Source of the DNA: Pseudovirgaria hyperparasitica | Taxonomy: Eukaryota | Reading direction: 5' to 3' (one strand) | DNA: 64,000 bases | Assembly: GCA_010093815.1 (NCBI GenBank) | Contig: ML996573.1 | Part shown: positions 1 through 64,000 of the stretch, piece after piece | How the letters are laid out: each line of letters begins with the position of its first letter | How positions within the stretch are numbered: the stretch's first letter is position 1 | Position numbers and translations under genes: made by a program | The notes under the pieces: generated by a model | Seen by the model: only the letters and a program-made list of their open reading frames with translations | Told to the model about the DNA's origin: nothing | Database searches by the model: none

Positions 1-627
1 ATCTGGCATATGGTGTGAACAATTATGATTGGGGCGCTTTGGGCAAAGCTCTCGTTGTGGATGTTGGGGGCAGTAAAGGCCACTTTGCGATCGCCCTTGC
101 ACGTCGTTATGAGAACCTCCGCTTCATCGTACAGGATATGGCACATATGCTCGGTGACGGCCCTGAAGAGATCTCCGCGGATAGATTGGAATTCATGGCT
201 CATAGCCTGTTCGATCCTCAAAGCGTTCAGGCAGATGTGTTCATCTTCCGCTGGGTATTTCACAACTGGTCAGATGAGTATTGCGTCCGTATATTGAAGG
301 CACAGTTACCCTCGATGAAACCAGGCGCAAGGCTTATTCTGCTGGAGGCTATACTGCCAGAGTCAGGGACTGTGGGCTATTGGAAAGAAAGCGAGTTAAG
401 GTGATTTACACAAGGCCGTGTGCTGCTCATCGAAACTAACATGCATCCACTACAGGTCGCTGGATCTGGAAATGGCATCGACATTCAATGCTAGAGAGAG
501 GACTCTTTCGGATTGGAAGGCCCTATTCGCGCTAGCAGATCCAGGCTTTGTGCTGAGGAGTGTAGTCGAGCCTGAAGGATCCGCGATGGCTGTCCTCGAA
601 TTCTTCTGGGAGAGATCATCGGCTTGA
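1..627 (+). CDS. SAM-dependent O-methyltransferase (Methyltransf_2 type), 3' part; start lies upstream of the window
   Basis: Motifs VVDVGGSKG, FIVQD, AHSLFDPQ, FRWVFHNWSD and LDLEM..FNARERT. Intron 401-455 (GTGATT..CTAAC..TACAG) joins ORF 15..404 to ORF 418..627 in frame. Confidence 0.9.
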
Positions 628-1350
628 TGCCCCGACACATGATCTGGTATCTTGCTCTAATATTGCCTCTGCAACACGTCGCAGATTCTCAAGGCAGCTG
701 TCTGCACTACGCGTGCTCTTAGTACTGTTCGTGTCCAGCATTGGAGTCACGGGAGGGGCGATGAGTGATTGCTAGACTTGATGGCGTGCAATCTATAGAC
801 CGCAGTGATGAGAAACCTAGAAGCGGGATCAGACGATGTCGGCGTAGACTTTGAAGAGAAACGAAAATCATGCATGGAGCTGAGGGAATAGTGTGTTGGC
901 AGAATAAGGTGGATAACTGGCTACAGTATATATATCACATCGGGTCTCGGGCTCGGAGATGCTTGGATCTGCGTGCTTCACAACAGTTGGGTGGCTGGAT
1001 ACTACGTTATAACATTTGTTCAAGTTGAGGTTAGAGAAAGATGCAGTGTGGCTTGTGACTTGTGGCGTGAGATCTGCGTGGCGCACCACAGCATCCACAA
1101 CAAAGGCAGCTAGGGAACTGGGCACCTCAGGCATCATCCATCCAGGGCAGCTGCCACCCACCTGGGCACCACCCTGCAGTTGCGCATTATGACGTAGCGG
1201 ACATCCAAAACAAACTCATTCAAAACAACCGGGATATTTGCAAGTCGCAATACGATATTCCAACCTCTTCATTCCCAACTGCCCCAATCTTCCCCCGTTA
1301 ACACCTTCCATCCATACAATCAACATCAACATCGTCATTGAAAGATCAAC

Positions 1351-2258
1351 ATGTCCGAGAAGGTCAAAGAAACCGCGCGCGAGGAAGTGGAGAAGCTCAG
1401 AGCACTCACTGTTGATGCCGCTCGCTCAACAGCCTATCTCTACCCACTCAAGGTAGGCAGATCGATCCTTCGTATCAAACATAACACCAACTAAGTCTCA
1501 TTCAGGGTATCGCTTATTTCTTCACCCACCGCTCATTATGGAAGCCCCTCACAGCCAAACTCGCACCCACTATGACCCTCGGCGTCGGCGTGACGACGTT
1601 CATGTTCGCCGTGACATACCTTCCTCAAGCCGCCTTTCTCGCCATATTCAACGGCCCTCTGGCTGCCCTGACAAGCATCCTCCTCGTACTTAGTGAGAGC
1701 TCGACCATATTCACTGTACTTTCTAAGAACTTCTTCATCGAAGAAGCGTTGCTAGACACATTTGACGGCACTCTTCTTACCCGTAGCCAGACAGAGCTCG
1801 TATCGCAGGGCCGCGATGTCAAGGCTGGATCTGACCCTATTGGCAAGCTCGGCAAGCTGGCCAAGAAGCCGTTTGCACGTTTTGCGCCCAAGGCCATCAT
1901 TCGGTACTTCATGTACCTGCCGCTCAACTTCATCCCTGTCATTGGCACAGCGCTATTCATCATCCTTCAGGGCCGTCGTACAGGACCGGTGGCGCACACG
2001 AGATACTTCCAGCTCAAGGGTATGAGCGCTAGCCAGAAGGATAAATATGTTGAAGATAGGAAGGCTGCATATACCAGCTTCGGTGTTGTTGCCACTCTAC
2101 TGGAGATGGTTCCATTCGCGGGGATTTTCTTCTCGTTCACGAACACTGTTGGAGCCGCGCTTTGGGCAGCTGATCTGGAACAAAGGTCGAACACTGCACC
2201 GAGTTTGAGAGCGCAAGCTGCGGCTGCTGAGGGACAAAGCACTGGTGTGCAGCGCTGA
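1351..2258 (+). CDS. Rrt8/Lds-like (EI24-domain) multi-pass membrane protein
   Basis: ATG 1351; intron 1453-1505 joins AYLYPLK|GIAYF. Family-like motifs LPLNFIPVIG, HTRYFQLKG, YTSFG..ATLLE.VP and FTNTVGAALWAADLE. Confidence 0.75.
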
Positions 2259-2986
2259 GCCTGGGATTATGACACGCGTACTTTCAGGGTTTCACCTTAG
2301 GTGCAGCATCAAGAGTAGTATTGATCCGGCAGGATGATAAGGAGCATTTGCGCGTGAGACAAGGTTCGTGATTCTGGGCAAGCATGGATTGTAAGCATGC
2401 GTGCAGACTGGGTTACTATTAACGGTAAAGACATTTAAAGAGTGCGGAACTGTCAGACTTCGAGCAGAGGGGCGGAAGAAGCATGTAGATTGGTTACTGC
2501 TAAGAGCAGACTACATACACACGTCGCAACAATACTACTCATTGCACGGACAAGTCACGAGGTCTACCTTTGTCGTCGGATTGACAGGGAGCACAAGTAA
2601 TTAGGATTCATTAGTGAAGTTGAAAAAGTGACGAGCATGTCACTATGGATCCATCCGTCGATTAGCCAATGGATATTTGACAGGGAGTGCACCATCTTTA
2701 GGCCAAGTGGGTCAATACACTATAGGAGACACCTCCTTTGGAAATACCGGCTGTTGAGTGTGTATTCGACTGAAAACAGGATGCATTGGTGACTTCGTTC
2801 ATTCCTCATAGTTGAGGTGAACTAAGCTCTTGTAGGTTTAGCGAACTGTATGGATAGGCTTACCAGGTAGATCTGTGAGACAACCTAGTGTTCATATAAT
2901 GATTCTACAGCTAACCCATACTGGTCGCCAGCAGTATCATCACCTTTAGTATTTGTATTCGTATTATATGAGTACTAGTGCTGACA

Positions 2987-3910
2987 ATGAAGTCAGTCTT
3001 GGTATCTTCGTTCGACGAACCTCCCAGGATTGCCAATGTCGTCGAACCTGGCCAGCCCCACGATGCCTCAACGACACAAGTCCATGTTCTCGCAAGCGGC
3101 GTTCACAACGTCGTCCGGTCTCGCGCGGCTGGCAGACACTATAGCGCCACTGCTGCTCATCTTCCTCTGAATCCTGGCGTAGACGGCGTTGGACGAACCT
3201 CTGCCGGCAAGGTTGTGTACTTCTCGACCATGCCCAACGGTTCGTTCTCAGAGATTATAAATCTACCAACTCATTCTCTGGTCGAGCTGAACCCATCCGC
3301 TGATCCGGTTCATGTCGCTGCATATGTCAACCCTACCATGAGCAGCTGGATGGCCCTTCAGAGACGAACAGTCAATCTTCCGGAGAAATTTAAAGTGCTC
3401 ATCATGGGCGTGACCAGTGCGAGTGGCCGGATCGCCGTAGATGTTTCTCGAAGGCTTGGTGCAGGCAATGTCATAGGAGTTGCACGTAATGCAAGTGCAA
3501 TGCAAGGACTCGGCCTCGACGATACGATCGTGTTGAAGGAAAACATTGACGAGATCGATTTCTCCCCTGCTAATGGAGCAGATGTAGTGCTCGACTACCT
3601 CTACGGCAAGCCGACTCAGCATTTGTTTAGGACCTTGCAATCAGACAAGGAGATACAGTGGGTGCATATTGGCTCTTTGGCCGGAAAGGCACTGGAGGTG
3701 CCGGCGTCCGAGTTGCGATCTAAGAATCTGACACTGAGAGGCGCCGGGCGTGGGTCGTGGTCGATAGCGGAAATGAAAAAGGAGCTGCCCGATATCGTGA
3801 AGTTTGTGGCGGAGGATCTTGGGAAGCGGGATATCAGGGTTGAGAAATTTGATGATGTTTCTGTCATTTGGAACCAGGCTGTGACAGAGCGCTTGGTTCT
3901 AGTACCATGA
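2987..3910 (+). CDS. Medium-chain dehydrogenase/reductase (quinone oxidoreductase-like, GroES + Rossmann folds)
   Basis: Intronless ORF with RSRAAGRHYS, PGVDGVG, VLIMGVTSASGRIA and DVVLDYLYG. Confidence 0.85.
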   Translation: MKSVLVSSFDEPPRIANVVEPGQPHDASTTQVHVLASGVHNVVRSRAAGRHYSATAAHLPLNPGVDGVGRTSAGKVVYFSTMPNGSFSEIINLPTHSLVELNPSADPVHVAAYVNPTMSSWMALQRRTVNLPEKFKVLIMGVTSASGRIAVDVSRRLGAGNVIGVARNASAMQGLGLDDTIVLKENIDEIDFSPANGADVVLDYLYGKPTQHLFRTLQSDKEIQWVHIGSLAGKALEVPASELRSKNLTLRGAGRGSWSIAEMKKELPDIVKFVAEDLGKRDIRVEKFDDVSVIWNQAVTERLVLVP

Positions 3911-4236
3911 ATCATTGTAGATAGTGCGTTTACATGGAATTCCATAAACGTTGGAACGCCATATGCTTGAGCAACAGTTACAAGAGAATGTTTCATATAA
4001 TAGTGTGCCGTATATCGTGTGTGAGTCAATCGATAATCATTCGAAGCTGTCGCGCGGCATTATCTATGATAGACATGATTTCCATTGAGTAAACAGTCTA
4101 ATAGGGACTAGGGTGAGTGAAAAATATGCTAACCCATTATACACTAGCGCCTCGCCATAGCTGTTCAAGATCTCGAAACCTATCTCGCGACCAGCAACTC
4201 TTGCGACATCATCAATATTCGCGTTCGTCGCCCAGA

Positions 4237-5898
4237 ATGGCGCCTCCAACTATGACATCTCTGGATGACGTGAGCAAGCCTCCACCTGGTGTTGTACAGC
4301 CGCCAAAGGAGATTCGAAGCATTATCGAGCGGACGGCGGGATACACTGCGCGCAACGGAGCGGCATTCGAAGAAAGGATACGCGCGAAGGAATCTGCCAA
4401 CGCCAAGTTTTCGTTCCTCAACGAGGTCGACGAATACCACTCATACTACCAATGGCGATTGTCTGAGATCAAGCAAGGGCGCGGAACAGACGTAGCTGCT
4501 GGACGAGTTGGTGAAAATGGTACAGGTCCCAAGGGCCCGGAGAAGCCAAAAGGCCCTCCAGAGCCACCCGAGTTTCAATTCTCGGCACGTATGCCAACGA
4601 TAAGCGCACAGGATCTCGAAGTACTGCGGCTGACTGCTTTGTTCGTCGCGAAGAACGGCAGGTCATGGATGACTGCGCTCTCTCAGCGCGAGTCTGGCAA
4701 CTACCAGTTCGACTTCTTACGACCGAACCACAGTTTCTACCAATACTTTAGTCGTTTAGTTGATCAGTATAGCGACCTCATATACCAGAGCTCAGCAGAT
4801 GGTGGAAGGAAGGAGAAAGCACGAATACAGCAGCTCAAACTTAACCAGACCGACCGACATCAGATTCTTGACCGAGCGAAGAACCGCGCCGCGTACCAGA
4901 AATACGTAGAGACACAGAAGGCCAAGAAAGAGGAGGAGGAAGAGAAAGAGAAAGTTGCATATGCACAGATTGACTGGCATGACTTTGCAGTTGTGGAAGA
5001 GGTGCTCTTTACCGATGCAGATGAAAGTGCCGAGTTACCCCCACCGACCTCCATGAATGATTTGCAATCAGCTTCATTGGAACAGAAAGCGTCGATGACA
5101 TTGCAGCCTGCAAACATGCGTATCGAGGAAGCTATGCCCACCGACGACATGTTCCAATACCCGGCACCTCCAGTTCAGGCACCTATGCAGCCACCAGCAC
5201 CATATGGCATACCTGGTATGCAACCGACACCTATGACTGGCATACAGCCATCACCCATGCCTATGCATGCGCCTCAGATTCCCGTGGGCTACAACAGCAT
5301 TCAACAACCACCCGAAGAAGATGAGGAGGAGCGCCGCATTCGTGAGCGAGTAGAGAATCGGGAGCGTGCCCAGCAAGCACAAGCCTCCGCAAGGGGTCAA
5401 GGACAAGGACAGATCAAGGTCCGAACAGACTACGTCCCAGCATTCCAACAGAAGAAGGAACAAACTGCCAAGTCGATGTGCCCGGTCTGCAAACAACTCG
5501 TTGCGAACAATGAGTTCGATGAACACGTGCGAAGTAAGATCATCATCCCACCATTTGTTGTATACACACTAACAGTTTCACTAGTTGAAATGCTTGATCC
5601 ATACTGGCGCGAACAGAAAGCCAAAGCCGAATCACGCTACTCCACCACCAATCTCAATACCTCTGACGTCGCCAACAACCTCAAGCGGCTTGCCAGCCAA
5701 CGTAGTGATCTCTTTGATCCTGTCACCGGGCAGCAATACTCAGAAGAAGAGCAGGCGAAGCGAAGGAAGCAAGCGACATTCCAATATGACGGTACTCCCG
5801 AGACCAGAGACGCAATGCGAAATCAGAGCGTTACTCAGAGCATGAAGGTGGAGGAGCAGCTGAAGCAGTTGAATGCAAAATATAAGCAATCAGGATGA
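4237..5898 (+). CDS. PRP21: Splicing factor 3A subunit 1 (Prp21/Sap114)
   Basis: Two SURP domains (IIERTAGYTARNG..FSFL; LTALFVAKNG..FDFLRP), YAQIDWHDF and NLKRLASQRSD. Intron 5534-5584 restores HVR|IEMLDPYW. Confidence 0.95.
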   Translation: MAPPTMTSLDDVSKPPPGVVQPPKEIRSIIERTAGYTARNGAAFEERIRAKESANAKFSFLNEVDEYHSYYQWRLSEIKQGRGTDVAAGRVGENGTGPKGPEKPKGPPEPPEFQFSARMPTISAQDLEVLRLTALFVAKNGRSWMTALSQRESGNYQFDFLRPNHSFYQYFSRLVDQYSDLIYQSSADGGRKEKARIQQLKLNQTDRHQILDRAKNRAAYQKYVETQKAKKEEEEEKEKVAYAQIDWHDFAVVEEVLFTDADESAELPPPTSMNDLQSASLEQKASMTLQPANMRIEEAMPTDDMFQYPAPPVQAPMQPPAPYGIPGMQPTPMTGIQPSPMPMHAPQIPVGYNSIQQPPEEDEEERRIRERVENRERAQQAQASARGQGQGQIKVRTDYVPAFQQKKEQTAKSMCPVCKQLVANNEFDEHVRSKIIIPPFVVYTLTVSLVEMLDPYWREQKAKAESRYSTTNLNTSDVANNLKRLASQRSDLFDPVTGQQYSEEEQAKRRKQATFQYDGTPETRDAMRNQSVTQSMKVEEQLKQLNAKYKQSG

Positions 5899-6513
5899 GG
5901 TGTGTCGCAGCGAATTACGTGCATTGGGCGGCGTTTGAGGGAGCTATGATTTGAAGAAGACTCGTATCTACCTGAGTGTAAATTTATTTGGCATCTACTG
6001 ACACATACAAACCTTTAGGCACTCGCGTCTTGTCTCAGGCAGGAAAGGGTGGAATAGGATAGGTCTAGGCTGATTATTGCCTGGATGGAAGTGACTGCGA
6101 CGGATGAGCCGGTCTTGTGAAGGGGAATGTACTACTATCATGGCAATCAATATTGAGCTTGCCTACGCAAAGTGTGTAGTAGTAATATCTTATCGTGGCT
6201 AAAAGACTGAGGTCGTCACCTGTTGACATAGCCGTCACGCTAAGAATACGTAAATCAAGCACAAAAGGATCACAAACCAGCATATAAATCACTCTCAGAA
6301 ATCTTCGTGATTGCAAAACATATTGTTGGAAGAAACATTGGATCGTGATGAGTTTTCCGCATCTCAACGTCATCCCGCTCGCATCCCGGAAGGTGTAGTG
6401 CCCCGGAGCGAACGCCATCTCCGCCGGCCGAAACATTTCAAACTTTCGTCTCCAGTTAGCTCTCTCACCTGCCCAACGCCACGCCACCCCATGCACGACA
6501 CATCGATTCCGCA

Positions 6514-7277
6514 ATGTCAATAACAGCAGCAGCTGCGAAAGGCGATACGGGGTTCCAGGTTCGATCGCTGGTAAGTACATCCCATCTACGTGGTCCCCTA
6601 GTCTACCACGTTCGGTTTCCGCATGCCTCTGCCTGTAGCAGGAGCGCAACGAACCCTTCGGTGCAGGAACCAGACTTGTCACGGCAGGACATTGAAGAGA
6701 GGGAGAGAGAGAGAGAGAGAGGAGATGACGTTGGGAAAGTGGATAGAGAGAAATGCTAAAATGGAGTGACGCAGTACCGTAGCCTCCTCCGACAATCGCG
6801 CGAATTCGCGCTGTACAACTACCGCGAATACGCACACCGACGGACGAGAGATGCGTTCCGGGAGCATCAGGGCGAGACGGAGGAGAGGGCTGTGCAAGAG
6901 CTTGTGCAGAAGGGCTTGAAAGAGTTGCAGATGATGAAGGTATGTGGCTTCTCTGGAACAGCAGTTGGGTTTTTGCGATGCGGCTGCAATGAGGGATTAA
7001 CCGACACTGTGGCAAAGAGGTGGGACGTGAGGAGCGGCTAAGAAGATAGCACGATTGAGGAATATGAAAAGGGAATACCTGCTGATTCCGGGAACAGAGA
7101 CAAACAGTCGTCAGCCAGTTCTATCAACTCGACAAACTAGTCGTTGAAGGCGGGAAGACGGGGAAGCAGACTGGGAAGAGCGGAGGCATAGTGCGACAAA
7201 AGGACCAAGGGTGAGTGATCATTGCACTCCTATGGCGGATTGAGTTTCTGAGCTGATGGCATTACAGATGGGATTAG
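6514..7277 (+). CDS. ISD11: LYR-motif protein Isd11/LYRM4 (Fe-S cluster biogenesis, Nfs1 partner)
   Basis: Exons 6514-6570, 6775-6939, 7098-7210 and 7268-7277 give [51 protein letters not shown]. Confidence 0.92.
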
Positions 7278-8493
7278 ATTGAATGTCCAGGGCAGTCGCG
7301 ATCTTGTATAAAATATCATCATCTCCCACCCAACGTGCAAAACACAGTACCTGTACCATTAAAAAGACAGACGGACAGCGTCATGAAAAATGTTTCTTGC
7401 CTATCGTGTCCATTTGGGCTTCAAGGCTGCATTACTCACGATCCATAAAGAGCATATTTTACATCTGCTCGAAATCTCTTGTCCTCTCCATCATCCAAAC
7501 GCTTCTCACTTCACCGCCAACACCACTGAATGCTGATATCAGCTAGACTCACGCCTCTCCCATGCTTCTGACAAACCCTCACAGTTCAGCTGCATGCACT
7601 AACTACACCACTTCCTCAAACCAAGCCACCACCGCAACAACATTCCCATCCGCCACCACTATCAACATCAGCTGCACCACCAGAATCAAGAACGAACTAT
7701 GACTAACCGGTATCTCATCCAACATCCACCCATGCACCTTCACTCTATCCTAAACCTCGTGATTCCCCCTAATGAGTAAAGAAAACCAACTCAGCATTCC
7801 CACTGCCGTAATAAAAAAATGCCAAAGCTCTCACTTGCTCCCCCCAGTCGAGCCGCATCTTCATCGTAGCCAGCGATTCCCCTGCTAGAGAGAGAAATGA
7901 TCACCAAACGCGACTTCTCCATCTATTCCGTGAATTTATAGCATTGTCATCTATCGTCAAGGGGATATGTCGCGATATCGCCAGACTCTGAGGCACGAAG
8001 GAAACAGTTTCACGCAGCTAGCGGGTTTATCAGTTTTGAATAATTGATCATTCTCACGAGGGTTGGGATTCGCTGATATTTATGGCTTCATCGGACAGTT
8101 GCGAGCCACAGGATGCTTCAGTGTTGAAAGAAAGGCACAACCTGCCCAGGTGATGAGGCTAGAAGTGCGGGTCCTTGTAAACGGTCGTTGATTCCTCTCG
8201 TAGCTAAGCCATCATGCACAGATTACATCGACTCGGAGAAACAACGATAGTATTAGTACTGCAAACAATGTACACATCTATAGACGTCGGTCTGAACGAC
8301 ACTCCCGCATGAGGGAACTTCCATACATGTTCAAAGCGTCAGAGCAATCGGGAAGACAGTTACCACAGTACAAGATCTAATTAAGCAGTGTGTCCTCCAA
8401 AAGTATGAACCATCAATGAGTGTTTTCCAAATCTGAATGCACTACCAACAAACGTCTGAGCGTTCGTCCTGATGACCAGAGACTTCGACAAAG

Positions 8494-9401
8494 TCACTCC
8501 GGTGATTGAGTACGTGGTACAAAAGTGGACTTTCCCACCGGTTTTACCGGCTTAGACTCAGGCTCATCGAAAAAGTCCTGACTGGGGCGTGGTAGCTCAT
8601 CACTGTGTCGGCGAGGTGGCCGTGACGCGTTGGAAGTCGAAGGAGTCACAGGATCCATTGGGGAAACCGGGGAACCAGAATTGGTGTTTGTCGTATCAGT
8701 GTGGGTCCACTGGTCATCATTTGAACTCGAGCCGACATCTGGAGATGGAAAGCTGCCCGGCGAGGTAGCTAGTGATTCCCTCCTCGAATTTGGATTACTG
8801 ATGCTAAGGTGTGACGAGTGCCTCCGATACTCTTGACTGACTGACCCTAAAATCAACTGTGAGCATGGACCCAACTTACTGTAGAAGCTAAGAGGATATG
8901 GCAAGGTGCTAACGCTCATGGGAGTGACATACGCAATAGATCTTCTCCTGACATTGGAGTCTCACTGGGGCCAGCTTCTGTGGTGTCTGTGGTGGAACGC
9001 TGCACGTCAGGTTCCTGCAGGTCTCCCTCTTCTTGAGACTGGGTGGTATTTTGGCCCGCGGTATCAGCTGAATCCTCGTGCGTTTGACTCAGATGTTCTT
9101 CCTCGGCCACTTCTGGACTGGGAGGAGTCACCGGAGGAATTGCAGTGTTAGCGGCAGTATTGCGAGCTGTTTCCCGGTCTAAGGCCGTGTTGAGGTCAGG
9201 AGTACTCGGCTCCATTTCAAATCTGATAGGTGGATTGATTTTTTTCTTGATCCCGTTGACAGATATTGACCACCACTTGCGTATTCCTTTTGGGATCAAT
9301 TTCTTGAAGGGAAATCGCCTCTTTATCGGAGGAACATCCTCTCTCTGAAGAGGGACCATGTCATCCAGCTCTTCGGTATGAACGGTGCCGTTGGTAGTCA
9401 T
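8494..9401 (-). CDS. Hypothetical low-complexity (S/T/P/E-rich) protein
   Basis: ATG 9401 (MTTNGTVHTEEL). A probable GTATGT..CTACAG intron at ~8880-8933 links ORFs 8916..9548 and 8494..8919. No recognisable domain. Confidence 0.5.
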
Positions 9402-10742
9402 CTTGAAGAATGAGTGGAAAGAGTTAAGATATACTCTGGTAAACGATAAGTGTGGTGTGTTGGTAGTGTAGTGTGCCTTGTAAAGGTTATGCTGGGTAAG
9501 TGATAGTAAGAAGAGATGATTGTAGCGAGCTTGAAGAAGGCCTGGCACCTTTGAAGGACCGGCGTGTTTACCATGAATATAAGAAGGATTGATGATCTTC
9601 CGTGGAAGTCACGTCCACAACCCAAGAACACGCTCCTGCCCTCATGAGACCATCGCTGACGAAGTAGTTGAGGAACCTACCTCAGCTAGTCAATCGATCT
9701 CTATCTATGAGTGGCAGACCTATCATCGATATGCGAGGGCATCTGCATAGGATGTCATTCTACGGCATCAGCATCGACTGCTTTCAATGACCTCTTGTTT
9801 CGATTTCGACCCGAGTCACAACTCCGTTGGCTTATAGCTCATACTAGGCCTGAAACCGACCGCTGCCATTTTCAAAGGGGTAGAATCCACATACTGCCGC
9901 CCATAGTACCAGCCACAGAGTACAAAACACCGAAGCTGGGAGTATCTTGATTGAGGTAGCGGGAACGTATCTACCGGTGTCTATGAATTTAATACAATAG
10001 GCGTAATATGTGGTACATGTCTGGCATTGAAATCCATGAAGGCCAATATGTCGTCGGCTCGCAATCAGAGCCTTTATTTCATGTCCACTTTGGCAGTTGC
10101 GTCTCAAGATCTCGGCGAATTCAACGGACAGGAGAGACACGGACGAAAAATGTTGACTAGACGAGCAAGAAGAGACCACAAGGGTCAAGGCAAATTAACA
10201 GAATTAGTACATGTGACTTTGATCGATTGGCGCAAATACTGGCCTTGTGAGATACCGGGCGTGACAAGCAAGGAACGGTTTCATGGTTATGGTTTATCAA
10301 GAAGTCTATACTCAATTGCTTAAACGCGGCGGAGGAGAAGAAGCCAAGGATACGCGGGTTTTGCGGGTGTGAAGGACTGGCTGAGGCTGATGCACAAGAA
10401 ACCGGGGTTCGTCGATCCGGATCCTCCTAGCCTTGTTTGGTATCAAAATTGGGGTTGGCGTTAGGGGTTTGATGCGGAGGACGAAGTAATGGTGCGCCAC
10501 AAATTCCTTCGGTCTTTGGACTCCAGATGGATAAGGGAGTCTTGATGTTGGTGAGTCAATTCTGTAGTCAGAGCTTGGTCTCTTATAGGATGTATAAATA
10601 TCAATGGCGCTGCGAGAGGTGCATCAGTCTTGATTCCCTTCACAGCTTCAAACCTCCTGACCACACTATAACGAATTTCAAATACTTCCGAGCATCCAAT
10701 CAAACTCGCTTTAAATCTTCCTCCACACAACAGCCAACAGAC

Positions 10743-11129
10743 ATGTCGTCCTCGGCTTTCTCGTATGCGACCATCGCCGCCAGTCTCTCTGGAGCAATCA
10801 CGGTAGCCTTCGGCATCAATGCTATCCTCCGTCCTGAGAGCGGCCTGCAACCCTTCGAATTGGCCTATCCAGCTCTGCCTGCTGATCGGAAAGTCGTTGA
10901 CGCTTTGATGGTCATCTATGGAGTAAGAGATGTTCTCTTAGGTGCCGGCGTCTGGGTCGCCGCAGCATTCGCTAACCGAAAGACTGTGGGCTGGTATACA
11001 CTCCTTATCGGAATCATGGCCTTCACCGATGGACTCGTCTGCAAATATATGGTTGGGCAAGGGGAATGGAACCATTGGGGCTATACGCCGATGGTACTCG
11101 GTCTTGGGATCTATATGTCATTCTTCTAG
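10743..11129 (+). CDS. DUF4267-like small integral membrane protein
   Basis: Hydrophobic 128 aa with FGINAILRP, IYGVRDV.LG, DGLVC and EWNHWGY. TATAAATA at ~10594 upstream. Confidence 0.8.
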   Translation: MSSSAFSYATIAASLSGAITVAFGINAILRPESGLQPFELAYPALPADRKVVDALMVIYGVRDVLLGAGVWVAAAFANRKTVGWYTLLIGIMAFTDGLVCKYMVGQGEWNHWGYTPMVLGLGIYMSFF

Positions 11130-11674
11130 GTGGAGAGAGCAACTTAAAATGTGCGACAGGGCCGGAGCGTTTGGGATACCCTATTTTCTATGGAGTTTAC
11201 GTACTGTGTGAGGCGTAATGGTTTGGGCTGCGTGTTTCGGTCCAATGTTGACAGCACACGAACCCATGATTCATAGTTTACGTGGTGTGAAAGAAAAAGA
11301 AACTATACAAGCGTCCGAGCCGACATCTTCCCGATCCTGTGAAGCTGCAGCACGAAACAGTACATGTTGACATACAAGAGCAGGTAGATGAATGAGTCGT
11401 GGCTGATGCATCTATTCGTTTGATATTGAGGCGCAAGCTCCTCGTAAACACGCGGCCTTGCCCCCAGTGACGTGACACTCTGTCCCTGGTTTGGGCCCGT
11501 GCGTGCAACGTCCACTACCATGGCCATACCATTGAAGCGTTGATGCCAGATTGTGTCGTTGAAATGCGACCAACGTCTTGAAACTCGACGAAATTCTACC
11601 AGTTCCTTGGTGTTACGTTCACAGCTACTGCCTTTATCAGCCCGAGTTTCCCACATCAATAGACACAGGCAGCG

Positions 11675-13991
11675 ATGGACTCAAGAGAACCCATCTCCGA
11701 GGCAAACGGTGACGGACCACCTCGTCCATCGAGCTCCCATGCGCCCGGTGAGGATGAGACCTCGACAATACCTCTTGTGCAACCAACACTCGTCAGCGAT
11801 ACCTCGAAGGCTGTTGATAATGTCCTCTTCTCTGACGTAGGTAAAATGTCCGATGCGCTCCGACACGTTCTGACTATCCTGCAGATTGGTGTGAACACGC
11901 TCCTCAACCGACTGAAGCAAAGCATCGCCAGCGCGCAAGTGTGTATCAATTGTAGTCGCATTATGACTGTGTGCTAAACAATGATCCAAGGACTTTGCCG
12001 GATTCCTAAAGAAGCGCTCGTCTATCGAAGAAAGCCATGCCCAGGGCCTCAAGAAGCTGTACCGTAGCACACACGATGCCATCAGCAGTTCCAATACTCG
12101 ACAAGGCACGTATGCCCTCAATCTTGACAACGCCACACGCCTGCAGGATCGAATGGGGGATAATGGTATGCAATTTGCTCTTTCTCTGCACCAGATGCAC
12201 GAAGACCTTACAGAGCTATCAAATACAGTCGAGAAGGGCCGCAAGCAATGGAAGGCAGAGGGACTGGCAAACGAAAAGAAGGTACAAGACGCGGAAAGTA
12301 TGATGTCAAAGGCAAAGTCAAAGTATGACTCTCTTGCGGAAGACTTGGATCGCTTGAAGACCGGCGACAAGAGCTCAGGGAAATTATTTGGCTTGAAAGG
12401 GCCCAAGTCTTCTGCCCAACAAGAGGAGGATTTGCAAAGAAAGCTTCAAGCGGCCGACTCTGACTACTCGGCCAAAGTTAAGACAGCACAGGATGCCCGA
12501 CAAGCGCTCATCAGCTCGCAGCGCCCATCAGCCATCAAAGCACTTCTGGAACTGATCAAGGAGTGCGATTCGGCTTTAAGCCTTCAATTTCAAAAATATG
12601 GTAGGCACATCTGCAAAACATGGTCCAGCAAATACACTAACACAAGCTCCTAGTTGCTTTCAACGAGAAGCTTATCCTAGGTAACGGTATACTCGTCGCC
12701 CCTATTCCGGGATCAGAAGGTCAGCAGGTGCCACCAAGCATGCGCGATTTCGCGAACCTAGTCGACAATGAGAAAGACTTGAATTCATATATTCTAAGTC
12801 ACACCTCGAAGGTTCCTGCGAAGTCGCCAGACATCAAATATGAGAAGCACCCGGTGAGTGCACGCCGACGCAGCCGAGCGATGTCATGGGGCAACATCAT
12901 TAACGCATCGAAGTCGCTTGTCCAACAGTCGACTTCAACAGGACAGCGACGAGCTTCTCAATCGCAACCACCACAGCAATCGCATAACGCGTCGCCACCT
13001 CAAGCACCGCAATCTTTTGCGCAAAGCACAAACGTTCAATCTTCAGTGTCGCAGCCAACTCCAGTCTCGCAAGATTCTCCATATCGAGAGTCGCCATATC
13101 AAGACAACTCATACCAGCCGTATCAGCCTCAGCCCCAGCATCAGTATCAGACTCCAGCTCATTCTGCGGATAGCCCATACGGCGGTCCACCTCAATTGAA
13201 TTATCCTCAGACGAGTACTCCACAATATCCCTCATATTCGAGTCAGCAGTACCCACCTCCATCTCAAAGTGGTACGATGGCACAGCAAGCATCCGGTGTT
13301 TTATCTAGCAACGACGATAGGGGAGTCTTTGGACGCTCTCTCGGTGACTTATACGCGGAGAGCGACAATCTGGCGCCCGTGCCAATTGTGGTATACCAAT
13401 GCATTCAAGCTGTGGAAATGTACGGTCTTGACGTAGAAGGCATCTATCGCATTCCCGGAACATCGTCGCACATTGACGAGCTAGAGGCAGTCTTCAACAA
13501 AGGTGAGTGATGCTACTCAAGTTTAGGAATCACGTCTGACTGGATTGATAGCACACAACGAGCACACTCAAGTTGATCTTCGCAATCCGGCATCTTTTCA
13601 CCATGATATCAACAGCGTGGCAGGCTTACTGAAGCGGTTTTTTAGCAAGCTGAATGACCCCTTGTTCACTAGATCGCGATACCAGGACTTTGTCAAGGCT
13701 GCAAGGATTGACGACGAGGTTGTACGACGCGATACCATGCACAAGATCATCAACGAGCTCCCTGACCCTAACTACGCGACAATTCGTGCTCTGGTTTTGC
13801 ACCTGAACCGCATTCAAGACCATGCATCAATCAACAGGATGAGCTCAAGCAACTTGGCAATTTGTTTTGCGCCCACCTTGATGATGGGTGATATCAAGGA
13901 GCATCACGGGCCTCTTGCTGATGCTGGGCTACAAGCTCGGGTTGTGGAAACAGTGTTGGCAAACACATACCAGATTTTCGATGAGGATTGA
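11675..13991 (+). CDS. RGD1: F-BAR plus RhoGAP protein Rgd1-like (multi-exon)
   Basis: N-terminal FCH region (VDNVLFSD|IGVNTLLNRLKQSI, FLKKRSSIEE, HQMHEDL) and C-terminal RhoGAP (VFGRSL, GLDVEGIYRIPG, SVAGLLKRFF, NRMSSSNLAICFAPTL). About 5 introns. Confidence 0.92.
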
Positions 13992-14326
13992 GAGGCTGAT
14001 AGGGGAGAACATATTCCCGTTGCTTTGGACAAGTTGTCCCAAATACTGTTTAGTTACTGGTACCATATTTAATTGCGCAAATATACACCCATTGCATGGT
14101 TTCAGACTTGGCTCTCCAGAAACATCTTCTCCGCTATCCATGTACGTATGTGATGCTTATTGAATGGGCCCATACTTTGAATTCCTTGAACTCCGGTCTA
14201 CCAAGTATGTAGGGTATTATACAGTATTTTGGCCTCAGTGATGCTGTGACTCGTTCCAGCACCTCCTCGTCACATCTCAAATCCGCCTGTGTCGTCACAA
14301 ATCGCTCTCTTTGGATATGCAGGACT

Positions 14327-14661
14327 CTATGACGCTCCGACCAATATGTTGTTTACAGGAATGTGAACTGTATATGCCCGTTAGCAGGTCTCATTGAAAA
14401 CACAAATACGACGCCGCCGTACTCAGCTTGACAATGTATCCGATCACACCCATGATCAAGAAGCCCACACCGACGGCCTGGGAGATCTTGAGGAATTCGC
14501 GCTTGTCGGCTACACCGGCATTAGCAATTGATTTCGTCTAATGAAGCGTCGGTAGACTAATATTGCAGAGACGTACGCTTTGTGCAGCGATTCAGGAATT
14601 GTGTGCCATCGCGGATGAAGTCTTTAGGCAGCTCGGCCATCTCTTTCAGTTGATCTGCCAT
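14327..14661 (-). CDS. SSS1: Sec61 gamma subunit (Sss1)
   Basis: Three exons read by eye: MADQLKEMAELPKDFIRDGTQFLNRCTK|PDKREFLKISQAVGVGFLIMGVIGYIVKL|.HIPVNNILVGAS*. Confidence 0.95.
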
Positions 14662-15541
14662 TTTAAGGTGGTGTTGGACGAGATTTGGACTTTGGCGGCG
14701 GTGAATTGTATCCAGAGAGGTGTCTTAGGAACTATGGCCAGATCGCCGAAGGGGCGGCGGTACTTCGGCAGGCGTTTGCCAGCGGTTGAACACCACGCTA
14801 AGTCGCGACTTGGTCGACATCGCATAGAATGAAGCTCTGCTCCTTTCTCGTTTCCTCTTTGTCACTCATGCCCCTCTACGACCAACGAGCAATTCCCGCT
14901 ACGATCAATATCCCTCAACCCACCTTAAGAGTCAAGTGAGTCGGTTACTAATATAATATCGGCGCACTGGGAAGGTGTTCGAGGAAGAGCTCCGCCTAAA
15001 TCCCTCAGGATTCATACGCTTCACATTCCTAGGTACAACTTTGTGTCAGCCTTGCCACCGCAAGCACTCTGGTAGAGCTGTTCTTAACGCAGCTGGTGGA
15101 CGGGATCTTGCACGCTGTCGTCACCTTTCAGCACTTCAATCTGTACAGGTCACTCTGACCGCTCGAAAGCTCTCACTGAATCAAGCTGTACTTAAAGAAA
15201 TCTTCGCTCTGTTTCAGACCGGCGTGTCTTCACAAGCTCATTGTGTCGAGCGAAATCTCAAGTCTGTCACAACCTCGACGCTGCTGAGGATCTGTACGTA
15301 TGTCCATTGCTTTCTCATATCTTGTACCCTTGTAAATCTTCTCTGTCGTGCGCCACGGCTCTCCGTTGTACTCGTACCATCGCTTAGCACCACCTTATCT
15401 ATTTTCCTCATATGCTGATTTCATGTGTCATTCCTACAGACTTGTAATCCCTCCTGTGCAGACAAGGCAGAGAGTACTTATCAAATCAATCAAAAGCTAC
15501 AAGTTTTTACAAAGACAAACTTCTGAGCTGCTCATTTCACA

Positions 15542-17063
15542 ATGGCCGACGAGGACCAATTCGATATCGATATCTATGGTGATGATGGTAATCAAGACTA
15601 CAATCAGGAAGGTCAGGCCGATAGCGCAGGACCTGCAACAGATGGCGAGACAATGACGGACACAACACAACCAGACGCGCCGACGAATGGCGCATCTAAC
15701 GAGAACAGCCATGCTAAGCAAGATGAGGGTCAGCAAGCCAACACACAATCGGTAAGCACCGCAACACAGCAGATAGCCAGCACCGGCGAGGGCGCAGGAC
15801 AGAATCAGGTCCAGCTCCCAAAACATGCCCCAATACAGCAAGGAACAAAGCGCAAAGAAGGTGCAGACGACCGCCCAATGGATCCAGGCGCCACTAGTGC
15901 CCTTTTGATCCAGGAGCTGCATTGGTGGTCCACCGAAGACGACATCCGTGGCTGGGCAAACCAAGCGGAATGTGAGGACGAGCTGAAGGATATCACGTTT
16001 AATGAACACAAGGTCAATGGCAAAAGCAAAGGGTAGGCCTTCCGGGCAGAGGAGTATCACACGCCTTAATTTGCTAGAGTACACATAGCTAACGTGGACG
16101 ATTAGCCAAGTATATGTTGAGATGCAAACCGCACAGGCTGCAACGGCTCTGAAACATAAGATTGAGTCCTTCGGCGATGGCCAGCAGCACGTTCGGAAGC
16201 CAATCGTCACATTCAACCCGCCTCACATCAACCCGTACAAGACACTGCCAAAGGATGTACCTAACCGAAAAGATTACAAACAGGATAGCCGAGGAGGTGG
16301 CAATTTCGGGGCAGGCCGGGGTGGCTTCCAGAACAGAGGAGGCTTCAACAACAACCGTGGCAACATGAACAACAACTTCCAGAGCCGTAACTTCACGCCG
16401 CCTATGGGCATGAACCAGAATTTCAACAATCCCATGAGCTTCAATAATAACATGGGTGCAGGCAACTTCGGTGGTAATTTCAACCGAGGTGGAATGATGG
16501 GAGGTGGAATGCGCGGAGGCATGCAGAACAATCGAGGCCGCGGTGGCATGAGTGGCATGACCATGGGAGCCGGCATGAACAACATGGGCGGGATGGGCAT
16601 GAACGCCATGAATATGGGCGGAATGCCAATGGGTGGTGGTATAGGCAACAACATGATGGGTGGAATGGGTATGGGAATGGGTAGGCCCAACTTTTCTTTG
16701 CCTCCAAATCAGTTTTTCAACATTCGCATGCAGCAAGGTCTTCCTCAAGGACAGCCTTCATTCAACCAGCTGCATGGCAACGATTCTCAAAGCCACAAAC
16801 GTCCTGCACCACAGGCGTTTTCGGGCTCAGATTCGGATGCCAAGCGCGAAAGAATTTCTCCTCCCTCTTCCTCGTCGACGAGCAAACCCCCTACCACTAC
16901 TTCGCAATATCAACAACAGTTCGCTAACACTACGCGTTTCCCAGGTGGTGGCTTTGGTGGCAATCAAGGACATTTCAACCCGGCCTTCTTCAGCGGTGGA
17001 CAACAAGCAGGAGGAGATGGGCAGTGGAATCCTCACGGCAACAAGAGACCACGCCCGGAGTAA
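15542..17063 (+). CDS. RBP35: Cleavage factor Im 68-kDa subunit homologue (CPSF6/Rbp35-like RRM + RGG protein)
   Basis: N-terminus MADEDQFDIDIYGD and RRM ALLIQELHWWSTEDD..NGKSKG|QVYVE resemble CPSF6 (MADGVDHIDIYAD, LTWWTTDEDL, NGQSKG). Intron 16033-16105; RGG and M/N/G-rich tail; second intron candidate 16681-16944. Confidence 0.85.
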
Positions 17064-18118
17064 TCTTTGAACGTCTCAAGATAATCGAGACAGGCAAGTA
17101 ACTTCTCTTCTTTCTTCTGCCGTTATCTGCATTTACCGAAATGCATCAAGGCTTTGCACCACATTATTGTGCTTTTTCAGATTTTGCAATGCCCTGCCTG
17201 AATGAGGTGTATGCATGGCGTTCTGGACATCTCTTGACTGTCAAAATATCACGGTATTGGGGCGGTTGATGGCATTGCGAATTATATCATTTCTCGTAGA
17301 ACGGGTTTTCCGATCTCTATTTGTGTACCGGTGTTTATTTGACTGTATAACACCAAGGTTGACCTCATATCATAACGTTGTATAACTATCGGTCGACCCC
17401 AAAGCGTGGTCTGATGTCTACAAAAAGCATTTCTGCTACCTCGAGCCCTTTTGCCTAGTCATGCTTCCCGTCTGTGTATCACTCTATTTACGTTGTGCGT
17501 GCCTTCATACAACCCCTATTTCCAATTTGGTCAAAACTTCCTTCCTGTCCACTACTGCCTTGCCATAACCTCAGAGGAGTGCATCCGGCGTAGGCGTACA
17601 ATAGGAAAACTTGCGAGTCCAATCCTGAAAGTTTCAATTGACAGCGAATGACAGGGCACCAATGCCGTGTCCACACCTATACGGCAAAATCGTATCCAAC
17701 CGGTACGTCACTATCATCCCTTTATAAAAGTTATCCAGTATCTGCCTACAGCGCATCCAATCAGCATCTCTACACCGCTCATATATTCGTCCGCCTCATT
17801 ATCGCCGACCAACGGTTCGCACGGCGACCCCCTTCCCCCCCCCCTCTTGGACCCTGAATTCCAGAGTGAATTCACCCACAACGCAACCAAAACACGCCCT
17901 TGTTTTCCTCGCCCGCAAATTTGTTAGGGAAGACTCACCTCGCTGTTATCCCCCCGCGTTCGCCGAAGTCGCTGGCCGACGTCATCTCATGACTCCCGCT
18001 CCCCGATTAGGACAAAGTGAAGCAAGAAAATTTTCCTCAATAGCAAAGAGATTAAATCTTGTACAACGTACGAATGGGCCCATGCTTTCTTCGACGCGCT
18101 AGCAGGTGTAGGTGATGG

Positions 18119-18128
18119 GTATAAATCG
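18119..18128 (+). promoter_or_regulatory. Probable TATA box of the orphan coiled-coil gene
   Basis: GTATAAATC followed by a CT-rich tract, then a GTAAGT donor (~18229) and a CTGAC..TAG acceptor (~18789), suggesting a 5'UTR intron. Confidence 0.45.
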
Positions 18129-18944
18129 TTGACTTGCGCTGCCGGATTTCCTTTCCTTTTTCTTCTTCTTCTTCATCACAAGTTGATCTTAGCTTTCTGA
18201 CTTCCAAAGTTTTCAATCACCAAGCTACGTAAGTTATCCCGTTCTTTCTCCTTATTGCTCTGCGTTTACTCTCTTGCGTTTGCTTTTGATTGAGATTTTC
18301 CTGAACGAGCTGTTGTTGTTGTGTGTGCTGAGAGCTCCAATTGACGGTGGAGTCTTGCTTGCCGTTCAGCTTTTCTGTTTTTGCTACAGTGTGTGACCGC
18401 ATGGTCTCTCCTGATGCTTTCTTGCTGTATCGTCTTCTTCTCGTCGCAATTGAAGGTGGCTTCGATGCTTTGTGGCTGTTTCCTGTACCGCTGTTGCATT
18501 GAAGGTCAGAGATCTGGGACTACTTTTCGTGGCACCTCAGCATCGTTGCTTTTGTAGCCGTTGGCACTCCGCAAAATCTACTTCCTGTCACACTTGGAGA
18601 CGTTCGGAGTTGTTGTGGACGTTTTCTACGTATTTTGGTGTCTTTTGTCCGCTTTTGAACGTTTTCCCTGTCATCTCGCGTCAGCAATTGTCTCTCTACA
18701 TGGTTTGTGATACACTGCGGTCACTGCTGCTTTTTACGCAATTTGCTGCAGATTCGATCTTCTGAGCGGCAAAACTGACATACCAATAGCAGAACCTTCG
18801 CCCGTTTACCTCGCAAGATTCTCACAACTCTCACACAAAATTCTCACCACCTACATTGTGTAAGTTTGAAAGCACTACCTCTCTGATCGTCAAGAAAGCA
18901 AAGGCTGACTTTTCCTTCCTCATAGCCGCCACCGCATCCACAAG

Positions 18945-20989
18945 ATGCAATTCTTCCACCTCTTCCTCCTCCTCGTGGCTGCGCTTTTCGCCAGCCACGC
19001 TGGTGCAGCACATGTGCTGGACCCACGCGCCCTCAGTAAGTTGAATCTTATCTCATTTCAAGTGCTCAGGATGAGAACTAACAGCTCGCAGTCGCCAGGG
19101 CATATCTGGGCATCTCGGTCGTGGTCTTCCCGCCAGAAGCCGCACCGGGACCTCGCCCAACTCCTCACCGCACCATTTTCTTCGCCTCTCCGACCATTCC
19201 CGCTTTCCCGGACCAGGGCCCAACCCCTGAGTCCACCATGTCTACCGCCGGGGGCTCCGGATCTGAAGCCCCAAGTTTCTCCGTTCTCGAGAACCTTGCC
19301 CTTGTCAAGGAACTCCTTGTGACCCGGGTGTTCGCTTCGGCGAACTATGTCATCTCGCAACTCCGTCTCGTTGTTGGGCACAAGGGGTTCAGGGTGAACG
19401 ATCCGGTGGCTTTCCTGCGCGCCAAGGCGACTCCTCTCGTCGCAACGGTCCGCAATTCGTTGGTTTCTGGCGCCGAAAGCGTCATCGGTGTGTGGTTGGG
19501 GTTCCTCAACAGCCTCTCCGCCGCCTTTGGCGCGTTCTCCTCCTTGGTCTCTCTGGTCATCAGCCAGTCTTGCTCCGCTGTAGCAAGTGCTGGTCGCTCG
19601 ATCGCCTCAATCCCGCAGTCCTTATTCCAGGGCTTCCGATACCTCCTCAAGCTCAGCATCTTGGTCATCCTGATCGTGATGCTGATGTGGGTTGTCCTGC
19701 CTGTTGTCTGGGAGTTTACTCCGCGCGCGCAGGCCTGGGTTGCGGGATGGTTTGGGGTTCCACGAATCGACTGTCGCGAGGCATTGCTCCTCGCGCAGGC
19801 CGAACTCGGGCGCATGGCGAGAGACCATGCTCACTACCACGCAAGGATCGATGACTTGCACGTGAGACTGGAGAAATCGGGCTCGGCCAACGCGGCCAAA
19901 CAGAGCAGGATCGAATTCCTGGAGCACTGCGGCATCCTCCGGGAGGACCGCCAAAACGCCGACCAGATCGCCCTCGACATCCTCCGCCGCAAGGCTATCG
20001 CTGCCGGTTTCGCTGCCTCGCGAGGCCCCGCCGACGAGCTGGCAGCGCTCCGCAAAGCCCTCGCAAAGCAGGGCACCACCAGCGACGAGATTCTCGCCAA
20101 CTCTCGCGCTGCCGCTGCCGAGAAGGCCAGCCTCGAAGCCCAGATCGCCGGGCTCAAGCAGGAACGGGTCGTTGCCGCACAGGCAGCCCAAGTACAGCTT
20201 GGGCAAGCAAACGCCAGGATCCTGGCGTTGGAGCAGGAAGGGGTCGTTGCCGCACAGGCAGCCCCGGTACTGCTCCAGCAGGCGATGGACAAGATCGCCG
20301 CGTTGGAGGCGGACAAGGTCGACGCCGAAAAGGCAGCCTTGGATCGCGCTCGCCGGGCAAGGGCCCAGGTCGCCGCGCTGAAGTTGGAGAAGGTCGTTGC
20401 CGAACAGGCAGCCTTCCTCCGGCTCCAGCGACTCACCTCGAGCAAGCGGAGTGCCTCCGAGAAGGCACAGAAGCTTGAGGTGGAGAAGACGGCGGCCGAG
20501 GACGCGCAGCGCGTCGCCGAAGCCAAGGTGGGTGCTCTCGAGCACTCACTCGAGGCAGACAAGCTTGCGGCGTTCAACGCCCTGAATGCCCAGTTCGCGG
20601 AGGAGGTGGCCAAGGCGGCCAAGGGCATGGCAGGCCCAGCAGTGGAGGTGGAGAGCATCAAGGCAGATGCTCTGAAGGAGATTGCCCGCATCGAGGGCGA
20701 ATGCAAGGCCACGGTCAAGGCCGTGGAGGACTCAGCGGCGGCCAAAGTCAAGGTCGACCGCAAGGCTCGCGCCGAGCTCCAAGAGCGCCTCGATGACGTG
20801 CAAGAGAGGCTTGATGACACCCTGGAGGTGGTGGATGGGAACAAGCGGCAGTTGAAGAAGGCGGGCGCCGCAGTGGATAGGCTTCGTGCTGAGCTCCAAA
20901 AGCTGAAGCCGGCGCCCGCACCAGTTGGACAGGGTGCCTTTTCTGGCGCCCTTCGAGACATCATCAGTGGTCCGAAAGGACCTCAATAG
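18945..20989 (+). CDS. Orphan protein: N-terminal signal peptide, hydrophobic TM segment(s) and long Ala/Glu/Lys coiled coil
   Basis: Exon 18945-19035 (MQFFHLFLLLVAALFASHAGA) splices via GTAAGT..CTAAC..GCAG (19036-19091) in frame onto ORF 19121..20989. TM LSILVILIVMLMWVVLPVVW. Internal repeats QE.VVAAQAA at ~20158, ~20233 and ~20387. Confidence 0.7.
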
Positions 20990-21039
20990 TCCGACTGAAT
21001 CTCTGCCGCCCCTACACCGCCCTCAACCGACGACGGAAT

Positions 21040-21375
21040 ATTGGAAAGAGGTGCTGGGGATACCGTCGTTGAACGCTTGTAGAAGCTTCAACAGATTCCT
21101 CACGCCTGTCCCTTCTCACAGACAACACTCCTTCTGGGAGTCCAGAGTTGGCCGTCTTTCGTCGTTCATGTCAAGTCTCAATCGGTTCCCCGCTGTCGGT
21201 ATGGTGATAGAAGATTGGAATGTGGTGTTGAGGATGCCGTCATTGAACGCTTGTAGAAGCTTCAACCGATTCCTCACGCCTGGCCCTTCTCACAGACAAC
21301 TCTCCTCCTGGGAGTCCAGAGTTGGCTGTCTTCTGTCATCCCCGTCAAGCTACAATCGGTTTCCTTTCCCCGGCA
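21040..21375. repeat. Degenerate direct duplication, period 174 bp
   Basis: GAACGCTTGTAGAAGCTTCAAC..GGGAGTCCAGAGTTGG at 21071 and 21245. Confidence 0.9.
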
Positions 21376-21778
21376 AGTACTGTCTCCACCATTCACAACG
21401 ACATATTCTTCATCTTTCTTCATCGACAAGACCAGACCATCATCGACAACAAGGGTCCAGGTATCCGAGAAGCATTGTACCCGCGGTCCATCAAGCGATC
21501 TGGCTGAGAAGCGTCAAGACCACCTAGGTAAGGCTAGGAGTCTCCCTTCTCTTCGTCACTGCTCTCTTGTCAATCTTAAACTGGCGGGCTTTGGCAACCA
21601 TTTCGCGGGCTGTTGGGGAATTTGCAAAGGGACTTGCGACCAGGGAGGGTGATCAAAAGGTTTGAGAGGCTCTTGCTTCCGCTGGTTTCTGCTGCAGCTC
21701 GTTTCGACAGCATGCGCGTTCCAGCACCTTTTCATCGATCACCGACAACTGAAGACCTCGGGGAACCAGAGTTTCATT

Positions 21779-22030
21779 GAACAACGTGGAGATCTCGCTT
21801 CGTCGTGTACAGCTTGTCTGATATACAGAGCTTGATTGATGATGCGCTTCAACACTCGCCAGCAGACTGTCGGGCCCTGTTCCTACAGGCTAACATGTCC
21901 TACTGGTTTCATCCTCGTAACTTTCAGCTTTCATTGGAGCAGAGAGAAGACCGAACAACGTGGAGATCTCGCTTCGCCGTGCACAGCTTGTCTGATGCAC
22001 AGAGCTTGATTGAAGATGCGCTTCAGCCCT
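21779..22030. repeat. Second direct duplication, period 174 bp
   Basis: ACAACGTGGAGATCTCGCTTCG..CAGAGCTTGATTGA.GATGCGCTTCA at 21781 and 21955. Confidence 0.9.
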
Positions 22031-23179
22031 CTCGCTGGTTGACAAAGGCTAGCCTGGTTACTACAGACTGCCTGCGTCTTCCAACTCCACTCCCTTTACG
22101 CACAAGGCTCACGTTCCAGTAGTGGCGGCTACATATGGTTCAAGCTGCGTGTAAGATCCTCCGACGGAACACTGTAAGACTCAGGTTCAGGAAGTCGACA
22201 ACTTCCTAGTTCAAGCATGTGGTTGGTGGATGTCGAAATATGGTGGCACACGGTCTTGCGCGATACACTGCACTGGTCATGCACTCTTTCTCTCTCTCTC
22301 TCTCTCTCATTTCAGGACACGGTGATGGCTCATGTTCCAGGGGGTTGGGCCTCTGGTTCAAGCCGCCGGTCATTCGCGATACGGCAAAAAGGTATAAGTC
22401 TCATGGACGGACCTGGCAAGTCCTCACCCAAGCATCCTGCCAACAAACAGTTCTCGCTCATGTTCCTTGGAAGTTGAGGCTCCTCGGTTCAAGCTCCCAT
22501 TCAGACACCAACGACACCCGTTCAAGGCCAAGGGAACTAGCAACTCTCAAAGTCTCATGTTCGGCGTGCTCTGGGTCGCATCATCATGGCGTTTCGCAGG
22601 TGACCTCTGGGGCTTAGCAAACTCCACGTCCAGGCATCCAGTCATCGAAGATCAGTGGCATACGTTCAAGGCTCAAGAGAGTTGGCAACTTTCACGGCCT
22701 CAGGTTCGGTGCTCTGCATCCACAATCTCGACCAGCGTTGAAAGACACAGTGGGCGTTGGGACGTTGCGACTCCCTTCAGTTCCAGTTTTGGTCGTTACA
22801 GTCAAGTATCAGCAAATCCTTCAGGTCATCTCGTCAGCAAATCTCATTCTCAGCACTTCCGAGAGCATCTATCGACCTCAAATTCACGTGACAACTCAGT
22901 CACCAGCGGGCGGTCTTCTCACGGACATCAACATGGCGGTTTCTCATCATCACTTCAACTGCTCTCCTCCTACCGATCGCACTCGCAATGCCGCTGCTGT
23001 CACTCAGAGCAAAGCTTCAATCATCATCATCATCACTCGTCTGAAGTTGACATTCCTCCTACCGAGCCTACTTCATTCGACGAGATATCAGTCAACAACA
23101 TCAAGTCTCCGACTGAGGTCACAGCAAGTTCTTTGTTGCTCTCATCTGAAAGCGGCGTTTCGACTCTCAAGTCATTTCA

Positions 23180-24510
23180 GACATCAGCTCACGGCTTCAT
23201 CACTCAGCTGCTCTTGTCTTGCCATCAGTGTTGTCTCACAGTCAAGTCTCCGATTCACACTACTACAACAAACCTTCTGGTCCTACATCTGACAGTACCG
23301 CTTCTGCTCCAGGGCTACTCAATCACACGGCTTCTTCGGTCAGCTAGGTCCAGTTCTCTCATTGAACTACTTTACATTACAGCTCTTTGGTCCACTCTCA
23401 ATCTGTGCCATTGACGCAACGATCAGCTACAATGTTGCCAAAGTCACTTCAGCCTGGGCTTCATCAACCAGCTAGCTCTGAGATTGCAATTGAGCTGCTT
23501 CATTATGCGGTTATCTCTAGTCCAGCACTCATTTCTGCCATCAAAGCATTGCTTCGCCGTATTGCTGCCAAAACTACTTCAGCTCACGGCTTCCTCAATC
23601 AAATAGTCTGGCAACTGAGCTGTTTCACAATACGGTTCTCTCTGGTCAGCATCATGGAACCAAGACCGATCCAGCTCACGGCTTCATCAATCAACCAGCC
23701 TTGCTATTGAGCTGCTTCACATCTCAGCTCTCTGGTACAGCACTGATATCTACCATCAAGGCATCATGCTACCAAAACCAATTCAGCTCATCGCTTCATC
23801 AATCAAGCAGTCTTACCATCGAGCTGCTCCAATCGCGGCTCTGTGGTCAACTGTTAATATCTGCAATCAAAGTATTGACTGGTCTTATTGCTACCAAAAC
23901 CATTTCAGCTCACAGCTCCATCAATCGACCAGTCTTACTATTGGTCTGCTTCACGTTTCGGCTCTTTGGCTCATTATTCAGCTGTGCCATCGAAGAACCG
24001 ACTCGCCTCATTGCTACCTGAATCATTTCAGCTCATGGAATCATGATTCAACCAGTCTTACTATCGAGATGCTTCACATCACGGCTCTCTGGTCAAGTTC
24101 ATCTCTGCAGCCAAAGCATCGTGGTCAAGTTCATCTCTGCAACCAAAGCATCGCTTGACCGCAATGCTGCCAAAGCTCATCCATTCCAGGGCTTCATCAA
24201 TCAACAGTCTTTCCATGGAGCTATTTCAAATCGTGGCTCTCTGGTCGACTGTTCATCTCTGCCATCGCATCTCATAGCACAGCTTCATCAACCAGTCTTG
24301 CCATTGAGCTGCTTTACTTCGCGGCTCTCTGGTTCACGGCTTTCTGGTTCACGGCTTTCTGGTTCACTTGCATATCTGCCATCGCAAGCCAGAGCACCGT
24401 TTTATCAACAAGCCTTACCATTGAGCTGCTTCACTTCACGGCTCTCTGGTCAACTGCTCATCTCTGCGGTCGAATCTTCACTTGACTGCAATGCTGTGAA
24501 CGCCTTCTCA
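23180..24510. repeat. Degenerate tandem array, ~110-130 bp unit, about 10-11 copies
   Basis: Recurring CAGCTCACGGCTTCATCAATCAACCAGTCTT..TTGAGCTGCTTCAC..GGCTCTCTGGTCA..ATCTCTGC. Unit starts at ~23185, 23450, 23580, 23672, 23784, 23906 and 24029, among others. Confidence 0.85.
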
Positions 24511-24544
24511 TGTCATTGCGCACAAGCAAACGTCGCACCTTGGC

Positions 24545-25410
24545 TCACTCAGCACAATCAAATCTGCTGTCGAGGTGTCTTTGCACAGCAAAACTGCCAC
24601 AGAGACCACTGTCCGTACCATTCAAAGGGCAGAATCTCACACTTTGGCTCCTCCGGCACAATCAAATCCGCCGCCGAGTCATCCATCACACACGGTCCAT
24701 GTTCTGGCTCACTAGAGGTGAAAACATTCAACACCACGGCAGCTTCAGGACCGCACTTTCAATCATCAACGTGGCAGGCACCTCACATCTATCGAGACTG
24801 CTACACATCAACCACCGTCCAACCTGGCACTGATTCCAATACAGTCCTTGCCAGCGCAGACAGACGACTCGGCACAATCAAATCTACTACTGCCAGAGTC
24901 AAACTGAAACGCGGAGCATCCCAGCCAAATTCCAACCATCAAAGCGGCTAGGATTCCTCACTTCCAAATCATCATCACGGCAGCTCACATCCATCGAGAC
25001 TGCCACACATTGAAAACCATCCAACCTGGCACTGAATCTCAATACAGTCCTTGCCAGCGCAGACAAACGATTCGGCACAATCAAATCAATTACTGCCGGA
25101 GTCAAACTCAAAATGCGGACCATCCCAGCCATTTCCAACCATCAAAGCGGCTTAGGTCTACAACATTCAAACCATCGTCGCGGCAGCTCACATCCATCGA
25201 GAATGCCGCGCATCAAAGATCAATCATCCTGGCACTGACTATCAATCCAGTCCCTGCCAGCGGAGCATTCCAGCCATTTCAAACACATCAAAGTGGCTTG
25301 GGTTCCGTCCTTTCACATCATGATGGCAGCACGGCAGCTCACATCCATCGGGACTGCCGCACATCAAACATCATCCAACCTGGCACTGAATCCCAATACA
25401 GTCCAGTCCA
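24545..25410. repeat. Degenerate tandem array, ~150-200 bp unit, about 4 copies
   Basis: GGCACAATCAAATC at ~24655, 24871 and 25074; CAGCTCACATCCATCG at ~24981, 25184 and 25335; CCAACCTGGCACTGA at ~24819, 25021 and 25375. Confidence 0.85.
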
Positions 25411-25727
25411 TGACAGCACAAAGACCGATCATCATCAAAGTGTCTACTCACTGCTGCTCCAAAACACAAAAAACAAATAAAAATCGCCGCATCTGCACTC
25501 AACTCGGCAACGGAGAACATCTTTCCGGATGTAATGGTAAACGTCGGACATGGGAACATTTGCCTGTCTTTACTTACTTTGCCTTTCTCTCCTCCTTCAC
25601 TGTGTGTGCTTTGTCAATGTCGCGTGTTGTGGATTGGAAGAAAATCACGATCCTTTCCTCGCAGCACGGCATTGCACAGCACACACAGCACAACAACACA
25701 ACACGGAAAAACCAACAGCCATCACCG

Positions 25728-26297
25728 CCCTCGCGCTGGACTCAACCAGACCCGGGCTCGGTGGATCGGTCGGTCAGTCAGTCAGTCAGTCAGCAAAGTC
25801 AAAAACATCATGTGACTGCTGCTGCTGCGATTCAATCTTGTCATTCTTTGTACTTTACACAACCCTCGCGCTGGACTCAACCAGACCTGGGCTTGGTCAG
25901 TCCGTCAGTCAGTCAAAACAATCTTGTAAAAAAATCTTTCATGTAATGTCTGACCATCGACACCGACTGCTCCTACTCTTTGTATTTCTTACCCTTTTAT
26001 GTTTTTCTCACACTTCATGTACTTGGGGGGCTCTGGTTTGATCTAAAAAAAAAAAAAAAAAAAAAAGGTACATACCATCCCATCCCTCCCATCTCGTCAC
26101 ATAAAGACATTACACACATGCATATACAAGCACACACGACCCCTCGCGCTGGACTCCACCAGACTTGGGGCGCAGGGTGGATGTGGATCGGTGCAGAAAG
26201 AAAAAAAAAACAGGCAGAGAAAGCCAGAAAAAAAATCAGTCGGAAAGCACAGTCAGACGACCTTGAATGTAAGAAAAAGCACCTTCATGTAAATGTC

Positions 26298-26333
<36 letters not shown>

Positions 26334-26760
26334 CCATCGACACCGATACCAATACCTAGCTGCTGCGATGCATTTCTTGTCGTTTCTTGTCATTATTGTA
26401 CTTCATGTCCTTCATGAATGTCATGTACTTCATGTATGTCATGTAACTTCATGTACTTCATGTACTTCATGTACTTCATGTACTTCATGTACTTCATGTC
26501 CTTCATGTATGCCATGTACTTCATGTATGTCATGTACTTCATGTATGTCATGTACTTCATGTACTTCATGTCCTTCATGTATGTCATGTAACTTCATGTA
26601 CTTCATGTAACTTCATGTATGTCATGTACTTCATGTAACTTCATGTAACTTCATGTAACATCATGTACTTCATGTAACTTCATGTAACTTCATGTAGATC
26701 ATGTACCTCATGTACACCCTCGCGCTGGACTCACCCAGACCTGGGCTTTGGCGTTGGATC
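25728..26760. repeat. Four copies of CCCTCGCGCTGGACTC(A/C)(A/C)CCAGAC within larger duplicated units
   Basis: Copies start at 25728, 25863, 26141 and 26717. Confidence 0.9.
26395..26716. repeat. 9-10 bp minisatellite (CATGTACTT/CATGTATGT/CATGTAACTT)n
   Basis: Directly visible; about 30 TGTA on the + strand. Preceded by (GAT)n at ~26298-26333 and poly-A at ~26045-26067. Confidence 0.95.
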
Positions 26761-27149
26761 GGTCGTCCCCTAGTCAGTCAGACAGCTCAAAACAAAATCA
26801 TGTAAAACGAAACCATCATGTAACACGCAGCTATCTACCTTACATGGATATACAATCTACCGAAAACCCAACCAAAATCCAACCAAAATCTACAGTCTTT
26901 ACCAAATCGTTCTTGTGCATCTGTCATCTCTGATACACTTATCTGCAAGCTCTGTTCTTCAAATTCACACGTCAGGCCAAGGAAACGTCAAGCTAGGATC
27001 ATGGTTTCTGTAACAGAACGCGGGTGTTCGAGTGCATGACTTAATATTCCTGTTGTCGTCCTGCTGTGCTTCACTTCACGTTCATGCATGCGATCGTCAC
27101 GAAGATTATCCAACTGAATGTATTGAGCATGCACCGGGCTGTCTATTCT

Positions 27150-28592
27150 TCAAGCTGGACCATCATCGTTTGCTCTACCCTTGCCCTTGTCATTCTTGCC
27201 CTCACCACTGGCCTCATGCCCGCCAGTTTCATGATTACCAGTTTCATGCTCGCCCGTCTCATGCTCACTAGTCTCAGGCCCACTAGGTTCAGGCCCACCA
27301 GTCTCAGGCCCACCAGTCTCCTGCCCGACGGTCTCAGGCCCGCCAGTCTCAGGCCCGCCAGCCTCAGGCCCCTCCTGGCCCTCCCTTTGCGCAGTCGTAC
27401 GATAGCCGGCAGTCCTGTAGTAGACATTGATCCACGCCAAGTCCGCACCAGGATCCTCGGGTTCCTCAGTGTCCGTCTCGTCTTCGCCTGGCGGGGTTGG
27501 CAGCATGAAACCCTTTTTCCTCAGCTTCTCGTCCGTGTTTGGTTCCGGCTGTGCTCGAGGTTGCGAAGGGCCGGCATGGGCCTGATCATCTGTCGTGGCC
27601 GACTGCCTACGGCTCGCGAGAATGTCTTCCATGGTCCTTATTTTCCCTTTGGGATACCTCGACGAGTCCCAAGGTAGCTCAGGCGCTGTGTTGTCCTCGG
27701 ACCCGTCAGTCTCAGGAACCAAAGTCGGAACGTCCTCGTTTGGTGGCAGTGTTGCATTGCGTATACCGTTGGTCAGCTCAATTCTCGGTGGCCTGTCTGC
27801 CGTCACTGTTGAGGCAGAAGAGGCTGGTACGCTAGAAGCATTACGCGTCCTCTTCCTTAACCAGATTCCTGGCGGATCCTCCGATATTCTCGAAGATCCC
27901 GGTGAAGAAGGAGCTGGTCTGTCTGTGCTGGGCGCGCGTGTCTCTGACGACTCACGTGCTAGCGAGCTCAGTCTCCGTCTTCTCGACAGGTCATCCAAGG
28001 ACGATGCCGCGCCAGCACTTTCTGAAGGATGTTCTTGTGGCTCATGTCGCCCCAGGAGAGGACTTGACGACCTCAAGTACCAATTAGAATTAGACTCCGA
28101 GGGTGAAGAATCGTTCTGTTGTAAATGTGTTCGGTCGGGCGTCTGATGGACAATGACCGTCTCGGGCAGGCTGGGAGTTGAAGCCAATGAAGCTTGGGAG
28201 TTCGGAGGTTGTTGGCGTGCACCAGTAGGTGCCAGAGGATCAAGGTTGACACTCTCAAGACTGTCTCGGAGGGATGTGGGTTCGTTCGAGGGCGGATCTT
28301 GCAGTGTGACGCGAGGCGCTTGCATCGAGGTTACGGACGCGACCTTGTCGAGGTCTCTCCGTAGGGTTCTGCAGAACTCGTCTGTTCCTGAGGAGGCTGT
28401 TGAGGTCAGCTAGCTATCATGCCTTCCCACGTCCCGCACGCAGACTGTCTTGAATAGTGACGCACATGCTGTCTGCGATGCCCCACCAATGGATTGTGAG
28501 GTTTGCGTATTCGTGGAGGTCTGTCCGACATCTTTGACCTGGGTCTGACTTGGGGTTGGGCTTCTGGCCAGACACGAAAGACAGCCACCCAT
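27150..28592 (-). CDS. Orphan disordered protein with N-terminal MGGCLSC acylation-like motif and C-terminal pentapeptide repeats
   Basis: Exon 28466-28592 (MGGCLSCLARS..) and intron 28397-28465 (GTGCGT..CTGAC..CAG) join in frame to ORF 27150..28325. (P/H)ETG(G/E/N) repeats are encoded by a 15-bp array at ~27205-27375. Confidence 0.65.
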
Positions 28593-29087
28593 GTTCGACG
28601 AATGAGAGGTATGGGTAGGCAGATGTTGTAGCACGGATGAACGAGAGTAATGCTTTGATAATAGATGGATCGACCGATGTGATGGAGATAAATGGTGGTA
28701 ACAGATGTAGCGGTGAGATGATGTCTGCGAAGGAGGGAGCTGGTAGGTAGAGATGAGTTGAGTGATTGAAGCTTAAGCAGTGCTGTTGGGGTCTGTATAC
28801 AGTGGCTCCTGCCGGTTTCTGCGACGCGTGATTACTACATTTGGGCTTCACCTCACGCGTGTTGATGTCACTCGCAGTGCCCTTATTAGATGGATGGACT
28901 ATCAGTCAAGCCGAGCATTTCCAATGGGTATATATTTTTTTGGGTGGGGGGAAACGTCTAATCATAGGCTTCCGTATGTACAATCGGATGGGGTGTTATG
29001 TCAGTGTATGATAGACCTATCGGCCCGCGTAGGTACTAGCGACTGTCGTCGTCGTAGGCATCGATACCTTCTCATATGATTGGACTC

Positions 29088-29874
29088 TCATCTGGCCAAT
29101 CTTCGTCGCTGTCGACTTGCTCTTCGTGTGCGCCGAGGGACGATAGTGATCCATCTGCGCAAATGATCTTCTCCGAGCCCGTCAGCATAATAGGCTGTCG
29201 TGACAAGAGGAGGCCAGACCTGGGAGTAGATTAGTATCGGAAAGTCGATTTCAATACGCCAAAAAGGGCCAAAGAGAGCCTCACCTGAACAGCACAAGAT
29301 CCACAACCTCAGCAATGACACCAAGAAGCGCCAGCACAAGCACTGCACCCACGACAAATGTTGCTTGGCTTGGCTGCCAAGACTCGTCCATCTCTGCAAC
29401 ACCGCGAACGAAAGCCCTCACATCTCTGGAGCTGGACCATTGCGTGGGTCTGCACATGACAACACCCTCCTGTAATGTCTGCCGTAATGCATCGCTGCCG
29501 TTGGCTTCATCCTCGCTAGGCCTGTGGACGCCGAGTACACGCACCGAGGAAGCGCCGACGCGATCCGAGCTATGACCTGGCACCTGGTCGGATTTGGAGA
29601 GGAAGGTTTCCCAGTGATGAGCATCATGTTCACGCCAACGTTCCAATTTGGAAGCCAGTTGCTGGCAATCGGGGGATGATGAGAGGTAGGAAGGACTGCT
29701 CGTTGCAGTGTTGAGCCAGACGTTGTGAGGAATGACGGTGCAGTGGCAGTTTGGCTGGCGTGCGGAGTGACGTTCGGAACAGTGTAAGATGGGCTGTGCG
29801 AGCGAGGCGGGAAGTAAGGAAAACGAGGCGATGAGGGAGAAGAACAAGGCTTGTCTGGCGTGACGTCGAGCCAT
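29088..29874 (-). CDS. Hypothetical protein with signal peptide and one C-terminal TM helix
   Basis: ALFFSLIASFSLLPASLA signal-like segment; TM FVVGAVLVLALLGVIAEVVDLVLF. A GTGAGG donor near 29284 suggests a further short exon, so the 3' end is uncertain. Confidence 0.55.
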
Positions 29875-30234
29875 GGCTGTGAGATATATATATATATATG
29901 TGTGTGTGTTTGTGGAGGTATGCAGCAGGCAACGAGAAAGGAGCGTTGTCGTTCCAAGTGCGTATGTGTGTGTGTATGTCCAATGCGGGAAAGGAAGGGT
30001 TTATCAAAGCAGTCAGACGTGAGTGCTATAGTGGTTGGTGGTGGTAGGCCGAGTTCGTGGAGATGGTAAATGAGAGTGATGCAAGGGAGTGTGGTAGCAC
30101 GGAGTGTGATTGATTGTAGTGCCAATATATAGCGAGTGAGGGGGCACAAAGGTGGTTGAAGACGGGGTAATGGGAGTAGTGGGAAGACGGGGGATTTGGG
30201 CGGATAGAAGGTATCTTAAGTGACTTAAGTGATT

Positions 30235-30236
<2 letters not shown>

Positions 30237-30284
<48 letters not shown>
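30237..30284. repeat. (GA)n microsatellite
   Basis: Directly visible. Confidence 0.95.
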
Positions 30285-30288
<4 letters not shown>

Positions 30289-32161
30289 TGCTGTCGAGTT
30301 AAAGAGGAGAGAGTAGGTACAAGGGGGCGCAGCAGGGGCAGAGGGTACTAAGGTATAGTGGTATAGTACAGTAGTATAGTAATTAGGCAGCAGGGCCGAG
30401 GGCGCGGGACGGCCTGGACGCAATCGAATGGAGCGTATGTATGGCTAATTAATTATATTGGAGAATTGTTGTTTTGGGAGGGTGGTGACATCTATTACTA
30501 TTGCTATTATCATTGTTGTTATCCTTATCATTATCATTATCATTACAGTATTGTCAATTGTCCAGTGCATTGGAGCATTGATTACTCTTTGGTGGCTGGT
30601 GGAAGGGAGAATGAGAAACAGTCGGGTGCAGGCGGATCGGCAGTTGTTTTGATGAGCTTGTTGGGTTTGTTGGTTTTGTTTATTTCTATTATGAATTGAT
30701 TACCACTGTCACGGTGCTTCTCAGGCCATCCATTTCCAGCGTCTGTTTGCTTCTTCTTCTTCTTCTTCTTATTCTTCCTCCAATTACTCAGGTGAAGGTC
30801 TAGAACAGAGCACAGAACCCTCTCGGCTGTTAATGCTAGGTAATGTGGCTGGCTGGCTATTAATAAACCCCCGAACTATAATGCGCAGACCCCAGTATTA
30901 GCAGTGCGCTGTCCGTGTCCAGCTTTGCGCACCCTTTGCCCACCTTTGGCCATTTCGTCTTCCCCAGCCCAGGTACCGGGCCGAGTACTGTACATGCATA
31001 ATCGTATATACTAATCTGTACCTGTCGATCCATCATCACAATATGCAGATCCCGTGCCACTCTAAACTTCCTCCTCCTCTTCATCATCATCATCATCATC
31101 ATTCGCCCGTCAAATCTCCTATCAATACACTCTGCCAACTACAAAACATGCACCTCGCTCTTGTTGGAACTCAACCTCCTCGACAGCCATGCCAACATCA
31201 CCAGACAAATCCTACACACAGGCCATTGCCTCACATCGACCGGGGATGGATGCCACGCCAGCCTCAACACTCACTCACTCGGACTGCACTCCAGTCTCCT
31301 CGATCATCTCCCAAAGACTCCACCAACTGCCGCAGAAGCCGGCCAGTGCCACATGCCGGCCTGTCCCTATTCATCATCAAACATCCGTTTCACCATCTGA
31401 CGTCTTCCTGTTCGTGCTGGGCCCGAACCACTTACAGCATCTATGTCCATGCTCCACAAGCACGCCGGTCAGCCCGGCCGGGGAAAGCTTGTACCTAAGT
31501 ACTGTCTACACAGCACCCTACGCATTCGAACATACAATGATGACATCCTTCCCCCGGCCTATTCGTCGCAATTCTTTCTTGTCTTTTTCCCAATCCAGTC
31601 AGTAACATATCTGCCCTGCGTCAGTGATTGATGGCCGAGCAATTCTGCTGAAAAAAAAAAAAGATCGGCAGTTGTTCATGGGCAAGGGAAGTTATTTTTA
31701 AAAGCTTTCCCCAACCTACCTCGGAAAGAAAGCACCGTCGTCCCCCCTACCCTGCATGCATTCTTCCCCTTTGTTTCTATTGATAGGTCCGTCGGAAAAG
31801 CTTGGTAAAAGCTTGGCGATTCATCTTTCCATGCATCACTGCTTGCTATCCCGCTTTGGGAAAGTGCTGCTGCTGGTCGAGTGGAGACTGATAATTGGGG
31901 ATTGGGCGAAGAAAGGTAGGTAGAGAGCACGTGATGGCAGTTGCATCGGCGAAATACTCGCTACATCACACACCCGTCGGCCTACTAATCAATTAATAGT
32001 AGCTGAGCTGAAAACTTTAAAAGTAGACTACAGGCGCCACACCCGTGGCTGACTCGTACATTGCATAGCCACGTGGCTAATGCCCCACGTGGCTAATGCC
32101 CCTTCTTCATGCAAGACAATTGTCCGACCCTCCGACATATAATATTACATATCCTCGCATA

Positions 32162-33593
32162 TCACCTGTTTCCTGTTTCCACACCACCTGCTTTGGAAAG
32201 TAACCGTTCCAATCCCTCATCACCTCGATAGCGCTCCAACGCCACTTGTCTCCATTCCCCCCACTCCAACCCCTGATCAACACGAACCGCATCCCTCAAC
32301 CCTTTGAACAGCCCAAGGAATCCATTCCAGTCAGCAACGAGGTCGTATCCGCAACAGAACGCAAACCGATGCTGTAATCGCCCATCTCGCACGGCCTGCG
32401 CTAGGCTTGGTGCGCCTCTGCTTTCCAGTATCCCCGCCAGCATCTCCTCTTCCTCTCCCAATGTGTTGAGGCCGTCGTAGAACTCGCTTACGGGAAGGAG
32501 GCCGATGGGCGAATTGAAGGCTATCGCTTCCGGCGCTGTGTATGCCCACTCCCAGTCGATGATGGCGGTGATGTTGTACTCGCTGTCGACGAGAATGTGG
32601 TCGCCCTTGTCATCGGCATGCTTGAGGTAGAAATGGCCGTCTTGAGCAGGGAGAACCGACGGGACCAGGTCGAGGAGAAAGCGGTGGACGAGGTATGCGT
32701 CGATGGGATTCTGGGCGTACATTTCCTCTCGTAGGATGAGGTCTAGTATAAGCCTGATCGAGGCAGCATGATAGTCCTGGAGCGCAGAATATGGGCCCAA
32801 GGGCGCCATACGAGAGCCCGTAAAGTCGGCCAAAGACTCGCGAGCAAACGCCCCGACACGACTCGACGCCGCAGTACCCAAACACCCCATCTCCTCAAAC
32901 GGATACTTCCGCAGCTCAATAAACACATCCGCAAGCTGCTCCACGATCTTCCGCCGTTGCGCCGGCGCAGCAAGCGACCATCGCAGCGCCGTCCCCGCCA
33001 TCTTCTCCACCAGCATATACCCTACACTCCCCCGCCCTTCCGGCACAAAGTCAAACACCCTCGGCGCCGGCACCGCCGTTCCAGCCAGAAACCTCATCGT
33101 CGCCACCTCGCTCCGCAGAATATAGTCTCGCAGCGCGGCCGGCGGCGACGTCGCATTCACCCGGCGTATCCGCGCCAACCACACCACCCCGTCCTCAAAC
33201 ACCACATCGACATGATAATTCATCCCGCCCATCACAGCGCTCCGTCTCGCCCGATCATACTCCAACGCAGGGATAGAACAGCGCATCCCATCCCGTAACG
33301 CGCTCGCATGCGCGGCCAGCGCGTCTGTGTCGATCCTTGCGAATAGAGCCTCCATCTCCCGCTTCTCTGCCTCCTGGGCGGCGGGATCGTATCTTTCTGC
33401 GTCCTGTCAGGTCGTTAGACACATAGTATCAACATTATCGTATATAAGGTTATAGACAGACCTCCCAGGCAGGACATCCATGAAACGGAGTTTGCACGTG
33501 CGAGGAGCAAAGGTGCCGGTTGCATAGCATGCAATCACCGCTGCGCACGGCAGGTTTCGAGCAGCGCGCAGCGTCACATGTCCACATTGGCAT
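32162..33593 (-). CDS. APH/choline-kinase-like (protein-kinase-like fold) phosphotransferase with N-terminal Cys/His zinc finger
   Basis: Exon 33462-33593 reads MPMWTCDAARCSKPAVRSGDCMLCNRHLCSSHVQTPFHGCP; intron 33404-33461; then GGMNYH, WLARIR, SEVATMRFL, VPAPRVF and LKHADDKGDHILVD..IIDWEW. Confidence 0.85.
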
Positions 33594-34566
33594 TATGCGA
33601 CGTGTCTGACCGGAAGGCTGCTTGAGAGCGGGCTGGTTGATTTTAATGCGGACTTGGGACTTGGATTGGGCGCCGGCGACTCACTGGAGGAGGTATTAGT
33701 AAGCCGGGTTAGAATATTGAGTTATCTTGGGATATACATAATAATGTCTCGACAACCTTCCGCTCGTCTACTCCTGTATCGCGTCACGATGTTTTTACGT
33801 CCTAGTGTTAAGTTTGGGTACAGTAGTATGTTAAATACTCAGTTAGTCTTACAGTACTTACGAACCGACACACACACACACACACACCACGCTCTTTTCT
33901 GTTCCAATTATCCATGGGGTTTATTAATTAATTAGCATAGCACCCCAACCCCAAATATAAAGAAAATTTTCCAAACTGCTCGACGCCACACCTCACCCAC
34001 CCACGCACCTCGTCTGATAATTATCTTCTCAGCCCTGCGCTGCAACACTCACTGCGAGGCTTTCTTCGATAATAGTTTGGGTCGCATTCCATCCCGTGGA
34101 CCCTGGCACCTACCCAGCCAACGCGACTTGACGCGACGCGACGTGACGCGACGTGACGCGAACATGCGAACACGCTAACTCCACTCTCAACCATGCAAAC
34201 CACATCCGGAGATCTCTCCTAGCGTCTCCGTGGGGTACCACCAATCCAATCACACCAAAGCAACTCCATCTACACCTACCTATCCATTCACTATTACATC
34301 GCCGTCAGAACCACGTATGCTTAGTATATATCATAGAACATAACTGCAAGATATAGATAGGTAGGTAGATAGGTAGGTAGGTAGATGGTAGGTAGATGGT
34401 AGGTAGATGGTAGGTATTACACACTGCACTAGAAAGTAGTGAGGATGCGATGTAATTTAATTCATGTGGTTCATTTAATGCATTCAGTCAGTTCATTCAG
34501 TCGGTTCATTCAGTCAGTTCACATACATATCACTATACGAGTACACAGCAACACACAACCCACCAT

Positions 34567-36859
34567 CTACCCACGACTCCCACACCCCCGCCTCGTCACC
34601 GACTTACGACGCGGACCAGCCACCTCAGTCTCCGCTTCCCGCTTCTTTGCCGACGATCGTTTCGATGGCGGCGCCGTCGGTGTCTGTGCCGGCTCAGTGG
34701 CTTTGGACGTTGCGGCGGCGTCGCGCAGTCTCCGTTCTCGCTCTGCGATTCTGGCGCTGCGGCGGAGGGGCTGCGAGGACTGCGAGGACTGTTGTTGTTT
34801 CTGCTGCTGCTGCTGCGAAGAAGAAGAAGGAGGAGGAGAGACTTGGCCGTTCGTTTTCTTTCGAGGGTTGCGTTGTCGCTTGGGCTTGGCTGGAGTTGGG
34901 TCGGCTGCTGGGTTGGATGCGAGAGTCGTGATGCGCCGTGGTCGCTTGCTGGGGGTGTGTTCGCTGGGTTGGATATCAGGTGCCTTGTCTGCGAGACTCG
35001 CGATGCGCCTTGGTCGCTTGCTAGAGTTGTGTTCGCTGGGTTGGATATTAGGGGCATTATCTACGTGATTCGTAGTACGCCTTAGCCGCTTACTAGAGGT
35101 GTGTTCGCTGGGTTGGATATCAAGTGCCTTGTCTGCGAGACTCGCGATGCGCCTTGGTCGCTTGCTAGAGTTATGTTCGTTAGGTTGGATATCAAGTGCG
35201 TTATCTGCATGATTTGCAGTACGCCTTGACCGCTTGGAGGGTGGTTCTTGGAAACTGGCATCCGCTGGTGCAAGTCGGTCCGAGCCGCGGCCGCTCACAC
35301 CTTCACCACGGCTCTGCTGTTGGGAAATTCGATCGAGCTCTTCTGATCGATTGCGGCTGCGTTTGCGTAGGTTCTTTCCGCCCCTCTTGTCCGATACAGG
35401 TGCATTGGGCGGATTCAGCTCGGCCTCGATCAAGGGAATCTGCTGAAGCATCCATCGCAAGAGTACCTCGTGGTGCTCAGCATCTTTCTTGGCAGTACGG
35501 TAAACCCTTGTCCGATGAATGAATTCGATAAGGCAATCACTGCGTCTCTGGAGCGACGCAACTTCCGCCTGGATCGTCTCCAGTCTGGATCGTGCTTTTG
35601 ACAATCGATTTTGAAGTGTCTGTTTGGAGAGCTTGGACTGTTGCCATTCAGCCATGGCAGTCTCCGCCGAGGTCACAGCTAATGTCGCGGATTGCATAGC
35701 CCTCTTGGCCGTCCCAAATTCGCTCGCATTGCGACATTTGTTTTCGACATCGCATATGGACTCCTCCGTCTCCTCGGGCCTCAGCACTTCCGAGTCAACG
35801 AGCTTCGTCCAAGCATTGTCGTGCTGTTCCTGATGCGTCCTGACAGAGCCTAAATAGTAGTCGTACCACCAGTACTCAAAGGCAAGGTATTCGATCCAGG
35901 TCGTCATCTTGTCCTGTCGGGTAGCATCTTTGTCGAGCTGGAACGGCCGCTCAAATCCATGCCTTGCCAGTCGTTCTTTCAGCGCCTCAGCATACTCCGG
36001 AAAGCCGCACTGGCCTATTTTTTTCCCATTGCACTTGACGAATAGTCGCCATGACATGTACGACGTGCTGAGCTGCACATAATTTTCACGCTGCTGATCT
36101 AGTCGCCATGAATTCTGCCAGTCCTTTTCAGAATATCCCATCTCTGCCATCCAAGGGGAGTGAAAAGCCCAATTCGCACTTTCCTCATCCCAGAGACTTC
36201 GCCAATAATCATACCCTCTTTGTCCCCTTGCGAATCGCTGGAGTGCACGGAAATCTCGCCATCTCATTACTTGGACGTCAAACACCCTCCATCCACCGTT
36301 CGATTTTTTAGTATGCCAGAATGACAAGATCTCGCGGTACTCTCTAGGGTTCTCGACAATACTCTCAAGCATACTCAGTGGATGTGAAGGCCGGCCGCCA
36401 TCATCAACAAGCATGTTATAGTACCCGGTTTGGCGTCGTAGATCCTCCTGATATTCCTCCTCTGGATCTGGAGATTGTGATGCCGTGGTTGGGAGGGAGG
36501 GCGATCGACGCACTTGGTCTTGGAGCAGGGCAGTAACTTTATCAAGATCCACGGGGCGCGACTCGACTGTTCCGCTTCGGCGGCGCGCCCGGTCTCTGTC
36601 CATGGTTAGTTATTAGAGCACGATCAACGAGCAGGCTAGGAAGGCATTTACCTTAATCTCTGAATGAACTCATCTGGAAGGTTGTCTGGGTCCTCAACAC
36701 TGACGATCCTGCAGCTTAGGTTAGCAAGGCGGTAGGTTGGGTGATGGTATGCAGCGCTCACCTTCCGTGCTCGACCAGATATCGGTCCAGTTCCGCATCG
36801 CTGTAAGCAGCAATGTCGCGGGCAAACAGTTTCGGTGAGGACCTTTCGGGACATGCCAT
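34567..36859 (-). CDS. Hypothetical protein: W/Y-rich helical core, coiled coil and basic repetitive tail
   Basis: Exons 36762-36859, 36652-36708 and 34567-36595 join in frame via canonical introns. Core motifs GGRPSHP, RWRDFR..Q and QDKMTTWIEYLAFEYWWYD. Tail has 24-aa SKRxRR repeats. Confidence 0.75.
34930..35235 (-). repeat. Coding 72-bp (24-aa) tandem repeat, four copies plus a partial, in A-B-A-B order
   Basis: SKRSRRTANHADNALDIQPNEHNS / SKRPRRIASLADKALDIQPSEHTS / SKRLRRTTNHVDNAPNIQPSEHNS / SKRPRRIASLADKAPDIQPSEHTP. Confidence 0.9.
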
Positions 36860-36960
36860 AGCTCGTCTGCGCAAAAAGTGCAGAGGAGATGGGCTGGGAG
36901 GCGATGCGGTCTGGGGAGAGCTGATCAGTGTTTCTTTCTGCTTGTGCCAGTTCACACAAA

Positions 36961-37340
36961 CATGTGTGGGAAATTCAGTAGATCTGACGTGACAAAAGTG
37001 ATTAACATATCTTAACTAGTCTATTTACCAACTATATATACAAGCCTGGTGCTGTGGAATGTGCCAAGACATTAGGCATAAGCATAACCAGCTCCATCAT
37101 GAAGTAGTTACCTAGCATCATCCAACTCCAATACGATTATATTGGCTGTCAGCGCTGAACAAGATCTGAGTCATAACGATGACATAACAAAAATCCGACA
37201 CATGTGTGGGAACTTTGGTAAATGGGACGTGGCAAAATTAATTGACGTCTCTACTAAGTTTACCTGCATGCTATATATACCAGCCTAGTGCTGAATAAGA
37301 TCTGAAGAATAAGGATGACCTAATAGAAATCCCGCACATG
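36961..37340. repeat. Two tandem related units, each bounded by imperfect inverted CATGTGTGGGA...TCC(G/C)(A/G)CACATG ends
   Basis: Units 36961-37204 and 37201-37340 share GACGTG.CAAAA, CTATATATAC.AGCCT.GTGCTG and GCTGAA.AAGATCTGA..GATGAC.TAA. Confidence 0.75.
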
Positions 37341-37952
37341 CCAGCAGTCAATGTCACGTGCAGTTCGCAACGTTCCCGCCAAGATTCGACTGCGCTAACT
37401 TTAGTAGTTAGTAGCCGGGCCGAATACTTACTAAGAACAGTTAGTTCAGTCTATTAATACCTTACCATTTCTATTATACATAGACGCCTTACTCTATTAG
37501 ACTGGCATATTATTTCTCTAATAAATGGAATATAGGAGTTCAATGGCGTTCTTCTTTAACCTAATCGATAATCTTAACTTCGCTTTATCTATATATATAC
37601 ATATTTCAAAGCCAACTAGAGTCCTTAAACTGCCCCCTATTTGACGCTGATATTAGCGCTGTCCATCCGGATTAAGTACCCGGCGGTAACCCACTATATT
37701 CTTAGCGCGCCGGACACCGGGATGCCCTGGACGTTACCCAACGCGCTTTGCAGGCGTCTCGCCGCGATGTTGTGATGTTGATATCAATTGATATCCAACG
37801 AGATCGCGACATAGATTGGTTGCCTGAAACGAGCTGCATCCAGACTGCAGATTGATTAGACATAAGCGCTCTTCGGATGGAAGCTTTCTGCTTTTCGTGC
37901 ATCATGTCCAGCTCCCATCTAAACATTTAAGGCGGACCTCCCCTCCCATCTT

Positions 37953-38052
37953 CTGCTTGCCAAAACCTCATCCTGCTTGCCAAAACCTCATCCTGCTTGC
38001 CAAAACCTCATCCTGCTTGCCAAAACCTCATCCTGCTTGCCAAAACCTCATC
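37953..38052. repeat. Perfect 20-bp tandem repeat x5 (CTGCTTGCCAAAACCTCATC)
   Basis: Directly visible; ends ~30 bp upstream of the kinase ATG at 38082. Confidence 0.95.
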
Positions 38053-38081
38053 TGCCCTTTGATAGGAAGATTCACTGCATC

Positions 38082-39877
38082 ATGGGCGACATAATCGCTT
38101 ATTTGTTTCCATTCCAAGATGTCACCCAAACAGCACGCAGGGTGATCATAGACCCGGTCAACAGCCCGGAGGACTGCCCTCGGTACGTTGAAATGTCACT
38201 ACGATCGCCCGGGCGGGAGCCCGGACTAGAGTTGAGGTATAGCCACAAGCTCAAAGGCGGCCGAGGCATTGTCTTTGGGACTGACCCAAGGACCTGCGAC
38301 ATTGTCCTACCAGCGCTTCAAAACAGGGAAGGCCGACCTCTCGTCAGCAAGCAACATTTCTACATCACCTTCGATGCCCAACGTCGACTGGTTTTGCGTG
38401 ACTGCTCGACACACGGTACCACTGTCACGTACGACGGCAGGGGGAGCGCCAGCCGCAGCAACTCCGAATGGGTCATAGGCGGCGACATAGTCGCCGACAG
38501 CAGCAATCAAATCGTCATCGAAATTCATCCAACACTCAAGTTCCAGATCGTTGTCTCCAGGATTCGTTAAGACCTGGGTCTGTTCTTCAACACCGTCGAC
38601 CAATTTCTCAAGGACATCTGCCACGAATTAATGCCACCGGCTACTTTGGGAGAGCGTGAGTTCAAAAGCTCCCCCTAGCAGCAGAGACACCCTTATCCAA
38701 AGGCCCATTCTTCTGAAGCGAGAATTTCTAGGCGAACGGTTGTACGGAGTTGTAGATCGTGTCTGGGACGTTAGTACCGGGTTGGATTATGCTGCCAAGA
38801 CGTTTACTAGCTCGAAAGATATCGAATGGAGAAAGGAGGCGAGTGTGATGCGTAATACATCGTTTGTAGGCATAAATACCGCTGTAGCAACTATTGTACT
38901 TGTGTTTTTTCTAGAATCACATCCTCAAGCTTTACTTTACGTTGTGACGGTCGCTAGACAGGTTGTCACGCCCTCAGCTATTGCTGGAGTATCTTCCGCT
39001 CGGAAGCCTTGAGAAACAATATGGCGAACAAGTCATGTCTAGGCGCGATGTTTTGGCTCTGCTTCGTCAAAGCTCTTCAGCTTTGGCATACCTTCATGAT
39101 CAGAAGCCACTTATTGTCCATCGAGACGTCAAGCCGGAGAACATTCTCGTCTTATCTCGCAGCCCATTCCACATCAAACTATCAGACTTTGGCCTAGCAA
39201 AGGCAGGTAGCTTTTTGGAAACTAATTGCGGCACGCCCCGTTATATTGCTCCTGAGATCTCTCGCTCAGACTATGGCGAGAGCCGTAGATACACATGTGC
39301 CGTCGATATTTGGTCTCTTGGCGTTGTTGTCCTCGAGTACGGTTATAGTCTTCCGAGATATGATAGGAATTCACGACTATCCCGGGCTGAACAGATCATC
39401 GAAGGGTTGAAGAAGTGGAAGTCGGACACTGATGGCGTGTTCAATGTCTTGTCGGGCATGCTGGTCATAGACCCAAAGCAGCGGTTGTCAGCTAAAGAGT
39501 GTTTGGAAAGAGCACAGGGGCTAGAGGGGTCTCAAACACCGACTCAAACACCGAGACCAATGCCTTCTGAGAGACAGCAGCGTGAGGTTGAACCGCCGAA
39601 ACCAACGGCCATTGACCCCACTGCCCTCAAGCGTCCCGTCTCACCTAAGCTTGAAGGGGATATACGACAGCAACGCACCTCACGTCCTATCCAGGATGCT
39701 GAAGTCCAGGGACACAGCAAGCCAGGCGCCCAGGAACACGCCAGGCCAGACGTCCCGGGACACGCCAGGGACGAGGTCCCGCGTCATACTGACGCGCTGA
39801 CAACTACAGAGAAGCGAAAGAGAGTAACAGGGACATTATCTTCATCCGAAAGACGCGCAAAACGCACTGTTACATAG
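38082..39877 (+). pseudogene. FHA-like domain plus Ser/Thr protein kinase (CAMK/Chk2-like architecture), disrupted
   Basis: FHA-like IVFGTD..CDIVL..VSKQHFYITFD..LRDCSTHGT. Kinase motifs YAAK, IVHRDVKPENIL, KLSDFGLA, CGTPRYIAPE and DIWSLG. In-frame TAA at 38568-70, frame change near 38620-38655, TGA at 38945-47 after intron ~38866-38914, and a degenerate Gly loop (LGERLYGVV). Confidence 0.75.
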
Positions 39878-40689
39878 AGTTCACTGGGTCACCTACAATA
39901 TGACGAACCCAACTTTGCTCCAGATTCGGAGAATGATCTAAACCATGCTGTATATATTAAGCAGAACAGCAATATGGAGTGGGCCACGGATGGGAAAGGT
40001 AAAGAGAGCGCTAGTCATAGTACAGTGGCCCTACCTGGCAACAGTGTTTGCCAAAGCTTGGCGAATCATGGAGAACGCGTTCAGACTGGATAGCCTTGTG
40101 GCAGCATGCCTGCCCGAGGAAACACGTGGAGAAGTCTAAAGCGGATAAGGGAATTCTTGAGCAGATCCAGGCGCCCGTGTACGGACGCCCGCATCACCCC
40201 CTTCAAGGGAAATCCCGGCTTCTCGATTCAGTTGGCGCATGTCGCGCTACAATAAGCACCGAAGCGATCCTATCTGGGCCAGAATGCAGGGTGTGATGCA
40301 AACCCCCTAGACCAAAGCCTCGCGGCTTCACCGGACAGTACAAGGCCAGCCAATCTTTGGCTCGGCCTACGCGCTGGGGAAATACCTACGCACACACTGA
40401 AGTCTTTGAGTCACATCTGGTCAGCCAATGGCCTTGCGTCAACACCCACCCTCCTGTTACTCTCTCATTGCCGCATGCGATGATTGAAGCATTGTAGGTG
40501 AATAGCACCCTAGGCTTCTTGATTATGCTTGACTTTGATATAGGAACAAGGCACCGAGGTTCATTCAACCGTCCGACATTGGTTGGGTCTGAGACAATAC
40601 ACATGGCCGATGTTGAAAGGCAACTGTGGTAGTTGCAGACATGGGTATCTACAAGGCAATCAATGCAAGGCAGCCACAAGTGGGGTTTT

Positions 40690-41345
40690 AGGGTATTCCT
40701 GTAATATACGTATAATATTAGCTCTTGTAATAGTACTTTTTCTTTCCTTATTACCGTAAATACAGCTAATCTTGTATTATATAGTAGAAGTTAAGTTTCT
40801 ATATATGTATATAATACTTATTGAATAGGTTTTCATATAGAATATAATGATAAATTATTTATCTAACAAGCTAGACTATATTATTAAGTTAATATCTATC
40901 TAATTTCTTTAATACTAATAGCTCTATAGAATAATATATCTCTAGCTTTAATAAATATTATTGTCTCTGTTTCTAGCTTTTACAGAGGGTGATTTACCTA
41001 GAAACATTCGTTATTTTCTTAAGGCTTAGATCTCTAAGTACTCATGCACGAGTATTTTTAATCTCTATCTTCTTACCTAGAGCTGCATTTACTTACATAT
41101 GTGTAGATAAGTATATAAGGATACCAAAAGTAGATATAATAAGTATAGAGGTATATGTTCATCCCTCTACAAGCTTATTTTATATTAATAAAGTCTCTTC
41201 TAAGAGATAGAGAAAGGATAGAACCTTAGATGATAATCTATATAAAGAATATGTTAGTGTTTAGAGAGAACAAAAACTCTTCTTTCTCTTATTATACTCT
41301 ATGAGTCTATTTAAAAAATTTATAATATATAGATTTTTATGTAGA
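40690..41345. mobile_element. AT-rich, TpA-rich relic, probably a RIP-mutated repeat or transposon fragment
   Basis: Abrupt drop in GC, abundant TA/TAG/CTA, scarce CA/TG and no credible ORF. Family not identifiable. Confidence 0.6.
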
Positions 41346-41740
41346 GGCAGCGAGGTTTCACAGATTGGTTTCGATTGCGGTATTGTACGACCGCTGCCAC
41401 TCTTGTCAGCCGTTTTCAGACATCAATTTGGCTAGACACATGGGTAGGGAACAGGTGACCCGATAGCCTTCCTGTCGCCTGAATGAATATCCTATGACTC
41501 ATGCTCCTGTTCTCTGAGCTCTCGCTAACCTCTGTATTATCGCTCGCCTTGTTATGGTGAGTGACCGGCCTCTTAATGATCTAGGCTGCAGCGTTAGCGA
41601 TCTATAGGACAAGAATCTAGTGTCCCTTGCTTCTAGATTCCATGTCTAGCAGGTATAAAGTAGACTATCGGTATTGTGATCTCATCTGTTATTCCTTCTC
41701 ATCTACTTTCTAATCTATTCTCTTCTGCCGCTGTGCAAAT

Positions 41741-42959
41741 ATGGCGGAAGTTTATGATACTACTCGATTTGGCCAACTTTATTATGCATCACGGCAGCCT
41801 CGCTCTAATCATTTGTTCCTAGCAGCATACCATTTAGCTGAAATCTGCCAGAATGCTGGCATACAGTACGCGTTTCTGGGAGGGTGGACCGTTCAACTAC
41901 GGGGTGGCTCCCGCGAGACACAAGATGTTGATATTTCTGTAAAAACAACCATGGAGCTGTTTAAGAAGACTTTGCTCAAGATGCCGCGGTATGTGCTTAT
42001 GAGACACTTTAGGGGATAAGGGCTGTCTTTCTACTATCGTGAACGACTTGTATGAAAGCATACATACTAAACAATCGATAGGATCTGTTTCCCTCAAATT
42101 CATGGTCAAACAGCTGTGAATTTGTTCGTTCATACTGGGAAGTCTTACGATCAGGGTTATGACGACCTTCCAGATCTTGCCGTGCAAGTGGATGTAATCA
42201 TAAGTGGTAGATGACATACCGTTCTGAGAAATGAGTTTGGCTAATCGACCAGGAAACTTGAACAGTCCTACGGACATCAACAGTTCCACCTCAGAAACAA
42301 TCATTCTCCCGAACGGTTTCAATGCTAGGGTGATTAACATATTCTTTCTTTTGCGAGGGAAATTCAATGCATTCGTCACACGCGGACACACGAGTACAAA
42401 CGATTACGAAGACTTGGTCTTTCTTATTACTAGGTATCCAATGGTGATACCTCAGTACAGCAGTTATATTGACAAAGAATATCGACTGAAGTTTCTAGAG
42501 AAGTTCACAGCATCCAACGCGGGAAATGAAGGCCTTCTCAGGTTGATGAAACAGAGACTTGGACTAGTAGAGGGAAATAACAAAGGAACGAATGAAGGAA
42601 AAGAAAAAGCAGAAGAAGAGGAAGTAGAGGAGGAGGAGAAGAAGAAGGAAGAGGAAAATCTCAATTGGATCTGGGACGCAACACATGGGCAGTACAGGAG
42701 ATTGATCGAAGGCAAATGGCAGTGGGCTCCTGTCCAGCAGAAATCTTCTCAACCGGAAGCATATAGCACTGACTGGGCTTGGGATGATACACATGGCCTA
42801 TTCAAGAGATTTGTTGGAGGCGAATGGCAGTGGGCTCCTGTCCAGCAGCAATCTTCTCAACCGGAAGCATCTAGCATTGGCTGGGCTTGGGATGATACAC
42901 ATGGTCTATTCAAGAGATTTGTTGGAGGCGAATGGCAGTGGGCTTCTTCGTTGCATTGA
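41741..42959 (+). CDS. Nucleotidyltransferase-fold protein (AbiEii/type IV toxin-like motifs) with C-terminal Trp-rich 36-aa repeats
   Basis: Exons 41741-41988, 42082-42206 and 42253-42959 join in frame. Motifs YAFLGGWTVQLRGGSRETQDVDISV, VQVDVI and LLRGKFNAFVTR...NDYEDLVFL. TATAAAG at ~41655. Confidence 0.7.
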
Positions 42960-43437
42960 AGCGGAATGTCTGGACTCTTAAATGTCGTGCCAGTGCGTAG
43001 CAGTGGTCGGAACAGATAATTTACTTCTTAGAGAATGACCTTGGTCTACTGTATTATCTGGCAGATCTTCACTAGTATCGCAGTGTAATATGTTGATAGG
43101 CTAGCTATAGAAAGTTGGTAGTTTGACGTCAGCTATAATTAGCCGTTCCGATCCAGTACGGTTTTACTATTTCGCCTCCTTTGGGATTTGTAGAGCGAGT
43201 GACGACTACTGTGGCGAAGATTGTATATAGACACGTAGTGGTGCAAAGAAATTTGCATCACGATCGTCATGGTGCTCTACGAGGAAATCAATGCTTTTAT
43301 TGTTTAGGATGCCGAAAAAGACGTGTGATGGATGTGGGTCGAATAGGGTTCGTCTTGAAGTAATAGACAAGCACTGCATAACAGAAGGAACTACGATATG
43401 TATCTTCAACCTGGGATTCTCTTCCTCACAAGATTTC

Positions 43438-44245
43438 CTAACACCCATCGCGCTCTTCTCTCCACGGTTCGGATATTGATCCTTTCAGCATGAACCGTGT
43501 TTCGAACAATTCATGGGGCAGCATCACTTGTAATAACCTTTCCTTCTTGTCTTCCGTAACCTTCCGCCACATCGACATCGTCTCGACGTGACAAGTGGGC
43601 AACACACTGGCTGCTAGCGAAATGTCCAACTTTCCTTCGCCTCCCATCAATTCTGCGTTACGTTGATGCGCCCATTCCACGTCGGTCTTTCCTTTGAGAT
43701 CCAAGTTTGTGATTCCCCAATCATAATCCAGGTTCGCTCCATCAACAATATCGCACAGCGATACCAGGTCGTATTTGTCCAAGTAGCTCTGTACTAAATC
43801 CGGTAGTGGTGCATACGGAACTCCGTTTGAGCTTCTCCACACAGAAACTTGGTCAATCGGTATTCGGGCATGGAGAGATGGCACCAGGCAGAACTCATAG
43901 TCTACCTCAGTTCCCCGAAACCATGTGTACATGTGCGCGAACGACATGGGCTGAGGATACCGCTTCTCATTTGTTTGTGTGTATTCCTCATGCTGTCGTA
44001 TTATATCCGCAGCCTCATCCACCTTTTCAGTCGCTACACAAATCTCCCACTTCTGTTCAGATGTTAAGATCATAGTATTCTCAATAAGATTTCTTTGGAC
44101 TTACGTCTCGTACTCGTAGCGCACCATAAAACATGAGTGCGGAGACGCCAACAACACAACACGGGATCCCATTCTGTTCTAGAAGGCACGTCACATCGCG
44201 AATTTCGAAGGTCCCATGTCCGCCGCATGATGCCAGCCTCTTCAT
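43438..44245 (-). CDS. Divergent nucleotidyltransferase-like fungal hypothetical protein
   Basis: Exon 44105-44245 and intron 44053-44104 join ORF 43438..44073, giving LEQNGIPCCVVGVSALMFYGALRVRD|KWEICV; later GVPYAPLPDLVQSYLD and LCDIVDG. Confidence 0.6.
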
Positions 44246-44714
44246 GTTGTCTTGTTGAGTCTTATCTGGTCGTCCTTAGCAATGTGCGGTCGTAACCTGA
44301 TGCATCGAAGTGAATGCAAATGGTTACCTAGCGGGCGTTAGACGATGATATAGTGGAGCCTTAGGCCGTACTAGTGCGGTCCCGGTTAGTCCGTGGGCGA
44401 CGCCAAGATCTCCGCCCTTGGCACCTTCCCGATTAAGCAGTTGTCAACATTGAACCATCCATGATATTCGTGACTCGTGCAGGTATCCGCATACTTGACT
44501 AGACACAACATACTCGACCATACACTTGACCCGGTCCCGCTTTCCCACTCGGCCAGTGATCCAAACATGGATGGTGATCGACGGCCAGCCACTCAATCTT
44601 CATTGATCACCGAGCTCGAACGAGATGCTATAAAGGCGTGCCACGGTGTCGACAATTGTGCCGCACCTCGTCCCTCTCTATCTCCTTGGAGGTCCCTGGA
44701 ACACTTCTGTCGCC

Positions 44715-47081
44715 ATGCTGTACTTCCTCTCACTCGCCGCCGTCGCCCTGAGCAGTCTCGTTTACGCCATCGACCCTCCGCGTGTGCCGCACCAACCGCT
44801 CGGCAATGGCGGCAACATCCTCGCTTTCAACGAAACTATCCCAACCAGCTTCTCTGCTCGAACCCTGGCATTTGACTGGGTCTCTACTGCCGACGGCGAG
44901 GACGGCGTGTACATCTTTAGCGATGACGATGGTGCTCTGACTTTCCAGAATGTCGTCACCGGTGAGCAGACGGAGTTCCTGGCTGCCGACAAGATCCCCT
45001 CAGACTACCACGAGTACTGGATCAAACCAGATTTGACACAGGTCTTATGGAGCGTAAATTACACGAAACAGTACCGCTACTCGTACTTTGCGGACTACCT
45101 CGTTCAGGATGTCGCCAGTGGAGAGCTCACGCCGCTGGTAGAGGACCAGGCTGGGGACTTGCAGTATGCAGAATGGAGTCCGACTGAGAACCAGATTGCC
45201 TTTGTTCGTGGGAACAACATCTTCGTCTGGAGCGCTGGTAAAGTCTCGCAAATTACTGAGGATGGTGATGCAGATCACTTCAACGGCGTGCCAGACTGGG
45301 TGTATGAAGAGGAGATTTTTGGCGGTCGCTCGACGCTGTGGTTTTCTCCCGATGGCGAGTACATTGCCTTCCTCAGCTTCGACGAGTCGGGTGTCAAGAC
45401 GTTCCGCATCCCGTACTACATGGATAATCAGGAGCTTGCGCCGCCTTATCCAAGAGAGTTGGAACTGAGGTATCCCAAAGTGGGCGAGACGAACCCGACT
45501 GTGTCGTTTCATCTTCTGAAACTAGACTCATTGGAGACTTCAGAGGTGCCTATCGATGCTTTTGAGGCGGACGATCTTGTCATTGGCGAGGTTTCGTGGC
45601 TTACGGATGGACATTCTGATGTTATCTACCGTGCGTTCAATCGCGTGCAGGACCAGGAAAAGCATGTAGTCGTCAAGGTCGAGGCAGGATCATCTTCAGT
45701 AACTCGCGAGCGTGATGGCACAGACGGATGGCTCGACAACACTCTCTCTATTGTGTACTTGGGAGAGACTTCTAGTGGCAACGCGACCTATCGCACGAAC
45801 TCGACGACCTACTATTTGGACGTGTCTGATGTATCTGGCTGGAACCACATCTACCTCTATCCAGTGCATGGCGGCAAGGAGATTGCTCTCACCAGCGGCG
45901 AATGGGAGGTGAGGTCCATTTTGAAGGTCGACAACTCGAGAAACCTCGTCTACTACACTTCGACCGAACACCACAGCACAGAGTCGCACGTCTACTCGGT
46001 CAACTACCAGACCTTGGAAAAGACTGCACTAGTCGACGACTCCGTCCCTGCAATGTACGAAGCATCATTCTCCACTGGCGGAACCTACTACATCCTCAAC
46101 TACCGCGGTCCTGACGTTCCCTATCAAGAGCTGTACAATGTTAATTCCAGCGAGCCTATTCGTGCCATCTCTGACAACAAGGCGCTCTATGACCGTCTCC
46201 ACACCTACAACCTGCCCAACATAACCTACTTTGAACTCGAGCACCCCGAAGGCTTCACTCTCAATGCCATGCTCCGCCTTCCACCCAACTTTGACCCCTC
46301 CAAGCAATACCCGGTCATCTTCCTCCCGTACGGCGGTCCTGGCGCGCAAGAAGTCACCAAAGCTTTCCAATCCCTCAACTGGGACGCCTACGTGACGTCT
46401 GACCCCGAGCTCGAATTCGTCACATACACCGTCGACAACCGTGGCACCGGCTTCAAGGGCCGCGACTTCCGCGCTTCCGTGACCAGTCGTCTCGGATACC
46501 TCGAGCCACGCGACCAAGTCTGGGCCGCAAAGCAGCTCGCCGAGCAGAACCCCTGGGTCGCGACAGACAAGATCGGCATGTGGGGCTGGTCGTATGGCGG
46601 ATACCTCACGTCCAAGACGCTTGAGCTAGCCGACCCGATCTTCAGCTTCGGCGTCATAACTGCTCCCGTCACCGACTGGCGCTTCTACGACAGCATGTAC
46701 ACGGAGCGCTACATGAAGACGCCCGCCCTCAACCCGGCCGGCTACAATATCTCGGGCGTCTACAACACCACCGGCTTCAAGACTGTCGACGGCGGCTTTC
46801 TGATCCAGCATGGCAGCGGCGATGATAATGTGCACTGGCAGAATAGCGCTGTCCTTGTTGACCGTCTTGTCGGTGCGGGCGTCGGCCCGGAGCGCATGCA
46901 GGTGCAGTGGTTCACGGACAGCGATCATGGGATTATGTATAATGGCGCGAATTCGTTCCTGTATAAGCAGCTTACGCGCTTTGTCTGGCAGATGAAGAAT
47001 CGCAAGGACGGGGCTGTGCAGCATCAGTGGAGCAAGCGTGCGGATAGGGGGGCTGGGGGGTATTTGGTTGTGGACGGGTAG
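44715..47081 (+). CDS. DPP4: Secreted dipeptidyl peptidase IV (family S9B)
   Basis: Signal peptide [38 protein letters not shown]; catalytic [15 protein letters not shown] and FTDSDH. Confidence 0.95.
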
Positions 47082-47998
47082 ACCTGTGAAGCTGTCTGTG
47101 TGTCTGTGTGTCTGCCTTGTCCTTGTCTAATAAACACAACATGTATATTCCGAAATGAGTCTGAAGTTACGTCTGTGTGTTGGTTGTTGATGTGTAGTTT
47201 GTTTGCCGGCCGGTGTCCTGCCTCGGAGTCCGTCCGTATCTAGGTTTGGTAGTCCACGATCCACGATCCGCGATTCACGGCCCCGTCCCGTATACTAACA
47301 GACTAGCAGACGTCATAACTTTCGTCATGTCGTCATACGTATCTATGTAGTGCCGCTGTATAGTCCTGATCGATCCATCCATCCGTCCAAGTCGCACTAC
47401 ACGTACCATTTATCAGCAACCTACCCAATATGACCAAATCCAACCAAACCCAACCCAACAGGAATGAATGAATGAACGAATTAATTGCATTGCGACTTCT
47501 GTCATCCGAATTCATTCGATCCGCCATGATTTTCACGATTCTTTCGGGGTTCTGGTTTTGGTTCGGTTTAATGGCTTGAGATGCGTGGTGGGAGAGTGGG
47601 AGAAGGGGACTGATTCAGAGGAGGAATGAATGGATGGGATAGCGATGACGCAGGTACTTAATATGCGCTATCGACACACGGGGTGCTGACCAACAATTGT
47701 ATGACTGATGGATGCTGGCGGAGGAGGCGTGACAAGGATGTCAGCAAACAGCGGAGCGTTGGGAATGGTGTTGGTCGCATATTTGAATGAGTGGGTGGTT
47801 GGATGTATGTACGTATGTATATAGTCGCATGTCATCGCATGGGATATAATGTAATAAGACAGTCTCTTCACCCTCATAATCCGCAGATCAAGACTACGTG
47901 AGACTCAGCGCAATTCATTCCGACCAGTTCCAACCTATCTACCCTCCCTCCGCCTCGCACATCCCGCAATTCCCATCCCCCCTACAAACCCCCCCAAA

Positions 47999-49242
47999 AT
48001 GCCACGTCTCAAAGTCCTCATCTGCGGCGGCGGATGCGCCGGACCAGCACTCGCATTCTGGCTCGCGCGCAGCGGCCACGACATCACGATCATCGAGCGA
48101 CACACCGCGCTGCGGGCCTCAGGCGCACAAATCGACCTGCGCGCACAAGGCATCGAAGTAGTACGACGAATGGGCCTACTAGACGCCGTGCGAGCCCAGC
48201 GCGTAGACGAAGACGGGGTATCAATGGTCGACACACACGGACGGGTGCTGGGGAAGATCGGAGCGAACACGACGGGCAAGGGGGCGCAGACGGCGACGTC
48301 GGAGTACGAGATTATGAGGGGGGATCTTGTGCGGATATGTATGATGCGACGGTGAGGGAGGAAGGGGTGCGGTATGTGTTTGGGGTGACGGTGGAGGGGT
48401 TCGAGCAGGATGATGGTGATGATGGGGGTGTGGTGGTGCGGTTGTCGGATGGGACGGCGGAGCGGTATGATTTGCTGGTTGGTGCTGATGGGCAGGGCTC
48501 GCGGATACGCAGGGCGATGATGCCGGCTGTTGCGCCGGATCCGGTGTGTTCGCTGGGGATGTACATGGCGTATTTCTTCATTCCGCGGATTGAGAGCGAT
48601 ACGAAGACTCGTAGTACGTACGCTGCTCCTGGGTCCCGGATGATGATGCGGCGAACGCATAGCCCGACCGAGAGTCAGGCGTACTTTATCCTCAAGGATA
48701 GTGACCCGGAACTGCGCTCCCTGCCACGCGCACCTGTGGATGTGCAGAAGGCTTTCTGGACACAGCGCTTCCAGGACGCGGGCTGGCAAGCGGAGCGCTT
48801 CACGGCTGCCATGGCGTCGACGGAGAACTTCTACTGCCACGAGGTCGCGCAAATCAAGATCGCGAGCTGGCATCGGGGTCGTGTCGTACTGCTCGCAGAC
48901 GCGGCGCATTGCCCGTCGCCGTTCACGGCTATGGGGACGACGAGTGCCTTCGTCGGCGCATATGTGCTGGCCGGAGAACTTGAGGCGAGCGGGGGAGACG
49001 TGGTGCGCGCGCTGGAGAAGTACGAGAGTACGCTGAGACCGTTTGTCGAGGAGATTCAGAAGCTGAATACGTCGCTGGTTCGGCTGGCGTATCCGCAGAC
49101 GGTGCTGGGCGTGCGCATTCTGCAGCTTATCTTTGCGGTTGTGAGTTTTCTGCGCATTCCACAGCTTATAGCGCGCTTTTCGGATGGCGATAAGGGTGGC
49201 TGGCGGTTGCCGGAGTATCCTATGCTTCGCAAGGGGAGGTGA
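47999..49242 (+). pseudogene. FAD-dependent monooxygenase/oxidoreductase with an apparent 1-nt frameshift
   Basis: VLICGGGCAG, GAQID and EYEIMRGDLVRI in one frame; YDAT, DLLVGADG and GRVVLLADAAHCPSP in another. Frame switch at ~48337. Confidence 0.8.
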
Positions 49243-50166
49243 TGCTGCCAGTTGGTTTCTTGTTGTGGTATCTGAGGCGTGGAGAATGACGCGAATGTAT
49301 GGATAGGATGAGAGTCTTTGCTTGCCGGAGTTGTCGTATATTATAGCATAGGCCCGAGTTGTTTCAGGGGAATCTAATCATTGAGTTCTACGTGGAGGAT
49401 CACTCAGGGGTTTGTTCGAGGGTTTTAGGGTCTAGCCACACTGGAGGTTGTTCTTTTTAGTGATTGATCCAGGATACACATGTTGGCTTGTTACATTGAA
49501 GGAAACAAGAAGACGCTCAGTGAGTCAACGAATCGAACGCCACGATGAGGAAGTGTGTTTGGGATATGTCAGTGTTACTGTTGTTGCCCAGGAGCACTTT
49601 ATGGGCGCACATAGATTGGAGGTCGGTATTTGAGTTTTCATAGTATTGTGCGTTTATAGGCTCACTGATGTAAGATACGTAGCCACATTTGTTTGAATCG
49701 TCTCTTTCAAGGAAGCTTAAAGGGGGCGCTATATTTGTCTTCTTAGGGGTTCTTGTGGTCTCGGAATCTGGTCAGTTGTGCCTAGCCTAGGTTAGATATC
49801 ATAATTGCAGCCAACCTTAGCGTAATTTCAAGTGAAAGCATCTACCCACGATGCTGATATGGCTAGTAATGATCATTGAAACGTTGTTGGGATGTGTAGA
49901 GAATATGTAACTATATGAGGACTGATGACTTAGTAAGTAGATCGCCTGGCTAGCCTATACCGGCCTAGCGTATCATGACCCTTGCACCAGCCACACGCCC
50001 CACAGTATCAATGCCTCACGTTGCCTTCTTCACTTGCTCACTCCACTACCTACTCGCGCAGGATCCTTTCCACACGACTGACCTACATCATCGCTACTCA
50101 AATCTTCATTATATTCACGACTGGCGCTCTTGACCGTGCATTTGATCCTCGCTCTGTCCTGGCACC

Positions 50167-51213
50167 ATGGGTGGCGATCTCAACTTGAAGAAGTCATGGC
50201 ACCCCAACCTCCTCAAGAATCAGCGCAGGGTCTACGATGAGGAAAAGAAAGCTCTGGAAGAGCGCAAGCAAATCGACAAGCTTATCCGTGAGCGCCAAGA
50301 GGAGCGTCAGATTGAAGAACTACAGAAACTGCAAGAAACAGCTGGAGGACAGCGAAAGCAAAACAGGGTGGAATGGATGTACAGTGGTGCGCCAGCAGGA
50401 GATGGAGGAGGATCCCGGCCGGCCGAAGAGATGGAAGGGTTTCTGCTGGGAAAAAGACGCATCGATACACTGCTGAAATCGGATGCAAAGAAAGCTGTTG
50501 AGCCACAGAAGGATCTTGGTGCGGCGCCTTTGCCGGTTGTGAATGCACGAGATACAGCTGCGAAGATCAGGGACGATCCCCTGCTAGCGATTAAGAAGCA
50601 AGAGCAGGCTGCATTAGAATCTATTATGAATGATCCCGGGACGAGACACCAGCTTCTCAAGCATGCGGGCAGGCCGGAGAGGAGTCACAGCCACAGGCAT
50701 AAGAGTGATCGCGGCGACAGAAGGAGATCAAGATCACCAAGGCGAGACGATAGAAGGAGGTCAAGATCACCCAGACGTGAGGAACGGCGGTACAGACATA
50801 GGTCGCGGTCTCCGCGAAGACAAGAACGATCAGACCGCAGATCAAGGTCTCCACGGCATCACGAGCGCAGAGAGCACAAGACAAATTACCGGCAGTCTTC
50901 AGACAGACGGCAATCAGATAGACCGCCCCCAGACAGGAGACAATCGGACAAGCGATCACCGGACCGAGAAGCAGAACGAGCGCGCAGACTTGCTGAGATG
51001 CAGGCAGCAGCGGCCGACGTGGAGACGAGTAGGAAGCAGCGCATTGAGATTGTTGAGCAGCAGGAAAGGGAACAGAAGGCCCGAGACGACGCGCGGCGCG
51101 AGAAGGATAACGGGCGATTCGGATCAAGCATCCGCAGACAGGCGGACAATGTCGATCTCGGCGAGCGACTGCAGAGGTCAAGGGGAACACTCGAGAAGGT
51201 CGACGCGTATTGA
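50167..51213 (+). CDS. CWC25: Pre-mRNA splicing factor Cwc25
   Basis: [42 protein letters not shown] and an RS-rich region. Confidence 0.95.
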
Positions 51214-52043
51214 GACTGATGATCATGAATATTTCGCATAGACTTGCAGGCGCTTAAACACGGATACCCTTGTTAATACAACAATCTATACATAGTACTT
51301 CTCAACCGTGCTGAAATCACATCATGGAGCACGGTAAGGAAATTGAAGAATGTAAACATCGTCCAAGCTCGTATTCGCTGCTATACCCACGCCATGCTGT
51401 TTCACTCATGCATGAAACGGATTCTAGAAGCAAAACGCATGCAGTCCAGAATGTTCGGAGACAAGTCCAGACCAAAAAACACCAATTCACGTGACGAGAC
51501 GGCAGTCTCATCTGTCCCAATGCGGCTAGACGCCCCCAATTCGTAGCAGCGAGACGAGCCCGAGCCCGAGTTATTGAAGTTGGCGACTTTCCCCGGGTGG
51601 CACTAGTAGGGGCGGATTGGAGGACGCTGATTGGTTGGGAGGATTGCCATTGCATGCGTGAAATGATGAATTGCGCATCACGACTCTTTTTGCTGTGCCC
51701 TGCTTCTACTTTCTGCTTTGTACACTAATTGTTACCTTCCTGTCAACCTTGCTCTCGGTCCTACTCCTTCACCCTTCACTCACTCACTCACTCACTCCAC
51801 GCAAATAGCCGTCACTCTGTCTGACTCTTCTTCACCAACCATATCTACTCTGTCCCAAACATTCCCATCGTCTCCCCCGCGACCCTTGATCCCGCACCGC
51901 GCTGCCGTCGCTCCATGCGCGCCTAATTCGGTCTCCCGGTTTATCCACTCGCAACCGTGCCCGCGCTCCTCAACCCCGGCACGCCTACGATCGATCCGCG
52001 ACTTTCCTATTGCACACGCGCATACACACATTTGACAGCAACA

Positions 52044-53068
52044 ATGAAGTTTTCGGCTCCCTGTGGTGGGAATCAGTCCGTACAGCGGAAACTGGTGCTT
52101 CTGTGGGTGTTGCCTGGTTGGACTGGGGTGCGGACAAACGGAGATGCTAATGATGAGATGACAGAGGAGATGGTGCGGCTGGAAAGACGAGTCTGCTGAA
52201 TGTGTTTACGAGAGGGTGAGTTCTGCGTGTGGTAGTGGTGCGTGTGGATGAGTGCTGACGGTGGTGTGCGACAGGTACTTTCCTACAGTATAGTGAGTAT
52301 GTTTCGGGCAAGCTTATGATCAGGTGGCTTACGTCGCATGCGCTGCGCAGCGAACCAACGGTTTTCGGTATGTCTGGTCTATCGACAGAAGAATCTCGAT
52401 TGTATGCTAACTTATGGTGCAGAGAACTATGTCCACGGTATGCCTGCCTTCAATGATATGACGCCTACTCCATCTAATGCGCCCACATAGACATTTACAT
52501 CGACGACACCCACATCGAACTAAGTCTCTGGGACACGGCAGGACAGGAGGAATTCGACCGATTACGGAGTCTGTCATATGATGATACCCATGCGATAATG
52601 CTATGCTTTAGCGTACGCCTGTCTCGATCGATGGAGCAAGCCGCATCTTTGCAAGCTAACACGATCCAACCAGGTCGATTCCCCTCAATCGCTCGAGAAC
52701 GTAGAAACAAAATGGAAAGCCGAAATTGCAGAGAACTGCCCGGGAGTCAAGCTTGTGCTTGTCGCGCTCAAATGCGATCTGCGCAAGCGAGAAGACGATG
52801 ACGGGGATGATGAAAACACAGAACCTGCGCAGCTCATCATGTACGAAGAGGGGCTCAAGGCTGCAGAGAGGATAAAGGCGCTGCGATATATGGGTAGGTG
52901 ACCATATTAGTGCCGCTTGATTTCAAACATGGATCACCCGCTGACCAGACGATAGAATGCTCAGCGAAAAAGAACCGTGGCGTCAACGAGGCCTTTACCG
53001 AAGCCGCGCGTGTCGCCCTCCAAGTCAAGACCAGCAAAGACAAGGAAGGCAGCTGTGTCGTCATGTGA
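52044..53068 (+). CDS. RHO3: Rho3 small GTPase (8 exons)
   Basis: [95 protein letters not shown], ending in CAAX CVVM*. Confidence 0.95.
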
Positions 53069-53926
53069 GAAGACTATCCTCTCATAAGACGCATTCAACG
53101 ATACCCGCCCATCACATCACTACAAACTCAAAACACCCGACACATATTCCCGTACCAGCCATGCCGAGCATACATATATACACACATTCACACATTCACA
53201 CACACACACAGACGCACACGATTCCCATTCTAATTGTCCCGCCCTACCATTATTCACGAAGCACATCTGTACACCATATCCGCCCCTTACCCTCGTGCCA
53301 TCTTCTTAATGCGACTGCACAACTGCGCCGTGCGGGACGTGAAGGACATGCCACCCTCTTGTTTCCACACAAAGTTTTTGCATCTCTCATTACTTGTACT
53401 ATTACTCTCGGGAGGAACGCAGTTGTTTACCTCCTTGTCTTTTTATTCCATCTTAATTAGCGATTTTTTTTTGCAAGCACTCTTTTCTGTTGTTCCCGGG
53501 GGAAGGGCCGGGCAGGAACGAAAGAAGAAAGAAGGAAGGAGCGTAGGAAGGAAGGAAGGTGCAGAAAGAGACGGTACCTTCTAGGGGCCTGGTACAGTTG
53601 AAGGGAGGAAACTCGGTGACGGTCGATCAAAAAGTTGAGATATTCCGGGATGGCGCCCGTGAATAGGGACGCTGTAAGTTGTGCTAGTAATAATAACGAA
53701 AAACGAAAGAAGAAAGTATTTTTTTGCTTGATGCCCTGCCTGAATCTATCGAGTGTTTGTCCGTCTGTACATGTAGGATTGGCGTCCAACTCACGTGCTT
53801 GGTATTATCACGCTTTTGCTATGTATACATGATCACTACATCCCACCACCACCCAAACAACGCATTATATCTCTATCATACACCAACCACTCCATTCCCA
53901 CCCTTCCCGCCTCCCTAAACCTAAAC

Positions 53927-54503
53927 CTAAGCAGGAACAGCCCCCGGCGCCCCCGTCCCCGTCCCTTGCTGTCCAAACCCAGCAGGCTGCGGCATGAACA
54001 ACTGCATATAACACACGCCCAGCGCCATCACACTCATGCCCACACCAAAGATGCCCGATGTCGCAGAACTACCAGATGAGCCTGAGCCGGATGCCTCGGC
54101 GAGATAGCCTTGCAGCGAGAGCACGAGGGCGACCCAGCCGATCATTTTGTTGCGGGTGAAGATCTTGTTTTGGGTGTTAGTTAGTGATATTGGGGATTGG
54201 GGGAGGGAGATACAAGGGAAGGAATGTGATAAGGGGAAGAGGGGCGGATAACAGAGGAGGATACGTACGGCGGCCATGGGGAGGGTTTGCGACATTGTGC
54301 CCATCATGTCTGGGGCGGCGGCGTCGTCTTTGGGAGCGGTGTAGGGGACGGCTGTTTGTTTGGGTTAGTTTGCGGGTTGGATGGGGAGAGTAGAGCACGT
54401 GATTTGAGTGTATATGGGGTGTTTTTGAGAGAGAGAGAGAGGTAGGGGAGGAGGGAGGGTACGTACCTAAGTCCGGCCGGCGCATGTCTTTCTTGGTTGC
54501 CAT
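53927..54503 (-). CDS. PAT complex subunit Asterix (UPF0139/WDR83OS-like)
   Basis: MATKKDMRRPDL|..VPY..TLPMAA|IFTRNKMIGW..YLAE..GMSVMALGVCYMQLFMP; two introns. Confidence 0.8.
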
Positions 54504-56718
54504 GGTGTGTGTGTTAGGATGGAGATTGGAGATTAGAGGAGGCGGAGTTTGTGTGTGAGGTTGTGGGTGTGTGTGTTTTGTCAGCGGGTTTATGGGGACG
54601 GGGTTTGAGGTTCGTGAGTGAGGTTGATGGTGAGATGGGACGATGCACGTGCCGTCTCGTGGCAGCTGATTATATAAGCGGACGACGAATGCAACTTGAA
54701 ACCTCAGGCACGCCGTCATCGGCTGTCCGGAAAGGGAAAGCCAGCCAGCCAGCCAGACCGGGAATAGGAATTAGGTAAGTTCAGGGACCGGCTAAGCGCG
54801 AGATCCGCTTCCCGCAACCCCGTCCGTCATCTTGTGTAATCAGCTTGTTCTCCTCTTCGCGAGTATGGAAGGTTTGGGGGAGTGTTGCTTGGTAATAAAT
54901 TGTGTTTCGCAGGATTTGTTGTGCAAAGCAAATTTGACGACGAAAGGAGAGGCCCTGCTGTGCGACGAACGTGGTTCCACTCACTGGGACGAAAGCAAAA
55001 GTCGGGGAGCGAGGCGAGGCGAACCTGCGCGACACAAACACGGCAAGCTGACCGAGCACTTTTTGTCTTTGTCTTGTCTGAGGTGTTCGCATTTGGCAGT
55101 GGAATGCGGACCTCCGTATATGTATTATGATGATAAATATTTCCTATCGTGGCAAACCGTGCTGGACCTACGAGAGAGAGAGAGAGGGACGCACAGTATC
55201 TGAGTTCTCGCTGACCGCCCGCCGGGCCGAGATCAGCGCTTGCTCTGAGAGGGCACTCTCATTCCCCTCGCGATACGCCGATAATACCGTAATACGAGTT
55301 GAGCCATGGCTGATCTGGATGGGATGGGATGGATGGCGAGCGACAAGTCATGGTCACGACTCACAGGCTTACACCGGCCAGTGAACAAGTGGTGGCCACC
55401 GGGGGCATGTCATTCGGCTATTATCTGCTGATACGTGACAGCGGAATGCATGCTCCTCCTTTCCCTATTATCTATTATCTGATCTGACGTCGCAGGGGAA
55501 CGCTGTGTGAAGGGCTTTCCGTCGCTGTGTAGTCAAGGCCTCTTGTCGGCTTTGTGTACGTACTGCTTGTTGTACGTGCGTCTCCGTGGAACGCAAGCAA
55601 GCAGCCAGCCAGCTCACTCTCCTTCTCGTCAGGCCAGTGCCAGTCCGTGGTGGCCGAGTCGGAGAAAGGTTGACATAATAACACCTATCTTTTCGTCCCC
55701 GTCATCCGGAGTCTGCGGAGCCCCCCTCGAATGAGACAATCCGCTTCCTATTCGGGAGATGGACCAGTGAGCGTGTCGCGCATGCAGGGCGACTAATTAG
55801 TTTCGACTTGATTGATTGTTTCTCTCTTTGTACTATGTAGTCAGTCAGCCCTGCTTGCAACCGAAAAGCAGTCTGACTGACTCGAGAACATGATACACAC
55901 TGGCTCAGTAGCTATGAAAGAACCATGGAGGGGGACGATACCTAATTACTGAGAGAAGAGACAAGTGAGCAGCTCGGCAGCAGGAATGTTTCAACCGATG
56001 ATTTGCGCGAGGTTTCGGCAACAGTAAAGTAATTAGTTAATTAGTATTATTTAGTGGAAGACGCAACAGAAATCGTGCAGTCGCTCCACCCGCGTGCGCC
56101 AGGACCTCCTTTGGGCAATGGCGGATGGCGATAACGTTGCCGGATGTTGGGCCATAATATGATTATATACCTACTGTAATACTGATACTCACTTTACTTA
56201 CTTACTGACTTACTAATTACCTACCCTAATGCCTATCATCTACCTCTAAACTACCTTGTCTGCAGCTGCCACCAAGCACCAGCACCAGCACCAGCCTAAT
56301 TACAGTGATTAGCAGCACAAACCTGTTCACTGCTTCAGGCCTCAACTCCTCACTACCTCCGACGATCTACCCCATTCCCTCAAACCTACTCCTCAACCAC
56401 TTTCTTATCCCTCCTCTCATCTAAGTCGCATCTATATTGTTCTCTATATCGCATCATATCCTGCCCTATCTGATTCGCCGCCTCTTTCCTGCATAACCGT
56501 CGGGTATTTCGGGCTGTCTAGACCCAGTATGTGTCTCCCCCCCCCCAAATCTTCCCCCATGTCCCCGACCGACGAGGCTGCATGCTAACTAACCACCTGC
56601 GCTGCGCCAGATGAGATCTCGCGCTGGCCGACGTCTCTCAACCTCGTCCTCTCTTTGCGCTTCTCTCCAGCAATAGAGCTGCTCCCTCCTCCACGACCAT
56701 GCCTGCTCGCACCGTGCT

Positions 56719-59700
56719 ATGACTTCTCGTTCTGTCTTGGGCCGACCAGACCCTCTGCAGCGTTCGGTGACCGGACCTCCACATCGCCTCCCATCTCGCG
56801 GACACCCGACACCGCAGCAACACCACGCGAAACCACAGTCGCGCCAGGACCAGCCCGCTTTCAGCGGCGCTCTCGGCGATGGTGACAAGCGCTTTCAAGA
56901 GAACCTGTTGCAGAACACTCGTGTGTTGAAGGGTGCTCCTGCGGCGGGACCAGACCACAAGACTTCACCGGTCGATGCCACGAACACAGCTGCAAGGTTA
57001 CCCGCGAGGATTGCTTCACGAGGTAAACCGCAGTTATACTTCGACGATGGCTCGTACACCACAGATGTCTTCTCCAGTGCGCACTCCTCTGCTGGAGCAA
57101 ACACCAAGACCTCTCAAGGTAGTAGTGCGCCACTGCTCTCTCCAACGAACGTCATACCCTTCCCTCCACGGCCAGGCAACCAGAATATAGAACATAAAGT
57201 GCACCATGACAGGGATGTAGCGTCATCTGGGACTAAGAGTCGGAAAGGTACTTTTGAGCCTCCCCAAGCTGCACTCTGCTTTCCTGCCGCAAGTAAGTAG
57301 ATTACCTTATTCTCATGCCATGTTGTGTCTAACGTCTGCAGAACCTGTCGACTTCTTTCCGTGGTTTGGCAATCACCAAGAAGATGTGCTGACCGAGAAT
57401 GTGGTCAAGTCTGGCTTTCCGAACAAGGGCACAATGCACACCGAATCGCAGTCGGCCAATCAGATCATGAAGATGAACATTAAAAATAAACATGCGACTA
57501 CGAACCTTTCGCATCTCTTTGTAAAGGTCCTCGAGGCTCGTCAAGCTGCTGGTCGTCTGACTGCTCCATCAACCTTCAAGCCTCCGCCAAGAGTTGCCTT
57601 TACTGATTCTAAACGGGAGGCCTGGTTGAAAGAACTTGCCGGTCCGACCTCCAGTCTCCGACGCCTCAGCAGGACGATTCCACATGGTATTGCTGGTAAG
57701 CTGTTGTTGGAACAGTGCCTCTCGAAGAGCATTCCTGTGCCCAGGGCAGTTTGGCTTACAAAGTGCGTTGGTGCAAATGAAATGCGCGCATTTAAAAGAA
57801 AGGGTGCAACAGCTGCGACTGGTGCTGGAAGCGAGACGAAGTGGATTCGCGAATGGACCGTCTTCGTGGAACAGTTTGTAGAAGGTGTCGTTCATTCTTG
57901 TGGACAGCAGACTTCCTGGAAGCAGAGGATGGACTACACGATCCGCTTGTCAACACACTTGTACAACGATCGACTTCTTGACCAGGATCACTACCTGGAT
58001 TGGCTTCTGTCAGCGATCGAAGGCTCTCAGTCAGACAAGTTGCCGATATGGCTTCTACTCGTACAGATCCACTGGCGAGATCTGGTCGCATCCCGCCGAC
58101 GCGGCAGTCGCTTGGCCGAGAGCTTACTCCAGCATTCGCAAAACTCAACTCTGGAAGTCGGCGAGTATACTCAGAATCCTCTGTCTCGCCGCCTTGACCA
58201 CCTGCTGCTCACCCTTCTCATTGCACATCGCGGCTGTCTACTGCTGCCACAGACCTGGAAGAAATTCGAGCCATCATTAAAATCTCTTCTCAATCGTATT
58301 CCCGAAAGAGGAAGACACCAAGTCGACGCTGTCATCACACAGCTCGGTAAGCGAAACCAACGGCTGAGTAGCGGTGAGCCGCAACATTCGAGCTCAACAC
58401 AGTCTCCCGAGAAAGTCCTCCTCCGAACTCTTGACATGGTAGGTCACAAAGTCGACATCGGCGTGATCTCTGCACAGTGCATGTCTCTGGTGCCTAATCG
58501 AAGACGGCTAATCGAGCTGGTTCTACAGTGGGCTTGCTCAACTTGTCGAACTGGGGATCATCGAGCATATCTGGCCATGCGACTTCTTGGGAAGTGGAAC
58601 AGCCTCGGTTTTGAGACGGATGAAGTGATTATGCAATTTCTGCGGTCGCTAAACAGCACGAGTCGATGTAGCAAGAGTGCAGCCTTTCGAATTGGAGCCG
58701 GTCTAGTCAGGTCTAAGCGATTTAATGTTGGCAAATACCTGCAATGGCTCATTGCGACTGGCTCTGCCCTGATCAACCTGGGCTCAACGGAGATACCATG
58801 CCATGTGCAGTTCATTCTTGAGCTCCCAACCAGTGCACTCTCAGAACAGGCCGAAAACCTTCGTCGAACACTCCTTGAAGGCATGGGTTACTCAGTAGAG
58901 GCAGAAGACGAACACATCGAATCTTTGCAACTCTCACTGGTCTCATGGCTTGAATACGTCGCAGCAGCCTCTGAGCCGGTTCCCATCAACTCACATCCAC
59001 CCCTCGCCTGCGAGACTTTGACCGCTCGCTTCGCGGCCAGTCATAACCTTCGAGAAGTTTTGGCTGAGCGTATGTCTGCAGCCGGCTCTCCCGAGTCCCA
59101 AGAGGACGGTTTCCAAACGTCGTATAACACTGCCAACATCTCGCTCACAGAAGTCTGCGCCATAAGGCAACTATTGGAACAACTAGAAGATTTTCCAGTC
59201 CTGGCAGACGCCCTCGATTTAATCACTCGAAGTACTAACTACAATATCCTCAGTGCAGTTGCGGACACTCTGAACTGCCATTCGCGAGCTTTTGCTACAA
59301 TTGGCGCTTTGGTTCCCGTGCTTAGTAACCTGACGAAGCGATACAGCGCACTACGACATGACCGCATGCCCGACAAGCACTTCTTGCGTGCGTTCTCGGA
59401 TCTTTGTGTCAAGGTCCATGCTGAGCCGCAGCTTGTTGCTATACTAAAGTATGATTTATCGCGCACGGAACAGCAGTCATCGATAGCAGTCTGCTCGCCC
59501 GCTTCTGACAATATGGACATGCTTCATTCGACGAACATAGATAGTGACGAAGAGATTGAGCGAATTCTAGTCAGCGGTAACAGCATGGATGAGCAGATTA
59601 TGGGTCGAGTCTTCAAACGCATGACCACGAGATTGGCAGACTTACACAAAGGCCAGGCCCTCGACCTGTTCGTTTCGTGGTTTCCCCGCCTTCGAGCGTT

Positions 59701-61798
59701 TGACGAGAAAACTTTCGAGCGCCTTGCGCACGAATGGGTCTCCAACCTTCTTGTGGAGCAACAGCTCTCGGTCTTGCGCGTGGCCCTTCCAATCCTCGTT
59801 TCCACATCATGTATCTCTCTGGGTGATGTAGCGAAGAGATCAAGCAAGGTACTGGTCCTACTTGGAGGACACGACGGCGCTTCTGCAGCTCGCATGTCGA
59901 GCGAGATACTCGACCTGCTTTTGCCTTCGGACAAGCTGGTGACCTCGTGCCGACCGCAAGATGCGTATCGTCATCGCATCGAACAGCGTCGATTTTGCTC
60001 CGAATTCGTGTCGCTAATCTTACATCTTGTCCGTCAGTCGATCGACCTGTATACAAAGCATCTGCCTGAGAATGATCGGAGTGGGCTATACAGAATGCTC
60101 GAGGGTACCACACTGCTTAGCGTGTTGAGATCAGTTGGTATCGTCAATAAGCAAATCCTGCTCGATGCATTTCCCTATCAACCCGAAGACGCAAATACCG
60201 AGAAGCTCCTGTGCGTCAAGCGAATCATCAACACCCTCCTTGATCCGACAGGAAGTCTTTCGCTTGCCACTACTCCACTGAGCGACCAGATTGCTGTCGT
60301 TATTGATGCCATTGACGACTTGTCGATCCCCTTCTGTCAACTCGAACTCCATATGATATTTCTTCTGGACAAAGTTCTGAGTGAGGAGGGTGAGAATGGT
60401 GTCGAACTCGCGCTTCTGGATGCTATCAAGGCTGCGGTGGACAGAAACAGCTCTGGAGTTTCAGAACTCGTCTCTGGACTTGGTGAAGACGTTACGCGGA
60501 AGATTCGGGAGCATACAGAAGAGCAAATTCTCAATGCTGTGCCACTGACTGGTAAGAAGGGCATTCAATCTCTGCAGCAGATTGAAGTGCCACTCGAGTC
60601 AACTCTGAATCGCTACCTCGCAGTTGTTGATTCTATATCCTTTGCTCCTACAAGTCTTGGCAACCATGCGTTACTCAACGCGCTTATTGACAGGCTTAAG
60701 CTCTTGAACGAATGTCTTTCCGAGGACGCCTCGGACTTTTTTGCAATCGGCACCGCAACAGACGCAGAGATCGATGCTTCTGTTGCAAAGATCTGTCCCT
60801 GGCTAGAGGCTCTTCTACATCTTACAGTCGCACATCGACCATCGTTCCAAGCCGCGAAAGGGGCTCACCTTGGTGCATTGCTTTGTATCCTGCGCTGCCT
60901 GCTCGTGAATCCACGGCTACAGAAAAATCCCATCATCACACAACGAATTTTTGACATCGCCGTCATTTTCTCCGACGACCTTACTGACGATATGCGCGCC
61001 CACTTTGCAAAAGCCGAGTCCTCCAAGGCCTCACCTGGTGTACACACTCTTTTCATATTTGGCGGCTCACCTTCCCCCGACGGCTGGCTGGGCCTAGTCA
61101 TGCCAGGACATCCTGCCACTTCAGCCTCAGCCGCCGCCTCCGATTCAACATCTCAAACCGCAGCGCAACCTCAGCATCCATCCCGAATTAGCTCTCCTGC
61201 CGGACAGTCGACTATGCTCCGTTCCTCGACTCCCCAGCAGCGCCTCGCCCAACAACAGCAGCAGCAACAGCATCAGCAACAACAACAGCAGCAGCAGCAA
61301 CGCACTCAAGGTGCAAACGCCCAGTTCGCACAACTCCAGCGCCAAAACAGCCAGTCTCGCCTACCACAAACCCAGCAAACAAGCGCGGGAATGTTCACAC
61401 CATACAGCACGCCAGGATGGAACGCAGCGCAGAGCATGCAGGGCTTCGCGCAAACCCAGCAATTCGGCGGAGGACAAGCCGGCTTCCCCGGCAGCCAACC
61501 CGGCAGTAACTTTGCCTTTTCCGGGCCTATCCCCGGCGCTCCCCCAACGCCTGCGACACCCCAGATGATGCAGAACATGTCGACTGGATCCGCTGCGGGC
61601 TCGACAACGACATCGACAGCACAGCGTCTGGGTACAGATCTTCCGTCCGCTGCGAATAACAACACCAACAACAGTAATAGCAAACCAGTCCCATTCCTGT
61701 TCCGCCGATGGGAGCTCCTGCCCGATACGACGGGCAGTGCAACGGGCAATGATACGGCGCTGAGCCTGCAGCTCTTTGGCGCGAGGCGCGTTGTTTGA
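56719..61798 (+). CDS. SRB8: Mediator kinase-module subunit Med12/Srb8
   Basis: Intron 57293-57341; DFFPW.G.HQED, FKPPPRV...DSKREAWLKELA, LRRLSRTIPHGI.GK.LLEQC, VPRAVWL.KCVGANEMRAFKRKG; poly-Q tail; ends NDTALSLQLFGARRV. Confidence 0.95.
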
Positions 61799-62403
61799 AG
61801 AATTGAAAAAACAAACAAACTTGTGATGATGATGATGATGATGTCCTCCTAGGCGAGGGCTTTTTTTTCGGTTATATACATACGCAGTGGGGCGTTTCTG
61901 ATGGGTTTCTTCTTTCTTTTGTTCGGGTGGTGGGGGTTTGGAAGGGACTTGTTTGTTTATACATATCTATATATACATATATACCATGTTGATTGGGTAT
62001 TGGCGATTAGCGAGGAGGGTGTGGTGTGGTGTGGTGTTGTGGATGAGAAGGAAGGAAGGAAGGATTGACGGGTGGATGGTGTGGTGGACAGACAAGGAAG
62101 GAAGGAAGGAAGGAAGTAAGGAAGGAAAGAAGGATGGTGACGAAATAGCATAGCATAGCATAGCATGGAATTTTGCATAGCGAGTCATTGGACAGCGAAC
62201 CCTCATCATTTTATCAAACCCCCTCTTTCTCCCCCATTCTTTGCATGATATGTTAGTTCTGATTCGATATGTTATAAGATGTGGTATTCATTATGTTGAC
62301 GCGGCATACTAGTAGCGTGGTTTGAGCATTCTATGATGGATGGAGTAATTTTACTTTTGGACGTATTGAGAGATATGAGAATATATATGAAGATTTATAT
62401 ATA

Positions 62404-62485
62404 ATATTCAAGAGAGATATTCAAGAGAGATATTCAAGAGAGATATTCAAGAGAGATATTCAAGAGAGATATTCAAGAGAGATAT
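62404..62485. repeat. 13-bp tandem repeat x6 (ATATTCAAGAGAG)
   Basis: Directly visible between the convergent SRB8 and SNX3 3' ends. Confidence 0.95.
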
Positions 62486-63063
62486 GGATACCAGCTGGAT
62501 GGCTGGCTAACTGCGTCATTTCATGGTGTTTTTTTGGATTCCGTTGTCGTTGCATTTGTTGTGCTGTATGTAGCTGTGTTGTTTTGCGACGATCGCCTCG
62601 GATACTGTCTGTCTGGTTTGGCATGGCAATGGAATTGGTGTATATATATGATAAGGAAACAGTATGATGGTTTTTGGAAGACGACGTATATATATATATT
62701 TGATTCGAGTTTGAGTTTGAGTTTGAATTTGAATTGAGATTGATTGAAGAAGAATAACTCGCTAAAAGGGCAGCAGCATAACAGCAGTCAATGAGGTATG
62801 AGAATCTTATCAAAAAAAAAAGGGGACACACTCTCGTGTTTGAGTGTTGTTTCGAGTTGAGCTTGTGGGAATGGTAATTTGGTGGTTCTTTTTGTGGTAT
62901 CGTATTGCACGGAATCAAGTCAGAGGTGGAATTTCGCTTGCTTGCTTCCTTCCGTCTTCATGGTTCGTGATCCATCCAGTTCCTCCAAAAGAGATGCGGT
63001 GGTGTTCCCGTGGTCGTTGCATGTTTATCTCCCCCGATCGTCCAGCTGCCCCGAACGTCCTTC

Positions 63064-63794
63064 TCACCACGCATGTTTATCCCAATTCGGATCTATCACC
63101 AGCAATAAAAAGTCAGCCCTCAACTCAACCACCATCACCACCACCTCCTCCTTTGCCCCCCCAAAAAAGAAACACACACAAACTCACCCTGCACAAACGC
63201 CGCCAGCACCTTACTCCCCGTCTGCAACAGCGGATGTCCCACGACAATCTGCAAGAACCGCTGCAGGCCCTCCCGCCGATGCTCAATCACATCGTCATTA
63301 AACCGATTCGTGAATATCTTCCCCGGCAAGGGTGGGATGGTGACGCGCGCGCTCTCGCGCTCGAGGATGTCGCGGAAGGCTTCAAAGTCCGAGTAGCGCC
63401 GCCGTACGCTCGAGGATTTGAGCTTGAAGGCCGGGATGTTGGTGCGGAGGGCGATTTCGTAGGTCGTGTAGGTGCCGCGTGTGCTTCCGGTGCCGTGCGT
63501 GAGGGGGTTGCGGACCTGGTTGGGGGTGTTAGTTTGGGGAGGGGAGAAGAGGGGGGGGGTTGTATTGCGCTCTTCTTCGTGTGTATGATCGTGTCTCGCG
63601 CAGTATACATGGCAGCATATGAAGCAGAGGAAGGAGATGGCACGCGAGCGGGTGCTCAGGAGGAGATGAGGACGGGAGGAAAGGGGGGAGTGTAGGCAGG
63701 CTGTGTGCTTACTTACCTCGATCTCGAGGAAGTTCTCGGGTGGGCCGTAGAGTTCTTCGAAGCTCTGGCTTCGACTTTCGGGTAGGGTCTGCAT
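63064..63794 (-). CDS. SNX3: Sorting nexin 3 (PX domain)
   Basis: [66 protein letters not shown]; last exon DPNWDKHAW*; intron 63516-63716. Confidence 0.95.
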
Positions 63795-64000
63795 GGTGTG
63801 TTGTGTGTGTGTGAGAGTGTGAGAGTGTGTTTGTGGTGATGTGAGTGTGAGTGTGAGGGGGAGGAGGACTTGGCAGGTGGTCGTGAGGAGGGTGATGACT
63901 AGCGCGGTGGTGGGTTGATGTGATGGATCGGCGCACGAGGTGTGGCGCGGGGGGTGTGGCGCGAGCGTGGGGGTGCGTGGGCTGCGCGTTTGCCGATTGG

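What the first reader, a model, noticed from the sequence alone, without database searches (positions are those of the whole stretch)
41741..44245. Convergent pair of nucleotidyltransferase-fold genes: candidate fungal toxin/antidote or defence module
Seen: after splicing by eye, the + gene has GG-x8-R.TQDVD, a third acidic strand (VQVDVI) and K..A...R....ND..DL. The - gene has a related but degenerate N-terminal motif (GIPCCVVG.SAL..YGA.R.RD.WEI, with DxD replaced). Known: these motif sets characterise the Pol-beta-superfamily AbiEii/DUF1814 nucleotidyltransferases, which in bacteria are type IV TA toxins (e.g. mycobacterial MenT enzymes acting on tRNA). Inference: one intact-looking and one divergent NTase tail-to-tail in an accessory island could be a toxin/antidote, allorecognition or selfish-drive unit. 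The ORF track hides this because both N-terminal exons are split off.
Basis: partly seen in the sequence, partly recalled or inferred. Interest (0 to 1): 0.75.

Follow-up and report, generated by a model that had tools for sequence, protein, structure and literature searches.

The report
Conserved fungal pair of MenT-like nucleotidyltransferase genes
Two tail-to-tail fungal genes encode one intact and one catalytically degenerate copy of the fold used by bacterial tRNA-modifying toxins, and they stay neighbours in distantly related fungi, which suggests an enzyme and its dedicated partner.

Summary
The window is Pseudovirgaria hyperparasitica. The + gene (41741-42959, 3 exons, 359 aa) and the - gene (44245-43438, 2 exons, 251 aa) match annotated proteins, and contigs of two public runs join across all three introns.

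The + protein carries all four DUF1814/AbiEii motifs. Its family profile hits the MenT1 toxin at 8.7e-10. Its model superposes on MenT1 at Z 16.1 and on the Paracoccidioides Pb27 antigen at Z 14.9.

The - protein has no sequence-level family, but its model is also MenT1-like (Z 11.7). It reads K-W-E where DxD should be. Its family has no conserved third carboxylate and no motif III Lys/Arg, yet it is strongly conserved elsewhere.

The new result is linkage. A + family gene sits next to the - family gene in Cirrosporium (consecutive locus tags). It lies convergently beside it in 3 of 5 metagenome loci; the other two show only the + gene's C-terminal repeat. No flanking gene is shared, and the two partners diverge in parallel.

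Toxin/antidote function is untested; the complex prediction gave no verdict. My best reading (about 0.4) is an active RNA 3'-end nucleotidyltransferase with a cognate pseudo-enzyme regulator. I rate it a new variant of a known kind.

The parts
41741..41988 (+). + gene exon 1 (residues 1-83, last codon split). Holds motif I (G47G48) and motif II (R58, T60, D62-V-D64).
   Evidence: Translation. 100% match to P0026. Contigs join 41987/8 to 42081/2, GT..AG.
42082..42206 (+). + gene exon 2 (residues 83-125). Holds the third acidic strand V-Q-V-D120-V-I.
   Evidence: D120 is D in 31 of 35 family members.
42253..42959 (+). + gene exon 3 (residues 125-359 plus stop). Holds motif III (K161..A164..R168) and motif IV (D175xxD178), the end of the NTase domain near residue 232, an E/K-rich helix (239-260) and the W-rich repeats.
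42660..42941 (+). Three W-rich repeats of about 36 aa (WxWDxxHGxxxRxxxGxWQWA), each modelled as a small three-stranded sheet. No known family.
   Evidence: 108-nt tandem repeat at 42710-42944, 2.2 copies, 95% matches. Model strands 264-354. Absent from all 134 representative hits. No Pfam or Atlas match. Also found downstream of the - gene homologue in L003 and L002.
42960..43437 (.). 478-bp spacer between the two stop codons of the convergent genes.
   Evidence: The - strand contig reaches 43277 and the + strand contigs reach 42935.
43438..44052 (-). - gene exon 2 (K48 to C251 plus stop). Holds K48-W-E50, the invariant D139xxD142LVSL.D148..D151G block and the conserved C-terminal region.
44053..44104 (-). 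- gene intron (52 nt) ending in a tandem cag|aag acceptor. The contigs use the upstream site, which gives K-W-E.
   Evidence: joint 44052/44105, CT..AC, both = 0. Sequence. The same Q-K-W read-through occurs in L001 and L003.
44105..44245 (-). - gene exon 1 (M1-D47). Holds G33-V-S35 and R44-V-R46-D47.
40800..41400 (.). AT-rich block with RIP-like dinucleotide bias, directly upstream of the + gene. Context only, not part of the module.
   Evidence: GC 0.273, TpA/ApT 1.23, (CpA+TpG)/(ApC+GpT) 0.75. Whole window: 0.509, 0.67, 1.26.

Best explanation
This is a conserved two-gene module of filamentous ascomycetes.

The + gene encodes a catalytically competent short DUF1814 nucleotidyltransferase of the MenT1/Pb27 type. 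In this lineage it carries an added C-terminal W-repeat tail.

The - gene encodes a protein of the same bilobed fold that has lost the canonical catalytic set. It reads K-W-E instead of DxD. Its family has no conserved third carboxylate and no motif III Lys/Arg. It is strongly conserved on other residues, so I read it as a pseudo-nucleotidyltransferase.

I propose that the - protein is the dedicated partner of the + enzyme. It would bind the enzyme and hold it in check or direct it. By analogy with the bacterial relatives, the + enzyme would add nucleotides to RNA 3' ends (tRNA acceptor ends in MenT). The partner would neutralise it by covering the active-site face, by provoking auto-phosphorylation of T60 (two residues before the first catalytic Asp), or both. 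The module would then act like a toxin/antidote or abortive-defence pair.

Shown here: the folds, the motif states, the splice forms, purifying selection and conserved adjacency.

Inferred: the interaction, the RNA substrate, the phospho-switch and any conflict role.
For: Evidence that the + protein is a full DUF1814 enzyme:
- Family-wide conservation (35 sequences): G47 33/35, G48 33/35, R58 35/35, T60 31/35, D62 32/35, D64 34/35, D120 31/35, K161 34/35, R168 34/35, D175 35/35, D178 35/35.
- These are the four motifs defined by Dy et al. 2014, where mutating each abolished AbiEii toxicity (PMC3985639, passages).
- The family profile hits MenT1 at 8.7e-10 and Pb27 at 3.5e-9.
- The model has pLDDT about 96 over residues 1-230. 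It superposes on MenT1 at Z 16.1, rmsd 2.8 A over 173 aa, and on Pb27 at Z 14.9. Foldseek's top hits are the same.

Evidence that the - protein has the same fold but a degenerate site:
- Model pLDDT 84, pTM 0.80. MenT1 Z 11.7, rmsd 3.6 A over 160 aa, spanning both lobes. Foldseek to MenT1 2.6e-5.
- The Atlas model matches bacterial AbiEii/DUF6036/DUF2204 clusters at TM 0.51-0.56 by query and 0.65-0.71 by row.
- Across 10 family members the position of the first catalytic Asp is E5/K2/D2 and the second is E6/D2/Y1. The candidate third-acid positions are Y5/E3/W/Q and C/V/I/Q. The motif III position is Q135-S136 in 10 of 10. D139, D142, D148 and D151 are each 10 of 10.
- Contigs confirm K-W-E in this organism.

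Evidence for linkage:
- Cirrosporium novae-zelandiae has the - family protein M1834_007064 and the + family protein M1834_007065, both from a 186,777-bp contig.
- A metagenome scan with the - family returned 5 loci. In L001, L004 and L005 a + family NTase gene lies 170-530 bp downstream on the opposite strand. In L003 the contig ends inside the + gene's W-repeat tail. In L002 only a W-repeat ORF remains.
- None of 7 neighbouring ORFs of the window has a tblastn hit in the 5 loci.
- The partners diverge in parallel. + / - identity to the window pair is about 74/73% in L001, 41/39% in L004 and 37/38% in Cirrosporium.

Evidence that both genes are functional:
- Window versus L001 gives dN/dS of about 0.25 (- exon 2), 0.10 (+ exon 1) and 0.13 (+ exon 3).
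- Spliced contigs of both genes occur in the same sample.

Precedent:
- MenA1, MenA3 and AbiEi neutralise their DUF1814 toxins by binding and induced active-site auto-phosphorylation (PMC11375011 abstract and passages; bioRxiv 10.64898/2026.01.19.700257 passages; PMC10435456 passages).
Against: - No interaction, activity or toxicity has been measured.
- The - protein resembles none of the known antitoxin types by sequence. It has no Pfam, NCBIfam or PDB sequence match.
- Dy et al. 2014 state that fungal DUF1814 homologues are not linked to putative antitoxins.
- The + family is large (134 representatives at E<=1e-3). It spans Leotio-, Dothideo-, Sordario- and Eurotiomycetes. The - family found here is much smaller (36 hits), so many + genes probably have no such partner.
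- Pb27 keeps the motifs (alignment) yet is an abundant protein of healthy Paracoccidioides cells and vesicles (PMC12565617 passage). This argues against constitutive toxicity of the family.
- In Penicillium-type - proteins the acidic dyad is E-W-D. There the partner might still bind metal and be an enzyme.
- Context could be checked for only 7 - family genes. L001 and L003 are close relatives of the window, so the contexts are not independent. L002 is a degenerate exception.
- The third-carboxylate assignment for the - protein rests on sequence and secondary-structure register, not on a superposed active site.
Confidence: 0.4

Rival explanations
1. The pair is a two-component enzyme or a two-step pathway with no conflict role. 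The two NTase-fold proteins would act together or in sequence on a shared cellular or xenobiotic substrate. Examples are RNA 3'-end tailing or repair, or nucleotidylation of a small molecule as in ANT(2'')/Lnu-type resistance enzymes. The - protein would supply substrate binding or a non-canonical activity.
For: - Both models also match small-molecule NTases. ANT(2'')-Ia scores Z 12.6 (+) and 10.2 (-). LnuA scores Z 11.5 (+) and 8.7 (-).
- 11 of 35 + family members give weak Aminoglyc_resit hits, best 1e-4.
- Penicillium-type - proteins keep an acidic E-W-D dyad.
- Pb27 is abundant and tolerated.
- Both genes are under plain purifying selection.
Against: - Best matches by sequence profile and by structure are MenT1 and Pb27, not ANT or Lnu.
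- The + protein has the DUF1814-specific motifs III and IV.
- The - family lacks a conserved carboxylate triad and the motif III Lys.
- No biosynthetic or transporter genes are co-conserved around the pair.
Confidence: 0.3
2. The linkage has no direct functional coupling. An ancient tandem or inverted duplication left two diverged paralogues, and they stay adjacent through inherited microsynteny or shared chromatin or regulation. Each would work on its own.
For: - The two proteins share a fold.
- There is a weak N-terminal profile match between the families (hhalign 35% probability, E 4e-4), compatible with an old duplication.
- No interaction was supported (see Tried and rejected).
- Only a handful of contexts could be examined.
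Against: - Adjacency and convergent orientation persist down to 37-39% protein identity, while no flanking gene is shared.
- The partners diverge in step.
- The degenerate catalytic set combined with strong conservation elsewhere in the - family is typical of a pseudo-enzyme kept for binding.
Confidence: 0.2
3. The pair is a selfish drive or allorecognition element in the strict sense, that is a spore killer or heterokaryon-incompatibility locus with a poison and an antidote.
For: - Tight linkage of an intact enzyme with a degenerate paralogue.
- An adjacent RIP-like AT-rich block.
- One decayed copy of the pair, L002.
- In Colletotrichum the AbiEii-domain orthogroup is listed among expanded families together with NACHT, HET and Helo_like_N (PMC13468701 passage).
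Against: - No presence/absence or allelic polymorphism data could be obtained.
- The pair shows long-term vertical co-divergence under purifying selection. That fits a stable cellular function better than a fast-turnover driver.
- The neighbours are ordinary genes.
Confidence: 0.1

Closest known systems
MenAT1 of Mycobacterium tuberculosis (MenT1 toxin Rv0078A with MenA1 antitoxin; PDB 8an4, 8an5, 8rr5)
   Same: - It is the best structural match for both products: Z 16.1 for + and Z 11.7 for -. It is also the best sequence-profile match for the + family (8.7e-10).
- It has the same short bilobed DUF1814 architecture of about 190-230 aa.
- The + protein has counterparts of MenT1 T39, D41, D43 and K137, and of the D152-region DxxD: T60, D62, D64, K161, D175/D178.
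   Different: - MenA1 is a 7.4-kDa helical protein unrelated to NTases. Here the partner is a 251-aa protein of the NTase fold itself.
- MenAT1 is a bacterial operon. Here there are two convergent, intron-containing eukaryotic genes.
- The + protein has an extra W-repeat tail.
- No tRNA activity or toxicity has been shown here.
AbiE (AbiEii toxin with AbiEi antitoxin, Streptococcus agalactiae / Lactococcus), Pfam PF08843
   Same: The four-motif definition of DUF1814 is met by the + protein. 26 of 35 + family members hit PF08843 at E<=1.
   Different: - AbiEii belongs to the longer COG2253 branch, and its partner is a wHTH regulator (COG5340).
- P0026 itself gives no PF08843 hit at E<=10.
- Dy et al. 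report no linked antitoxin for fungal homologues.
Pb27, the 27-kDa antigen of Paracoccidioides brasiliensis (PDB 5uvd, 'nucleotidyltransferase-like protein')
   Same: It is the only solved fungal member. It matches the + family profile at 3.5e-9 and the + model at Z 14.9 over 198 aa. It keeps the R.T.DVD and K...R...D..D motifs (alignment).
   Different: Its function is unknown. It is known as an abundant antigen and vesicle protein. Whether it has a - family neighbour was not testable here. I could not read the primary paper (Coitinho et al. 2019; not held).
ANT(2'')-Ia and LnuA antibiotic nucleotidyltransferases
   Same: They are small bilobed NTases listed in the same DUF1814 superfamily by the AbiEii preprint. 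They match both models structurally at Z 10-12.6.
   Different: They act on small molecules and stand alone as resistance enzymes. Sequence-profile support is much weaker than for MenT1 and Pb27 (LnuA 0.008).

Membership tests
DUF1814 / AbiEii-MenT nucleotidyltransferases: + protein | Motif I, hG[G/S] | tested here: met
   F-L-G47-G48. G47 is G in 33 of 35 and G48 in 33 of 35 family members. Definition from PMC3985639.
DUF1814 / AbiEii-MenT nucleotidyltransferases: + protein | Motif II, DhD preceded by the family-specific Arg, with a Ser/Thr phospho-acceptor two residues before the first Asp in MenT | tested here: met
   R58-E-T60-Q-D62-V-D64. R58 35/35, T60 31/35, D62 32/35, D64 34/35. HMM alignment to MenT1 'RfTRDvD'.
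DUF1814 / AbiEii-MenT nucleotidyltransferases: + protein | Motif III, KLxAaxxR | tested here: met
   K161-F-N-A164-F165-V-T-R168. K 34/35, R 34/35.
DUF1814 / AbiEii-MenT nucleotidyltransferases: + protein | Motif IV, +DxxD pentad | tested here: met
   N174-D175-Y-E-D178. Both Asp are 35/35. The preceding position is K or R in 13 of 35 members and N here.
DUF1814 / AbiEii-MenT nucleotidyltransferases: + protein | Pfam PF08843 score above the gathering cut-off | tested here: not met
   P0026 alone gives no PF08843 hit at E<=10. 26 of 35 relatives hit at E<=1, best 1.2e-9. Membership therefore rests on the profile-to-PDB match, the motifs and the fold.
DUF1814 / AbiEii-MenT nucleotidyltransferases: + protein | Bilobed MenT-type fold | tested here: met
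   MenT1 Z 16.1, rmsd 2.8 A over 173 aa. Pb27 Z 14.9. MenT3 Z about 11-12. Foldseek 3.6e-7 and 9.8e-7.
DUF1814 / AbiEii-MenT nucleotidyltransferases: + protein | Nucleotidyl transfer to tRNA 3' ends, and growth inhibition | not testable with these tools
   Needs biochemistry and expression tests.
DUF1814 / AbiEii-MenT nucleotidyltransferases: - protein | Motifs I and II | tested here: not met
   G33-V-S35 and R44 are kept. The DhD position reads K48-W-E50 in the spliced form seen in contigs. Family-wide the positions are E5/K2/D2 and E6/D2/Y1. The phospho-acceptor position is R46.
DUF1814 / AbiEii-MenT nucleotidyltransferases: - protein | Motif III Lys/Arg and a third catalytic carboxylate | tested here: not met
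   Q135-S136 in 10 of 10 members where the Lys helix should be. Candidate third-acid positions are Y5/E3/W/Q and C/V/I/Q. The register comes from sequence and secondary structure, not from a superposed site.
DUF1814 / AbiEii-MenT nucleotidyltransferases: - protein | Motif IV, DxxD | tested here: met
   D139-K-Y-D142-L-V-S-L. Both Asp are 10 of 10. It parallels + D175-Y-E-D178-L-V-F-L.
DUF1814 / AbiEii-MenT nucleotidyltransferases: - protein | Fold, and detectable sequence relationship | tested here: inconclusive
   The fold is met: MenT1 Z 11.7 over 160 aa, and Atlas TM 0.51-0.56 to AbiEii/DUF6036 clusters. The sequence relationship is not met: no Pfam or PDB profile hit. hhalign against the + family gives only 35% probability.
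Toxin-antitoxin system (functional definition) | One product arrests growth and the linked product neutralises it | not testable with these tools
   Only linkage and motif states are available.
Known DUF1814 antitoxin types (COG5340 AbiEi/MenA3, COG4861, MenA1) | A neighbouring gene of one of these families | tested here: not met
   Pfam and NCBIfam scans of the - protein and Pfam scans of flanking ORFs show none. A weak structural row to AbiEi (6y8q_A, Z 7.4) falls in the range the tool calls common.

The most novel reading that the evidence does not exclude
This is the first eukaryotic counterpart of the MenAT/AbiE systems. It would be a chromosomal, vertically maintained poison-and-partner module of filamentous fungi. 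A MenT1-like enzyme would block translation by extending tRNA 3' ends. It would be held inactive by a pseudo-enzyme copy of its own fold, for example through induced T60 auto-phosphorylation. Release would follow mycovirus infection, non-self fusion or parasitic attack. That would be a new class of antitoxin (a pseudo-NTase) and a bacterial abortive-infection logic retained in eukaryotic cell-autonomous immunity.
Probability: 0.2. Interest if true: 0.85.

Novelty: new variant of a known kind. Interest (0 to 1): 0.62.

Why it matters
DUF1814 nucleotidyltransferases are well-studied bacterial toxins (AbiEii, MenT1-4). Their fungal homologues are mentioned only in passing. Dy et al. 2014 say explicitly that the fungal ones lack a linked antitoxin. 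Recent fungal genome papers only list 'AbiEii' domains and call their function unclear.

A conserved, convergent partner gene that is itself a degenerate copy of the toxin fold gives this family its first testable genetic context in eukaryotes. It suggests a regulator type not known from the bacterial systems. It also offers a handle on the function of the Pb27 antigen family.

In the held library, my searches returned no paper that describes such a pair. I read only the listings of these searches, plus passages of the cited papers.

Tried and rejected
- Complex prediction of the full + protein with the - protein scored 0.00, verdict 'no answer', and my alignments were not used. It is no evidence either way.
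- Searching the window's own genome for paralogues failed because no genome is held. A second + family paralogue of the same species (P0029) is known only.
- An alternative acceptor 3 nt downstream (cagaag|TGG) would give R-V-R-D-W-E, an intact-looking DxE as in the Ophiobolus gene model. The contigs of X1 and X2 use the upstream acceptor only. Contigs drop rare variants, so a minor isoform is not excluded.
- The run search listed no RNA holder. I infer that X1 and X2 are cDNA-derived only because their contigs skip all three introns at GT..AG. Parts without cover and the depth figures were not used.
- For the W-repeat tail, Pfam and NCBIfam scans at E<=1 gave nothing relevant. The Atlas gave no feature hit and all TM values were below 0.4. 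The fold searches are filled by the NTase domain, so the tail's fold remains untested.
- Direct sequence comparison of the two proteins gave nothing with BLASTP. hhalign gave 35% probability over the N-terminal motif only.
- Fused architectures were sought among 8 longer + family hits. No NLR-type or other recurrent fusion appeared. One hit combined Retrotrans_gag, a weak Jacalin match and the NTase, possibly a gene-model artefact.
- Locus-tag adjacency was sought for 30 + family representatives. Only the Cirrosporium pair was found.
- Earlier findings of this scan held nothing.
- The primary Pb27 paper is not held.
Full report
**What is there**

The window is from Pseudovirgaria hyperparasitica (Dothideomycetes). 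The two largest exons hit annotated proteins of that species at 100% identity.

The + gene runs from 41741 to 42959 in three exons and encodes P0026 (359 aa, EJ05DRAFT_511313). The - gene runs from 44245 to 43438 in two exons and encodes P0006 (251 aa, EJ05DRAFT_511314). My splicing by eye equals the database proteins.

Contigs of two public runs join across all three introns at GT..AG, skipping 93, 46 and 52 nt. The two runs come from one sample and their kind is not on record. Spliced molecules of both genes therefore exist, and I infer that these contigs derive from cDNA.

The stop codons are 478 bp apart and the genes are convergent.

**The + protein**

Residues 1-232 belong to a family of proteins of about 230 aa. 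An exhaustive search found 134 representatives at E<=1e-3, 72 at E<=1e-10 and 14 at E<=1e-30. The 24 representatives that carry an organism name, of the 30 looked up, are all filamentous ascomycetes of several classes.

An alignment of 35 full-length members (A2) shows the four DUF1814 motifs as defined by Dy et al. 2014 (PMC3985639, passages):
- Motif I: G47G48.
- Motif II: R58..T60.D62-V-D64.
- The third acid: D120.
- Motif III: K161-F-N-A-F-V-T-R168, which fits KLxAaxxR.
- Motif IV: D175xxD178.

Each is conserved in 31 to 35 of 35 members.

P0026 alone does not reach Pfam AbiEii; it gives no hit at E<=10. However, 26 of 35 relatives hit it at E<=1, best 1.2e-9. The family profile hits MenT1 (8an4) at 8.7e-10 and Pb27 (5uvd) at 3.5e-9.

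The AlphaFold model has pLDDT about 96 over the domain. It superposes on MenT1 at Z 16.1 (rmsd 2.8 A, 173 aa) and on Pb27 at Z 14.9. Foldseek agrees.

T60 aligns with MenT1 T39, the residue that is auto-phosphorylated when the antitoxin binds.

**The tail**

Residues 236-359 are absent from all 134 hits. The model shows an E/K-rich helix followed by three W-rich units of about 36 aa, each a small three-stranded sheet. Two units arose by a 108-nt tandem duplication that is 95% identical.

I found no family for the tail. The same repeat occurs at the 3' end of the neighbour gene in two metagenome loci, L003 and L002. It is absent from the partners in L001, L004, L005 and Cirrosporium.

**The - protein**

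It belongs to a well-conserved family. 20 hits were found with one exon as query and 36 with a profile. Identity is 58-72% within the Dothideomycete group and 38-44% to Penicillium, Cirrosporium and Stylonectria.

It has no Pfam, NCBIfam or PDB sequence match. Its model (pLDDT 84, pTM 0.80) is nevertheless MenT1-like over both lobes: Z 11.7, rmsd 3.6 A, 160 aa, and Foldseek 2.6e-5. The Atlas's independent model matches bacterial AbiEii/DUF6036/DUF2204 clusters at TM 0.51-0.56 by query.

An ungapped alignment of the N-terminal motif gives these equivalences:
- G33 with G47.
- R44 with R58.
- R46 with T60.
- K48 with D62.
- E50 with D64.

The contigs use the acceptor that yields K-W-E. A tandem acceptor 3 nt downstream would give D-W-E, but it was not seen.

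Across 10 full-length members the dyad is not conserved: E/K/D at the first position and E/D/Y at the second. No position in the third-acid strand is conserved as an acid. The motif III helix reads Q135-S136 in all 10.

In contrast, H87, Y89, R120, S121, D139, D142, D148, D151, N154, W159, D171, W174 and N179 are invariant. This is the pattern of a pseudo-enzyme kept for something other than two-metal catalysis.

**Linkage, the main new result**

The evidence goes the other way.
- In Cirrosporium novae-zelandiae the - family protein is M1834_007064 and a + family protein is M1834_007065. Both come from a 186,777-bp contig.
- A metagenome scan with the - family profile returned five loci.
- tblastn with the 35 + family proteins found a + family NTase gene just downstream on the opposite strand in L001, L004 and L005. 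The stops are about 170-530 bp apart.
- In L003 the contig ends inside the W-repeat tail of the neighbour.
- L002 is a decayed copy. The - gene lacks its 5' part, and the neighbour ORF ends in one W-repeat but has no NTase domain.
- None of seven ORFs flanking the pair in the window has a homologue in the five loci.
- Identity of the + and - partners to the window's pair falls in step: about 74/73% in L001, 41/39% in L004 and 37/38% in Cirrosporium.
- Window versus L001 gives dN/dS of 0.10-0.25 for both genes, with dS of 0.8-1.3.

Caveats: there are only seven contexts. Some are close relatives of each other. The named - genes of five other species could not be checked.

**Context**

Upstream lies an FHA plus protein-kinase gene. 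Downstream lie a DPP-IV/S9 peptidase, an FAD monooxygenase and a CWC25 splicing factor. These are ordinary genes, so 'accessory island' is not supported.

A 600-bp block at 40800-41400 has GC 27% and RIP-like indices.

**How it probably works**

In every DUF1814 system studied (AbiE, MenAT1, MenAT3), the NTase adds nucleotides to tRNA 3' ends. It is neutralised by a partner that binds over the active-site face and induces auto-phosphorylation of the Ser/Thr two residues before the first catalytic Asp. My sources are PMC10435456, PMC11375011 and bioRxiv 10.64898/2026.01.19.700257; I read abstracts and passages only.

The + family keeps that Thr in 31 of 35 members. The only conserved neighbour is a catalytically degenerate copy of the same fold.

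My best reading (0.4) is therefore an active enzyme with a cognate pseudo-enzyme regulator, possibly acting as poison and antidote.

The rival readings are:
- A non-conflict two-component enzyme or pathway (0.3).
- Retained synteny of old paralogues without coupling (0.2).
- A strict drive or incompatibility element (0.1).

Points against 'toxin': the + family is much larger than the - family found here, and Pb27 keeps the motifs yet is an abundant protein. The single complex-prediction job gave no verdict and counts for nothing.

**Comparison and novelty**

Fungal DUF1814 and 'AbiEii' domains are known from Pfam-based genome papers and from the Pb27 structure. The + gene is thus a new member of a known family.

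What I did not find in print is a conserved partner. I searched, reading listings plus passages of the cited papers. Dy et al. state that fungal homologues are not linked to putative antitoxins.

A partner that is a pseudo-NTase of the same fold, in a convergent eukaryotic gene pair, is a new variant of the known kind. All functional statements remain inference.

Noticed in passing
window 40800-41400: A 600-bp block with GC 27%, TpA/ApT 1.23 and (CpA+TpG)/(ApC+GpT) 0.75. This is a RIP-like signature directly upstream of the + gene and may be a relic of a mobile element.
   Followed up: partly
window 42660-42941; L003 2310-2498; L002 2023-2127: A W-rich repeat of about 36 aa (WxWDxxHGxxxRxxxGxWQWA) with no known family. 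There are three copies here, two of them from a 95%-identical 108-nt duplication. It is also present next to the - gene homologue in two metagenome loci, once on an ORF without an NTase domain.
   Followed up: partly
window 44047-44055 (minus strand); L001 about 2100; L003 about 1190: A tandem cag|aag acceptor at the - gene intron is conserved in relatives (read-through 'EQKWEIC'). The downstream site would turn K-W-E into D-W-E. Only the upstream site is seen in contigs.
   Followed up: partly
L002 1457-2373: A decayed copy of the module. The - gene homologue lacks its N-terminal part and changes frame near its end. The convergent neighbour keeps only one W-repeat. A protein-kinase ORF lies upstream.
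   Followed up: partly
proteins P0183/P0184 (Penicillium brasilianum) and P0029 (same species as the window): Two + family paralogues of P. brasilianum have consecutive accessions (CEJ59302, CEJ59303), suggesting a tandem pair of + genes. P. hyperparasitica has a second + family gene (EJ05DRAFT_496964) on another contig, which UniRef names as AbiEii/AbiGii toxin family.
   Followed up: no
- protein model against PDB 6y8q_A: The - model gives a weak structural row to the AbiEi antitoxin of S. agalactiae: Z 7.4, 126 aa, chain 55-195. This is within the range the tool calls common. It is a lead that known DUF1814 antitoxin domains might share elements with this fold.
   Followed up: no
window 37923-39877 and 44634-47081: The neighbours are an FHA plus protein-kinase gene (checkpoint-kinase-like architecture) upstream and a DPP-IV/prolyl-oligopeptidase gene downstream.
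   Followed up: no
proteins P0017 and P0043: A - family fragment and a + family fragment both come from ENA and both list a longest contig of 2010 bp. They may lie on one contig, which would be a further pair. This is unverified.
   Followed up: no
protein P0095 (586 aa): A + family NTase domain at residues 360-586 follows a Retrotrans_gag match and a weak Jacalin match. It is either a fusion or a merged gene model.
   Followed up: no
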